A DNA stretch of 63,054 bases, counting the filler, from Octopus bimaculoides (Eukaryota): the NCBI RefSeq assembly GCF_001194135.2. It is 8 parts of 7 records of this genome, joined end to end, with 100 filler letters (N's around TTAATTAATTAA, not from the genome) between each part and the next. Parts side by side here need not be neighbours in the genome. Positions count along the whole stretch, not along the records: positions 20,006 to 31,337 come from NC_068990.1; 7 more parts are not named here. One strand, written 5' to 3'. The translations under genes and the position numbers were made by a program. Every line of letters starts with the position of its first letter. Within the stretch, counting starts at the first letter, position 1. This document shows positions 1-63,054 of this stretch, piece by piece. Under the pieces are notes generated by a model. That model did no database searches. It worked only from the letters and a program-made list of their open reading frames with translations, and was not told the DNA's origin.

Positions 1-135
1 TATGTATATATATGTGTGTATATATGTATGTATGTATATATATATGTGTATATATGTATGTATATATATATATATGTATGTATATATGTATGTATATATA
101 TATATATGTATGTATATATATATGTATATATATAT

Positions 136-388
136 GTCTGTGCACACGTTTGAATGTGGTGTGTGCCAGAGGGTTTGCAAATCCAATGGGGGTCTTAAAA
201 GACATGTTAGGATCCACAATGAGCAGAACTTACTTGCAGGTATTGGTAGTGCAAATCAGAGGTGCAATCTGTGTGGGTGTTTTTTCAAAACACTGTCTGG
301 TTTAAAAAGCCACATCAAACGCCATGAAAGAGCTAAGGTGTAGGTGCAGGAGGTGGTCAAACTCTGTTTAAGGCGTAGACAACCACCA
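136..388 (+). mobile_element. 5'-truncated 3' end of a probable RTE/RTEX-type LINE: two C-terminal C2H2 fingers, stop, short hairpin 3'UTR
   Basis: Frame reads [23 protein letters not shown]...RCNLCGCFFKTLSGLKSHIKRHERAKV* (two C-x2-C-x12-H-x3-H, no TGEKP linker). Stop at 341-343, then GGTGGTC...GACAACCACC stem and a (TA/TATG)n tract; the same microsatellite lies on the 5' side. Confidence 0.55.
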
Positions 389-468
389 TATATGTATGTA
401 TATATATATGTATATATATGTATATATAAAGATATGTAATATAATATGTGACAATTATTCGGTTGCCA

Positions 469-531
469 TAATAAAACTCTGAGTTTCGGATGTCGGGGCG
501 GAAACCTGCTCTGGCATCTCGTCACTTATTA
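469..531 (-). ncRNA. Type I hammerhead ribozyme motif with C3G core substitution (Penelope-associated)
   Basis: Minus strand TAATAA-GTGACGA-GATG...CATCC-GAA-ACT-cag-AGT-T-TTATTA: 6-bp stem I, stem II with one bulge, 3-bp stem III. Core reads GUGACGA instead of CUGACGA. Confidence 0.6.
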
Positions 532-689
532 AGACAATCAAAAAATACTATAAAATTGACTGTTAAACAAAGGGAAATTACTATGTAAATGACCGTTATT
601 AAGACAAATAAAAGGGCTATTAGAATGACCATTGAATAAAGAGAAAAAAACCTGAGGAGCGAAAGTAAAAATGCTCATAGAATTCGCGT

Positions 690-1040
690 ATGCGCACATG
701 TACATACATACACATGCGCATGCACACGCACATACATGTGCCTATATGCACATGCTCACTCATACTTGCATGAAACATGCACACCCACACACACGCGTAT
801 ATGTGCACATATATATGCAACAATACACATGTACACATACATATCTGCACACACGTGCACATAACCATACGCACATTATATTCATATGCACATCTAAATA
901 CACACATGCTATATATGCGTATGCTCACTCACACTTGCATGAAACACATGCATGCACACCCAGACATATATATGCAACCATACACATGTACATATGCATA
1001 CTTGCACACACACACATATATACGAACATGCACAAGAAAA
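690..1040. repeat. Degenerate (CA/TA)-rich simple repeat
   Basis: Imperfect CACA/TACA/TGCA runs; the His/Thr/Tyr-rich ORFs here are repeat artefacts. Confidence 0.85.
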
Positions 1041-1099
1041 ATGCAGAGTGAAAGTTAATATACAGAAAAAGATGTAAAAATATATACAGCAATAAAAAA

Positions 1100-1130
<31 letters not shown>

Positions 1131-1214
1131 GAAAGAGAGAGAGAGAGAGAAAGAGAGATGAAATGCTTTTATGTAGGCACAATATAAAGAGCTGGTTCTA
1201 TCTGTGATCTTGTG

Positions 1215-3117
1215 GTGTACCAAAAATGTAACAAATATTTAGCCATATGTAGACATGATCCAAACAGTTCAGTTCTTGAATTTAGACATGTAGCGGGGTC
1301 TAAGGTGCTTTTGCAGATGAGCCATCTTTCCATATCACAAAGACCGCACTTACCACTGCTGTTGGTATAAGGCTTACATTTGGCTAAGATCTTCTAGTGG
1401 ATGTTGTAAGTGACACCTTCTTCTTTTAAGGACCATATATGACTGGGTAATTTGGTTGCTTTTCTTTTATCCCAGAGTCTGAAGCTCAATGTGTGATTGT
1501 TGAACCTGGCTTTAAAATTCCCCTCTGTGAGACCCACGTATTTCTTTGATGAAACTATGTCGTTAGTGGTTGTAGAGTCTACAGTAGCTTCATAAATGAT
1601 GATCTCGGACATGCAAGCTTCATTTAGCGGGCACAAATTTTTATCCCTGCACGAACAGCTGGTTTCATATTGTTGTTTTTGTGTTGTGTACGATTATATT
1701 TTTAAAACTAGTAGTTGAGCTAAAACTGATTTTTAAGTTATGTCTATTGAAAAGCTTTCTGTAACTATGATTGATTGGAAGATGTCTATCTATAAGTGCT
1801 AAGAAATATTTACCTGTATTAAAGGTCACTTTAGGGGAGTGAGGGGGTGTGAACCAGATAGTTTTCCTATTTCTATGTTTCCTTTTCTTTATTATTGGAC
1901 TGATAACGGGTGTATAGGTTATTTCCTCACTAAATCCACTGTCTTTTAGAGTATTATTTTCTATGACAACATTATTAAAAATGTCCCTATCAGAGAAGAG
2001 GCTAGAAATTCTTTTGCTAATGTTTTTAACTAAATTTTTAAACACTATGGTGGGTGGCAGGAACCTACATTAATATAACTAAGTCTATCGTTGGGCTTCC
2101 TATAAGGTTTGTAAATATTCTTATTTTAATCTAAGGATACATCTTGGAAATTGACAACTGCAGTTGTACTAAAACTGAAAGCTTTCATCATTGAGATAAT
2201 GTCCTTACGAAATCGATATTGTGCTAGTCCATTGGTATTTGCGGTTAAAACTCAGACATCAACTTTGTAAATGGCGAAATATACGTCAGGAAAGGTCTTG
2301 CCCAACGTATCGAGTAGGAATAGTCCAATGAGATCACATATGCCTGCTCCATCATATGACCCCATGCTCACATCGAAAGCACCCTCTGTATCAGTAGTCT
2401 TGACCCACTCTGTTTTCACTGAAAAGTAAAGTCTTTCTAGCATGGAAGATTATGTCCTTATCTTGTGTACTTGCAAAGGTGAAGGCATTGTCTAGCAGTT
2501 CCTTAGAGATAGAGGCATAGAAATTGACAATATCGAATTGCGTAAATCTCACTTCATTCTTATTCCTAATGGCTTCAAACCAGTCAATGACTTCTATACT
2601 ATTGGCGCATTGTACTAACCTAGAGACATTTCTGACTTTTGCATTAATTTTTCCTAAAATTTCTTTACTAATAATGCACAGTTCTGTTCAAGCTGGGTTA
2701 ATAAGCCTACATTTAGGGTTAGATAGGAAGTTCTTTTTATGGTCTTTAATGGTTATAAAGGCCTCTTTTTTTGGAAGGACCTCTATTTTTTTAATCTAAT
2801 TTAAGTCACGCAGCAATGATACTAGCTTCTTTATTAATTTCATTTTGAATTTGTGGCCTAGCTTTGGTGTAATTATTAATAATTCTGTTGTGTAGGAGTC
2901 CTGAATATGTGTGGTTTTCTACAAGGTATAAGTTCTTGGTTTTATCAGAAAAAAGTGCCGTTTTTTAAAACTCCTTTATGTATTTGATACCTTTTTTCAG
3001 TTTCTGTTGGAAAGTGTTAAAAGACTTACAAAATTTTATTTTGTTCATGAGCTACAGTAGGTCCTCTATTTACATAATATCGAGGTCTCATTCATTCTTT
3101 TGTTGTTATAACATTAC
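1215..3117 (-). mobile_element. Degenerate Penelope-like retroelement (RT + GIY-YIG endonuclease)
   Basis: Fragments in the expected order: [60 protein letters not shown] (YRDD decayed to YKVD), RKTIWFTPPHS, IIYEATV...KYVGLTEGNFKARFNNH, KCKPYTNSSGKCGLC...NSRTEL. Multiple stops and frameshifts. Confidence 0.9.
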
Positions 3118-3308
3118 TATTAATATATATATATATATATATATATATTAGTAGTTAGCGACTTTGGGATCGAGGCAAAATGGGTGCCCAGAATTAGACC
3201 AGCTTGGANNNNNNNNNNNNNNNNNNNNNNNNNNNNNNNNNNNNNNNNNNNNTTAATTAATTAANNNNNNNNNNNNNNNNNNNNNNNNNNNNNNNNNNNN
3301 NNNNNNNN

Positions 3309-3355
<47 letters not shown>

Positions 3356-3357
<2 letters not shown>

Positions 3358-3770
3358 GATAATTAAAAAATGCTTTCTAATTGATGTATCAATACCAGCA
3401 GATGACAACGTTTCCCTAAAAGAAATGGAAAAACTTTCAAAATACAAAGACCTGGAAATAGAGATAACTCGAATGTGGAATCTAAAAACGGAAACAATTC
3501 CTATCATAGTAGGTGCCTTAGGTATAATAAAAAAATATTCAGACAAATACATAACAAAAACACCAGGACTTACAAATATATATAACGTACAGAAAATTGC
3601 ACTACTGGGTACTGCACACATCCTACGCAAAACACTTTCAATACAGTAACCATAAGAGCATCACAGCGAACCACAGCACATACCCAAGGCACACAGAGCT
3701 GCGCTCGGTAGCGAAGTGAAAGCACGTTATAAAAATAAAACTACGGAACAATAATAATAATAATAATAAT
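3356..3770 (+). mobile_element. 5'-truncated R4/Dong-clade (RLE) LINE 3' end with (TAA)n tail
   Basis: KCFLIDVSIPADDNVSLKEMEKLSKYKDLEIEITRMWNLKTETIPIIVGALG...LLGTAHILRKTLSIQ* (restriction-like endonuclease C-terminus), about 100 nt 3'UTR, (TAA)n at 3310-3355 and 3750-3770. Confidence 0.88.
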
Positions 3771-6295
3771 GACGAACATAAAAAATAATGTATATAATTG
3801 TTATATGATATATAACGTTGCTCTTAGACAGATCTTAAGAAATAAGGGAAATGACCTTACAACCGTAAAAAATCTCATGTATTCCACTGTTAAAGTTGTA
3901 ACTGCTCAGCTAGGTATCAAGACGACACAGAAAAGAATCGACCATGTCAATAGACCTCATAAGTGGAAAGTAGTAATACAAAAAGTGATCGCATCCCTGC
4001 GGGCGGATGTATCAGTTCTCAATCAACTTACTAGACGAGTAAATGTTAAGACGAAACGAGCAAGAAAAATCAAGCAGAAATATAAAATCAAAGATTTTAT
4101 AAAATTCTCGGCAATCAAGGAACAGTTGAAACAACGAATACAATTGAAAGCTAAACGGCTTAGAAGTTATGACAAAAGAATCAAGTTTTATTGACGAAAC
4201 AAGATATTCAAGATGGATGCAAAGAAATTTTATAGGGAATTTGGCAAAAGTAAGATAGAAGTAATGGAGCCACCTAAGACTAAGGAAATAGAAGAGTTCT
4301 GGAAAAAGATATGGAGCAACAAAAATGAATATAATGCTAAAGCTGACTGGATAGAGCGTGAGAAAGTGAGACTGGATGAAGTTGAAGAGCAGAAATGAGA
4401 GGCAATAGGAATAGAAGAGCTAAGATGTGTTCTTAAGAAGTTTCACGAATGGATAACACCAGGAATGGACCGGATTCCTAACTTCTGGCTGAATTGTTTG
4501 TCAGAAGTACACCAAAATTTAACTGCATCTCTGACTGATGTTACCTAGAACCCAGAACAAATACCTGCCTAGCTGACTGAAGGAATAACATACATTCTAC
4601 CAAAAACTGAAGATACAAAAAATCCAAAGCACTACTGACCAATAACATGTCTCAACACTACTAAAAGATCCTCACATCCATATCGACTGACAAAATATAT
4701 GCTTTCCTTGAACAGAAGTCTATCCTTCCACAAGCTCGAAAAGGCTGTAAAAAGAATTCTTATGGGTGAAAAGATCGATTACTCATAAGTGAAATGATTG
4801 TAGAGAAGTGCGGAGGAAACAGAAGAACCGGAGTATGACATGGATAGACTACAGGAAAACGTTTGATAGTGTCCCACATAACTGGCTACTCACGGCCCTC
4901 GAGATATATAAAATCTCTACTGTCGTCTCCAAATTCTTACAAGGTAGCATGGCCAAGTAGAACACACGTCTCTTTCTAAACCATAGTAATGGAATGAACC
5001 AATCTAACATCAGCATCAAGCGAGACATCTTTCAAGGTGATTCTCTCTTCCCATTACTCTTTTACATGGCACTGATCCCACTCTCAAAAGCACTAAGTAA
5101 CACGAGGTATGGGTTCAAAGTTTATAATACGACAATAAACCATTTGTTTTATATAGACGATCTGAAATTATTTGCTAGAATTGTCAAAGAGCCAACAGGG
5201 TTGCTAACAACTGTTAAGGAGCTCAGGAATGACATCGGGTGGATTTTGGCCTTGACAAGTGTGCTAAAGCAACTCTTGTAAGAGTCAAGCACAAGTAAAC
5301 AACTTCCATTAAATTAGATACCGATGCTACCGTCAAGGAGCTTGACCCACAAGGGAATTACAAATACCTGAGAATAAACGAAAGAGATGGTATACAACAT
5401 GGTACTATGAAGGAAAAAATAAGAAAGGAGTATTAGAGGACAGTAAGACTCATACTAAAAGCTGAACTCAACTCGAAAAATCGCATGGATCCCATTAACA
5501 TCCTGGCACTTTCAGTAGTCCAATATAGTTTTAATTTCATTAACAGGAATCTTACAGGAATCTCTGACGCCTGGGCAGGAAGACGAGAAAACTACTAACA
5601 TCTAAAAACGTGTACCATCTAAAAGCAGACGTTGATCGTCTGTACCTACCTAGACGTAATGGGGGAAGAGGAATGATGCAGGTAGAACTGCATGAACAGG
5701 TACTTTCTTGCGAACACGAGAGCAGCAAAAGATTGCATTCTATTGTCAAGGGAACTTGGCATTAAGCCTGAAATTAATGAAGAACCTGAAATCACTGCCA
5801 CACGAAACGGATCAAGCAGATTGCAAAAGTAAAAAACAGGCAGAAACGAATTGAGGACCGGTGGAGTCAGAAGCACCTCCATGGACAGTATATACTTCGA
5901 AGTCGAAATGCTGATGTAGACCAAGTAACAGCCCAGTAGAGTCTAAGAAGTTCAGGACTGAAAGCAGAGACTGAAGGTTTCATATTGGCGGCACGAGATC
6001 AATGCTTGCTTACCAAAGACTAACGTTCTTCAAAAGGGTTTTGACTCTAAATGCTGATTCTGCGACACATGTGACGAAACAGTTCATCTCGTTTCGGAAT
6101 GTCTTATGCTAGCACCAAACGAATCCAAAAATCGCCACGATAAGGTACGACAATATTTACATTGAAAAATATGTAAACACTATAAAATCAGCACTCTTGT
6201 TTACTGGTATGAACATCATCCTCAGCCAGTTGTTGAAGGTAAAAATGTCACTATCCTCTGAGATTTTTCAGTTAACACTGACAAAACGATTCAAA
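3771..6295 (+). mobile_element. Degenerate R4/Dong-clade LINE, 3'-truncated
   Basis: DAKKFYREFG...IEEFWKKIW, PGMDRIPNFWL, WIDYRKTFDSVPH, IFQGDSLFPLLF, HLFYIDDLKLF, GGRG, decayed CCHC knuckle, WYEHHPQPVVEGKNVTIL..NTDKTIQ. Stops just before the RPD motif; many stops. Confidence 0.88.
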
Positions 6296-6789
6296 TACTT
6301 GCACCGAAAAAACAATGCATACAATGTAAAGCAGAAAAATTCTATATACATAGAAACGATGATAAACAGAAGTCAGAAAACATAAAATATCTCATAGAAA
6401 TACATAAATAAATCTAAAGGAATGTAGTGAATAGTGAGGAGAGAATATAGATAGTTCGAATAACGTATTTGATACCAGAGAAATAATAAATATTACAAAT
6501 AAAGCAGACTTAGAGTTACTCCCAGCCTCAATGTAACAAAAGGCTGTAACGTCTGTTAATAAAATATTTTACAAGATCTTGTAAAGAAGGAATGTTAGAT
6601 AAGGAAATGAATAACGAAGCATTGTAAAAGATAAAAAGTTAGGAATAGATTAACCAACAAATGATGAACCATGTCTATTAACTGAAATACAGATAGCAAC
6701 ATCGATAAAGAAACGAAGAAAATTGTCAAAATATGAGATGCATCGAAATTCAAAGTAGCTGATTATCGGGGTAATCCAACATACGATGA

Positions 6790-7086
6790 AGTAGAGAGAG
6801 AGGGAGGAAGAGAGAGAGAAAGAGTGACAGAGAGAGAGAGAGTGAGAGAGAGAGTAAGAGAGAGAGAGAGAGTGACAGAGACAGAGAGATAGAGAGAGAC
6901 AGAGAGAGAGAGCGACAAAGAGGCACACAGAGAGTGAGAGAATGAGAGAGACAGAAAGAGAGTGAGAGAGAGAGGGAGGGAGAGAGAGAGTGAGAAAGAG
7001 ACATAGAGATAGAGAAAGACAGAAACAGAGACAGAGAGAGAAACAGAGAGAAAGTGGGAGAGAGGGAGAGAGAGAGACATAGAGAT

Positions 7087-7131
<45 letters not shown>

Positions 7132-7540
7132 GAGAGACAAAAAGATAGAGACAGAGAGAAAGGGAGAGAGAGTGAGAGACAGACAGACAGAAATAGAGAG
7201 GGAGAGAGAGTGAGAGAGAGAGAGAGTGAGAGAGAGAGACTGAGAGAGAGAGAGACAAAGAGAGAGAGAGAGACAAAGAGTGAGAGAGACAAAGAGAGAG
7301 AGAGAGAGTGAGAGAGACAGCGAGAGAGACAGTGAGAGATACAGTGAGAAAGAGAGAGAGACAGTGAGAGTGAGAGAGAGAGACAGTGAGAGTGAGAGAG
7401 AGAGAGACAGTGAGAGTGAGAGAGAGAGTTTGAGTGGGTGAGTCAGTGGGTGAGTGAGTTAGTGAGTGAGTGAGTGAGTGAGAGACACACAGACAGACAG
7501 ACAGATACAGAGACAGAGAAAGAGAGAGACAGACAGACAA
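6790..7540. repeat. Long degenerate (GA)n/(GACA)n/(GAGT)n tract
   Basis: About 750 bp purine-rich dinucleotide-derived repeat; explains the Ser/Leu ORFs on the minus strand. Confidence 0.95.
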
Positions 7541-7680
7541 ATGGTTTCCATAAAATATGAAATAGAATAGAATGACTGTTAATAATTTGAAATACCATAG
7601 ATGAGAATGTATACCTACTGTCACGCATAGATACAAATACAACAAACACACGTGTTGAAATACAATAGAAAACAGCAATG

Positions 7681-7735
<55 letters not shown>

Positions 7736-7740
7736 TAATA

Positions 7741-7953
7741 ATCCTTTCTACTAAAGGAACAAGGCCTGAAATTTGGGGGAAGAAATTAAGTCATTTACAT
7801 CAACTCCAGTGTATAACGGGTTCTTATTTAATTAACTCCAAAAAGATGAAAGGCAAAAATGACCTTGTTGGAAATTGAACTCAAGGTAGCGGCAGACGAA
7901 ATACTGCGAAGCATCTCGCCCGGTGTGCTAACGATTCTGCCACCTCGCCGCCT
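7741..7953 (-). mobile_element. tRNA-derived SINE, family A, with (TTA)n tail
   Basis: Reverse complement begins AGGCGGCGAGGTGGCAGAATCGTTAGCAC..GAGTTCAATTTCC and ends GGCCTTGTTCCTTTAGTAGAAAGGAT+(TAT)n; homologous to other copies in the window. Confidence 0.8.
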
Positions 7954-7955
7954 CA

Positions 7956-8028
<73 letters not shown>

Positions 8029-8383
8029 CCAACATCACGGATCCATTTCCTTCTGTTTCCAATTTGCTGTTGTTTGCTTCGAAAGAGATAAAAATAAATA
8101 AATCAAAGCGGGTGCAACGTAGTATATAAAGTAAGGTTTCGATTATTTATGTTTCGAATTAGCTTCGTTTCCTGGTTGAGTAGATATCTGATGTCTGTTA
8201 AGTCTTTTGTCACCTTTGGGTTATCGATTGATGAGAGAAGTACCGTTGTAGCCCAAAAGTTTAACGATCCATTCGAAGACATCTATGGGAACAATTTGTA
8301 AGGAGATTGATTAAAGACAAGATATTGCGTTAAGAAGTATGAACAAAAGTTTCCAGAAGATAAAGTTGATTAAAGTATAGTAA

Positions 8384-8385
<2 letters not shown>

Positions 8386-8451
<66 letters not shown>

Positions 8452-8453
8452 CT
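8386..8453. repeat. (TATC)n microsatellite
   Basis: Perfect tetranucleotide run. Confidence 0.98.
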
Positions 8454-8587
8454 ATGGACAGACGGTAGACGTGTCGGCTCCGTAAGTTTTGCCTTTTTTA
8501 TGTTTTAAAAAGTCTGTTTGTAAAGTTTATTTTATATAGAAAGTTGTATAACAACTTATAGACTCTCTGGTGCAAGTCNNNNNNNNN

Positions 8588-8972
8588 NAAAAGAAAAAAG
8601 AATTCACACACACAGATGCAAGTGTTAACTTGAAAGTTAACACCGCCACCACCACCACCAACAACAAAAACAAAACTGTAACCAAAGTTACAAAACAGAA
8701 CACAGACGATGTCTCCAAAGTATCTGACGTCAACACCATTTCTGCTGACGCCATCATCACCACCACCACCACCAACAACAACAACGACGACAACAACAAC
8801 AACAACAGCAGCAGCAGCAACAGTTCAACTCAACTTTTGCTCTTTTCACCAGCAGCAAGCGAAAGAGAGGAAGGAAAAATGAATACAAGCCACAACACGA
8901 CTGACACAGTCACAAATACCACATCTACCACCAATACCAGTGCCAGCACCAGCAACAACAATAACAACAATA
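8588..8972 (+). other. Thr/Asn-rich low-complexity open frame between two gaps (possible exon, unproven)
   Basis: About 128 open codons, but the strand is T-poor so stops are unlikely by chance; no domain or splice sites visible. Confidence 0.2.
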
Positions 8973-9073
8973 ANNNNNNNNNNNNNNNNNNNNNNNNNNN
9001 NNNNNNNNNNNNNNNNNTTAATTAATTAANNNNNNNNNNNNNNNNNNNNNNNNNNNNNNNNNNNNNNNNNNNN

Positions 9074-9340
9074 GGAATCTAAAAACAGAAACAATTCCTA
9101 TCATAGTAGGTGCCTTAGGTATAATAAAAAAATATTCAGACAAATACATAACAAAAACACCAGGACTTACAAATATATATAACATACAGAAAATTGCACT
9201 ACTGGGTACTGCACACATTCTACGCAAAACACTTTCAATACAGTAAACATAAGAGCACCACAGCAAACCACAGCACATACCCAATGCGCACAGAGCTGCG
9301 CTCGGTAGTGAAGTGAAAGCACGTTATAAAAATAAAACTA

Positions 9341-9372
<32 letters not shown>
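9074..9372 (+). mobile_element. Second young R4/Dong LINE 3' end with (TAA)n tail
   Basis: Nearly identical to about 3476-3770 (NLKTETIPIIVGALG...RKTLSIQ*, same 3'UTR, (TAA)n). Confidence 0.9.
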
Positions 9373-9899
9373 CGTGGCTTTACTATATATATTTTCATGG
9401 ACCTTCTTCAGATGAGCTCTCTTCTCTGGTTCCTTCTTTAAGAATTTATCAGCAATCAACGAGACTTGCATCCAGTTCTCATCAGTATGTTTTGTAACTT
9501 CCTACGTCTCGTAAAGCACTTTACAGTACCAGTTCTTCCCTCGCATCTGTAAACCTTGAAATTCCCTTCCACTGTCTCGTTTTCTTCTTCAATATGATCT
9601 CCAGTGTTTTAAGTTTAATGTAAGCGTCCATTTTATTCTAGTTGCTCTTACGTTCTCAGTGGTCTAAGGACCTTGTAACGAGCGAATGCTTTTTATAAAA
9701 ATAATGATAATGATGAATTACATGCTGTTTTCTAGCTGCAGAGCTCAGAGTATGTGGTGCAGGATAGCCCGCTAAACTTTTGAATTTAGAAGGGCTTCTT
9801 TGAATCTTTAAAGGCAAACACCTTTAGATATGGTGTCACGTTAAAATTAAAGAAAAAAACAGTGATCGTGACACCCTGTCACCACTTTCTTCAGGATTT

Positions 9900-12300
9900 G
9901 CTCTAAGAGTATGAATATAGGAATTATAGATGCTATTCTTTGAGGAGACACGCTGAAGGTGAAAGGAAGCGCATAAGAGGATATAAAAAGAGAATGTATG
10001 ACGTGTAAATTTTGGGTATCACAGAACATATATTACGCGACCAGGCAAGGGTGATAAGGAGGAACAGGTTGTTATCAACATTATACTTTTATGAGATTAA
10101 GTAGAAGGTGACGACTGAAAATACGGTGTGTGGAGATGAAGTCAGACCAGAGAATGTTGATGCGATTGCATCGAATGAGAGTGTTCAGGCGAATGATAGT
10201 GGCTCAACTTTTGAGAATGTTGAAAGGCTGAGCGATGAGGACAGGAATGATCGAAAACACTAGTATCATTGAGAAACGTCTGGATGTGCACATAAATAGA
10301 GTCACGAAATTGGATAGAATTTTGCTCTGTAGGTGAAGTCGGAAGGTGAATAAAAGACTGAAAAAAAATTAAGACGGATACCATAAGTGGAACGAATAGA
10401 TCGACTCAATCTTGTATCATCTACATAAGAACCAAAAATGTAAAAATGGAAATATTGGTGAGAGTAATGTAGTGAAATCACAAGTGCATTACCTGCGGAC
10501 TTCTGATATGGAAGTTGATGGCAGCAACATTATTTAATTGTGTATTTATCCTCCTGGAAGCAAATGACATGCTGCCAGTTGAACGGAAAAGGTACACGAA
10601 GAAAAGCCGAGGCACAAAATATCAACTTCTGATAGACAAAATAGTGCTAAACGATTGTAAGAAAAGACATAATACACTGGGTATGGCGTGGATCGATTAT
10701 AAGAAAGCTTATGACATGGTCCTCCATTCCTGGAGTTTAGGAAGACTTGAGTTAGTACAGGTGTTTGATCATATTTTGAATTTTATCAGATTAGTGAAGA
10801 ATTGTAATACAGAGTTAACATCATGTGGGGGAATATTTGGCGAAGCTTAACGTCAGGAGAGGCATATTCCAGGGAGATAGTCTGTCACCATTGTTGCTTT
10901 TGATATATATGATACCCTTTACAGCGATGTTACGGATAGTGACACCACAGTGTCACTGAAAAGTAGAGAAAAGCCGTATCAGCTGTTCTACACGGATAAC
11001 TTAATGATTTTCGGTAAGCGTGAGCATGAAAGTCATGGTTTGGTTCTGACAGTGCAGATATTTAGTAAGGATATCGGGGTGGAATTTGTGATTGATACGT
11101 GTAGTGGGTTTATCATAAAATGAGAAGTATTGTCAGCTGATGGTGTAGAAGTGGCCAACAGCGAGAAAATTAATGATGTCGAGGTGGATGGTTACTAGTG
11201 TCTGAGTACACTGAGTACATTGCAGTACGATACAATCAAGGAGAGTGAGATAAAGAAATGCTTTAGGCAAGAATATCTCAGGAGAACCAAGCTAATTGTG
11301 AAGAGAAAAATATACGACAAGACCTATGAATATACGCTCTGTCTCCTTAATGGTATATGGTGCAGGTGTTGTTAGATGCCGAGAAAATGTGCTTGAAGAA
11401 GTAGATAGGAAAACGATCAGGAAAATGATGACAATGAACAAGGAAGTGCACTCAAAAAGCGATGTCGAAAGCATGTATGTGTTTAGAAACAAGGGAGGAA
11501 GAGATCTTATAGAATATAAGATTGTGTTATCAATAAAGAATACAGTGTGGTATGCTGCGTCAAACATCAGATTAAAACTTTGGTTGGTGCTGTTAGAAAT
11601 TGCAACACAATACCTAGTGAAAATGTGAGACAATCAAAGAATTTAAGAAACAAAATGGAAAGCTATGATTGAACAAGTGGAAAGTGAAATCTAGTTACAC
11701 CAAGTTCCTCAAACGGATAACAGTTATACCAAGTTTCTCAAACAGAATACATTTACAACAAATTCCTCAAAAGGAATACAAAAGAGTGCCTGATAACGTA
11801 GCTAGGTATAGTCGTCGGAGATTGCGTGAGAAATATGATCTTGAAAGGAAACTGAAATTGTACGAGCATAAACCAGAAGGCTTCATCGAAAATAATTAGC
11901 ATAAGACCTTGTGAGATTTTTTAATCTAATGTGATTGACACTTGGAAACCAGACATTGTTCCAATTAATAGAATGAAGAAAACCAAGATCACAGACGTTG
12001 CCATACCAGTGGCTGTACGAGTGGAAGAGAAAGAACTGGAAAAGACTGAAAATTACAAGCCACTAAGAGATCAGATTGCACGAACGTGGGCAATAAAGAG
12101 AAAGTATCAGTCATCCTAGCAGCTGTAGGGGCATTTTCGAAGAGGTTTGAGGAATATGTTAGAGAAATTTGAGAAACTAGAATTGACATGACGGTAGATC
12201 ATGCTGAGAACAATGCTTTATTGGGGACAGCAAGAATATGGAGATTGGCACTTGATTGTTCAATATCGTGGAAGAAGACCCTTTAAGGACATTGACAACA
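9900..12300 (+). mobile_element. Old, internally deleted R4/Dong-clade LINE
   Basis: GYKKRM..ITEHILRDQARVIRRN N-terminus; KSRGTKYQLLIDK..MAWIDYKKAYDMVLHSW; RGIFQGDSLSPLL; FRNKGGRDL; WKPDIV..ITDVAIP..EKELEKTENYKPL; LLGTARIWR. Confidence 0.85.
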
Positions 12301-12619
12301 AATTATTTTCCACCTTCACAGAATTAGCCAAAACAAGTGAAATCAAGGGTTCTGTAAAGTAAAGTGATAATGATAGTGACCAAGTCAGCGTCTCTAACTG
12401 TGAACAACGATGAAAAGATTCCAAAGAAAATATATTGAGAAATATACTATCATTGACCAATGGTCTTAGACATACTTGTGTAACGAAGAGTTGTGCTTAA
12501 CGTGCATATGGTTTCAAGTTCAATACCACTGAACAGTTGTGCTCCTGCCATAGTTTCAGTTTTACTAAATTCTTGTGAAATAAACCTGATTCAAGGATCG
12601 AAATTGTATGAGAGTCTGC

Positions 12620-13040
12620 TGGAAAAGACGAGTGGTGGTTCGTTTTCTTGGAAAATAGATTTAATCATTCATCCATTTAATATCACCACCGGAAACTATA
12701 GGTCTCCTTACGAGAGGCCACGCTTTTGTACGCATTGAATATTAGTCTTTGGTTTGAGAAAACCCTCTCTTTTTTCCCCATCAGTCATGGAGTTGCTGAC
12801 ATGCCTTCTTTAATTAAACCAAGAAATAAAAAAAAGATATTCTTCGCTCGCAAATGTATATGACTTGGTACTACGAATTATGCCTTCACTAATTTTTCTT
12901 GTGTACCTATTTAATATAGAGCAGATACATTCAGTCACTCGTTTCTTTAACTCGTGACGAAAGGATTTTTCGATACGCGACACTTGGAGGGAAAGCGAAG
13001 GTTGTATTAACCCATAGATGGTACTATTTTCAGCTAGGTA
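12620..13040 (-). mobile_element. Highly decayed mariner transposase fragment
   Basis: SFRHELKKRVTECICSILNR...TFASEEYLFF...TDGEKREGFLKPKTNIQ resembles the mariner WVPHEL / TGDEKW / PK..LH region. Confidence 0.45.
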
Positions 13041-13044
13041 CACT

Positions 13045-13160
13045 GAAACAATATAAAAATGAAGTGCTTCCTCGATAAGACGACATCGTACCCTATTCAG
13101 GAATCGAAACTGCTGAATTATGATTACGTGGCCAATACCCTAAACACTAGGCAATGTGAG
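13045..13160 (-). mobile_element. Degenerate SINE family C 5' part
   Basis: Similar to 51090-51210 (GAAGTGCTTCCTC...GGAATCGAAAC...ATACCCTAAACACTAGGC). Confidence 0.5.
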
Positions 13161-16084
13161 GAAAAATACCTATGACAATCTAAATTAAAGTAAACAAATG
13201 GACTGAAAATGTAGATGTGAAGTAAGAGTACAAAAAAAAAAAAAATTAACACATTTAAAACTATTCTTATGAGAATCATTTTTGCTTCATAAAGACATAT
13301 TTGGAACGTCATGAAATACCAGAGTAGACCAACCATGTATCAAATTAATACATTAAAGACGAACTTATTTTTTCAGTATTAGAATTATTTGAAGAAAGCA
13401 AAAAATCTGATATGGGAAAAAGAAAAGAAAACAGTCGTGTCTCTGTGTCATTCATGAGAGATATCGAAAGACAAGAATCAAATACTTAGACAGATATATA
13501 TATTGATAGACTGATAAAAAAAAAATAGATAGATAGATATATAGATAGCTAGATGGACAGAATGATAGATAAACAAAGAGAGGAGAATGGTTTCTTATAA
13601 TGAATGTGTTAAAGGAAAGTTCCCAAGTTTTCTTTCCATTAATTTCTAACAACCGTCATCAGACTTTTTCTTTGTGATGATTTTGTGTTGTTAGAATTTT
13701 TTCTTTCTCTTTTCCTAACTAGCTTAACTACATTTTCTGATAAGTCAGGAGAAATAATGATTTTACAGATTACAACTAGCTTTTATTCTTTCTATGCTTG
13801 ACTAAATCTTTTTCTGTGGCTTCTAACGAAGACGTCAGACCAAGCTGATAAAATCAAAGAAAGCGCTCCGAGAAACTAATTGAACCTTACTTACAGGACA
13901 ATTGGAAAAAGATGCGTTAGATTTGATTGGTTTTTGCTCTTTCTTTCAAGACTGTCTTAATCTCCGCTTGGCTTTTATTATAACTACTTTGATGTGTCTT
14001 TAAAAGGAGCAATAAAGTTTTCCGATATCCATCTATCACCGCCCTTTTCTGATTCTATTTCTCCAATATCTCTTCAACTCTTTTACTCTCTCCCTCCTTC
14101 TCTTTCTCTTTCTCTATCTCTCTCTTACCCATTCTGTTTCTCTGTCTTTGGCACATTTACACAATCATAAATGTACAAAGAGAGGCACTTACACTGATAC
14201 AGACATATTCAAGTCGCACACGCGCCTAGGAATATGTGGTATAGATGCGGGCGTATGTGTAGTTACGTGTATGTTTACGTACACACACGCGCACACACCC
14301 ACACACATATATAATACCTACATGGAAACACATATATAGATTAACCCCCCCCCCGCAAGCACATATACACACAGGCAAAGATATACATATATGGATGCAC
14401 ATACATTCATCCACCTACACATCAATATATATACTCCAAACGTCATCACTATTAAGTGATTCTAAGTCTATACACATTTAAGTATGTGGACTGTTGAAAA
14501 AATAGATGAATATATGTTTTGAAGGAAGAAAAATACATGGAAACGCACACACATACAGCATGACAAACAAGCACATACGACGCAAAGACACGCACACGCT
14601 ACAAGTACACACAAACCACGAATATAAATATACATAAACACTCACGCACAAAATACGCACGCACTANNNNNNNNNNNNNNNNNNNNNNNNNNNNNNNNNN
14701 NNNNNNNNNNNNNNNNNNNNNNNNNNNNNNNNNNNNNNNNNNNNNNNNNNNNNNNNNNNNNNNNNNNNNNNNNNNNNNNNNNNNNNNNNNNNNNNNNNNN
14801 NNNNNNNNNNNNNNNNNNNNNNNNNNNNNNNNNNNNNNNNNNNNNNNNNNNNNNNNNNNNNNNNNNNNNNNNNNNNNNNNNNNNNNNNNNNNNNNNNNNN
14901 NNNNNNNNNNNNNNNNNNNNNNNNNNNNNNNNNNNNNNNNNNNNNNNNNNNNNNNNNNNNNNNNNNNNNNNNNNNNNNNNNNNNNNNNNNNNNNNNNNNN
15001 NNNNNNNNNNNNNNNNNNNNNNNNNNNNNNNNNNNNNNNNNNNNNNNNNNNNNNNNNNNNNNNNNNNNNNNNNNNNNNNNNNNNNNNNNNNNNNNNNNNN
15101 NNNNNNNNNNNNNNNNNNNNNNNNNNNNNNNNNNNNNNNNNNNNNNNNNNNNNNNNNNNNNNNNNNNNNNNNNNNNNNNNNNNNNNNNNNNNNNNNNNNN
15201 NNNNNNNNNNNNNNNNNNNNNNNNNNNNNNNNNNNNNNNNNNNNNNNNNNNNNNNNNNNNNNNNNNNNNNNNNNNNNNNNNNNNNNNNNNNNNNNNNNNN
15301 NNNNNNNNNNNNNNNNNNNNNNNNNNNNNNNNNNNNNNNNNNNNNNNNNNNNNNNNNNNNNNNNNNNNNNNNNNNNNNNNNNNNNNNNNNNNNNNNNNNN
15401 NNNNNNNNNNNNNNNNNNNNNNNNNNNNNNNNNNNNNNNNNNNNNNNNNNNNNNNNNNNNNNNNNNNNNNNNNNNNNNNNNNNNNNNNNNNNNNNNNNNN
15501 NNNNNNNNNNNNNNNNNNNNNNNNNNNNNNNNATATATATATATATATATAGTTCTTTTTTTTTATCGAAACATAGTTATGTAAATCAGGTGAATTAAAG
15601 TTTGTCACAAAGACATCTCTACTTTGCACCAAGCGTTCTACAACACGTGATTCATAATGAACATCACAGTGAAATTGCTGTATATTTATACGTTCATTAA
15701 AATTGATTCTTTTAGTGGGAGGATGAGGAGAACATAATTATTTCAGAATTTCTGTTTCTTGTAGTCATTGTAGAGCAATATTTACTAGAAGCTGAACAAC
15801 ACCTTTTCTGACAAGATACTAAAGTCAAGTATTACTGGTACAATATTGCAACATTTTAATGTATTTGATTTCCTTTTGCAAATTTTCTGCCAATTAATTG
15901 AGCATGGAAATTATATTACATTCTTGCGAATAAGGCCAGTTGTTTGTTCGCATGTATTTTCTGAAAAACTGCCATCCCTTCTACATGTTGAAATAGTAGG
16001 GATAATATTTTGAAATGAAACTCAAGTTAAATACGAATCTAACGTATATTGTTATAGTGCAAATTTGGTAAAAACACACTGGTG

Positions 16085-16087
16085 TAC

Positions 16088-16174
<87 letters not shown>

Positions 16175-16215
16175 AACACAAACACACACACAAAAACACA
16201 TACACAAACACATAC
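16085..16215. repeat. (CA)n microsatellite
   Basis: Long CA run. Confidence 0.98.
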
Positions 16216-16539
16216 ACACTACAGTATTAGAGTGGTTTAGCCTTATTTCTAGCAACGTAGGTGTTTCCTAAAACCCTAGTCACATTTAGTGACATTGCTA
16301 ACTGCCGCTTAGATCAATTTCAAATATACACATTAGCGAATCGCTAAATCATCCAATTATTTGGACGACGGAAGAAAAATACCAATGGCGAAGAGTATAT
16401 TATATATAAATTATATATATGATATTATATACATATATAAATAACGTGGGTGGCTTACTAGCAATTTAAAAACCTAAAGGCAAATTTATATACGTCACTT
16501 AAGTAACAGAGAGTATGAAGTCGGTACACTAGGCGCAGT

Positions 16540-16600
16540 AAGAGCCACTGACGAGAATTAAGATGCTCTGCATCAAAATTCGAAATCACGTGACCGTAGG
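16540..16600 (+). ncRNA. Degenerate hammerhead-like motif
   Basis: CTGACGA-GAATT..GATGCtctGCATC..AATTC-GAAA followed by palindrome TCACGTGA; U16.1 and stem I are not restored. Confidence 0.35.
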
Positions 16601-16744
16601 GACATTTGTGTCCCTCATCAACTTCTTAAGATAGTGTTTTGTGGTTAATCAGTCGTTTTCACCCTTATTTCTAGCAATGCCGGTAACACTTTGTACACTC
16701 TGTCACTTTAGTGACGTCTATATATATATACATATATTTCCTAT

Positions 16745-16935
16745 TATATGCACAAGATATGATATTTTGAGGCAGGGAATTAGTACATTATATAATCCTT
16801 AATGTTCAACTGGTACTTATTTTAATCAATACCGAGAGGATGAAAGGAAAAATCGACCACGGCAGAAGTTATCTGAACGAAAACTCGCTTAGCATTTTAT
16901 CCTGCATGTTAACGGTTATGCCAACTTGCCATCTT
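16745..16935 (-). mobile_element. Degenerate SINE family A
   Basis: Shares CAACTGGTACTTATTTT..GGATGAAAGG and GCTTAGCATTT..TTAACG..TGCCAAC with the other copies. Confidence 0.65.
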
Positions 16936-17422
16936 GGTATATATATATATATATATGAATGCATACATACATACGTGTGTGTCTGTGTGCGTGCGTTTAT
17001 CACTTAGTAGTTTTTTTATTCATAAATGGACATATCACAATGTATAGAAATATGTAGATTTAAACGAACAAACCAATAATGTTACACTGTAGCTGCATTT
17101 TTCTTTTGTCGTCTGTATACTCTAAAATCTGAATGATACACGCAGGGAAAATATTCACAAGAGCGCAATTGGAAAAAGATTCTTGGAATTGCACGTAGAG
17201 ATGCACATTCGTTAGAGCAAAAATTAGGATATGCTTAGTCGGATATATATACATTAGGGCATAATAAAAGAATATGTATGTACATAGACGTGTGTGAGTG
17301 AATCTTGATTTGAACTCACGTTATGATGCAAGCGGAATCGTCAATAGTATGCATGTGTGTATGTATGTGTGCGTGTACGTATGAATGCATGGACACACAT
17401 ATATGAATCCATGTCTCTGTGC

Positions 17423-17424
<2 letters not shown>

Positions 17425-17471
<47 letters not shown>

Positions 17472-17472
17472 C

Positions 17473-17514
<42 letters not shown>

Positions 17515-17520
17515 CTCTAC

Positions 17521-17553
<33 letters not shown>

Positions 17554-17555
17554 CG
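17425..17555. repeat. (TATC)n microsatellite
   Basis: Tetranucleotide run; explains the IYLS ORFs. Confidence 0.98.
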
Positions 17556-17779
17556 TCTGTCTGTCTGGTTTTCTATCTATATATAAATCTATTTATGTAT
17601 AGAATATATAAATGAATGTTTATGTATATATGAAAATATATGTATGTATGTATGTATGCATGTATGTATAAGGGTTAGGGCGATGAAATTTCTTGGTTTA
17701 ATAGCATCTTTCAATGACAATCAAAATTATGTTGTCAGAATTAAGTTTATTAAGAGGTAGCTCAAAGGGTGCTGGCAGA

Positions 17780-18000
17780 CAGTATTATATCCCGCTTTGG
17801 TAACAGGTTCACCCTACGTCAATGATTTTCATTGAAGTATAATGTTTACAGACACAAGAAATAAGGAATACTTTCTTTGACCAATGGATTGGACGGCCAG
17901 AAGAAAACATGACACGCTAGCTGTTACAGTCACTTTCACTACATCCGAGGTACAATGTGACATATATACGCTAAATTTACCAAAGTACCAGCCGGTGGCA
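17780..18000 (+). mobile_element. Possible Tc1/mariner-superfamily remnant
   Basis: Only the motif FDQWIGR (cf. FPxxWIGR) is recognisable. Confidence 0.25.
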
Positions 18001-19164
18001 TTAAAACGAGTGACGAGTTAGTTTTACTAAAGAATAATTACATTCCAGTTGCTTTTACTCATTTCCCTAATATTTAGTATCACGTATATTGTTTTTGTAG
18101 GACAGACGATATGTTAGAACACCTTAACTTGCACATGTTGCCGCGCGGTGGTGCTGAATTCAAAAATCCACGTGACTATCAAGTGTGCTTCTTAACTCTG
18201 TGTCGATATATCTGTTCTTCATTTCATGAGAAGGGTCATGTTTTCTTGCTGCAATTTATGAGCAAGCAAACTATGTCAACTCCAATGAACTCAGTTTTTA
18301 AGGAACAAAAGCCAAGAATATAGTACGCTTATTTATAAAAATTTGCTCTTTGAAGAATGCAGTATCCTTTCATATAAAGTCATAGCATTAATCACAGCTG
18401 TTAATTTAATTAACACTTTTATACACTTCGTCAACAGTATATAAAACTAGAAAACGCATATACATCTTTGCTTTCGCGGCCTTTACAATTTCATATTGTC
18501 ATCTTCGTTGTCAAGGCGATTGTCCATTTTGTTCTTCCTGCCGATGTGGGTCGGGTGATTGTAGCGTTAGTAGTGGGGTTGTTGCGGCGGTAAAGATGTC
18601 ATTTTTTTATTGCTGTTGTGTTAACTATCCTACAGCTTAAGCTACCAGTTTCAAAATAGAAAGATAAATAGGTATTTTTAGAAACGTATACTCACAAATC
18701 TTCAATTTTCTCCGACATTTGCCGACTGGTTTGCAGCAAGCAATAAAACAATTCATTGTAATACACAGAAGCAGACGCTCGTAAAAAGCTACAAACGTTT
18801 CTCATTTACGTCCTGTTCATTCGCATTATGCATGGTTTCAAGCCAATTCAAAAGCCCGTTGTATATGAAATGTTTCTGTGTAATGTAAATGACAAAAACC
18901 ACCTCTGGTTGTCGTCGTAATTAATGTATGTTCCAGAATTAGATACTTCACAAACACTTACATTTATCAGAAAGCAAGACATGTCCTGTCGAGAGCATTA
19001 CCATAAAATAAGAATTAACAGTGTGTTTTCTATAACTAGGTTTCCTCTACTTTATTACATCTCATTTTCTTCCTAATTTTCCTTATTCCCTCCTTTTTGT
19101 TTCTTTTTCTTTTCATCCTCCTTCTCTTCCCCATCATCATTACTTTATCATTATTATCAATATT

Positions 19165-19263
<99 letters not shown>

Positions 19264-19330
19264 CAGTAATAGTAGCAGCATCATTATTATTTTCATTATT
19301 ATTATTATTATCGTTGCTGTTGTTATTATT
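19165..19330. repeat. Compound (TTA)n/(TAG)n microsatellite
   Basis: Direct reading. Confidence 0.97.
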
Positions 19331-19725
19331 AACACATACTAGACATTATCTTCGTTTTCAAAGTATATTGTAGTATTGTAATATTTTATGTTTTTGCGTT
19401 GTTTTCATTTATTTCTCTCGTTTGCATTACATTTCACGATGAAAAATATAGGCATATTACACACCGTTTCATTTGTGGTGTTGCTTTAAGTGTTCCCTCT
19501 TCTAGTTTTCTTATTTTATTTTTTATTTATGTTAAAAAATAAATGTCTGAACGACAGATAATGATTTTATTGGCAAAGGATGTTTTTCTTTCAAAGTTGC
19601 ATTTGCTACATGCTGGTGTTGTTATCATCCTCCTTCTGCTCTTTCTCCTCCTCTTTTTTCTTCCTGCTAATGTTGTTGTTGCTGTTGTATTCTTGTCATC
19701 ATGATCATCACCGTCGTTGTCATCG

Positions 19726-19764
<39 letters not shown>

Positions 19765-20282
19765 CCATCATCATCACCATCATCATCACTTTTAAATACC
19801 GTTACTGAGAATATACTTTTGAAATTATCTATATAACGAGAAGTTTTTATGTGTACCTAAGTTTGAGAGACTTAGAATAACGCTTCTACTTATGGTGTTT
19901 CATGCNNNNNNNNNNNNNNNNNNNNNNNNNNNNNNNNNNNNNNNNNNNNTTAATTAATTAANNNNNNNNNNNNNNNNNNNNNNNNNNNNNNNNNNNNNNN
20001 NNNNNTATACACACACATACACATGCACATATCGGTACAGGACGTCACCAACGGTTCAAACAACATGGAATACGTAAACAACGAGAAAATAATGGAAAAC
20101 AGGACAAGTAACACAGAGAAAAGACCCTTCATCAGTTGTCGGCTATCTATCTATCTACTCCTCATTTCGAGCATTCAGCGACAAAATATATGTGTGTATG
20201 TATGCATATATATACGCACACATATTAATGTTTATTTTGAAGTGTAGTTATATACAAAAACAGTATACTCAAATGAATTATA

Positions 20283-20815
20283 GGGTCACTCAACGCGTTT
20301 GAGTATCTTCATGTTTATGGAGGCAGGCGCTATTTGTTGGTATTTGCTCAGGTTCTTTGGGCAACCCTTCGAGCAGTGTTCCAGTCAGTCTCCATCTCTG
20401 CGAGATACTTCCTCATCCGCCCTGACCCTGTGACATGTGGTCAACATGAGCCGTCATGCTAACCAAATCCTCAAGAAGAGAAAACTACACGCCGGATCTA
20501 ACTTGGGAAATCGAGCCACATGACCAAACAGTCTGAGTTGGTTCTCCCGAATCATCCAAGTAACAGGATGCACTCCAGTTTCTAAGTAGAGTCGTTAGTT
20601 GAATACAAAATCTGACCAATGGTAACCAATAGTTCTACAAAGCGAATTAGTATTAAAGGAGTCCAAGCGGTTCCTGAGGGTCCTGGACAATCTCCACGTC
20701 CCGCAATTATAGATTAAGATAGGGAGGACCAGAAAGAATACTCTCTCTCTCTCTCTCTCTCTAACAGAAACATGCGCGTGCGCGCGGATTCGGCATATTC
20801 GTCGAAAACGTATTG
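20283..20815 (-). mobile_element. RTE-clade LINE ORF2 C-terminal fragment interrupted by (GA)n
   Basis: LVLPILIYNCGTWRLSRTLRNRLDSFNTNSLCRTIGYHWSDFVFN*RL..ETG..RENQLRLFGHVARFPKLDPA. Confidence 0.85.
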
Positions 20816-21063
20816 AGTGGAAATGAAATTGATCGAAAGCATATTGGTCTATATACACAGGAAGATATGTTTGTAGAACAGAAGAGAAATACATGAAAAC
20901 TGAATTCATCTTTATACAACTGTTTCTAGTTTTAAAATAAGAACAAAATAATTTTGAAATGAAATATTTTTTTCATTTATTTTCAGGGTTTCTGTCATTT
21001 TTATAAGAAAATAAATAGAAACAGAAATACATCGTTAAAGTCTAATCTGAAAGGAAAAAAAAT

Positions 21064-21382
21064 TCATTAAGGTGTCTGCATATGACGCCATGATGATCTG
21101 CGTGTTGTGTCTTGACCAGGAAACGATCCACTCATATTACAAACTGATTTGTAGGATGGTGTACAATATTCAAAGCCGTAGTTTGCGCATTCGCAAACGG
21201 AAGTAGATGTCGACGGAAGTGTGTAAGGATTAGAGGAAGTCCACAGATAAAGCATAGCACAGATTTGGTTGGAAGAAATATTGCTCCCTGTCCCCCACCG
21301 CTCACATACTGTATTGTTCTTTTGTGGAGAGCATGCTGCGCCCACTGGTTGGAAGATGCGGCCACTTTTCTGGAACATTCGA
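21064..21382 (-). pseudogene. Decayed duplicate of the Brachyury-like terminal exon
   Basis: Colinear with 28213-28548 at roughly 80% identity by eye, including an exact 40-bp block ACGGAAGTAGATGTCGACGGAAGTGTGTAAGGATTAGAGG. Has a Trp-to-TGA change, a +1 shift, a compensated +1/-1 pair, an in-frame deletion of about 5 codons, and lacks the acceptor. Confidence 0.88.
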
Positions 21383-21732
21383 TCTTGATAGATCTTTTAA
21401 ACAATTTATTGTAATTTTATAATCAGAAGAAAATATTTTTCAAATGGAATATATTTTTAATTTTCCAAATAATAATCATTGCATTTTTTAAATTTATGTT
21501 TTTAATTATGTCTTTGAAAAATATAATTTTCACCTTTTCTTATATGAATGTTTTCGATCACGTTGTCTCTCGGTCAATATTCTTACGATCAATATGTTTT
21601 CGACTTATGGTTCTTAAATCAATATATATGTATGTATGTGCGTTCGAATATATGCATATAAATATCTGTCTATGTGCATATTTGTATGTATGTATGTATG
21701 TATGTATGTGTGTGTGTATGCATGTATGCATG

Positions 21733-21771
<39 letters not shown>

Positions 21772-22418
21772 ATATATATGTATGTATATATGTATGTATG
21801 TATGTATGNNNNNNNNNNNNNNNNNNNNNNNNNNNNNNNNNNNNNNNNNNNNNNNNNNNNNNNNNNNNNNNNNNNNNNNNNNNNNNNNNNNNNNNNNNNN
21901 NNNNNNNNNNNNNNNNNNNNNNNNNNNNNNNNNNNNNNNNNNNNNNNNNNNNNNNNNNNNNNNNNNNNNNNNNNNNNNNNNNNNNNNNNNNNNNNNNNNN
22001 NNNNNNNNNNNNNNNNNNNNNNNNNNNNNNNNNNNNNNNNNNNNNNNNNNNNNNNNNNNNNNNNNNNNNNNNNNNNNNNNNNNNNNNNNNNNNNNNNNNN
22101 NNNNNNNNNNNNNNNNNNNNNNNNNNNNNNNNNNNNNNNNNNNNNNNNNNNNNNNNNNNNNNNNNNNNNNNNNNNNNNNNNNNNNNNNNNNNNNNNNNNN
22201 NNNNNNNNNNNNNNNNNNNNNNNNNNNNNNNNNNNNNNNNNNNNNNNNNNNNNNNNNNNNNNNNNNNNNNNNNNNNNNNNNNNNNNNNNNNNNNNNNNNN
22301 NNNNNNNNNNNNNNNNNNNNNNNNNNNNNNNNNNNNNNNNNNNNNNNNNNNNNNNNNNNNNNNNNNNNNNNNTATTACCTAATCAAATAAACAGATTCGC
22401 ATATACATATACATACAT

Positions 22419-23516
22419 GCATACATACATACATACATACATACACATAAATATACATATACAAATACACACACACATATGTATCAATATACAGGCAACC
22501 TATATCGTTTCGGCTTACGTCTTGTTTGACTTTACATCGGTTTTCTGGTTTAAAAAAAAAATTTTTATGGTAACATTAAATATTTCAACTTAAAGCGGTC
22601 AATCCAACTTTACGTCGGTCTTAGTGAAAGCATTTAAAAAAAACACACCTAAAAACTAATACTAAAGTAGAAAATCTAATGAAATACATGTGAAAATATT
22701 TACAAATCATTTATTAAAACAGATATAAGCTAATAAATTGTTTTACAATGTTTTATCCTTGTCACACCAAAAGTTCAAGTAAAGATGCGTGTCTTGGAAA
22801 TAGTTAGCAACATAAGTTGAGGTATGCGTGTATATGTATTTATATAAACTCTACGGATGCTATGGAATGCATGGAAATTCCTGATGTATATCCAGCGCCA
22901 ATGTATAATGACATTAGGTAGTCAATAACTGTGGACGAGCTTTGCATGACATCCTACAAGGTTTTTACCCGAATCTTATTTAACTTATAAATACATATGC
23001 ATTCATACATCGAATGATATATATATATNNNNNNNNNNTACATACATACATACATACATACATACATACATGCAGGCATGCTTTCTCAACTTGCTTGCCC
23101 TCAACGTTATCACAAAGTCATGTGTGTGTCTCTCTTACTTTGAATTCGTGAATTCTTTAAATCTTTGGTTATTTTGTACCATAAGCACATAATATTCTAT
23201 AAAAAGTCATTCGTGCATGAACAATATTCTATTAACAAATACACACAAATTTATGCAATATTTTAACAACAAACTTTTCAATATTGTTACATACAGGAAT
23301 ATCCTTGTCTATTTTCATATAATATTCCGCATACATACATACATACATACATACACATAAATATACATATACAAATACACACACACATATGTATCAATAT
23401 ACAGGCAACCTATATCGTTTCGGCTTACGTCTTGTTTGACTTTACATCGGTTTTCTGGTTTAAAAAAAAAATTTTTATGGTAACATTAAATATTTCAACT
23501 TAAAGCGGTCAATCCA
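22419..23516 (+). repeat. Identical 188-bp direct repeat (22419-22606 = 23329-23516)
   Basis: Base-for-base identical, offset 910 bp; the second copy ends at an N gap. Confidence 0.9.
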
Positions 23517-24377
23517 NNNNNNNNNNNNNNNNNNNNNNNNNNNNNNNNNNNNNNNNNNNNNNNNNNNNNNNNNNNNNNNNNNNNNNNNNNNNNNNNNNNN
23601 NNNNNNNNNNNNNNNNNNNNNNNNNNNNNNNNNNNNNNNNNNNNNNNNNNNNNNNNNNNNNNNNNNNNNNNNNNNNNNNNNNNNNNNNNNNNNNNNNNNN
23701 NNNNNNNNNNNNNNNNNNNNNNNNNNNNNNNNNNNNNNNNNNNNNNNNNNNNNNNNNNNNNNNNNNNNNNNNNNNNNNNNNNNNNNNNNNNNNNNNNNNN
23801 NNNNNNNNNNNNNNNNNNNNNNNNNNNNNNNNNNNNNNNNNNNNNNNNNNNNNNNNNNNNNNNNNNNNNNNNNNNNNNNNNNNNNNNNNNNNNNNNNNNN
23901 NNNNNNNNNNNNNNNNNNNNNNNNNNNNNNNNNNNNNNNNNNNNNNNNNNNNNNNNNNNNNNNNNNNNNNNNNNNNNNNNNNNNNNNNNNNNNNNNNNNN
24001 NNNNNNNNNNNNNNNNNNNNNNNNNNNNNNNNNNNNNNNNNNNNNNNNNNNNNNNNNNNNNNNNNNNNNNNNNNNNNNNNNNNNNNNNNNNNNNNNNNNN
24101 NNNNNNNNNNNNNNNNNNNNNNNNNNNNNNNNNNNNNNNNNNNNNNNNNNNNNNNNNNNNNNNNNNNNNNNNNNNNNNNNNNNNNNNNNNNNNNNNNNNN
24201 NNNNNNNNNNNNNNNNNNNNNNNNNNNNNNNNNNNNNNNNNNNNNNNNNNNNNNNNNNNNNNNNNNNNNNNNNNNNNNNNNNNNNNNNNNNNNNNNNNNN
24301 NNNNNNNNNNNNNNNNNNNNNNNNNNNNNNNNNNNNNNNNNNNNNNNNNNNNNNNNNNNNNNAGATAGATAGATAGA

Positions 24378-24584
24378 TATAGTCGATAAGAAAATGGAGG
24401 AAAAATAACAATAAGTGTTTTTTGCGCTAGGAAACCATTATATATATTTTCTTCAGCATGGTACACAGAAACAATCGTAAACTCACTCTCACTCTCACCT
24501 TTCTTAACTAATTAGATAATGGTTTCCTAGCGCAAAAGAGACACTTCTTATTGTTATTTTCTCTCCATTTTCTTATCGTCTATA
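24378..24584. mobile_element. MITE-like inverted-repeat element
   Basis: Arms 24378-24441 and 24516-24584 are imperfect reverse complements (e.g. GCGCTAGGAAACCATTAT / ATAATGGTTTCCTAGCGC). Confidence 0.6.
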
Positions 24585-24750
24585 TAAATTAAACTACGGT
24601 TTACCCGCCAAATTACCTGCTACCGCATACCTTTTACCAAGGACTATACCTACTGAGGTAATTACCAGGCGTGCTTTTGAATATATCTATCCCTTACAGG
24701 CTTTAAACACCTCTAACTTATACCTGCACAAGACACACACACACGCACGC

Positions 24751-24786
<36 letters not shown>

Positions 24787-24953
24787 ATATAAATATATAA
24801 ACTTACAGAGTAGCAATTTTATAGTGAGTATTGGCAAGTTTAATACCTCGAAATGACAATGTCATTTCATCCTAGACAGGAATTCTCTCGGACTGCCCGA
24901 CGCCGTAAACTTTCCAACACACACACACACATACACACAAACATATATATATA

Positions 24954-25219
24954 CAGTGGCAGACTGGCCAGGTTGCCAGCCTGCCCGATGGCAAGTGGGC
25001 CCCTGCGCCATTAGAATCCATATATGGGGGCCCGTGTTAGTATCTAAGGGGCCCATCCCCTCAAGTTTGAGAATTTTTTATTCACTCCTGGAAGAATGCA
25101 TTAATTATTTCAACCTGGCTGTGTTTGTAGACAGTTCGAAAGAATACTTTTAAGAAAAAAAAATTAAATGATAACAATGTAGTTGCGGGTGGCAACCAAT
25201 ATTTTTAGACCCAGTCCGC

Positions 25220-25224
<5 letters not shown>
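24954..25224. mobile_element. Non-autonomous hAT-type MITE (271 bp)
   Basis: TIRs CAGTGGCAGACTGG / CCAGTCCGCCACTA; flanked by 8-bp TATATATA on both sides (inside a TA tract, so the TSD is only suggestive). Confidence 0.75.
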
Positions 25225-25263
<39 letters not shown>

Positions 25264-25449
25264 GATTACGATAGACAAGTTTATATCATTAGTTCCTATG
25301 TCCGTGCATAGATAAAAAAAAGATTTTACATCAACACAGTCGTGACTTCATTATAACAATGTTTGAAAGGAAAGCTGTGCCATATATACGCACACAAAAA
25401 TATTCATTCGTATATGTATATATGCATATTCATATGTGTGTGTATATAT

Positions 25450-25523
<74 letters not shown>

Positions 25524-26259
25524 ATGCATGTATGTATGTATAAACAGGAGAATAAGCTCGTATATGTCATTGAAACCTTTGTCAATTGTATGAGAGAGGT
25601 TTATGCAAATGAAATAATTTGCTTCAACCACAGATCGAACTCTGATCATGGATTCTCAGCATCCATCAAAGAAATCACCTCAGTCTTTGCAGTAATCACC
25701 ATTTTAACCAACGGAATTGTTCCATGTTTTTGTTTTGAGTTTTTAATGGTGACAGTCAAGAGCGTTTTAGATTTTCCGATAAGGCCAGTAGCAGCATTCC
25801 TCGTAGCATTTGCAGTAGTAGTAGTAGTAGTAGTAGCAGCAGCAGCAATAGTAGCAACGCCTATTGCTATAGTTGACGGCGCTTGTGGCCAAAGTTTGTT
25901 TATTATTTTCATTTTTTGCTTTTATTTATTGTTCTTATTTGTCGTCGTTGCTTTTGGCGTGGATGTATTTCTTATTGAAATTATTGTTGTTGTTGTTGTT
26001 GTTGTTGAAGTTTCTTTCTCCCTTTCTCTTTCTCCTTTTCTCTCTCATGTATTTTCTACACACTATCCTCCAGTCTTCTTCCCCAACCCTTTATATTTTT
26101 ATTTAGTTTTTGTTTTTTTTGTTTTTTTTTACTTTTCTTTACAATTTTAAATTTTCTTCAGTTATTTCATAAATATCAATTCGGTAAAACAAAACAAACA
26201 AAAAAAACATTTTCCCAGAGAATTTTTGGTAAATATCCGAATAGTTTGGTACCATGGCC

Positions 26260-26294
<35 letters not shown>

Positions 26295-27350
26295 AGGTTT
26301 AGGTGCGATGCAGATTTACCGCAGTACACTGTGAACACTGAATATTAAATGAGCGCTTCTAAAGTTTGCAGTTCAGAGTTCAAATTATTCCGTCGTTATA
26401 TCACGAGGAAGAAATACTTCAGGATGACTTTCGTTGGTGTTTCATGCGGAGTAGGGGTGGGGGAGGGGATATTTGCCAACGTGACTTCCCTCGGCATCTC
26501 ATGGAGAAGAACGCTCTTGGATGACTTCTCTTAGAATATATCAAAGAGAAGAATGTCGACCAGGCTGACTTGCACAACAAATTGTCTTTGGCTTTCTTTT
26601 CTTTGTTAGCGCCTTCGTACCGCTAAACATGGTTGTTTTCATTCGTTTTAGCACCCGTTCCTTGTACATAAACCCCACCCAGTTCCTATCCATCAGGTTT
26701 TTCTGCAATTGTAAGGTTGTAGTGTTAGAGTTTTGTTCTTTTGCCAAAATATATGGAGAAATACATTGCAAATAAGAAGTGTCGATTATTGTTTTAGTGG
26801 TGGGGGGAATCCCCAGCAATTTGTACAATATATCTTAGATAGGAATGAAACTTCAAAATCAGCTGCTTCATTTGGTGCCAGCTCATTTGTTAATCCATAA
26901 TTCTATAATTCTATTAATCCATAATTAATAGATTCTTAATTACCAAAGACTGCAATATTTGTAATATCTGAACCCCTTTCTAAAAATTCCTTTATTCTTT
27001 TGAAAAAAAAAATCGTTAATAAATTATTGGGGGACGTAACTAAATGTTGAAAGACATTTAGTCCGGGATTTTTTGTACAGAGACCAAGAAGCGTGAAGCA
27101 ACGTAGGATGTTGCTGTTTTTATTTTTTTTCTTGAAGAATTAAGGTGTAAGGAAGTAAAGAGATTGTAAGCAGAGAAAAAAAAAAAGAAAAAAAAAACAA
27201 AAAGGAAATCCGGTGCAGATTGTGACTCCATTATTATCAGTTTAAATAAATCATGATACAATGGGCCTACATGTATGTATGTATGTATGTATGTATGTAT
27301 GTATGTATGTATGTATGTATGTGTGTATGTATGTATTTATCCAAACTGAG

Positions 27351-27511
27351 GGAGTGGAACAGGTAAAATGTACGCTACATATGTTTCTTAACTAGCTGAA
27401 ACTGATGATGCAATTGTTCAGAGTTGTTAAGAGTTCATTGCATAACTATTCCAGCGTGAGATTCAGCTAGTTAAGAAACATATGTAGCGCACACTTAACC
27501 TGCTCCATTCC
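27351..27511. repeat. Fold-back element with 50-bp arms (MITE-like)
   Basis: 27351-27400 and 27462-27511 are reverse complements; the core CGCTACATATGTTTCTTAACTAGCTGAA (28 bp) is perfect. Confidence 0.85.
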
Positions 27512-28212
27512 CGCCATTTAGAGTTTTAGTCGCATTTTTAGCAGCATTTGTTGCTAACAGTGAGCTTTATAGGAATTATCAGCTTATCGAATTTCTTCCC
27601 AACTTCGATGAGAGAAAAAGTGTGTAACTCGCGATATTAATAAATTGTTCTTGTATCTTTTCGTATTCTCTCCACTTTTTGATCTCTATACCAGCCGCTT
27701 ACTGCTTGAAACTTACAAACTTCTTACACTCGGATCCCCGGGTTACACACACACACACACACACACGCACATGAAGACTGAGGAAACGGAATATCAATGA
27801 ATTGGCCTCAAATTGGCGAATGGTATCGATTCGTTTCCTTGCCACAACTGTTAGCAGTAATAAACTCTATTGTAAAACCTTGCTCCCTCTCTGATGAAAA
27901 ACAGTTCCAACAAGTTATGGATTTGCTCTTTCCACGAAGATTACTTTCAAAAGAAACATATTATTATTTCTACTGTTACTACTACTCCTTCTCCCACTAC
28001 AGCTACCAGTTGTTTACAAACACCTCAACTAACGCAGAAACAGTAAATCGATAAGAAGCAAGACTAAATTGATGAGGGTAGCAGCAAGAGAGAGAGAGAG
28101 GTAGAGAGAGAGGGAGAAGAGGAAAGGAAACTGAAGGAATCCTCCCAATTTAGTTTTTCAGTGTTTCTTTACAATTTTTTGTCTGTTGTTTCCAAATTGA
28201 AAATCAGTAATT

Positions 28213-28583
28213 TCATAAAGATGTCGGCATATGACCCCACGATGATCTGCCTGTTGTGTCGCGGCCAGGAAATGATCCACTCATATCACAAGTCGATTCG
28301 TATGATGGTTGTACAGTGTTCATAGCCGTGGTTTGCACATTCGGAACGGAAGTAGATGTCGACGGAAGTGTGTAAGGATTAGAGGAAGTTCGCAGATAAG
28401 GCATAGCACAGCTTTGGTTGGAAGAAATATTGCTCATTGGGCCTCCAACCCACATACTATACTGTCCTTGTGTGGCAGAAGCATTAGTGGAGAGCATGCT
28501 GTGGCCACTGGTTGGAAGATGGGGCCAGTTCTCTGGAAGATTCAACATAGGGAGGTTTGATGTGACATCTCTCGAGTAACCGC
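28213..28583 (-). CDS. Bra: Terminal coding exon of a Brachyury (T) gene
   Basis: Polypyrimidine tract + TTTAG acceptor (phase 1) at 28584-28585, then GYSRDVTSNLPMLNLPENWPHLPTSGHSMLSTNASATQGQYSMWVGG...MPYLRTS...GRSSWGHMPTSL*. Aligns by eye to vertebrate T C-terminus YSDNSPACLSMLQSHDNWSSLGMPAHPSML..NAS..SQYPSLW..FFRGS..SWTPVSPPSM (recalled from memory), with a matching exon boundary. T-box exons not seen. Confidence 0.75.
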
Positions 28584-28688
28584 CTAAATAGACAAACAAA
28601 AGGAAAAAAAAACTAAATAAAATAATAAACCAACAGCAACAAAAATAAAATTAGAAAAATTTCTCATGTTAAAATCTGTTATCTGTTA

Positions 28689-29075
28689 TTTCTTTCAGGG
28701 ATTTGAGTGCGGCCATGCTGGGGCACTGCCTTGAAGAAATTTTAGCCGGATGTATCGACCCCGGTACTTATTTCTTTCTTTTACCAAGTCTGATATTTGT
28801 AGTATTGGGCCCCTATTAACGAACCGCTAGGTTACGGGGAAGAAAACACACCAACACCGTCGTCAGGCGGTGGTGGGGGACAAGCACAGACACAAAGACA
28901 CGCATATACATACACTTATACGACAGGATTCTTTCAGTTTCCGTCTACGAAATCTACTCAGGATGCTTTGCTTGTCCTGGGGCTATGGAAGATATTTGTC
29001 CAAGGAGCCACGAAGTGAGATTGAACCCAGAACCATATGGTTGGGAAGCAAGCTTTTGGACTCCACAGACACGCC
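28689..29075 (-). mobile_element. tRNA-derived SINE family B
   Basis: Reverse complement of 45225-45609 type sequence (AAGCTTGCTTCCCAACCATATGGTTCTGGGTTCAATC...CAGCATGGCCGCA). Confidence 0.85.
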
Positions 29076-29107
29076 AAAATTTTATTGAAATTTAAAATAT
29101 TTGTGCT

Positions 29108-29157
<50 letters not shown>

Positions 29158-29292
29158 TTTTAGGAGTTATTTGTGTGCGCTTGTTTGCCTGTACGTGTGT
29201 ATTTGCGTGAGAGTGCGTGTGATTGCATGTGTGCTTAAGTATACATACATACATACATACTACATACATACATACATACATACAAATAGATT

Positions 29293-29344
<52 letters not shown>

Positions 29345-30224
29345 TACATATATATTTATACATGTATATACATATATACGTTTGTACGTACACGTGTGTA
29401 TATGCGTTTGTGAGAGAAGGAGAGAAAGCAAAACAGTGAAAGAGAGAGAGAAAGAAAAATTAAGAGAGAGAGAGAGAGAGAGAGCGACAGACAGACTAAA
29501 GGGGAGATGTGTGTTTTTGTTGTTTTATGGTGAGATGAAAGCAAAATAGGATCGGGTTAAGTAAAAAGCATCAAAAAGGGTGAATGAAAGAAATGGATGA
29601 ATGGAGAAGGAAGACCTCCCACGCTTCAACAGGGTCGGCCGATTTCTTCAAATATTTTACTGTGGCTCCGCTGCGACACATACACACACGCACCACCACC
29701 ACCACCACCACCACCGCTACCGCCCTCATCACCGCCGCCGCCGCCACCACCCAGTCACTAACAAGTGAGCACGAACATACACACCGACCAGTTACAGACA
29801 GGTAAATGCGTACACACACACACACACTCACTCACACATACACATACACAGCAGTCAGTTACAAACATACACACGCGCGCTCACACACATACACACACCA
29901 GCCAGTTACAGATAATTATACACAAATTTACAGGTACAAAGCTACCCACACAGGCACATTTGTATCAACAGGTACCCTATATTGAGACAAATATACTTGG
30001 CGAGAGAGAGAGAGAGAGAGAGAGAGGACAGAGACAAACGGATACGCACGCGCACGCACACACACATACGCACTCGCGAGCGCTGACAGATAATACCCAT
30101 TATGTGTGTAGATACAGACTACCTCACATCAATTTACAGAACCAAGCAAAAGTGTATGAGAAGGAATGTGTATGTGTGTGTGTGGGGGCGGGGGGACTGT
30201 GCGTTTCTAGCTGTGCGTCTCTAG

Positions 30225-30564
30225 CTGCCGAAGTTGAACGAATTGGGCTACGAAACTCTACCTCATCTGCCATACTCACCAGACCCCTCGCCTACCGACT
30301 AGCACTTTTACAAGCGTCTTGACAACTTCCTGTGTGAGAAATGCTTCAAAGACCAAGACGATGCCAAACACGTCTCCAACGACTCCATCGCCACCAGAAT
30401 GCAGGGTTTTTATGCTACTGGCATAAATAAGCTTGTTTCGCGTTGGTAAAAGTGTGTTGATTCTGATGGTGTTTATTTCGATTAATAGAGTTTTGTTTGA
30501 GCCGAGATATACGCATCTGAATTTAAAGGTTAAAAACCGCAAGAACTTTCTTGACAACCTAATA
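30225..30564 (+). mobile_element. Mariner transposon 3' fragment with right TIR and TA
   Basis: KLNELGYETLPHLPYSPDPSPTD*HFYKRLDNFL..FYATGINKLVSRW*KCVDSDGVYFD* (YSPDL motif); TIR AAAACCGCAAGAACTTTCTTGACAACCTAA + TA, Hsmar1-like. Confidence 0.92.
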
Positions 30565-30739
30565 TATATCCACACCGAAGACGGATCCAGATTTACAGTA
30601 ATGTTTATGTGAATCCACTGCTGTTGCATGTTCTTGACTTTTTTTTGCACGCTACATCTGCCAACATTACAACTATTAGGTAATTCCGACCCCCAGAAAC
30701 GGCTGTCGGACCTGAAATACCATGCCCTTTCCCTTTAAT

Positions 30740-31128
30740 ATTCTGTTTCTTTGGTACTGCGTGTAATCATTTATAATTTATTTATAGAACACGGAGTAAA
30801 GACAAGAACATGATATACATTGGTGAGGCGTCTAGAAGCATTGCGGAGAGACTAAATGGACATCTGAGACAATATGACGACAAAAAACCAGTCCTCCATA
30901 CTCTACCAACATGCCAAAGACCAACATGGAAGCACACTGGGTCGACTTGCCATTCGCATTTTATCCAAGCACCCAAAGGACCCATCACTCAGACAAATAC
31001 ATGAGTACGTCCTCATAAATGAAACATCCCCAATACTAAATAGGAGATATACGTAGAAGGTAGTGATACCCCAATACCCACAGTTTATACATACACAGGT
31101 AGATTTGTTAGTAGGCTGTTATGTAGGC

Positions 31129-31168
<40 letters not shown>

Positions 31169-31310
31169 CTCGGTCATAATGTCTTACGTTTAAAATGATT
31201 TCCATACATTTCCCTGAGGAGAAGTTTACATTTTTAACATCGCAGATTCCTATGGATCGCATAAATTGTAATTCTTCGAAACATATGTCGGAATAAAGTA
31301 TGCAGTTATA
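30740..31310 (+). mobile_element. Penelope-like element 3' fragment (GIY-YIG and terminal region)
   Basis: IYIGEASRSIAERLNGHL / QSSILYQHAKDQHG..IRILSKHPKDPSLRQIHEYVLINETSPILNRR, followed by a hammerhead motif and AATAAA. Confidence 0.8.
31209..31293 (+). ncRNA. Type I hammerhead ribozyme with intact core
   Basis: TTCC-CTGAGGA-GAAG...CTTC-GAA-AC-atat-GT-C-GGAA: all core positions canonical, GUC cleavage triplet at 31287-31289, palindromic stem III ACATATGT. Confidence 0.75.
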
Positions 31311-31436
31311 ACATGCGTTTTCTCCATTCCTTAAATTNNNNNNNNNNNNNNNNNNNNNNNNNNNNNNNNNNNNNNNNNNNNTTAATTAATTAANNNNNNN
31401 NNNNNNNNNNNNNNNNNNNNNNNNNNNNNNNNNNNN

Positions 31437-31780
31437 NAGTCATTGTATTGGATTCCTTGCTGAATGTTGTCAATGGTGTCTGCTGGCTATTTAGTGATGT
31501 TTTTAACACAACTTGTTTTACTGTAGTTCTGATTTAGGTGGTTAATCATGTGAAAAGTTTTTGTGATTTGGTTCATAGTGGTGTTTCAAGTTTCGCTCTT
31601 TGTAATGACTAAGAGACCTTTGGCAGATAAGGCATAAAGGTTTACCTTCCTCAATGGTGAATGCAAATTCCCCCCGCTCACTCTGTTTTCATCTTCATAT
31701 TTTTATTTCTTACAATTTGTTACATTCTACCTTCACAGATTTTTCACCAATACTTGTAAATAAAAATTGTATCCAATGGC
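31437..31780 (-). mobile_element. hAT (SPIN/Charlie/GTF2IRD2-like) transposase N-terminal fragment
   Basis: EFAFTIEEGKPLCLICQRSLSHYKERNLKHHYEPNHKNF..KTSLNSQQ (BED-type zinc finger region). Confidence 0.75.
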
Positions 31781-32504
31781 TACCAACTAGTTATCTACAG
31801 TTGAATGGCTTATATTACATTGCATTAATATATGTGACAAGAGTGCAGTTGGGGCGAGACTCATAAAACCATCTGTGGCCACTCTCAATGTCCCCACCAC
31901 CTCCAAATGTTTGATCCTATCTATTTACAAACTTGATTTTCTGATATTCTGTAACCCTTGCTAATCTTGAATTTTTTACCCCACTCGGATCTAGCATTAT
32001 TGGTTTACAATTGTTTCTGTTGCTCATTGCTATATTAAGGGAGGGGAAATTCATCATGTAGTAATATAATACATAAATATTGAGTTAATAAATGGTATAT
32101 CATTCTAAGCCTTATAAAGAGAAATGTACCAAGTAATGAAAGATAAAGAAGAGACATCAAATAGATTTTTCCCATTTGTTATCACTTTGAAGTATGTGTG
32201 AAACATGGTAGCGTGTTTCGAAAGAGTTGAAAATAACATTCCACATACAAATGACATATCCTTATATATTTTCTATGCATCTCCCTTGTTGCAAGTTGAG
32301 TGGGAAACTTGATGAGGAAGTCTGAGAACAGAACTAAAATAGAAGGGGCAGAAAATTAAAAAAATATGACAAGTTTATATTTGGGTTTATTTGAAATAGG
32401 GACTGTCATTTCCCTTTCAGGCAAAAGTAAAGAGTTATTCTTTAATTTTTATATTAACTGTGATAAAAATAGTTAATAATAATAAAGCTAAATTCAAAAT
32501 AATT

Positions 32505-32625
32505 TGTGGCATTTCTTCCGGCTTTACTTTCTGAGTTCAAATAATTACCATGGGCGCACTGCAGTCGATGTAATCGACCAAGTTCTTCTCTTCCTCGAAA
32601 GCTGACGCCTTGTGAATATAATGGA
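32505..32625 (+). mobile_element. Internally deleted SINE family A
   Basis: TTCTGAGTTCAAAT...CACTGCAGTCGATGTAATCGAC...GCCTTGTG. Confidence 0.55.
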
Positions 32626-33779
32626 AAGGGTTATCTGTTTATTCATTTATTAATATGAAGACCCAAGTTTCGAACCCACACAAACGCATTTCATTCAGCC
32701 CAGACATCACTCAAACTCTATCCTAATACCGCCAAAGCTATTCTGAAACATTGCTTGCAGATGGAACCATCCACAGAAATTACCTATAATCTTTATATTT
32801 GTGAAACAATGTATATTTTAAAATCGCGATTGGTTTTCGATTTTAGGTAAGAACAATGCCTCTCCCACCACGTTTCTTTCTACCACAAATTTGGATAATT
32901 TATGACAATAAATGAAAATATTAATTAACATTGTTATCATCGGTGAATCCCTGATTCTACATTATATTTATGTGGCCACTACTGTTGAGAAGTACATAAA
33001 GAACACTACCGAAGACTTTTCTAGCCAATATAAATGTAGTAGTGTTGAAGTATATATACTTTTAGTTAGAAATTAATTAGTTATTGATATAATCACCCTA
33101 CCAGGATACAACAAAATCTATATCGGAACACGATTTCACATCGAGAATCTTGCAAATCAAATACGAAAGCGAATCAATGTATTTGCATTTAACCTTCAAT
33201 CTGACTGATAAAAGTGTTATGTATGTCGAAGATTTAAAAAAAAATTAAAAGTAAGAAGTTTGTGTAAATGAACTCGGCCAATATCTGTGGAAAATTATAC
33301 AAGTGAACTCGCCTAATAACTTACATAAATAGAAAGCTTTTTCTGTTCAGAGAAGTAAAACAGCTTAAAAGGAAAATGCGCCATGTAACATCTATGGTCG
33401 TTTTCCTCAAAGAAAAGTATATCGCTATTGTTTTCGCGGCAGCCAATTTGTTGAGATTAAAGTCTTCTGACGGATTTTACACATGTTTGCGAGTACTTAT
33501 GAACTTTCTACAAGAATTACATCCTCTGGTCGGATTTAAGTATGTTTCCAAGTATTGTTGTTAGAGTTTCCTCTGTAATGATATCCACTGAAAGCAAATT
33601 AAAACCAAAAAAGGTGACAAAGCGCAATGAGAGAAGAGAAGACCTCTTGAAAATGGGGAACTTTATACACACTGCTTCTTTTTAACCCGGAAACTAACCC
33701 CCTTTCCTAAGGGATTCCGAAAGTATTTATGATGGATGACAGAATGAACAGGAAAGAAACTGGAACGTTGGCATCACTG

Positions 33780-34341
33780 TAGATAAGTGCACTTAATCCT
33801 GCATGTGTTCATCTGTGAGTCCATGATAAAGATTGTACCACCTTTCTCTTTCACCAAAGAAAAGAAGGTAGTTTTCCTCTGCATAGTAACCATACTGAAA
33901 GATGTGGTATGGAAGACGCGACTGAAAGGGATCGCGACAGGCCAATTCATCTCAGGACGTGGGCTGGTGAACTACTTCGTCATCCACCTTTCCAGGAAGA
34001 TCCGTCTGGAGAGAAGAAGACTGCCGCAAAGAGTATTCGGGGAAAGATGGACGAATGTCGTAAGAAAGTTGAGTAATGCAAGGCGCTGTGCTCGCACGGT
34101 CGGACCATGCGTAAGGGAACGAAAAGAATTACGGAAAAGGAAATCAACCGGCGTTGTTAATCCAAAAACCCGAACATAACAGTGACATTAATTTCATTTA
34201 TAATTTTAAATCATCTATCTTCATTTATTTATATAAACTCATACGTTTCTGATTTATGTAACGAGTACGTCTGACCTTATATGTTCCTTGTCTGTCCTTG
34301 TTTGTCCCCTCTATGTATCCCTTTTTATAAGGGAAATAAAG
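33780..34341 (+). mobile_element. L1/Tx1-clade LINE ORF2 C-terminus and 3'UTR
   Basis: ESMIKIVPPFSFTKEKKVVFLCIVTILKDVVWKTRLKG...LVNYFVIHLSRKIRLERRRL...ERWTNVVR; 3'UTR ends CCCTTTTTATAAGGGAAATAAAG, similar to the tail at 46433-46480. Confidence 0.6.
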
Positions 34342-34899
34342 GAAAACTGCAGGTGTTCATCTGTTACAACATTGAAAATTACTTTTCTGGAATACCAACA
34401 TTTGTTTTAAACTCTGTTCATTTCTTTTTATGTCAACAACCCAATATATTTTTAAAAATTGGTTGTTGACCTCCGCCGATATATATTTGCAAAGAGTTGC
34501 ATGTATCTCTCGAGTTGTGTCTTACCTAACCTTCTCACATAGCAAGAATATTAAATAGATTTCAATAGATTACGTATAAATTTCATATAACATCCATTAC
34601 ATATTATATAACTTTTCTAAGTGTTTAAATATATAATAATGTTTTGTTTTACGTAGACTTTTAATGGAAAATATATATCCTTAATCTTTCAGTAATTCAT
34701 TTGAAATAAATTCTTTAGCCATGACTTTTTTTTCTATCTATTACATGTATTGGAGTTAATGAAATAAAGCGCCGGATTTTTTTTTTCTTCCAGTTTTGTT
34801 CTTTTATGTCTTACATTATTTGTGTTTAAGATTGGAATGCTTACTTATTTCGACTCTTCGACATTGATAAAAATAATATCAGGATACACCACGGCCAAT

Positions 34900-35290
34900 A
34901 ACACCATGGATCCCAGGGTGACGGCATACACACCAAAATAATGTATTCATGATGGATAATACAATGAAGAGGGAGAAAGCTGGGATCGATTTTTCATCGG
35001 TGCAATAATTGCTGCATTATTTTTTGATCACCATCTCTGGAAACACAAGTTTATTCAATGGAACATCAGCATTCATTTAGACTCTGAGTTCGTTTTATGT
35101 CAGTACCACGAGTTGTTTTACTTAATTCTGCCAAATGCAACATTTCTTCTTTCACAATTACCTCAAATCCACTGGTTCTGGATTGTCATGTTTTTCAGTT
35201 GATTTGTCAGCAGTATCTGCTGGCTATTTATCAATGTATTTACCACAACTTGTTTTTATTTTTAAGTGGTTAATTACGCGGCATTTTAAA
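34900..35290 (-). mobile_element. Internally deleted hAT transposase fragment
   Basis: EEMLHLAELSKTTRGTDIK...PSFLPLHCIIHHE; 35214-35285 is homologous to 31478-31550. Confidence 0.7.
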
Positions 35291-35929
35291 ATTTTAATTC
35301 CCCACCCCAAGGTCTTCACAAGCACAGCATATTGCCCGATGATGGAAGGATACTTTTAAACGTGTCAGTTATGCAACACTGGCGTTGGCCACGGATACGA
35401 TCTCAAATAGCTAGCTGGCTCTTCTCAAGCACAGCATATCTCCAAAGGTCTCGGTGGGTTAAAGAGAAATGTACCAAGTAATGAAAGATAAAGAAGAGAC
35501 ATCAAATAGATTTTTCTCGTTTGTCTCACTTTGAAGTATGGTAGCGTGTTTCGAAAGAGTTGAGAATAACATTCCACATACAAATGACATATCCTTATAT
35601 ATTTTCTATACATCTCCCTTGTTGCAAGTTGAGTGGGGAAACTTGATGAGGAAGTCTGAGAACAGAACTAAAATAGAAGGGGCAGAAAATAAAAAAATTA
35701 TTATAAGTTTATATTTTGGTTTATTTGAAATAGGGACTGTCATTTCCACTTCTGGCAAAAGTAAGAAGTGCCGTTCTCACAGTACTCGCTTGTGTCAACT
35801 TTTACCCGATAAATAATAAAGCTTGGGTTTTTCTCCTTTCTTAATTTTTATATTAACTGATTTAAAAAAAAAAAGGTGTTTCAGCCAACATATTTCCGCA
35901 TCTTTTCTTTCATAACTAGTTTCAAATTT

Positions 35930-36132
35930 TGACACAAGGCCAGCAAATTCGGGGGAAGAGGATACATTGATTACATTGACTTCAATTTTCAACTGGTACT
36001 TATTTTATCGACCCTGAATGGATGAACAGCAAAGTTAACTTCAGCAGAATTTGAACTCCAACTTAAAGAGAGATGAAATGATGCTAAGCATTTTGTCCGC
36101 TGTGCCAACAGCTCTGTCAGCTAACTGCCTTC
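35930..36132 (-). mobile_element. SINE family A
   Basis: CAACTGGTACTTATTTTATCGACCC..GAATTTGAACTC..GCTAAGCATTT. Confidence 0.75.
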
Positions 36133-36346
36133 AAGCCTTATATATTAACAGTCAAAGAACTACACATTAACTTAAGGTGCCATATATGATTTGAGATCCA
36201 TAGTTTGGTCACCGTGACAAAGTATTGTATAAGTTTATGCTGATTGGAGTTTAGCTTAATGGCTTAATCAACCAGTTCAGTAAACTGTTAGGCAAAACAT
36301 GAAGTCCCAGTCAACATGAATTTTACAATAAAGTCCTGTTACTCCC

Positions 36347-36425
36347 AAGGGCCCGGGAACAGGGGGTGCACCGGCACCCCCTAGAATTTTCAGGGGGTGC
36401 AAGATCAAAATTTGCACCCCCTACA
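36347..36425. mobile_element. GC-rich DNA-transposon terminus (hAT-like)
   Basis: GGGCCCGGGAACAGGGGGTGCA with repeated GGGGTGCA/TGCACCCC subterminal motifs. Confidence 0.4.
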
Positions 36426-36842
36426 TAATCTTACCAGTTGCAGAAAAAAAGTGTCTAAAATCTATCGGTATAAAATGCTGAAGTTCGATCTCGTTTCAAA
36501 ACAAAGAAAAAAAATAAATATATAAATAAATAAAAATGATGAAGCTAGCATAAAATTCCCTAGGGAGTTCTGAAGGCAAGTAGCGTCAAAATACAAAAAC
36601 GTAAGTGACAATAACAACAGTAGCAACAACAATAACAACAACAAAACCAGCATGTATGGTTAATTTTGAATATATAGCATTACTTGAATTATTGAAGACA
36701 GCTCCCACGCCTGTCAATACTTCTCTCCATCTTTTAGTACCNNNNNNNNNNNNNNNNNNNNNNNNNNNNNNNNNNNNNNNNNNNNTTAATTAATTAANNN
36801 NNNNNNNNNNNNNNNNNNNNNNNNNNNNNNNNNNNNNNNNNT

Positions 36843-36998
36843 GATATCTGTGGTAATTCATTCTCTCGAAGTCATCGCTTGACTGAACACATACGTACTC
36901 ATACAGGAGAGAAACCATATCACTGTGATATCTGTGGTAAATCATTCTCTTATAAAGTTACCTTGAATAGACACAAATGTTTCCATACAGAAAAGTAA
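36843..36998 (+). CDS. 3' end of a tandem C2H2 zinc-finger gene (rest lost in gap)
   Basis: [51 protein letters not shown]; canonical TGEKPY linker; begins at the contig edge. Confidence 0.85.
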
Positions 36999-37259
36999 CT
37001 GTATCAATGACAAAATATTGTTTGCAGTAAATAAAGTTCCCCAGGTTTGTCATTTAAATTGCTTTTGTTTTTTTCTCTTTGGTAGCAATATCAGGAATGC
37101 AGATATTGAATTGTGTCCTATGATGGCTCACAGAGTGAACCTCCAACTGTTACAAACAATTTTTCTCTTGTTTTTTTTTTTTATCATTTATGTCAGTGTA
37201 TTTGGCAGAAAATTCTGTTGAGTGGATTGTCAGCGAGAAAAACTTTAATGTAAAATGAC

Positions 37260-37350
37260 AGTATTGGTTGGGCTGGGGCTATGAAAGAAGATACTTACCC
37301 AAAGTACCATACAGTGGCACTGAACTTGAAAATACTTGGCTGCAAAACAA
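37260..37350 (-). mobile_element. SINE family B 5' fragment
   Basis: Reverse complement GGCTGTGTGGTTGAGAAGTTTG..AGTTCAGTGCCACTG..CTTTGGGTAAGT. Confidence 0.6.
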
Positions 37351-37354
37351 ACTT

Positions 37355-37960
37355 CTCAACCACACAGCCTTGTCTATGCTTATAATTTGATACTTATTCT
37401 GTTAGTTCTTTTGCTGCATATAATTCCTATTATGCCTAACTTTCATCTAGTGCTCCACTGCACATGTATGCTGACATTGGACATCCAGCTGAGCATACCA
37501 GCATAATTTCTCTCTACTTAGTCTTCACATGTGTAGAGGTGCAATGGCCCAGTGGTTAGGGCAGCGGACTCGCGGTCATAGGATCGCGGTTTCGATTCCC
37601 AGACCAGGCATTGTGAGTGTTTACTGAGCGAAAACACCTAAGGCTCCGGCAGGGGATGGTGGCGAACCCTGCTGTAATCTTCCACCACAACTTTCTCTCA
37701 CTCTTACTTCCTGTTTCTGTTGTGCCTGTAATTCAAAGGGTCAGCCTTGTCACACTGTGTCACGCTGAATATCCCCGAGAACTACGTTAAGGGTACACGT
37801 GCCTGTGGAGTGCTCAGCCACTTGCACGTTAATTTCACGAGCAGGCTGTTCCATTGATCGGATCAACTAGAACCCTCGACGGAGTGCCAACAACAACAAC
37901 AGTCTTCACATGCTCTCTACATTCAAGTCCTACATTTCACTACCATGTAGCATCACAGTT
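37355..37960 (-). mobile_element. Degenerate RTE ORF2 fragment split by a SINE insertion
   Basis: VMLHGSEM*DLNVESM*RL.. continues across the SINE at 37532-37900 once one TSD copy is removed. Confidence 0.55.
37532..37900 (+). mobile_element. Full-length tRNA-derived SINE family D with 12-bp TSD
   Basis: A box TGGCCCAGTGG, B box GGTTTCGATTCC, tail GGAGTGC(CAA)4; TSD AGTCTTCACATG at 37520-37531 and 37901-37912. Confidence 0.92.
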
Positions 37961-38164
37961 TTTGGCTCCTTTCAGTTTCTATCTGCAAAATCCACTCAGA
38001 ACGCTTTGGTAGGCCCCAGAATGCCTAACAACAACAGTAATTTCTGATTCAGTTACAAGGCCAGCTACTTTCAGGAACGGTGTTTGTTGATACCATTAAT
38101 CCAGTTCTTTATTTTATTGACCCAGTTTTTATAGAGCTGAATAGAGCTTGATAGAATTTGATAA

Positions 38165-38365
38165 GACATGTAAAAGGCACCACTGCTGGTGACCCATAAA
38201 AGACACCCACTACAATCTTTGAATGTTTGGAATTAGGATGGGCATCCAGCTGTAGAAACCAGGCTACACCAGACTGCAGCCTGGTACAGCTCTCTGGTAT
38301 ACCAGTTCCAGTCAAACCATCTAACCCATGCCAGCTTGGAAAATGGACGCTAAATGATGATGATG
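38165..38365 (+). mobile_element. RTE-type 3' tail with (GAT)n end
   Basis: GGGCATCCAGCTGTAGAAACC...AACCCATGCCAGCTTGGAAAATGGACGCTAAATGATGATGATG. Confidence 0.65.
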
Positions 38366-38399
38366 AAGAAGCTGATTAATTTCGCATCTTTTACTTTAT

Positions 38400-38606
38400 G
38401 GTTTCTGACCAGGAAATTTTGAGAGTGGGGTTTAGTCTATCCTGTTCACCCCAGTACATGACTGGTACTTTATTATATTGATCTCGAAAGAAAAAAACTG
38501 TAAAGCTGTCTTCAGTGGGATTTGAACTCAAAACATAAAGAGCCAAAATAAAATACCACGAAAGCAGGTTTTCTGACTCTCCTACAACCCTGAGATCTCA
38601 CCACCC
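38400..38606 (-). mobile_element. SINE family A (diverged)
   Basis: CACCCCAGTACATGACTGGTACTTTATT...GGGATTTGAACTCA. Confidence 0.65.
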
Positions 38607-41600
38607 ACAGATGCCAATTCTAATAGGAAAAGAAAATGGAAATCTGTATGGTCGTGGGTGGAATGATTTTGATCAAAATTTTGTTTTATCAGGCTTCACT
38701 TAAAACTAAACAAAAACAAAGACAAAAAGAGCAGCAGCAGGTGCAACAATAACAACAACAACAGTAGTATTTAAGCCTTCCAGGAGAATTAGTCTATCTG
38801 CTTTACTTTAAGTCCTGAATCCACATACAGTTTGGCAGCAAAGAAGAATTTGCACTTCAACTGTATTGTTTATTTTCTTCTCAGCCTTGCACTTAACGGC
38901 ACACATGCATGTACCTTTCTTCGATGCCTGGCCTTGCACACACACATGCAACCCTATTATTCTTCAACTGCCTTATTTTCTGCACGTGTCTGCCAGCTCA
39001 ACTCTTTTCCCGACTCGATGCATGTCAGATGTTCACATCCTCTGCGCTCGTGTTTAGACATACTTTCCCTCTGTTAGACCCCTGTTTGGTCACATAATGA
39101 ATAGAGAAAATTACCTGTCTCACATATCACTCTAGCATGCTACACAATCATTCTTGCTAACCTCAGCAATTACTCACGACAACAGCACCAGACACACATC
39201 ACTTCTGAAAAACTTTCAAGGCATTTCACACTGCAATCCTGCAGGAAGATCTACGATATCATAGATTAAGAATACACTCACTCACTCACCTGAGCTTATT
39301 TTACAGTGAATTTTGATGCGTGCACCTGCACTCGTGTATACGACCTCACACACACGCACTAACTCATTTTCTGTACTGCCCAGTCACGCAAAGCGACACC
39401 ACTATTTAGACTTATATGAATAGAAAATTGTCCCGTTTCCACTTCAGTGATCCTCTCTCCTGGTGTGCAAAATTTCTCCTCAACCATGTATTTCTTTCTC
39501 TTCCTCAATCAATCATCCCCTTTTCATGGAACCTCTCTGGCGGTGGGAGTGATGTAGTAGCTTTCTGCAGGCATGACGTGGATTCGATCCTCGGTCGCCA
39601 AATTTCAACAGCACTTTTCTCACGGTAAAATAATAGTTTTTCTGTGAATGACAGCAGTTACATCTACCAATTGCCTTCACTAAGCAGAATAATGTCTTTG
39701 CCACTTGACCCTTCTAACTTCTAGGACATCAAAAGTTAGAATTGAGATAACAGGTACACCAATGAAATCTATTGTTTTCAACATGTTTACCTTTCTAACT
39801 GATTTTGCATAGTTATAAATACTAGAATTTGCTATGTCAAAATCAGTTAGTGTGAGCAACAGTTAGTGAGAACCGAGCTGGCTGACCAGCTGAACAAAAT
39901 GCTGTTGCTGAAGAAAAAAGCACAGAGAGACAACTATAGTAATTTACCTAAGAAGCAGCTGTTTCGTCCACTAGCTCACTTTCTTTTCTCTACAACATTA
40001 CCCTATTTCTATCTGTGGTTTACTATGACGCGAACACAAACTATACCAGTAAAATCTATGATATCTCTCTTTACCTCACATGTTTTATATATATTATACC
40101 ACCTCATCTAAAAGGAATTACTGCCTTTCTGCTACTCCAGGTTCCATTACGTCATGACATATATTGGTGACCCCAAGTTAAAAAATTACAGCCTTCGCAT
40201 GAACAGTTGTCACATCCATCGATTACAACTGGTGACCATTGACTCCACCTATCCATACCATTACCTACTTATCTCCCCCTGAATTTTTATTTACTTTTTT
40301 TACAACCCTAAACTGTACAATTACCCTAAACTTCTTTTGTTGAAATTTATGTGCAATAAATTGGTTACACTTCTCCAATACACAAAATATTTTAACAATT
40401 CTTCTATACGATTCCCAGCAATATTTCTTTATGAGAGTATAATACGACTTTTTCAAACATTGAATGGTTATGTGGGTTCACCTATATAAATTAGGAACCA
40501 AAAGGGTCCAAAGTTAAAAGAAAAGGGATCGAGAGGCGATAGACCTGACTCTTTCCATATTTTCTTTCACAATGTACACCTCCATCGCTGCCTTTTGAGG
40601 CCACTCAAAAGGCAGCGATCATTTTCCTTCACAAATCACAACAAAGTGTCCGTGCTGAATGCCTACACAACAGTTATGCCGATATTGTATTAATATTTAA
40701 TATGAGATTATATATATATATAATCAAGATATGCTCCGAAATAAAGCTGGATGTACTTTGCCACAGAACAAAATTACAACGTTATAAGCGGCAGGGGGTT
40801 GAAAAAAGGGATTCGAACAAGAGTTGTTGAACTTAGAAATAGATGCACGCACGTGGAGTGTGTGTCTATTTTATTTACCTCACGATATTGGAACGTTTCA
40901 ATTAACTACTACAACACACAGCTATAATAATATCATTTATAAAATAATTAAATCAATTTAAGTAATACGCTAATTAACAATCTTTTTTTTTTTAAATTTT
41001 ATTTCAAGCTGTATATACAAAATAATACAACTCCATACACGGAAAAATTACACAACTATCTATGACTTTGTATTTCATTTTGCTCAGAAATATTCTTTAA
41101 AAGAAATTCGTTGTTGAAAGGTGAGTTCATTGATAACATTTTAATTATTATTGACTACATATTTCGTTTGTGTATGATGACAAAAATTTTGGAAGAAGAC
41201 GAAAAGCTGAAGGAAAAATCAAGAAATTATTAATTGTATGCCTTCCATCGGATAAACTGAGAAAATAAATAACAACGGGAACAACTGAGTAATGTAGACG
41301 GTGCAGAGACTGATATTTCTGTCGACCGATCAGTAGACAATTTGGTGGACATTGGAATTAGACACTGAGGGAAAATGGCTGTAACTTTTTTATTTTTTAA
41401 TTTTGGCGATTTTCGTTTTCGATAATATGTTCTATATGTCACGGTCATGCCATTCCCCCTAAAAATAATTTTGGACCCTCCACCCCTTCCCTACACCCTC
41501 CACCCCACACTTGATATGCTAGAAATAACAGCTAAACGCGGACAATCCAAATCTTGCATTGGTCCAGATGGACTATATGTAATCTGAATCTTTCCCCCCC

Positions 41601-41819
41601 TTATTTATTATTTTTTTTTACGGNNNNNNNNNNNNNNNNNNNNNNNNNNNNNNNNNNNNNNNNNNNNTTAATTAATTAANNNNNNNNNNNNNNNNNNNNN
41701 NNNNNNNNNNNNNNNNNNNNNNNATAGATACATACATACATACATACACATATATACATAACATACATATGTACGCACACATGCACACACATACACAAAC
41801 AAACATAACTCTTTAGTTT

Positions 41820-41965
41820 ATACTTTACGTTTTAAGTTCGAATTTCGCCGTTATGGGTTCGAATTATCGGGGTCGATAAATTAACTACTAGTGAAACACT
41901 GGGGTCGATGTAATCGACTATTCCCTCCTCCAAATTTCAGGCCTTTAGTAGAAAGGATTATTTTT
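41820..41965 (+). mobile_element. SINE family A 3' part
   Basis: CGGGGTCGATAAATTAA..ACTGGGGTCGATGTAATCGAC..AAATTTCAGGCCT..GTAGAAAGGATTATT. Confidence 0.8.
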
Positions 41966-42321
41966 AGTTTATACGTCTGTCAAAGTCCTTTCGTCACACA
42001 TAATGTGACCTAATCAGTGACTCTCTGTCCCACGTGTTTTCTCTTGTCCTGTTTATTCCATTTTCATGCTTATTCCCTTTAATTTGATGTTCAGCTTATA
42101 ATGTACAGTGAAGATTAATTACTTCTACACCTGAAAAGATAAAAAGAAGACAACTATGTTAGCTTCCTGCTAAAAGACAGGAAATGGCGTGGTGAGTGAA
42201 TGAAACAACAACAATATACTAATGATTTCATTTTGAATCAGTTACTAAACGTAAGAAGTTTTCCATTATTGACTTTAATCAGTGTGTGGCTAGTTGCACA
42301 GAGACGGCACCTGGATACGTG

Positions 42322-42382
42322 GGAGTAAAATGATTTCGTTGGAGTAAAATGATTTCGTTGGAGTAAAATGATTTCGTTGGAG
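42322..42382. repeat. 19-bp tandem repeat x3.2 (GGAGTAAAATGATTTCGTT)
   Basis: Three perfect adjacent units with no spacers. Confidence 0.95.
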
Positions 42383-43318
42383 CACAGATTGGTTTTATCC
42401 TGTCCAAACAAAATATCACCGGTTTGAATGTTGATTTCTCTTTCAGAGACCCCAGCCCACCCCACCACCACCACATTCAGTACCTACTTCAATCTGAACA
42501 CATAATTATAAAATCTCATTTTGTTGCTTCACGTAATTGTTGCTACTGTTATTGTTATTGTTGTTGTTGTCGTCGTTGTTATTATTGCTGTCGTAATTGT
42601 TGTTGTTGTGACTCAGGTTACACCTGAGTGGCATTATGCTCAAAAGTGTTCGAGCTATGATTATCATATCCTTCCTAGAGTATGGTGCATCGAGGACTAT
42701 ATTATTTAATGTATCCTGTATTTTCAAGACACGCAGTACAGTTTTTTTTATTTGACTTAAAACTTAATTAGTTTCTCTAAAACATAATGAAATTATGAAA
42801 TATATTTGCCGTTCAAATGTATGGAATATTTCGTTAAAATTTTCAGTATAAGATGTCCTACATTGGGAAATTGTCTTTTATTTAATTCATTTTTTTCCGG
42901 TTAACAAATGTTTTAACCGCTTTTTAAATTAAATATACATGCACTGAAACTTTAATTCCTCGATACCGATTTCAAATTGATAATTGGAGTTCTTTGGAAC
43001 TTCTAAGAATAATCATTAAATTTATATGTCTCAAGCCATTAAGCTGTTGTTAAGTGGGAGTTAGCTCTAATGAAACTATGGTGTGTATGTAGCCGGCTGA
43101 AACAGACGGGGTGATCTGCTGGACAATGACAGATTTGTTGAATATGCCAAAAATGACGACTCACTGTTGATTTTATTTCATGAAGACAAATTACAAATAT
43201 AATAAAAATGATGAGATAATAATTAAAAAAAATGCAATACTAGCAAATAATACAAACAATATACACGCTATCATAATATATATTCACAACCATAATATAC
43301 ACACAAACAATCTTTTGT

Positions 43319-43693
43319 CTTTTATCCTTTACTTCTTTCAGTCATTTGACTGGGGCACCGCCTTGAATAATTTTTAGTTGAATGAATCGTTCGTAATATT
43401 TATTTTTTTAAACCTGATATTTATTCTACTGATCTCTTCTTTCCAAGCTGCTAAATTACGGGGACATAAACATACCAACACCACTTGTCAAGCGGTGGTG
43501 GTGGGATAAACACACGCACACACACAAATACGACGGGCTTCTTTCAGTTTCTGTCAACCAAACCTACTCACAAGGCATTGTCGGCCCAAGACTACAGTAG
43601 AAGAAACTTGCCCAAGGAGACACGCAATAGGACTGAATCCGGAAGCATATGATTAAGAAGCAAGTTTCTTATCACACAGCCCCGCCTGCGCCT
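43319..43693 (-). mobile_element. SINE family B
   Basis: Reverse-complement match to 45225-45609 along its length. Confidence 0.85.
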
Positions 43694-43734
43694 ATATAGA
43701 CAATCATAGCATAAACATATGAAGGTGACTTCAG

Positions 43735-44060
43735 TCGTTTGACAATGAGGCTTCGGTTGTTCGATCAATTAAATTATCTGCTCTTGGAGTACCATGTAAG
43801 TAGCAGAGCATTCTATAGACACGTGTACCTTTAACATATGTTTCTAGTCCAAGCGAAGCATCACCAGTTTGAATCAGCATAACAGTATGTGAAAAAGCTG
43901 TACCTTTTGAATTACAGGCAAAATCCAACTGATAGCCTTCTGTATAGTTCCTGTCTACCTAAGTTAACCTACAAGGTTAAGTGTGATATCATACATTTAC
44001 CGAAGATACCACGTATCTCATGATCATGGAACAAACTTCTTAACTATTCGGCCAAACTAT
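43735..44060 (-). mobile_element. Diverged SINE family D
   Basis: Reverse complement TGCCTGTAATTCAAAAGG...GTTAAAGGTACACGTGTC...ATTGATCGAAC matches 37724-37865. Confidence 0.7.
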
Positions 44061-45224
44061 ACCTACACACACATAATTCTACTATATTGTTTGTTTCTTT
44101 AGGTTAACCCTCCTTCATTGGAACTTTGATCAAAGGCGTTACAGCCGCGACCATCCTGTTTATTCCCACTCCCATTTATGCACGCTGTTGTGAAAGAGTA
44201 TGTCTTTTCATTATGAAGATGTCAGTGCGTTTCTAATATGTTTCTGCTGTTTCTAGTGGGCTGATCGATGACGTGAAGGCTCCTTCATTTGCTCATATAA
44301 TTCACCGTTATAATCACTGACCCCACCCGCAGACACCCACTCAGATATACACACTGACACCATCCATATCTAAACACATGCAGATATTTGTATAGACTAT
44401 TTATACTTATGTCAACAGAGAACATAATTTTTTAATTTTATTCCATAACTTAATGATATTTATTTTTCTATTTTAATTTAATTCATAAATTTATTCCTAC
44501 TTTTATTATTCTGATGTTTCAAATACATCTATTTTATAGTATTACTTTACCTTGTGTTCGAATACTTGGAACAGTAATGTCACAAATATCAGCTGGTGGC
44601 CCTTAACCAGACACGACAATTTAAGTCAAATGCAAAAGATTATAAACATTTAAAATTTATTCGCACACACGCGTGCACACACACGCACATACATGAATGT
44701 ATAAATATGAATCAAATTGTTAATATACACACCCACACATCTAAAGACAGATACAAGCACACACAGGTACAGAGATAGGCTTCAGATGTGCATTAATGTA
44801 TGTATGTATATGTGTGTGTGTCTTAGTTTATGTATGTAACTTCCCCAACAGTGAAACGCGCCGATATTGTAAGTTTACTCGTGGCCTGGACTTTAAACGA
44901 ACAACAACGTTCACTTTTAAGTACTACCAACATGAAGATTTGGCTGATTTAACACCACTCACAAAACTCGCAAATATATCTGTAAAAAATGTTATTCTGG
45001 TCATAACAAATTCAGAAACTTGGCGAAGTAGAAAGCCTCAGCGGCTTTTTCAATATAGTTACAGAAACGTTATTCCACTCCTTCTAACCAGTTTCAAGAT
45101 AATGTTTTTTTTTTAACAGTCCTTGTATTCCTCCTATACTTCTTCATCACTGTGAGTATCAACGCCACACAACCTTTTTACTGCTTTAGTCAGTATTTAT
45201 TCTACGTTACACAGTTAAAAATAT

Positions 45225-45609
45225 TGTGTGGAAAGTAGCTTGCTTGCCAACCACATGGTTCTGGGTTCAGTCCCACTGCGTGGCACCTTGGGCAAGTGTC
45301 TTCTACTATAGCCTCGCGCCGACCAAAGCCTTGTGAGTGGATTTGGTAGACGGAAACTGAAAGAAGCCCGTCGTACATATGTATATATATATATATGTAT
45401 GTGTTTGTCCCCCCCAACATTGCTTGACAACCGATGCTGGTATGTTTACGTCCCCGTAACTTAGCGGTTCGGCAAAAAGAGACCGATAGAATAAGTACTA
45501 GGCTTCCAAAGAATAAGTCCTGGGGTCGATTTGCTCGACTAAAGGCGGTGCTCCAGCATGGCCGCTGTCAAATGACTGAAACAAGTAAAAGAGTAAAAGA
45601 GTAAAGAGT
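45225..45609 (+). mobile_element. Near-complete SINE family B
   Basis: B box GGGTTCAGTCCC, internal microsatellite, tail GACTGAAACAAGTAAAAGAGTAAAAGAG. Confidence 0.9.
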
Positions 45610-45639
45610 AATGTCAAATTAATTTATATCTTGCTAAAT

Positions 45640-45738
45640 AGAATAGAAGTCATTTGACAACACCTTTTTGTTTGTAATTGACTATCCTGTTAAAATATTT
45701 GCTAAGAAATGTATGACATTTCTTAGCAAATATTTTAA
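45640..45738. repeat. 52-bp inverted copy of 46383-46434 joined to a perfect 23-bp palindrome
   Basis: 45640-45691 is the reverse complement of 46383-46434 (1 mismatch); arms 45690-45712 and 45716-45738 are a perfect inverted repeat with a 3-nt loop. Confidence 0.9.
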
Positions 45739-46164
45739 ATTAACGTTCACAACAACAGCGTCTTCCTTTCTATACACTTGGTTCAGCGTTCGTTTCAAAA
45801 TTGTAAAATAAATTATTTTTGGATGAAAAGTTGAATTATGCCTTCTGAATTTTCTTGTACTTTCACTTTCTTCACCGTGACATTCATTCAATCATGAACT
45901 TTATAACATTTAGTACATGTTCCAAATAAATGCTGGCTTTCCGTACTTTCTTACATTGGTAATGCATACTAACTTTCGCTAAATTGGTCACTTGCCATTT
46001 TGTTTTATAGCATAACTATGTTACAGAAAGTTTGTCTTACACCTATATTGACTACATTTAGTTTCGCTTGCACGTGTGTACGTTTTGCTGTTTTCAATAT
46101 TATTAATTCTATGACTGCGTGTGTGTTTCTGTATTCGTTACGCCTATAGTAAACTATAGTAAAG

Positions 46165-46432
46165 AACATTTTACGCTGTTTTATTGATCCTACATCTAAT
46201 GAAGTAGCTACCCTTATGGTTGGTGATCCCCATGAAAATCACGATATTCTCATTCGTGTTCCAGATAACAACCTTAAACGTGTTTCACAGACTCATCCCT
46301 CTTATGATGCTCTCCAGTATACTCTTATTCTGTGGAATGGACAAGATGGGTATCGTTTCAATGTTCCACGGATTGAACCTGCAACAGGATAGCCAATTAC
46401 AAACAAAAAGGTGTTGTCAAATGACTTCTATT
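46165..46432 (+). mobile_element. Helitron Rep fragment (left part)
   Basis: PTSNEVATLMVGDPHENHDILIRVPDNNLKRVSQTHPSYDALQYTLILWNGQDGY...TG*PITNKKVLSNDFY. Confidence 0.88.
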
Positions 46433-48105
46433 CTTTATTTCATAAAGGCCTCATAAAGAAAAAAGGGAAGCTGCGGGCTGGACATAGACATAATGTTATG
46501 TAAATGAAAAAATGATGATTAATGAATAAATGAGGGAAACAAGCAGCGCCCGCCGACTGTCTGATCCCCGAAAACATTGTTCTCTTAAATATGAGGCAAC
46601 AAGCCTCTTACTCTGATCATAATGTTCATTGATACAAAAAAGGAGGCATTACGCCTCTTACTTTGTTTAAACAAAATGAGGTCTCAAACCCCTCCTCAAT
46701 TCATAACATTCAGGCTTTTCAACTTTTTATCCATATTAAAACAAAAGTATTTTTAATCCTCCTCGTCCGAACCCCCAATTAAATACTCTGCCGACTGCAG
46801 GCAAGACTGCATTGTCAGGTGGGGGTCNNNNNNNNNNNNNNNNNNNNNNNNNNNNNNNNNNNNNNNNNNNNNNNNNNNNNNNNNNNNNNNNNNNNNNNNN
46901 NNNNNNNNNNNNNNNNNNNNNNNNNNNNNNNNNNNNNNNNNNNNNNNNNNNNNNNNNNNNNNNNNNNNNNNNNNNNNNNNNNNNNNNNNNNNNNNNNNNN
47001 NNNNNNNNNNNNNNNNNNNNNNNNNNNNNNNNNNNNNNNNNNNNNNNNNNNNNNNNNNNNNNNNNNNNNNNNNNNNNNNNNNNNNNNNNNNNNNNNNNNN
47101 NNNNNNNNNNNNNNNNNNNNNNNNNNNNNNNNNNNNNNNNNNNNNNNNNNNNNNNNNNNNNNNNNNNNNNNNNNNNNNNNNNNNNNNNNNNNNNNNNNNN
47201 NNNNNNNNNNNNNNNNNNNNNNNNNNNNNNNNNNNNNNNNNNNNNNNNNNNNNNNNNNNNNNNNNNNNNNNNNNNNNNNNNNNNNNNNNNNNNNNNNNNN
47301 NNNNNNNNNNNNNNNNNNNNNNNNNNNNNNNNNNNNNNNNNNNNNNNNNNNNNNNNNNNNNNNNNNNNNNNNNNNNNNNNNNNNNNNNNNNNNNNNNNNN
47401 NNNNNNNNNNNNNNNNNNNNNNNNNNNNNNNNNNNNNNNNNNNNNNNNNNNNNNNNNNNNNNNNNNNNNNNNNNNNNNNNNNNNNNNNNNNNNNNNNNNN
47501 NNNNNNNNNNNNNNNNNNNNNNNNNNNNNNNNNNNNNNNNNNNNNNNNNNNNNNNNNNNNNNNNNNNNNNNNNNNNNNNNNNNNNNNNNNNNNNNNNNNN
47601 NNNNNNNNNNNNNNNNNNNNNNNNNNNNNNNNNNNNNNNNNNNNNNNNNNNNNNNNNNNNNNNNNNNNNNNNNNNNNNNNNNNNNNNNNNNNNNNNNNNN
47701 NNNNNNNNNNNNNNNNNNNNNNNNNNNNNNNNNNNNNNNNNNNNNNNNNNNNNNNNNATAACCAGATCCTTCGCTGATTGGGTCCATATGGTCAAAACAG
47801 CGCTTGACCCGATCCAATCAGCCACCGGTGTCCTTTTCACATTCAAGAGCGTGGCGTTACTGCCACCCAGGCCCCGGCGGATAGTATCTTATATCCAGTC
47901 CAGCCTTATCCCGGGTGGCAGCCTACATACCCAGGCTCTTATCAGCTTCCTCCGACAATATGTGGGGAGGAACAAAATATCCTGGCCCTCAAAGGCTCGC
48001 TTGCAAATTTGCAAGCTTCCTCGGGGGTGCCAAACAGCAACCACACCGCTGCATATTTGGCCCCCCCGAGATATGAATTTGATAGCTGGCAGATAATCTG
48101 CCATC
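46433..48105 (-). mobile_element. L1/Tx1-related insertion with 16-bp TSD, apparently ORF1 + 3'UTR only
   Basis: TSD TCAAATGACTTCTATT at 46417-46432 and 48106-48121. ORF1-like FGTPEEACKFASEPL/GQDILFLPTYCRRKLIRAWVCRLPPGI; ORF end ...AEYLIGGSDEED*; about 320 nt UTR ending AAATAAAG. Middle about 930 N. Confidence 0.7.
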
Positions 48106-48121
48106 TCAAATGACTTCTATT

Positions 48122-48190
48122 ATTACGAACTGATGTTAAGACCAGAACAATCAAATCAATTACACATGTTAAATAAACTTTATTTCCATG
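48122..48190 (+). mobile_element. Helitron Rep fragment (right part)
   Basis: Frame continues SNDFYYYELMLRPEQSNQLHML after the second TSD. Confidence 0.7.
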
Positions 48191-49969
48191 AAAATAGTTT
48201 CACACTTTCAATTTGAACCAAAATTACAAGGTGTTGCATTACGAGAGTGATGATGTGTAAATAATGAAAGTAATGTTTCTCCGAATTAGTCACATCTGCA
48301 TTATAATAAAGAAAGCTGCTTATTATCTATTTACCAAATAAACTGTTTTTGACTCAACAACTCTTTTCTACAACTAAAATAACCTCGGCAACTAGGTTGG
48401 GTCGCACAATTTTGAGATCATTTTCGGACAATATTTCGATTTGCTTCTAATGTTTCACTTTCGTCCGATGTTTCACACATGCGTAGAATTCTACTCAGAC
48501 AAACATTTATGAAAATGTACACATAAATATTGTATTAAAATAGGTCACAACTAAAAAATGCATTAAAAAACGTCCATATTTCTATATGTTATGACGAAAT
48601 ACAGTCACACACACACTCTCTCTCCCTCACGCACAAAAAAGATGTATGCATATGTATTTATGGGTGAAGGTAAAGGATACACACTCTCGGTGTTTAGGAT
48701 TAGGGTTAGGGTTACGCCGAAAATGGGTGGTGTGCGTAATCAGAGAGAGAGCGAGTGTGTGCCACTTACACATACATGCAAAAATATCATATATCACAAC
48801 ACACACCTTCACTCATTCTCTCTTTCTCTCTTTCTCTCTTTCTCTCTTTCTCTCTTTCTCTCTTTCTCTCTATCTCACACGTCTATTTCATATATACGCA
48901 CATCTTACAGTTTCTCTTCTCACTTCAAAGCAAATCTCGCCTTTTCCCTTTATCCTCTCTTTCAATTTCTGCACTCTTCAAAGCTTACAGAAATTAAAAT
49001 AATTTTACGGAAATTAACGAGCAATCATATGATCCTATATATGTCGAGTTGACAACTTTGCTTCTTCAAACAAAAGAATGCCATAAGATAACTTCCTTTG
49101 ACACACATACACACACTCTAGGTAAAACTTCTGTGCGAATTATGTTATTTTTTGCAGTTTGCACGCGCAAATTTACAGCTCAAATCCAATTGAAATGATC
49201 TTTTTCTATTGTGTAATTTGTGTTTGTGATGAGCGTATTTAAAAACCTGATCTTCGATATGAACTTAAAAGGAAGTTTTTTCAGAAATCCTGTCCTTTAC
49301 CTCTTCTTTCTAGCATGTCCGAGGTGACATTTCCATCTCACCTTATTTCTTTTCTTAAATTTCTTTCGATTCCTATGTTTGTGATACAGGAAATTAGGAT
49401 TTCACCCACAAAACAGGTTCTCAATATGTTTTTTCTCCCTCTACACACCAAATTCATTTTTTACTTGTTTCAAATTTTTAGTCTTGGTAATCCACGAAGA
49501 AAAAGAAAGAGTACGCGGTTTTTAAGAATTTTACCCATCACCTCAACACTTTCAAAGAGCTACACACTCCCAATGTTTCACTTTTAGCTCTTTGGAAAGC
49601 GGGGAAGTTTCTTCAGAGATAATGTCGTTTACCTATTTTTTCTAGCATGTCGGGTTTTCTGGTGGTGGTCTGGTATTTTTTAAGTCTACTATTTCAGTAG
49701 AATTCTACGCATATCAAGCAAAAGTGAAAGATTGGGATATTTTAGCTATTTGAAAGCTGGTAGATGTGATGGGAGGGTGAGGTGGGGAAGGGACATTGAG
49801 TGTTTCTCTAAGAAAAATTAAACTATAAAAGATATATACATATATATTTCCAGTTTCATAAGCTCAGATNNNNNNNNNNNNNNNNNNNNNNNNNNNNNNN
49901 NNNNNNNNNNNNNTTAATTAATTAANNNNNNNNNNNNNNNNNNNNNNNNNNNNNNNNNNNNNNNNNNNN

Positions 49970-50005
<36 letters not shown>

Positions 50006-50013
50006 TATGTGTG

Positions 50014-50055
<42 letters not shown>

Positions 50056-50507
50056 TGCAACATATATCTGTGTTAATAGTAGAAATATTTCCTCTGTTTA
50101 TCAAAACCACAGAGTATTTCTCTTTTAAGTGAGTCTTGGACTAAGCGTTTCAGGAAACGTATTTTTCGGAATAAATTTGAGAAATATTACTTTCTATTAA
50201 TATGAATGACATTTAATCACTGGGTATTCATGCATATATACATATTCAAATTGCATTTTTTATTTTTTTTATATAAAGGTATCCTCCCATACCAATATTT
50301 CGAAATCTTTTTTTTTGTGAGATGTTTTGCAAGATTATATTTACTAACAACGGGACAAAAATTATATAAATACGATCATCAGAATGATCTTGTGAACAGC
50401 TCGAATTCTCAGTAAAATGTCTTCCACGTTCCCTGCTATAAACACAGTTTCAATATACAGTCTTAATACGTTTGGCACCATGTCGTGCACTATCGAATTC
50501 CATCATG

Positions 50508-50560
<53 letters not shown>

Positions 50561-50974
50561 CCTCACAAAAACACGCGCGCAATCACGTACACACACACAC
50601 ACACACACATGCACATACATACATACATACACACAGACGCATATACCTAATGCGCATGCGTGTTTGTATTTGCGAGATGTAGCTTCCAGTTTTACGCTAA
50701 ATCAGAAATGTTCATAAAATATGTTATTTCTTTTATCATAATATAGTGCTATATAGTATATTAAAAGGCTGCATCATATTAAAACGGTTCATCATATTTC
50801 CGGTAGGAGGTTAAAAAATAGAGGGATAATACATATTTTAAGCAGTCGGCAATATTCTGAGATTGCCATACACTTTAGCATTCGTAAACGTTTCTCTTTC
50901 AGCCAGCATCTGGTGCAGACAAATTGGTTCAAAGAAGGCTTTATAGATAATTGCTTTGCGTATTTGTTTCCATT

Positions 50975-51206
50975 CTTGAAAGTAATACAAGACACACTTC
51001 TCAGGGAGATTCAGCGTCGCACAGAGTGAGTGTGACAAGGGTGGTTCTCTGAAATACAGATACTACTCATTTTCGCTTGCCAGCTGAGTGACCTGGAGCA
51101 ACGTGAAATAAAGTGTCTTGCTCAAGGACACAACGCGTCACTGGAAATTGAACTCACAACCTTATGATCGTGAGGCCAAATACCCTAAACAGTAAAGCCA
51201 CGCACC

Positions 51207-51210
<4 letters not shown>
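50975..51210 (-). mobile_element. tRNA-derived SINE family C
   Basis: Reverse complement TGAAGGTGCGTGGCTTTACTGTTTAGGG..GTGAGTTCAATTTCC..TTGTGTCCTTGAGCAAGACACTTTATTTCACGTTGCTCCAGGTCACTCAGCTGG. Confidence 0.85.
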
Positions 51211-51247
<37 letters not shown>

Positions 51248-52459
51248 ANNNNNNNNNNNNNNNNNNNNNNNNNNNNNNNNNNNNNNNNNNNNNNNNNNNN
51301 NNNNNNNNNNNNNNNNNNNNNNNNNNNNNNNNNNNNNNNNNNNNNNNNNNNNNNNNNNNNNNNNNNNNNNNNNNNNNNNNNNNNNNNNNNNNNNNNNNNN
51401 NNNNNNNNNNNNNNNNNNNNNNNNNNNNNNNNNNNNNNNNNNNNNNNNNNNNNNNNNNNNNNNNNNNNNNNNNNNNNNNNNNNNNNNNNNNNNNNNNNNN
51501 NNNNNNNNNNNNNNNNNNNNNNNNNNNNNNNNNNNNNNNNNNNNNNNNNNNNNNNNNNNNNNNNNNNNNNNNNNNNNNNNNNNNNNNNNNNNNNNNNNNN
51601 NNNNNNNNNNNNNNNNNNNNNNNNNNNNNNNNNNNNNNNNNNNNNNNNNNNNNNNNNNNNNNNNNNNNNNNNNNNNNNNNNNNNNNNNNNNNNNNNNNNN
51701 NNNNNNNNNNNNNNNNNNNNNNNNNNNNNNNNNNNNNNNNNNNNNNNNNNNNNNNNNNNNNNNNNNNNNNNNNNNNNAAGAAATAATCCGATTGTGGGAC
51801 CTCCAAGACTGTAACACGTAATGATTTAAGAGATAATAGCCGTAATTTACGTGGAAGACTTGGAAAAACAGGCAAATCACTTTTTACTGCTTCGTGTAAA
51901 TTGGTCCGCAAGGCAGTCTTCATCCTAGTGGTGGTCATGGTGAAAGAATGTGTGTGGTGGACTCGAGCGACAGGTTTAGAGAAAAAACACTTTCCTCTCT
52001 GGCCAATCGCTGAATTTTTTCAAGTACCACTTGAAAAGGAAGGTGAGAATAGAGAGGCAAGTTTTGTCTCGTGAAAGTTTCAATAAGAGATGGGTGAATG
52101 TAGCAAAGACGGTACGTGCGAATGATGAAACCACTTTGAGCAGGATCATGTAAATCGAAAAAAGTGAGAGTGAGAGCACTTTGCTATCATGTGTTCATTC
52201 CCTCCCTGCCTGAGGTTACCGTTCTCTTTTCCGTAGGCTTTTCTTTCCACGGATAAACTTAATATTTCTGTATACATTTTTAATATTTTCTGTGATACAC
52301 GATCTCTTTTGATGATTTTCTTTCACGATCCCTTTTGATCGGAATTTTACTTTTCTCCTTTGTTTCGACTTTCGAAAAGAAAAGCTCTACGTTGTTTTTG
52401 TCGCCTCTGTATTCGGCCGTGTGTGGTTAATAGAGAACCTTATCTATCTATGAATCTAA

Positions 52460-52502
<43 letters not shown>

Positions 52503-52511
52503 NNNNNNNNN

Positions 52512-52587
52512 NCACCACCGCCGCCGCCGCTACTACTACTACTACTACTAATACTACTACTACCACCACCACAACCACCGCTGCTGC

Positions 52588-52623
<36 letters not shown>

Positions 52624-52700
52624 CACAACCACCGCTGCTGCTACTACTACTACTACCACCACAACCACCGCTGCCACTACTACTACTACTCTCTGCCGCT
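52512..52700. repeat. Compound trinucleotide repeat with a higher-order unit (CTA)n(CAC)nAACCACCGCTGC x3
   Basis: Direct reading. Confidence 0.85.
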
Positions 52701-53239
52701 AATGCTGCTGTTGTTGCTACAACAGTTACGAATACTACTGTTATAACTGTTTTTGTTTTTAGTGGTTATTGATGGCAGAGAAATCGGTATGCTTCTAGTG
52801 TCCGCGAAACAGAATAAGTGTGTGGCTCGCTGTGTTCGTATGTATGTGCCTATGGGTGTCAGTCATGTCTTACATCAGAGTGTTTGCGCATGTAGGTGTA
52901 TATACGACAACTTGTGTCTGTGTTGGTGGTTTAGTGTGTATGTGTGTTAGCGTGTTAATGTGTTAACTCACGTGTGCGTGCGTATGTGTGCGTGTGCGTA
53001 TGTTTTGGCGGTATGGGTATCTTACACAAAGTTGGCAGTTACTAGCAATTACCATCTTTATCAACAATTTCTTGTCTCTATTCAATTTTCAATACGTCCT
53101 TTGCTAACTTTCATAACCATATCTAGGCAGAAATATTTCAGACAATTTCCGAGAATACCTTACGGGCATGTACTTCAATAAAGAGATTCTTAACAATATA
53201 TTCCCGTAGCTGATCACGTAAATATCTCCTAAGTTGTCT

Positions 53240-53271
<32 letters not shown>

Positions 53272-53961
53272 NNNNNNNNNNNNNNNNNNNNNNNNNNNNN
53301 NNNNNNNNNNNNNNNNNNNNNNNNNNNNNNNNNNNNNNNNNNNNNNNNNNNNNNNNNNNNNNNNNNNNNNNNNNNNNNNNNNNNNNNNNNNNNNNNNNNN
53401 NNNNNNNNNNNNNNNNNNNNNNNNNNNNNNNNNNNNNNNNNNNNNNNNNNNNNNNNNNNNNNNNNNNNNNNNNNNNNNNNNNNNNNNNNNNNNNNNNNNN
53501 NNNNNNNNNNNNNNNNNNNNNNNNNNNNNNNNNNNNNNNNNNNNNNNNNNNNNNNNNNNNNNNNNNNNNNNNNNNNNNNNNNNNNNNNNNNNNNNNNNNN
53601 NNNNNNNNNNNNNNNNNNNNNNNNNNNNNNNNNNNNNNNNNNNNNNNNNNNNNNNNNNNNNNNNNNNNNNNNNNNNNNNNNNNNNNNNNNNNNNNNNNNN
53701 NNNNNNNNNNNNNNNNNNNNNNNNNNNNNNNNNNNNNNNNNNNNNNNNNNNNNNNNNNNNNNNNNNNNNNNNNNNNNNNNNNNNNNNNNNNNNNNNNNNN
53801 NNNNNNNNNNNNNNNNNNNNNNNNNNNNNNNNNNNNNNNNNNNNNNNNNNNNNNNNNNNNNNNNNNNNNNNNNNNNNNNNNNNNNNNNNNNNNNNNNNNN
53901 NNNNNNNNNNNNNNNNNNNNNNNNNNNNNNNNNNNNNNNNNNNNNNNNNNNNNNNNNNNNN

Positions 53962-54046
<85 letters not shown>

Positions 54047-55021
54047 CTAAATTTGGGATCAGTTTTTCCTAATATATAGAGTAAAGCTTTTCAAACATGA
54101 TATGCTATAAAGACGTCTACGTTCAAATATGATATTTTTATCAAAACTTTTTCATATTTCATTATTATAAATCTTTGGAACAATAATATTCCTTAGTTAA
54201 TTACTTAGTCGTCTCGAAACTTTGCCAATCTTATTTTCAAATTAAACTCTTGTAATTGCCTTTAGCACTGACTCTTCTGGTAAATCACAAAAAGATCTCG
54301 AGACTAACTTTATTAAGAATAAAATTATCTACTCCAGATATATAATTGTACATGAGTAATTCATATTGGCTTTCATACCATAATAAATTTGGACGTGTCA
54401 TGAATCTTTGCATTAAATTCGAGTTATATACTAGTCTAAACAAAACATCTCGTATTTGTGACGTTATATAATTGCTTTACTGCCTAACAGTCTTTTGCGA
54501 TTCAATATCAATTTGTTCACTGAATTACAATGCGTTGCAATGCCTTATTTTTCTAAATGCATGTTAACTGGCGAGAGATTGTCGTATGTGTGTTTGATGC
54601 GAGAGCCTGAGTCATGAAATTCACGAGTTTCACGTTTACATTGGAAGCTGTAATTTACAATGATGGCATCAAGTAGAATACGAGGTCTGGTAGCTTGTGG
54701 TTTCGTGTTAGAAAGTAAGTGTTTTTGTTTGGTGATATCTTTATATATCATAAATATCAGTTACAAATTTATAACTTAAAATCTAATGTTAATATTAGTA
54801 TCAGTTATAAACTTCTTCGAATATTCTTCGCAAATGACAGCACGGCGCGTGAAGAACGGAGCTTAATTTGAATTCAATATGCAAATGAGGATGCGAAAGT
54901 TCTGCGATGGAAAACTAAGAGATTTAAAAGAATTATTCTTCTATACCCAACATCTACAAAGCAAATATGATAAAATCTGCGTTTAGATATATACATATAC
55001 ATATCTATACATATATACACA

Positions 55022-55178
55022 TAGGCACAGGTGTGTCTGCGTGGTAAGAAGTTTGCTTCTCAACCACATTGTTTTGGGTTTATACGTGGCGTCTTGGGTA
55101 AGTGATTTCTTTCATTTTTTTCGAGCCGTCCAAAGCCTCGTGAGTAGATTTGGTAGATGGAACTAGAAGAAACCTAAC
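55022..55178 (+). mobile_element. SINE family B 5' half
   Basis: GCGTGGTAAGAAGTTTGCTTCTCAACCAC...AAAGCCTCGTGAGTAGATTTGGTAGATGGAAC. Confidence 0.75.
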
Positions 55179-55184
55179 GAATGT

Positions 55185-55541
55185 ATCCTTTTATTCTTTT
55201 ACTTATTTCAGTCATCTGACTGCGGCCCCGCTGAAGCACCGCATTTAGTCGAGCAAATCGCCCAGGAATTGCTCTTTGTAAGCCTAGTACTTATTCTATC
55301 GCTCTCTTTGGCCGAACCGCTAAGTTACGGGGACGTAAACACACCAGCATCGGTTGTCAAGCGATGTTGGGAGAGGGGACAAACACACAGGCAGATAGAC
55401 AGACATGCATACACACACACACACACCCACACACACACGCACACACACAAATATATACGGCAAGCTTCTTTGAGTTACCGTCTACAAAATCCACTCTCAA
55501 GGCTTTGGTCGGCCCGGTGTTATAGTAGAAGACACTTGCCC
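55185..55541 (-). mobile_element. SINE family B (5' end in gap)
   Basis: Reverse-complement match to 45290-45600. Confidence 0.85.
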
Positions 55542-56039
55542 NNNNNNNNNNNNNNNNNNNNNNNNNNNNNNNNNNNNNNNNNNNNNNNNNNNNNNNNNNN
55601 NNNNNNNNNNNNNNNNNNNNNNNNNNNNNNNNNNNNNNNNNNNNNNNNNNNNNNNNNNNNNNNNNNNNNNNNNNNNNNNNNNNNNNNNNNNNNNNNNNNN
55701 NNNNNNNNNNNNNNNNNNNNNNNNNNNNNNNNNNNNNNNNNNNNNNNNNNNNNNNNNNNNNNNNNNNNNTATATATGTTCATATGATGATATTTCCATAA
55801 AGTGTTGATGATGAGAAAAGCATGTAATCGTTACCAATATAGCAAGAGATTTCACCGCAAAAAGTCTAAAGTAGACTCCTTAAGGATCGTTCTCCTTGGT
55901 CATATATCCAAAATTTTAAATTTAAAGTCAAAACACTCTTTTAAATTTTAAATTTGGGATATATATATATATATATATAGCAAACCTATTAATTATGAAC
56001 TTATAAAAACTACTGGAAACAGGTGTAAGCCACATTTGC

Positions 56040-56840
56040 CCTAATAAATGAATTATGTATAGTGATCATTATTTTCAACTTGTCGGGAAGACTAAATCTA
56101 GGGGGTTGGGAAGTAATGTAGACGAAATAGATATGATTATGTCTTCCAGTTTTCTTGTCTATCAGCGAAATATATGGAAACTTAATACATATTGCAGTAT
56201 CTATTGCTTGTTGAAACAACTTTACTTTTGGTTTGCATGTTGTATTACATCTATATCACGCTGATTTAAATGCGTCGAGAATTTTCTTAATTTTCTATGA
56301 CTGCTCATTTTCGATTTATCGGCGTGGGCGATTGTTTTTTTAGCATTGGCTGTTTTCTGATATCAATTTTTGTTAATCTCTTTATATATATTCTACAAGG
56401 AGAGCATTGTCTATGTTAAATTTCCCTTTTTTTTTTCCCCCATACGTTTCCGATTCCGTTTCCTTTCCGTCTTTGACTGCAGCTTTCTTTGAGTCATCTT
56501 CAATATTGTTTTTATCTATGTTTTCAATCGTTGGCAATACTCTTGTTGTATATTTAATATTTCCTATGCTGTTTTAAATAGTTTTTTGTCATTTTTCATT
56601 TAGGTGAGTATAGCCTCTGTTTCTAATATCCTGTTTTCTGGTTTCAGTCGACTTCTTTTAGATTCTGTATATTTGTTTCATGTCGTTTAGAAATTAAAAT
56701 CGTGTTCTTTTTTTTCTTTCTGAAGTTTTTCAAACGCACATGGCCACGGTCCGTTTGTTTTTTTAGTGATAGATTCTCTTAGATCTCTTTTAACTTGACT
56801 CAGGTGAGTGGTATGATATTTGGATGTGCCTGAAAAATTC
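56040..56840 (-). mobile_element. Very degenerate Penelope-like RT N-terminal region
   Basis: TIAHADKSK (cf. ADKGN) and PRFSLPDKLK..FIRANV (cf. P.FYGLPKIHK..PLRPIV) in the right order. Confidence 0.4.
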
Positions 56841-57494
56841 ATTCTCTATGGAATATTCTTTCAAAATATTCACGTGCATTCACATATAAATATGCATGTA
56901 CGTGTGTATGTATGTATGTATGTATGTACGTGTGTATGTATGTATGTATGTATGTAAGTATTATGTAGGTATATAAATACATATACATAGTGCATAAATA
57001 CATACATGCATATATATATATATATNNNNNNNNNNNNNNNNNNNNNNNNNNNNNNNNNNNNNNNNNNNNNNNNNNNNNNNNNNNNNNNNNNNNNNNNNNN
57101 NNNNNNNNNNNNNNNNNNNNNNNNNNNNNNNNNNNNNNNNNNNNNNNNNNNNNNNNNNNNNNNNNNNNNNNNNNNNNNNNNNNNNNNNNNNNNNNNNNNN
57201 NNNNNNNNNNNNNNNNNNNNNNNNNNNNNNNNNNNNNNNNNNNNNNNNNNNNNNNNNNNNNNNNNNNNNNNNNNNNNNNNNNNNNNNNNNNNNNNNNNNN
57301 NNNNNNNNNNNNNNNNNNNNNNNNNNNNNNNNNNNNNNNNNNNNNNNNNNNNNNNNNNNNNNNNNNNNNNNNNNNNNNNNNNNNNNNNNNNNNNNNNNNN
57401 NNNNNNNNNNNNNNNNNNNNNNNNNNNNNNNNNNNNNNNNNNNNNNNNNNNNNNNNNNNNNNNNNNNNNNNNNNNNNNNTGTGTGTGTGTGTGT

Positions 57495-57640
57495 GGCACA
57501 TAACACGGTGGTCAGAGTGTCGATCTTATACTCATGAGGAAGTGAATTTCAAGAACACAATAGATAACCCTGTCCCGGTATGTAACTCGCACCCGTGTGA
57601 TTATAAGCCTGACGCTCTAACCACCGTGTTATGTGCCTTC
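57495..57640. mobile_element. Two SINE family C heads fused in inverted orientation
   Basis: GGCACATAACACGGTGG at 57495 and its reverse complement CCACCGTGTTATGTGCC ending at 57637; flanked by (TG)n and (CA)n. Confidence 0.75.
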
Positions 57641-57642
57641 AG

Positions 57643-57695
<53 letters not shown>

Positions 57696-57957
57696 TACAC
57701 ACCCATATGGTTATAAAGCATATTATATATTTATATATTTACATGTTGTTTACTGCTTTGCTGTTTTAGTCAGAAGCCTTTCAGCATGCGAATGCGTGTT
57801 CCTCTGAGTATTTTATTTTCTAGTCGAGGATATCTACTCCAGGCCATATTTCATTTTGAAAGTGGGTGCATTATTGAACACGTGAAGCCACGGGCAGATT
57901 ATCACGCTGTTATCAATACCGTTTTAAGAGAATTAGATATAAGCACAAAGCATGCAC

Positions 57958-58013
<56 letters not shown>

Positions 58014-58377
58014 AGCACACACATACACACACAAACAAGACTATACAGACATACAAATTTATACGTGTCTAGTGTAAAGTTCAAGTTCACTGACACTCAT
58101 GTGTTCGTTTATGTAGTTGCACTGTCACTCTCTGAAAATCGTGAAACTTAAATTGCTTGAAAATTAGAACTAATAGTAAATTGCAAGGAAAGTAGATGTC
58201 ATGTTTGACTCTGCTCACATTAACGAGTCACACCAAATGTACAAATGGATCGATATTTTGAGTTTAAATTTATAATAACAGCTATATATATATATATAAA
58301 TATATATTCATTTATTTACAGAGAGAGAAAGAGAGAAAGAAAGAGAGACGGAGAGAGAGAAATAGAGACTGAGAGAG

Positions 58378-58384
<7 letters not shown>

Positions 58385-58468
<84 letters not shown>
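58385..58468. repeat. (TA)n microsatellite
   Basis: Direct reading. Confidence 0.98.
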
Positions 58469-58469
<1 letters not shown>

Positions 58470-59561
58470 GGTGTACACTGTATTTATATAAATATTATAT
58501 AGTCTATTGACTAATTTTTCTACATTGAAGGCCACTGGTATTAAAAATTTCAAAAGTTTTTCCTACCCTGATATTATTAGTTATATATGTATCTATATGT
58601 ATAAGTCTCGAACTATCATTGAGTGCATGATGCCTTTGGTTTGAGTCTATAATATAATTTATTTCATTTACCAGTGTAACATCATATGTCGCCTACTGTT
58701 TAATCACTCAAATTCTCTTTCTTTAATGTTATATGACCTAAAATGTCTATTAAAATGAGCTATTCTGAAAGTCTTAAAGAAACATAAATTCTACAATGCG
58801 TTGATCTGTGAATTCAGAGCATCATTCATAGAGAATTTTTTATCTAATCCTCAAAATACAAAATGTTGGACATTAAATAAAAGCAGATCTTCAATTTAAC
58901 ATCTTCGCTTAATTATTCAATGATTATGCCGCTGGAGTTAAAGAGATATTTCGTGTTTCAGTATTTCATAAAATAATATCTGTAAATTAATTTGTTAGTG
59001 CAGTTATATCCTCATTATTGTATGCATGAAATTCACATTACAGTTAATAAGAAGACTCCATTTTGCCTTTAAAATTTATGTACCATGCCATTTGTAAACT
59101 AGCAATAACTATATTGATCTCGTAAGGGAGCAAAAAAAAAATCGTTGAGTTTAAAATACGAATCCAGTAACCTAACAGACAGTACATGTAAATTTATTTG
59201 ACCGGCGCCTTGGAATTCATTAATTTGTATTATGTGAAAATATTAATTTCCTACTTGTGAAGAAGTCTCAGACACAAGGTCGCGGAATTATATGCAAGAA
59301 GAATACAACTGTCTCTTGGTAGTCGTTTTCAGAACGCTCTAAATAAAGTAAATATGAATCTACAAAGAATCGAATTATAGTCGCAGATATGTCTACTGGA
59401 GGCTTCTTCCTCTTATTAATATTTTCCCAAACATCTGCAATATTTGCATGCACAATTATCGCTAGAAGAAACTAATGTTTTTCACACCCCATGAAGGGTA
59501 ATCCATTCATTCTATAAAAACATCTTTTTCTTTATATAGTTATCCTTATCTCTCTCACTCC

Positions 59562-59594
<33 letters not shown>

Positions 59595-60114
59595 NNNNNN
59601 NNNNNNNNNNNNNNNNNNNNNNNNNNNNNNNNNNNNNNNNNNNNNNNNNNNNNNNNNNNNNNNNNNNNNNNNNNNNNNNNNNNNNNNNNNNNNNNNNNNN
59701 NNNNNNNNNNNNNNNNNNNNNNNNNNNNNNNNNNNNNNNNNNNNNNNNNNNNNNNNNNNNNNNNNNNNNNNNNNNNNNNNATATATATATATATATAAAC
59801 ATACACACGCACATAAATGCATATACATACATGCATAGCAAATACAAACATATGTACATACATTTTTCATGAAAAAACTGCGTGGTTCTTTGTATGTAAT
59901 GTTCGGTCGAATTGCGCATTTAACGCCTCCGAAGACATGGCACACCTTACTGATGAAAAGGCAGATTATTGTAAGAAACCGGAAACTACAACTGAGATAT
60001 ATCTCATTGAGAGTATTTTAGTAACGCACAAATCGCGTAATTTGGGTGAACTGCCCTACGGTTTTACATGTACATTTTACACTTGTCCGTTCCTTCTCCG
60101 TGAAGATGTAAATC

Positions 60115-60280
60115 TGTTGTGTCGACACCCCCAGATGATGAAGTAGGTCAATACGAAGATATGGAGGGAGAGGTCTAGACGTCGAAGTAGTTGAGTAGAC
60201 GTCATCCGAACGTGCGATATAACAGTGGCGACGAGGATTTCGTAGCTCACACAGCCACTGTGTAGTATTGAGATATAACA
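60115..60280 (+). mobile_element. Collapsed LTR retrotransposon relic (LTR-PBS-LTR end) with 5-bp TSD
   Basis: TGTTGTGTCG...CGATATAACA (60115-60224); PBS TGGCGACGAGGAT (60226-60238); second TGAGATATAACA end at 60280; AAATC on both flanks. Confidence 0.65.
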
Positions 60281-62023
60281 AAATCACAACTAGCTACAGT
60301 TTGTTATGATATCCTGAAGAGTGGCACTCCGGCGAAAAGGCACAAACACAGACGCTAACCTAAACTTCCAGTTCATGTATACTTTGAATAAAATTCTCGG
60401 ATGGTGCCCAATAAGCTGGTGAAGAGATTGGCGAATGCTATCACTAGCACTTCCTATTTCAGCTATTCCCTACAAACCTAACCTCATATGACACCATGAT
60501 CGCATAAGATACAGTGTAGGACGCAGGGATCAACAACGAGACGACTGCAGGGCACCTCCGGGTAAATCAGGCCCTGCAACGGTAGAGTCAACTAGCAGTG
60601 TGCTTAATTATTTGTTGTTTTAGAATTCCATTTGTGAACAGAAGAGTTGTTTACAGGTTTCTAAATTTTCAGTCATTGTTTCACTGTCTTCTGAATAACA
60701 CAGTTGCAGAAACTTCCTAATGATAATACAACCGTAGCTGTATCCATATAGCTATACATTATATATTCAAACGATGGAATCAGGTTAGAGGTGGATATTA
60801 CCTAGTAAAGAAACGCATAAAATTTTTCCTTTGTGAATAACCTGTCAGGTTCCATGCTATTAATTTGTTCGTATAAGTTTACGTTTTATACAGCAAAGTA
60901 AAATCCTTTCATTTTAAATAAATTCGTTGTTATTGAAGAAAGCAGTAAAGCTCTGATTAGCATGCGTGAAATTTTAAATCTACTAATAAAACTAATGAAG
61001 TGAAACACCCTCACAAACAATTTGGAAAATACGTTTTGAAATAAGAAAACTTTGATATCGACAGTTCTGTTGCATTTAACAATTTTTTTTTTTTTGTGTT
61101 ATAATGTTCTGTTCTACCTTCATTTATCTCTCCCACGTATTTCTCATCCACCCCTCTCTTCTCGTCCGTCTGAATCTCCCCCCCTCTCTCTCGTTCTCAT
61201 TTTCTCTAAACACATACATATGTGTATTTATATATACATATATATATATATANNNNNNNNNNNNNNNNNNNNNNNNNNNNNNNNNNNNNNNNNNNNNNNN
61301 NNNNNNNNNNNNNNNNNNNNNNNNNNNNNNNNNNNNNNNNNNNNNNNNNNNNNNNNNNNNNNNNNNNNNNNNNNNNNNNNNNNNNNNNNNNNNNNNNNNN
61401 NNNNNNNNNNNNNNNNNNNNNNNNNNNNNNNNNNNNNNNNNNNNNNNNNNNNNNNNNNNNNNNNNNNNNNNNNNNNNNNNNNNNNNNNNNNNNNNNNNNN
61501 NNNNNNNNNNNNNNNNNNNNNNNNNNNNNNNNNNNNNNNNNNNNNNNNNNNNNNNNNNNNNNNNNNNNNNNNNNNNNNNNNNNNNNNNNNNNNNNNNNNN
61601 NNNNNNNNNNNNNNNNNNNNNNNNNNNNNNNNNNNNNNNNNNNNNNNNNNNNNNNNNNNNNNNNNNNNNNNNNNNNNNNNNNNNNNNNNNNNNNNNNNNN
61701 NNNNNNNNNNNNNNNNNNNNNNNNNNNNNNNNNNNNNNNNNNNNNNNNNNNNNNNNNNNNNNNNNNNNNNNNNNNNNNNNNNNNNNNNNNNNNNNNNNNN
61801 NNNNNNNNNNNNNNNNNNNNNNNNNNNNNNNNNNNNNNNNNNNNNNNNNNNNNNNNNNNNNNNNNNNNNNNNNNNNNNNNNNNNNNNNNNNNNNNNNNNN
61901 NNNNNNNNNNNNNNNNNNNNNNNNNNNNNNNNNNNNNNNNNNNNNNNNNNNNNNNNNNNNNNNNNNNNNNNNNNNNNNNNNNNNNNNNNNNNNNNNNNNN
62001 NNNNNNNNNNNNNNNNNNNNNNT

Positions 62024-62380
62024 ATGAAAGGCACGGACACAAAAATGGAGAGTGAAGACCCTGCACACTGTGCTCAGGCTCAGGAGGACCAAACGGATCA
62101 CCATGACAAGGCAGATGCCACCAGTGCTGTAGCCACTGATGAGGGATGCAATGACCATGGTGAATACAGCCAACGCTGCACCACAAACGACAAAGACAGG
62201 AGAACAGACAAGAAGACGGTAAACACAAACAGGCTTCAAGCCCAAACACGTCACCCAGAGAAAAAGAAACAGATCTGTAAAGTCTACCTAAATGGTACCT
62301 GCTGGCACGGGAAAAAGGGACGAATCTGCAAATTTGCCCATCCCAAACACCACCAGCTAAACAAGGTAGATAACCACTTA
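62024..62380 (+). mobile_element. CCCH zinc-finger ORF1-like fragment of a CR1-type LINE
   Basis: Low-complexity linker then KQICKVYLNGTCWHGKKGRICKFAHPK (62276-62345). Confidence 0.5.
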
Positions 62381-62419
62381 CAACAAAATAAGCGGGAGCG
62401 CAGAAAAAGGAGATCAGAA

Positions 62420-63054
62420 AGCTTATATCTACGTACACATAATCCACCGAAAACCGTGATTTTCACGTTCCTTGCATGGCTCTTCTCCCTCACCTGATAT
62501 GGTCCAATCAAGAGTTTTGATGGCACATCTAGTGTATAAGAGAATTTGACATCGCTGCCCTAAACTGCGTCTCATTTCGAGCCATTGGTTCGTCTGGTAT
62601 CGTGGAGAGGAAAGCGTCGAGTTTTGTCTTGAAGACCTCCGTATCCATGTCTTGCAGGTCTCTCAAATGTTTTGGCAGGGCATTGAAGAGCTGAGGTCCT
62701 CTGAAACCGAGGCTGCTGCAATATCTTCTTCTTATGTGAGATGCAGTGGACGGCAAATTTGGCACCATGCAGTGGCGACCCGTGCGTGTATTCCTGTAGT
62801 ACTTGATGCCAAATTTTGGCACCAGTCCTTCCAGTATTTTCCATATGTATATTATTACATATCTCTCCCGCCTGCGCTCCAGGGAGTAGAGACCTAGTGC
62901 CTTCACTCGCTCCCTGTAGTTCATCTGTTGGACTGTGGCGATCTTTTTTGTATAGTGCCGCTGAATTGCCTCGAGTTCTGCTGTCCGCTTAACACTGTGT
63001 GGTGACCACAACTGAGAGCAATAGTCTAGGCGGCTCAGAACAAATGTCTTCCAT
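62420..63054 (-). mobile_element. CR1-clade LINE ORF2 C-terminus and 3'UTR
   Basis: FVLSRLDYCSQLWSPH..LEAIQRHYTKKI..YRERVKALGLYSLERRRERYVIIYIWKILEGLVP..RGPQLFNALP..FKTKLDAFLSTIPDEP..AAMSNSL. Confidence 0.9.

What the first reader, a model, noticed from the sequence alone, without database searches (positions are those of the whole stretch)
21064..21382. Decayed duplicate of the Brachyury-like last exon about 7 kb downstream, same strand
Seen: a colinear copy of 28213-28548 with an exact 40-bp core. In the parental frame it has a Trp-to-stop change and a +1 shift; further on a +1/-1 pair restores frame, and one frame stays open for 103 codons (21067-21378), ending SGSFPGQDTTRRSSWRHMQTP*. The native acceptor is missing and the flanks show no clear homology. 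Known: Brachyury is usually single-copy in spiralians and its C-terminal half holds the transactivation/repression regions. Inference: most likely the pseudo-exon of an old partial tandem duplication; less likely an alternative terminal exon or relic of a second Bra gene. This is the most unusual host-gene structure in the window.
Basis: partly seen in the sequence, partly recalled or inferred. Interest (0 to 1): 0.72.

Follow-up and report, generated by a model that had tools for sequence, protein, structure and literature searches.

The report
Dead fragment copy of Brachyury exon
About 0.4 kb of the last coding exon of the developmental gene Brachyury was copied once into a site a few kb downstream, where it has decayed like junk DNA, so it is an ordinary gene-fragment pseudogene, not a second gene or a working alternative exon.

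Summary
The duplication is real. Window 21060-21380 (copy A) matches 28209-28543 (copy B) in the same orientation (blastn E 1e-81, 45 mismatches, 4 gaps, 45-bp exact core). The coding strand is minus.

B is a genuine Brachyury terminal exon. It has a conserved acceptor, matches the C-terminus of mollusc T-box/Brachyury proteins, and shows dN/dS 0.02 against a 98%-identical orthologue.

A is dead. It lacks the acceptor and the first ~13 codons, and has a Trp-to-stop change, three single-base frameshifts and a 15-nt deletion. Four residues invariant across molluscs are replaced. Its 36 private substitutions are spread 13/12/11 over codon positions (omega about 1).

A is not the remnant of a larger tandem duplication. 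A and B flanks share nothing, while orthologous B flanks of the same neutral age still align over 0.45 kb on each side.

A is bracketed by a 72-nt direct repeat (80% identity, z = 15) that is about as diverged as A is from B. Both junctions show 4-5 nt microhomology.

Best reading: one short local templated insertion with a target-site duplication, into an AT-rich foldback site. Function is unlikely.

Caveat: A and B lie on different contigs joined across N gaps.

The parts
21060..21380 (-). Copy A: decayed copy of the coding part of the Brachyury terminal exon, from about codon 14 to 4 nt past the stop
   Evidence: blastn E 1e-81 to 28209-28543; alignments; stop, frameshifts and deletion; omega about 1
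20975..21059 (-). Probable continuation of copy A into the parental 3'UTR (about 60 nt of B, with about 30-37 extra nt in A); tentative
   Evidence: 20975-21002 aligns colinearly with 28148-28178; score 35, reached by 7/1000 shuffles; junction view
21067..21378 (-). It is a mosaic of an alternative frame of the parent (5' third) and the parental frame (the rest, apart from the short stretch between the +1/-1 frameshift pair)
   Evidence: parental-frame parts have 3 syn / 16 nonsyn private changes, omega 1.75, not different from neutral; a stop-free run this long occurs in 10.7% of simulations
20908..20978 (.). Left copy of the direct repeat bracketing A (target-site duplication candidate)
   Evidence: 72-nt alignment with 21392-21463: 57 matches, 14 mismatches, JC distance 0.23; score 67 vs dinucleotide shuffles 22.3 +/- 3.0, max 37, 0/2000
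21392..21463 (.). Right copy of the direct repeat. It may start at 21377 (ATTC) with an 11-nt stutter GATCTTGATAG
20801..20839 (+). Left arm of an inverted repeat outside the direct repeats; carries the motif TCGAAARCRTATTGR twice
   Evidence: 16-nt tips are 15/16 complementary; 10/1000 dinucleotide shuffles reach the arm score
21567..21604 (-). Right arm of the inverted repeat, with the same motif twice on the other strand
   Evidence: the joined empty site (334 nt) folds with the tips paired, z -2.35
28213..28583 (-). Copy B: functional terminal coding exon of Brachyury, stop included (TGA at 28215-28213); acceptor AG at 28585-28584 after a pyrimidine tract
   Evidence: ORF and translation; acceptor conserved in L001/L002; dS 0.27, dN 0.004 vs the orthologue; homology to T-box protein P0009 and to Elysia 'brachyury protein' P0010
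28148..28545 (-). Inferred donor segment within and just after the B exon that was copied to make A
   Evidence: limits of homology
21809..22372 (.). First of three assembly gaps (N runs) between the A contig and the B contig
   Evidence: a 188-bp perfect repeat at gap edges 22419-22606 / 23329-23516 (D7)

Best explanation
Copy A is a dead-on-arrival fragment of the Brachyury terminal exon. One event copied about 0.33-0.4 kb (most of the exon's coding part and probably the first ~60 nt of 3'UTR). The copy lacks the splice acceptor and the first ~13 codons. It was inserted in the same orientation a few kb downstream of the gene, into an AT-rich site that looks like a small foldback (MITE-like) element, and the event duplicated about 72-78 bp of the target.

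The likeliest route is DNA-templated repair or replication with template switching at short microhomologies (MMBIR/FoSTeS-like, or synthesis-dependent repair of a staggered break). Since then A has evolved neutrally and has no coding function.

Shown: the homology and its limits, the disabling changes, the neutral substitution pattern, the flanking direct repeat and its matching divergence, and the selective constraint on B.

Inferred: that the direct repeat is a target duplication made by the same event, that the template was DNA rather than RNA, and that the foldback site played a role.
For: 1. Homology stops sharply. Nothing outside 21060-21380 (plus perhaps 20975-21059) matches the B region. 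Orthologous B flanks at the same synonymous distance remain alignable over about 0.45 kb on each side, E 1e-62 and 1e-65.
2. The 72-nt direct repeat 20908-20978 / 21392-21463 abuts both ends of the insert. z = 15, 0/2000 shuffles. Its JC distance of 0.23 matches dS(A-B) of 0.27, as expected if one event made both.
3. At the junctions, target, donor and product share ATTT on the left and ATTC on the right, with an 11-nt stutter on the right.
4. Neutral decay. There are 36 A-private changes at codon positions 13/12/11, and omega is 0.9-1.0. The B and orthologue branches have 13 synonymous to 1 nonsynonymous change (Fisher p 1e-5).
5. Disabling changes: the Trp-to-stop change, three 1-nt indels, a 15-nt deletion and a stop one codon early. 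Invariant residues W45, P62, R65 and R108 are replaced.
6. B is under strong constraint (omega 0.02) and is a Brachyury C-terminus.
7. Donor and copy lie on one scaffold in the same orientation, which fits a local template switch.
Against: - The junctions were read from sequences that have each drifted about 13%, and 4-5 nt of microhomology in AT-rich DNA is weak evidence.
- A 72-78 bp target duplication is long for most insertion mechanisms, and it could be a pre-existing local repeat.
- The fragment lies within one exon, so DNA and RNA templates cannot be told apart.
- The linkage and distance of A and B depend on scaffolding across three N gaps in a stretch with a redundant 188-bp contig overlap.
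- No empty site in a relative could be found, and no expression data could be consulted.
- The ATG-initiated 103-codon ORF arises in only 0.26% of neutral simulations. That statistic was chosen after seeing the ORF.
Confidence: 0.68

Rival explanations
1. RNA-mediated origin. A LINE reverse transcriptase copied a piece of Brachyury (pre-)mRNA, primed internally at the A-rich stretch about 60 nt into the 3'UTR and truncated at the 5' end. It inserted the copy with a long target-site duplication.
For: The insert is bracketed by direct repeats, as retrocopies are. In the sense orientation both repeat copies start A-rich, and the insert ends at an A-rich part of the 3'UTR. LINE-like and Penelope-like relics lie in the piece.
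Against: There is no poly(A) tail; the A run at the 3' junction is present in both repeat copies, so it belongs to the target. A 72-78 bp duplication is long for a retrocopy. Landing within about 7 kb of the parent, in the same orientation, in a large genome would be a striking coincidence for a trans-acting RNA route. No exon-exon junction is included that could prove an RNA template.
Confidence: 0.12
2. Transposon capture (Pack-type transduplication). A is cargo inside a roughly 0.8-kb non-autonomous DNA transposon bounded by the inverted repeats 20801-20839 / 21567-21604.
For: The inverted arms have 15/16 complementary tips, and the 15-nt motif occurs twice on each side in opposite orientation (4 matches in the window vs 0.21 expected). 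The arm score is reached by only 10/1000 shuffles and by no real-sequence control. The joined flanks fold tip to tip, z -2.35.
Against: The motif was derived from these same arms, so the count is partly circular. No target-site duplication is visible outside the arms. The direct repeat lying immediately around A, inside the arms, is not predicted by capture; it is predicted by insertion into a pre-existing element. No other copy of the element could be looked for.
Confidence: 0.08
3. Remnant of a larger tandem duplication (a second Brachyury gene or a long 3' segment) whose other parts have decayed or been deleted.
For: Same orientation and close to the parent. The interval contains 1.4 kb of unresolved N that could hide sequence.
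Against: There is no flank homology at a divergence where orthologous flanks are still 72-83% identical. There is no T-box or other Brachyury match in 20006-31337 apart from A and B. The boundaries are sharp and bracketed by a direct repeat of matching age.
Confidence: 0.06
4. A is functional, either as an alternative terminal exon or as an independent small ORF. As an exon it would use the cryptic acceptor ttccag|AA at 21371-21370, which is in phase with the native acceptor and would give a Brachyury isoform ending ...KWPHLPTSGRSMLSTKEQYSM*. As a small ORF it would be the 103-codon frame.
For: A phase-compatible AG exists. The ATG-to-stop ORF of 103 codons appears in only 0.26% of neutral simulations. 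Omega is 0.41 in the first 25 codons (4 syn / 7 nonsyn; too few changes to be significant).
Against: Overall omega is about 1, and it is 1.75 in the parts of the ORF that keep the parental frame. Four mollusc-invariant residues are lost. There is no pyrimidine tract comparable to the native acceptor. A stop-free run of this length occurs in 10.7% of simulations. No homologue of the ORF was found (an insensitive search).
Confidence: 0.03
5. Assembly artefact. The A contig is misplaced in the scaffold, so the 'downstream duplicate' arrangement is not real (the paralogous fragment itself would still exist somewhere).
For: A sits on a 1.8-kb contig bounded by N. The interval holds three gaps and a 188-bp 100% repeat at contig ends that indicates mis-ordered or redundant contigs.
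Against: 14% divergence with indels and a neutral pattern cannot be a haplotig or a read-error copy of B. Scaffolders usually place small contigs locally.
Confidence: 0.05

Closest known systems
Duplicated (unprocessed) gene-fragment pseudogenes / pseudo-exons
   Same: A partial copy of one exon close to the parent gene. It carries nonsense and frameshift changes, has lost its splice signal and evolves neutrally.
   Different: Only about 0.4 kb was copied, with no intron or long flank. It is bracketed by a 72-nt direct repeat, so it is an insertion and not a piece of a segmental duplication.
[quoted passage not shown]
   Same: A short stretch copied from a nearby donor in cis, 4-5 nt of shared bases at both junctions, a small stutter at one junction, and duplication of the local target sequence.
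   Different: This is an old germline event read through about 13% drift per copy, so the junctions are not exact. The insert (about 400 bp) and the flanking duplication (about 75 bp) are larger than the few-tens-of-bp insertions usually catalogued. The mechanism itself is not testable here.
LINE-mediated retrocopies (processed pseudogenes, 5'-truncated)
   Same: A gene fragment flanked by direct repeats, 5'-truncated, ending in the 3'UTR. LINE relics are nearby.
   Different: There is no poly(A) tail, the target duplication is unusually long, and the insertion lies next to its own parent gene.
Pack-MULE / Pack-type transduplication (own knowledge: gene fragments carried between the terminal inverted repeats of non-autonomous DNA transposons, mainly in plants)
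   Same: A gene fragment lying between inverted repeats that carry repeated subterminal motifs, in a unit of about 0.8 kb.
   Different: No target-site duplication outside the arms. A direct repeat lies immediately around the cargo. No evidence of other copies.

Membership tests
Brachyury (T-box) terminal coding exon - copy B | Sequence homology to the C-terminal region of Brachyury proteins | tested here: met
   phmmer over 1.84 billion representatives gave 14 hits. P0009 has a full T-box (PF00907, E 5.8e-74) and matches at its residues 332-430 (E 6e-11; BLASTP 8e-19). P0010 is named 'brachyury protein [Elysia marginata]'. Nineteen columns are invariant across 10 sequences.
Brachyury (T-box) terminal coding exon - copy B | Lies in the same gene as T-box exons | not testable with these tools
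   No T-box match in 20006-31337. The upstream exons must lie beyond 31337, outside the piece.
Brachyury (T-box) terminal coding exon - copy B | Splice acceptor and purifying selection | tested here: met
   The acceptor ...tctatttag|GC is conserved in L001/L002. dN/dS is 0.02 over the exon while the flanks are only 72-83% identical.
Gene-fragment pseudogene (pseudo-exon) - copy A | Homology to a functional parent plus disabling mutations | tested here: met
   E 1e-81. W to stop, three 1-nt indels, a 15-nt deletion, and missing acceptor and first ~13 codons.
Gene-fragment pseudogene (pseudo-exon) - copy A | Neutral substitution pattern | tested here: met
   Private changes fall 13/12/11 by codon position, and omega is 0.9-1.0. 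This differs from the B and orthologue branches at p 1e-5.
Gene-fragment pseudogene (pseudo-exon) - copy A | Not spliced or expressed as coding sequence | not testable with these tools
   No transcript data for this species could be reached. Exact-protein look-ups of the A and B ORFs found no contigs.
Tandem segmental / whole-gene duplication | Homology extends into introns and flanks, or other exons are also duplicated | tested here: not met
   No flank homology with word size 7. No further Brachyury matches. Orthologous flanks of equal age are readily aligned.
Templated insertion by template switching (MMBIR/FoSTeS-like) | Insert copied from a nearby donor and bracketed by duplicated target sequence | tested here: met
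   Direct repeat 20908-20978 / 21392-21463, z = 15. Its divergence of 0.23 is close to dS(A-B) of 0.27. The donor is 7 kb away on the scaffold. The repeat was measured; that it is duplicated target sequence is an inference from its position and matching age.
Templated insertion by template switching (MMBIR/FoSTeS-like) | Microhomology at both junctions | tested here: inconclusive
   ATTT on the left and ATTC on the right are shared by target, donor and product. The DNA is AT-rich and decayed, so this could arise by chance.
Templated insertion by template switching (MMBIR/FoSTeS-like) | Empty site (a single repeat copy, no insert) in a relative or ancestor | not testable with these tools
   Only 1.2-1.4 kb contigs of the B orthologue were retrievable. 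The metagenome scan found nothing.
LINE-mediated retrocopy | Poly(A) tail at the 3' end, inside the target-site duplication | tested here: not met
   The A run at the 3' junction is part of both repeat copies.
LINE-mediated retrocopy | Loss of introns (an exon-exon junction) | not testable with these tools
   The fragment lies within a single exon.
Pack-type transposon cargo | Terminal inverted repeats | tested here: inconclusive
   38-nt arms with 15/16 tips and the motif twice per side. Fold z is only -2.35.
Pack-type transposon cargo | Target-site duplication outside the inverted repeats, and multiple genomic copies | tested here: not met
   The flanks ...gcatattc|GTCGAAAAC and GTTTTCGAC|ttatggtt share no duplication. 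Copy number could not be tested, because the host genome is not searchable here.

The most novel reading that the evidence does not exclude
A ~0.32-kb foldback (MITE-like) element downstream of Brachyury acquired a piece of the gene's terminal exon, and the resulting ~0.8-kb IR-bounded unit is (or was) mobile. That would be a Pack-type gene-fragment capture in a cephalopod, a phenomenon documented mainly in plants. A less likely variant is that the captured ATG-initiated 103-codon ORF is expressed.
Probability: 0.07. Interest if true: 0.45.

Novelty: new member of a known kind. Interest (0 to 1): 0.17.

Why it matters
The main value is for annotation. The copy should not be scored as a second Brachyury gene, an alternative C-terminal exon or evidence of a tandem gene duplication, so Brachyury stays effectively single-copy in this lineage, as PMC6389317 reports for spiralians. 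It is also a tidy natural example of a sub-kilobase local templated insertion with a long target duplication in a mollusc genome. Its age can be read three independent ways: A against B, the two repeat copies against each other, and the species divergence. Beyond that it changes nothing about Brachyury biology.

Tried and rejected
- Pfam on the translations of B and of the A ORF: no family. The C-terminal half of Brachyury has no model.
- Word-index homology search with B: only the 98% orthologue, even at E up to 10. With the A ORF: no candidate. That search missed even the B orthologue, which shares a 15-residue stretch with A, so it says nothing about A orthologues.
- Exact-protein look-ups of the A ORFs and of two versions of the B ORF: nothing on record. 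No same-species contigs could be used to close the gaps or confirm linkage.
- JGI metagenome scan for relatives of the exon: none.
- Paper search for the run accessions of the orthologue, to learn its species: none.
- A downstream duplicate in another mollusc (L003, 10 kb after its terminal exon): none.
- Rfam and tRNA scans of the piece: nothing.
- A suspected stop-to-Trp change in a relative (P0015) proved to be a gene-caller code artefact; the DNA has TGA.
- High-copy repeat: rejected as far as testable. There are two copies in the piece, and every homologue found in the large libraries looks like a Brachyury C-terminus of another species.
- Haplotig: rejected because of the 14% divergence with indels.
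- Order of the duplication and the species split: unresolved. A shares 9 variable sites with B and 5 with the orthologue.

Full report
OBSERVATION. The piece (20006-31337) contains two colinear copies in the same orientation. MAFFT aligns 21040-21400 with 28190-28570 at 88% mean column identity. The repeat finder reports three blocks at offsets 7149/7163 (D9-D11). A sensitive blastn (word 7) of the A contig against the B contig gives one significant hit, 21060-21380 vs 28209-28543, with 45 mismatches, 4 gap openings and E 1.1e-81. Every other hit is microsatellite noise. The longest exact run is 45 bp, 21196-21240 = 28345-28389. The coding strand is minus. In B's frame, A has TGG to TGA at a conserved Trp, a +1 shift, then a +1/-1 pair, a 15-nt in-frame deletion and a stop one codon early. 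One frame stays open for 103 codons (21067-21378).

WHAT B IS. B is the ORF 28213-28599 on the minus strand. A pyrimidine tract and AG at 28585-28584 define an exon 28583-28213 that begins inside a codon. A full HMMER scan of 1.84 billion representative proteins returned 14 hits. One is P0009, a 476-aa snail protein with a complete T-box (PF00907, E 5.8e-74) whose residues 332-430 match the exon (BLASTP 8e-19). Another is P0010, named 'brachyury protein [Elysia marginata]'. Nineteen alignment columns are invariant across ten sequences.

A 98%-identical orthologue (P0001) sits on short Logan contigs from three runs (L001, L002, L006). These contigs align with window 27756-29055. The exon is 94.6% identical with no gaps. 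The intron side and the 3' side are about 72% identical counting gaps, or 76% and 83% in aligned columns. Over the exon, dS = 0.27 and dN = 0.004, so omega is 0.02. B is therefore a working Brachyury terminal exon. No T-box exon lies in the piece, so the rest of the gene must be beyond 31337. PMC6389317 lists one Brachyury orthologue in Octopus bimaculoides and in most spiralians. I could not verify the species of the window.

WHAT A IS. I used the orthologue to sort substitutions onto branches. That gives 36 changes private to A, against 5 private to B and 9 private to the orthologue. The A-private changes fall 13/12/11 on codon positions 1/2/3, whereas 13 of the 14 B and orthologue changes are at third positions. 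On the parental codons the A changes are 8-9 synonymous and 26-27 nonsynonymous, against 70.7 synonymous and 232.3 nonsynonymous sites. That gives omega 0.9-1.0, which differs from the B and orthologue branches at Fisher p 1e-5. In the parts of the 103-codon ORF that keep the parental frame, omega is 1.75 (3 syn / 16 nonsyn), indistinguishable from neutral. Four residues invariant across molluscs are lost in A: W45 to stop, P62L, R65W and R108Q. In simulations of neutral decay of the B fragment, 10.7% keep a stop-free run at least as long as A's. An ATG-initiated ORF of 103 codons or more arises in 0.26%, but I chose that statistic after seeing the ORF. A is a neutrally evolving pseudo-exon.

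NOT A DECAYED LARGE DUPLICATION. Synonymous divergence between A and B (0.27) equals that between B and its orthologue (0.27). At that distance the orthologous flanks are still aligned by ordinary blastn over about 0.45 kb on each side, with E 1e-62 and 1e-65. If A had arisen with its flanks, they would be equally recognisable, yet nothing is found even with word size 7. On the 5' side the homology ends about 38 nt inside the exon, so the acceptor was never copied. On the 3' side it is clear to 4 nt past the stop. It probably continues weakly for about 60 nt of 3'UTR (20975-21002 vs 28148-28178, colinear, 7/1000 shuffles). So only 0.33-0.4 kb was copied.

ANATOMY OF THE INSERTION SITE. The two flanks of A share a direct repeat, 20908-20978 and 21392-21463. 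It has 57 matches, 14 mismatches and one gap. Its score is 67, against 22.3 +/- 3.0 (maximum 37) in 2000 dinucleotide shuffles. Its JC distance of 0.23 matches dS(A-B), which is what one event creating both would give. The repeat copies abut the two ends of the Brachyury-derived segment. At the left junction, target, donor and product share ATTT. At the right junction they share ATTC, followed by an 11-nt stutter (GATCTTGATAG) before the repeat resumes.

Outside the direct repeats lie inverted arms, 20801-20839 and 21567-21604. Their 16-nt tips are 15/16 complementary. The motif TCGAAARCRTATTGR occurs twice per side in opposite orientation: 4 matches in the window against 0.21 expected, although the motif was derived from these same arms. 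Joining the flanks with one repeat copy gives a 334-nt AT-rich unit that folds tip to tip, but only with z = -2.35.

My reading is that the target was a small foldback or MITE-like element. A break or stalled fork there was repaired by copying about 0.4 kb from the nearby exon through template switches at microhomology, and about 75 bp of the target was re-copied on return. The abstract of PMC8421209 describes MMBIR as polymerase template switching at microhomology that produces templated insertions. The anatomy is shown. The mechanism is inferred.

AGE. The A branch (36-39 changes in 303 sites, about 0.13) is about half of the interspecies dS. The event is therefore about as old as the split from the species behind SRR11869384/85/94. 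A shares 9 variable sites with B and 5 with the orthologue, which does not settle whether the event came before or after the split.

RIVALS.
- RNA-mediated retro-insertion fits the flanking repeats and the A-rich 3' end. It lacks a poly(A) tail, since the A run belongs to both repeat copies, and it would have to land beside its own parent.
- Transposon capture fits the inverted arms. It does not explain the direct repeat placed immediately around the cargo, and no target duplication is visible outside the arms.
- A functional alternative exon is conceivable through the in-phase cryptic AG at 21371-21370. It would stop after about 21 codons, and the sequence shows no constraint.
- A larger tandem duplication is disfavoured.
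- A high-copy repeat is not supported, because only Brachyury C-termini of other species were found. The host genome itself could not be searched.

CAVEATS. A lies on a 1.8-kb contig separated from B's contig by N runs (21809-22372, 23029-23038, 23517-24362). A 188-bp perfect repeat at the gap edges (22419-22606 = 23329-23516, D7) shows redundant or mis-ordered contigs. Spacing, and strictly even linkage, therefore depend on scaffolding. No same-species or A-orthologous contigs could be retrieved. Presence or absence in relatives, and expression, remain untested.

VERDICT. The 'old partial tandem duplication' is better described as a short local templated insertion with a target duplication. 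This is an ordinary kind of genomic debris and deserves low interest, apart from the clean anatomy of the event.

Noticed in passing
window 22419-22606 and 23329-23516: A 188-nt block is repeated at 100% identity, each copy next to a run of N (D7). The contig ends overlap, so the contigs between A and B are probably mis-ordered or redundant, and the A-B spacing of 7149 is unreliable.
   Followed up: partly
window ~30780-31056, + strand: A frame-shifted GIY-YIG nuclease domain fragment (Pfam PF20815 E 3e-5, PF01541 E 1.3e-4). It may be a relic of a Penelope-like element in the last Brachyury intron.
   Followed up: partly
window ~30230-30450, + strand: The translation '...LPHLPYSPDPSPTD*HFYKRLDNFL...GINKLVSRW' looks by eye like the C-terminal end of a mariner-type transposase with stops. 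Pfam gave no hit.
   Followed up: partly
window ~20260-20720, - strand: The translation '...LIYNCGTWRLSRTLRNRLDSF...LRLFGHVARFP...' looks by eye like the C-terminal part of a LINE reverse transcriptase, 5'-truncated near a (CT)n run, about 340 nt downstream of copy A on the same strand. Pfam gave no hit.
   Followed up: partly
window 27340-27418 / 27444-27522, and 24366-24444 / 24513-24596: Two hairpin-forming inverted repeats: 79-nt arms at 81%, and nested 50-nt and 30-nt arms at 84-90%. They look like MITE-type elements. The first lies about 0.7-0.9 kb downstream of the Brachyury stop codon.
   Followed up: no
window 28213-28245 (C-terminal codons of B), and alignment A4: All other mollusc relatives end in (S/A)WSPLTPPP[I/L/M]*. 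The window and its 98% relative end SSWGHMPTSL*. The terminal motif has therefore changed in this lineage, although the exon is under strong constraint.
   Followed up: no
L006 (SRR11869385), protein P0015: The database protein reads Trp in place of the stop and runs on into the 3'UTR. The contig has TGA, so this is a gene-caller genetic-code artefact and not a variant or an edit.
   Followed up: yes
window 28600-29055 vs L001: The intron sequence just upstream of the B acceptor, including a GC-richer block at about 28700-29060 that looks by eye like a SINE, aligns with the related species. It is therefore older than the species split. No tRNA or Rfam match.
   Followed up: partly
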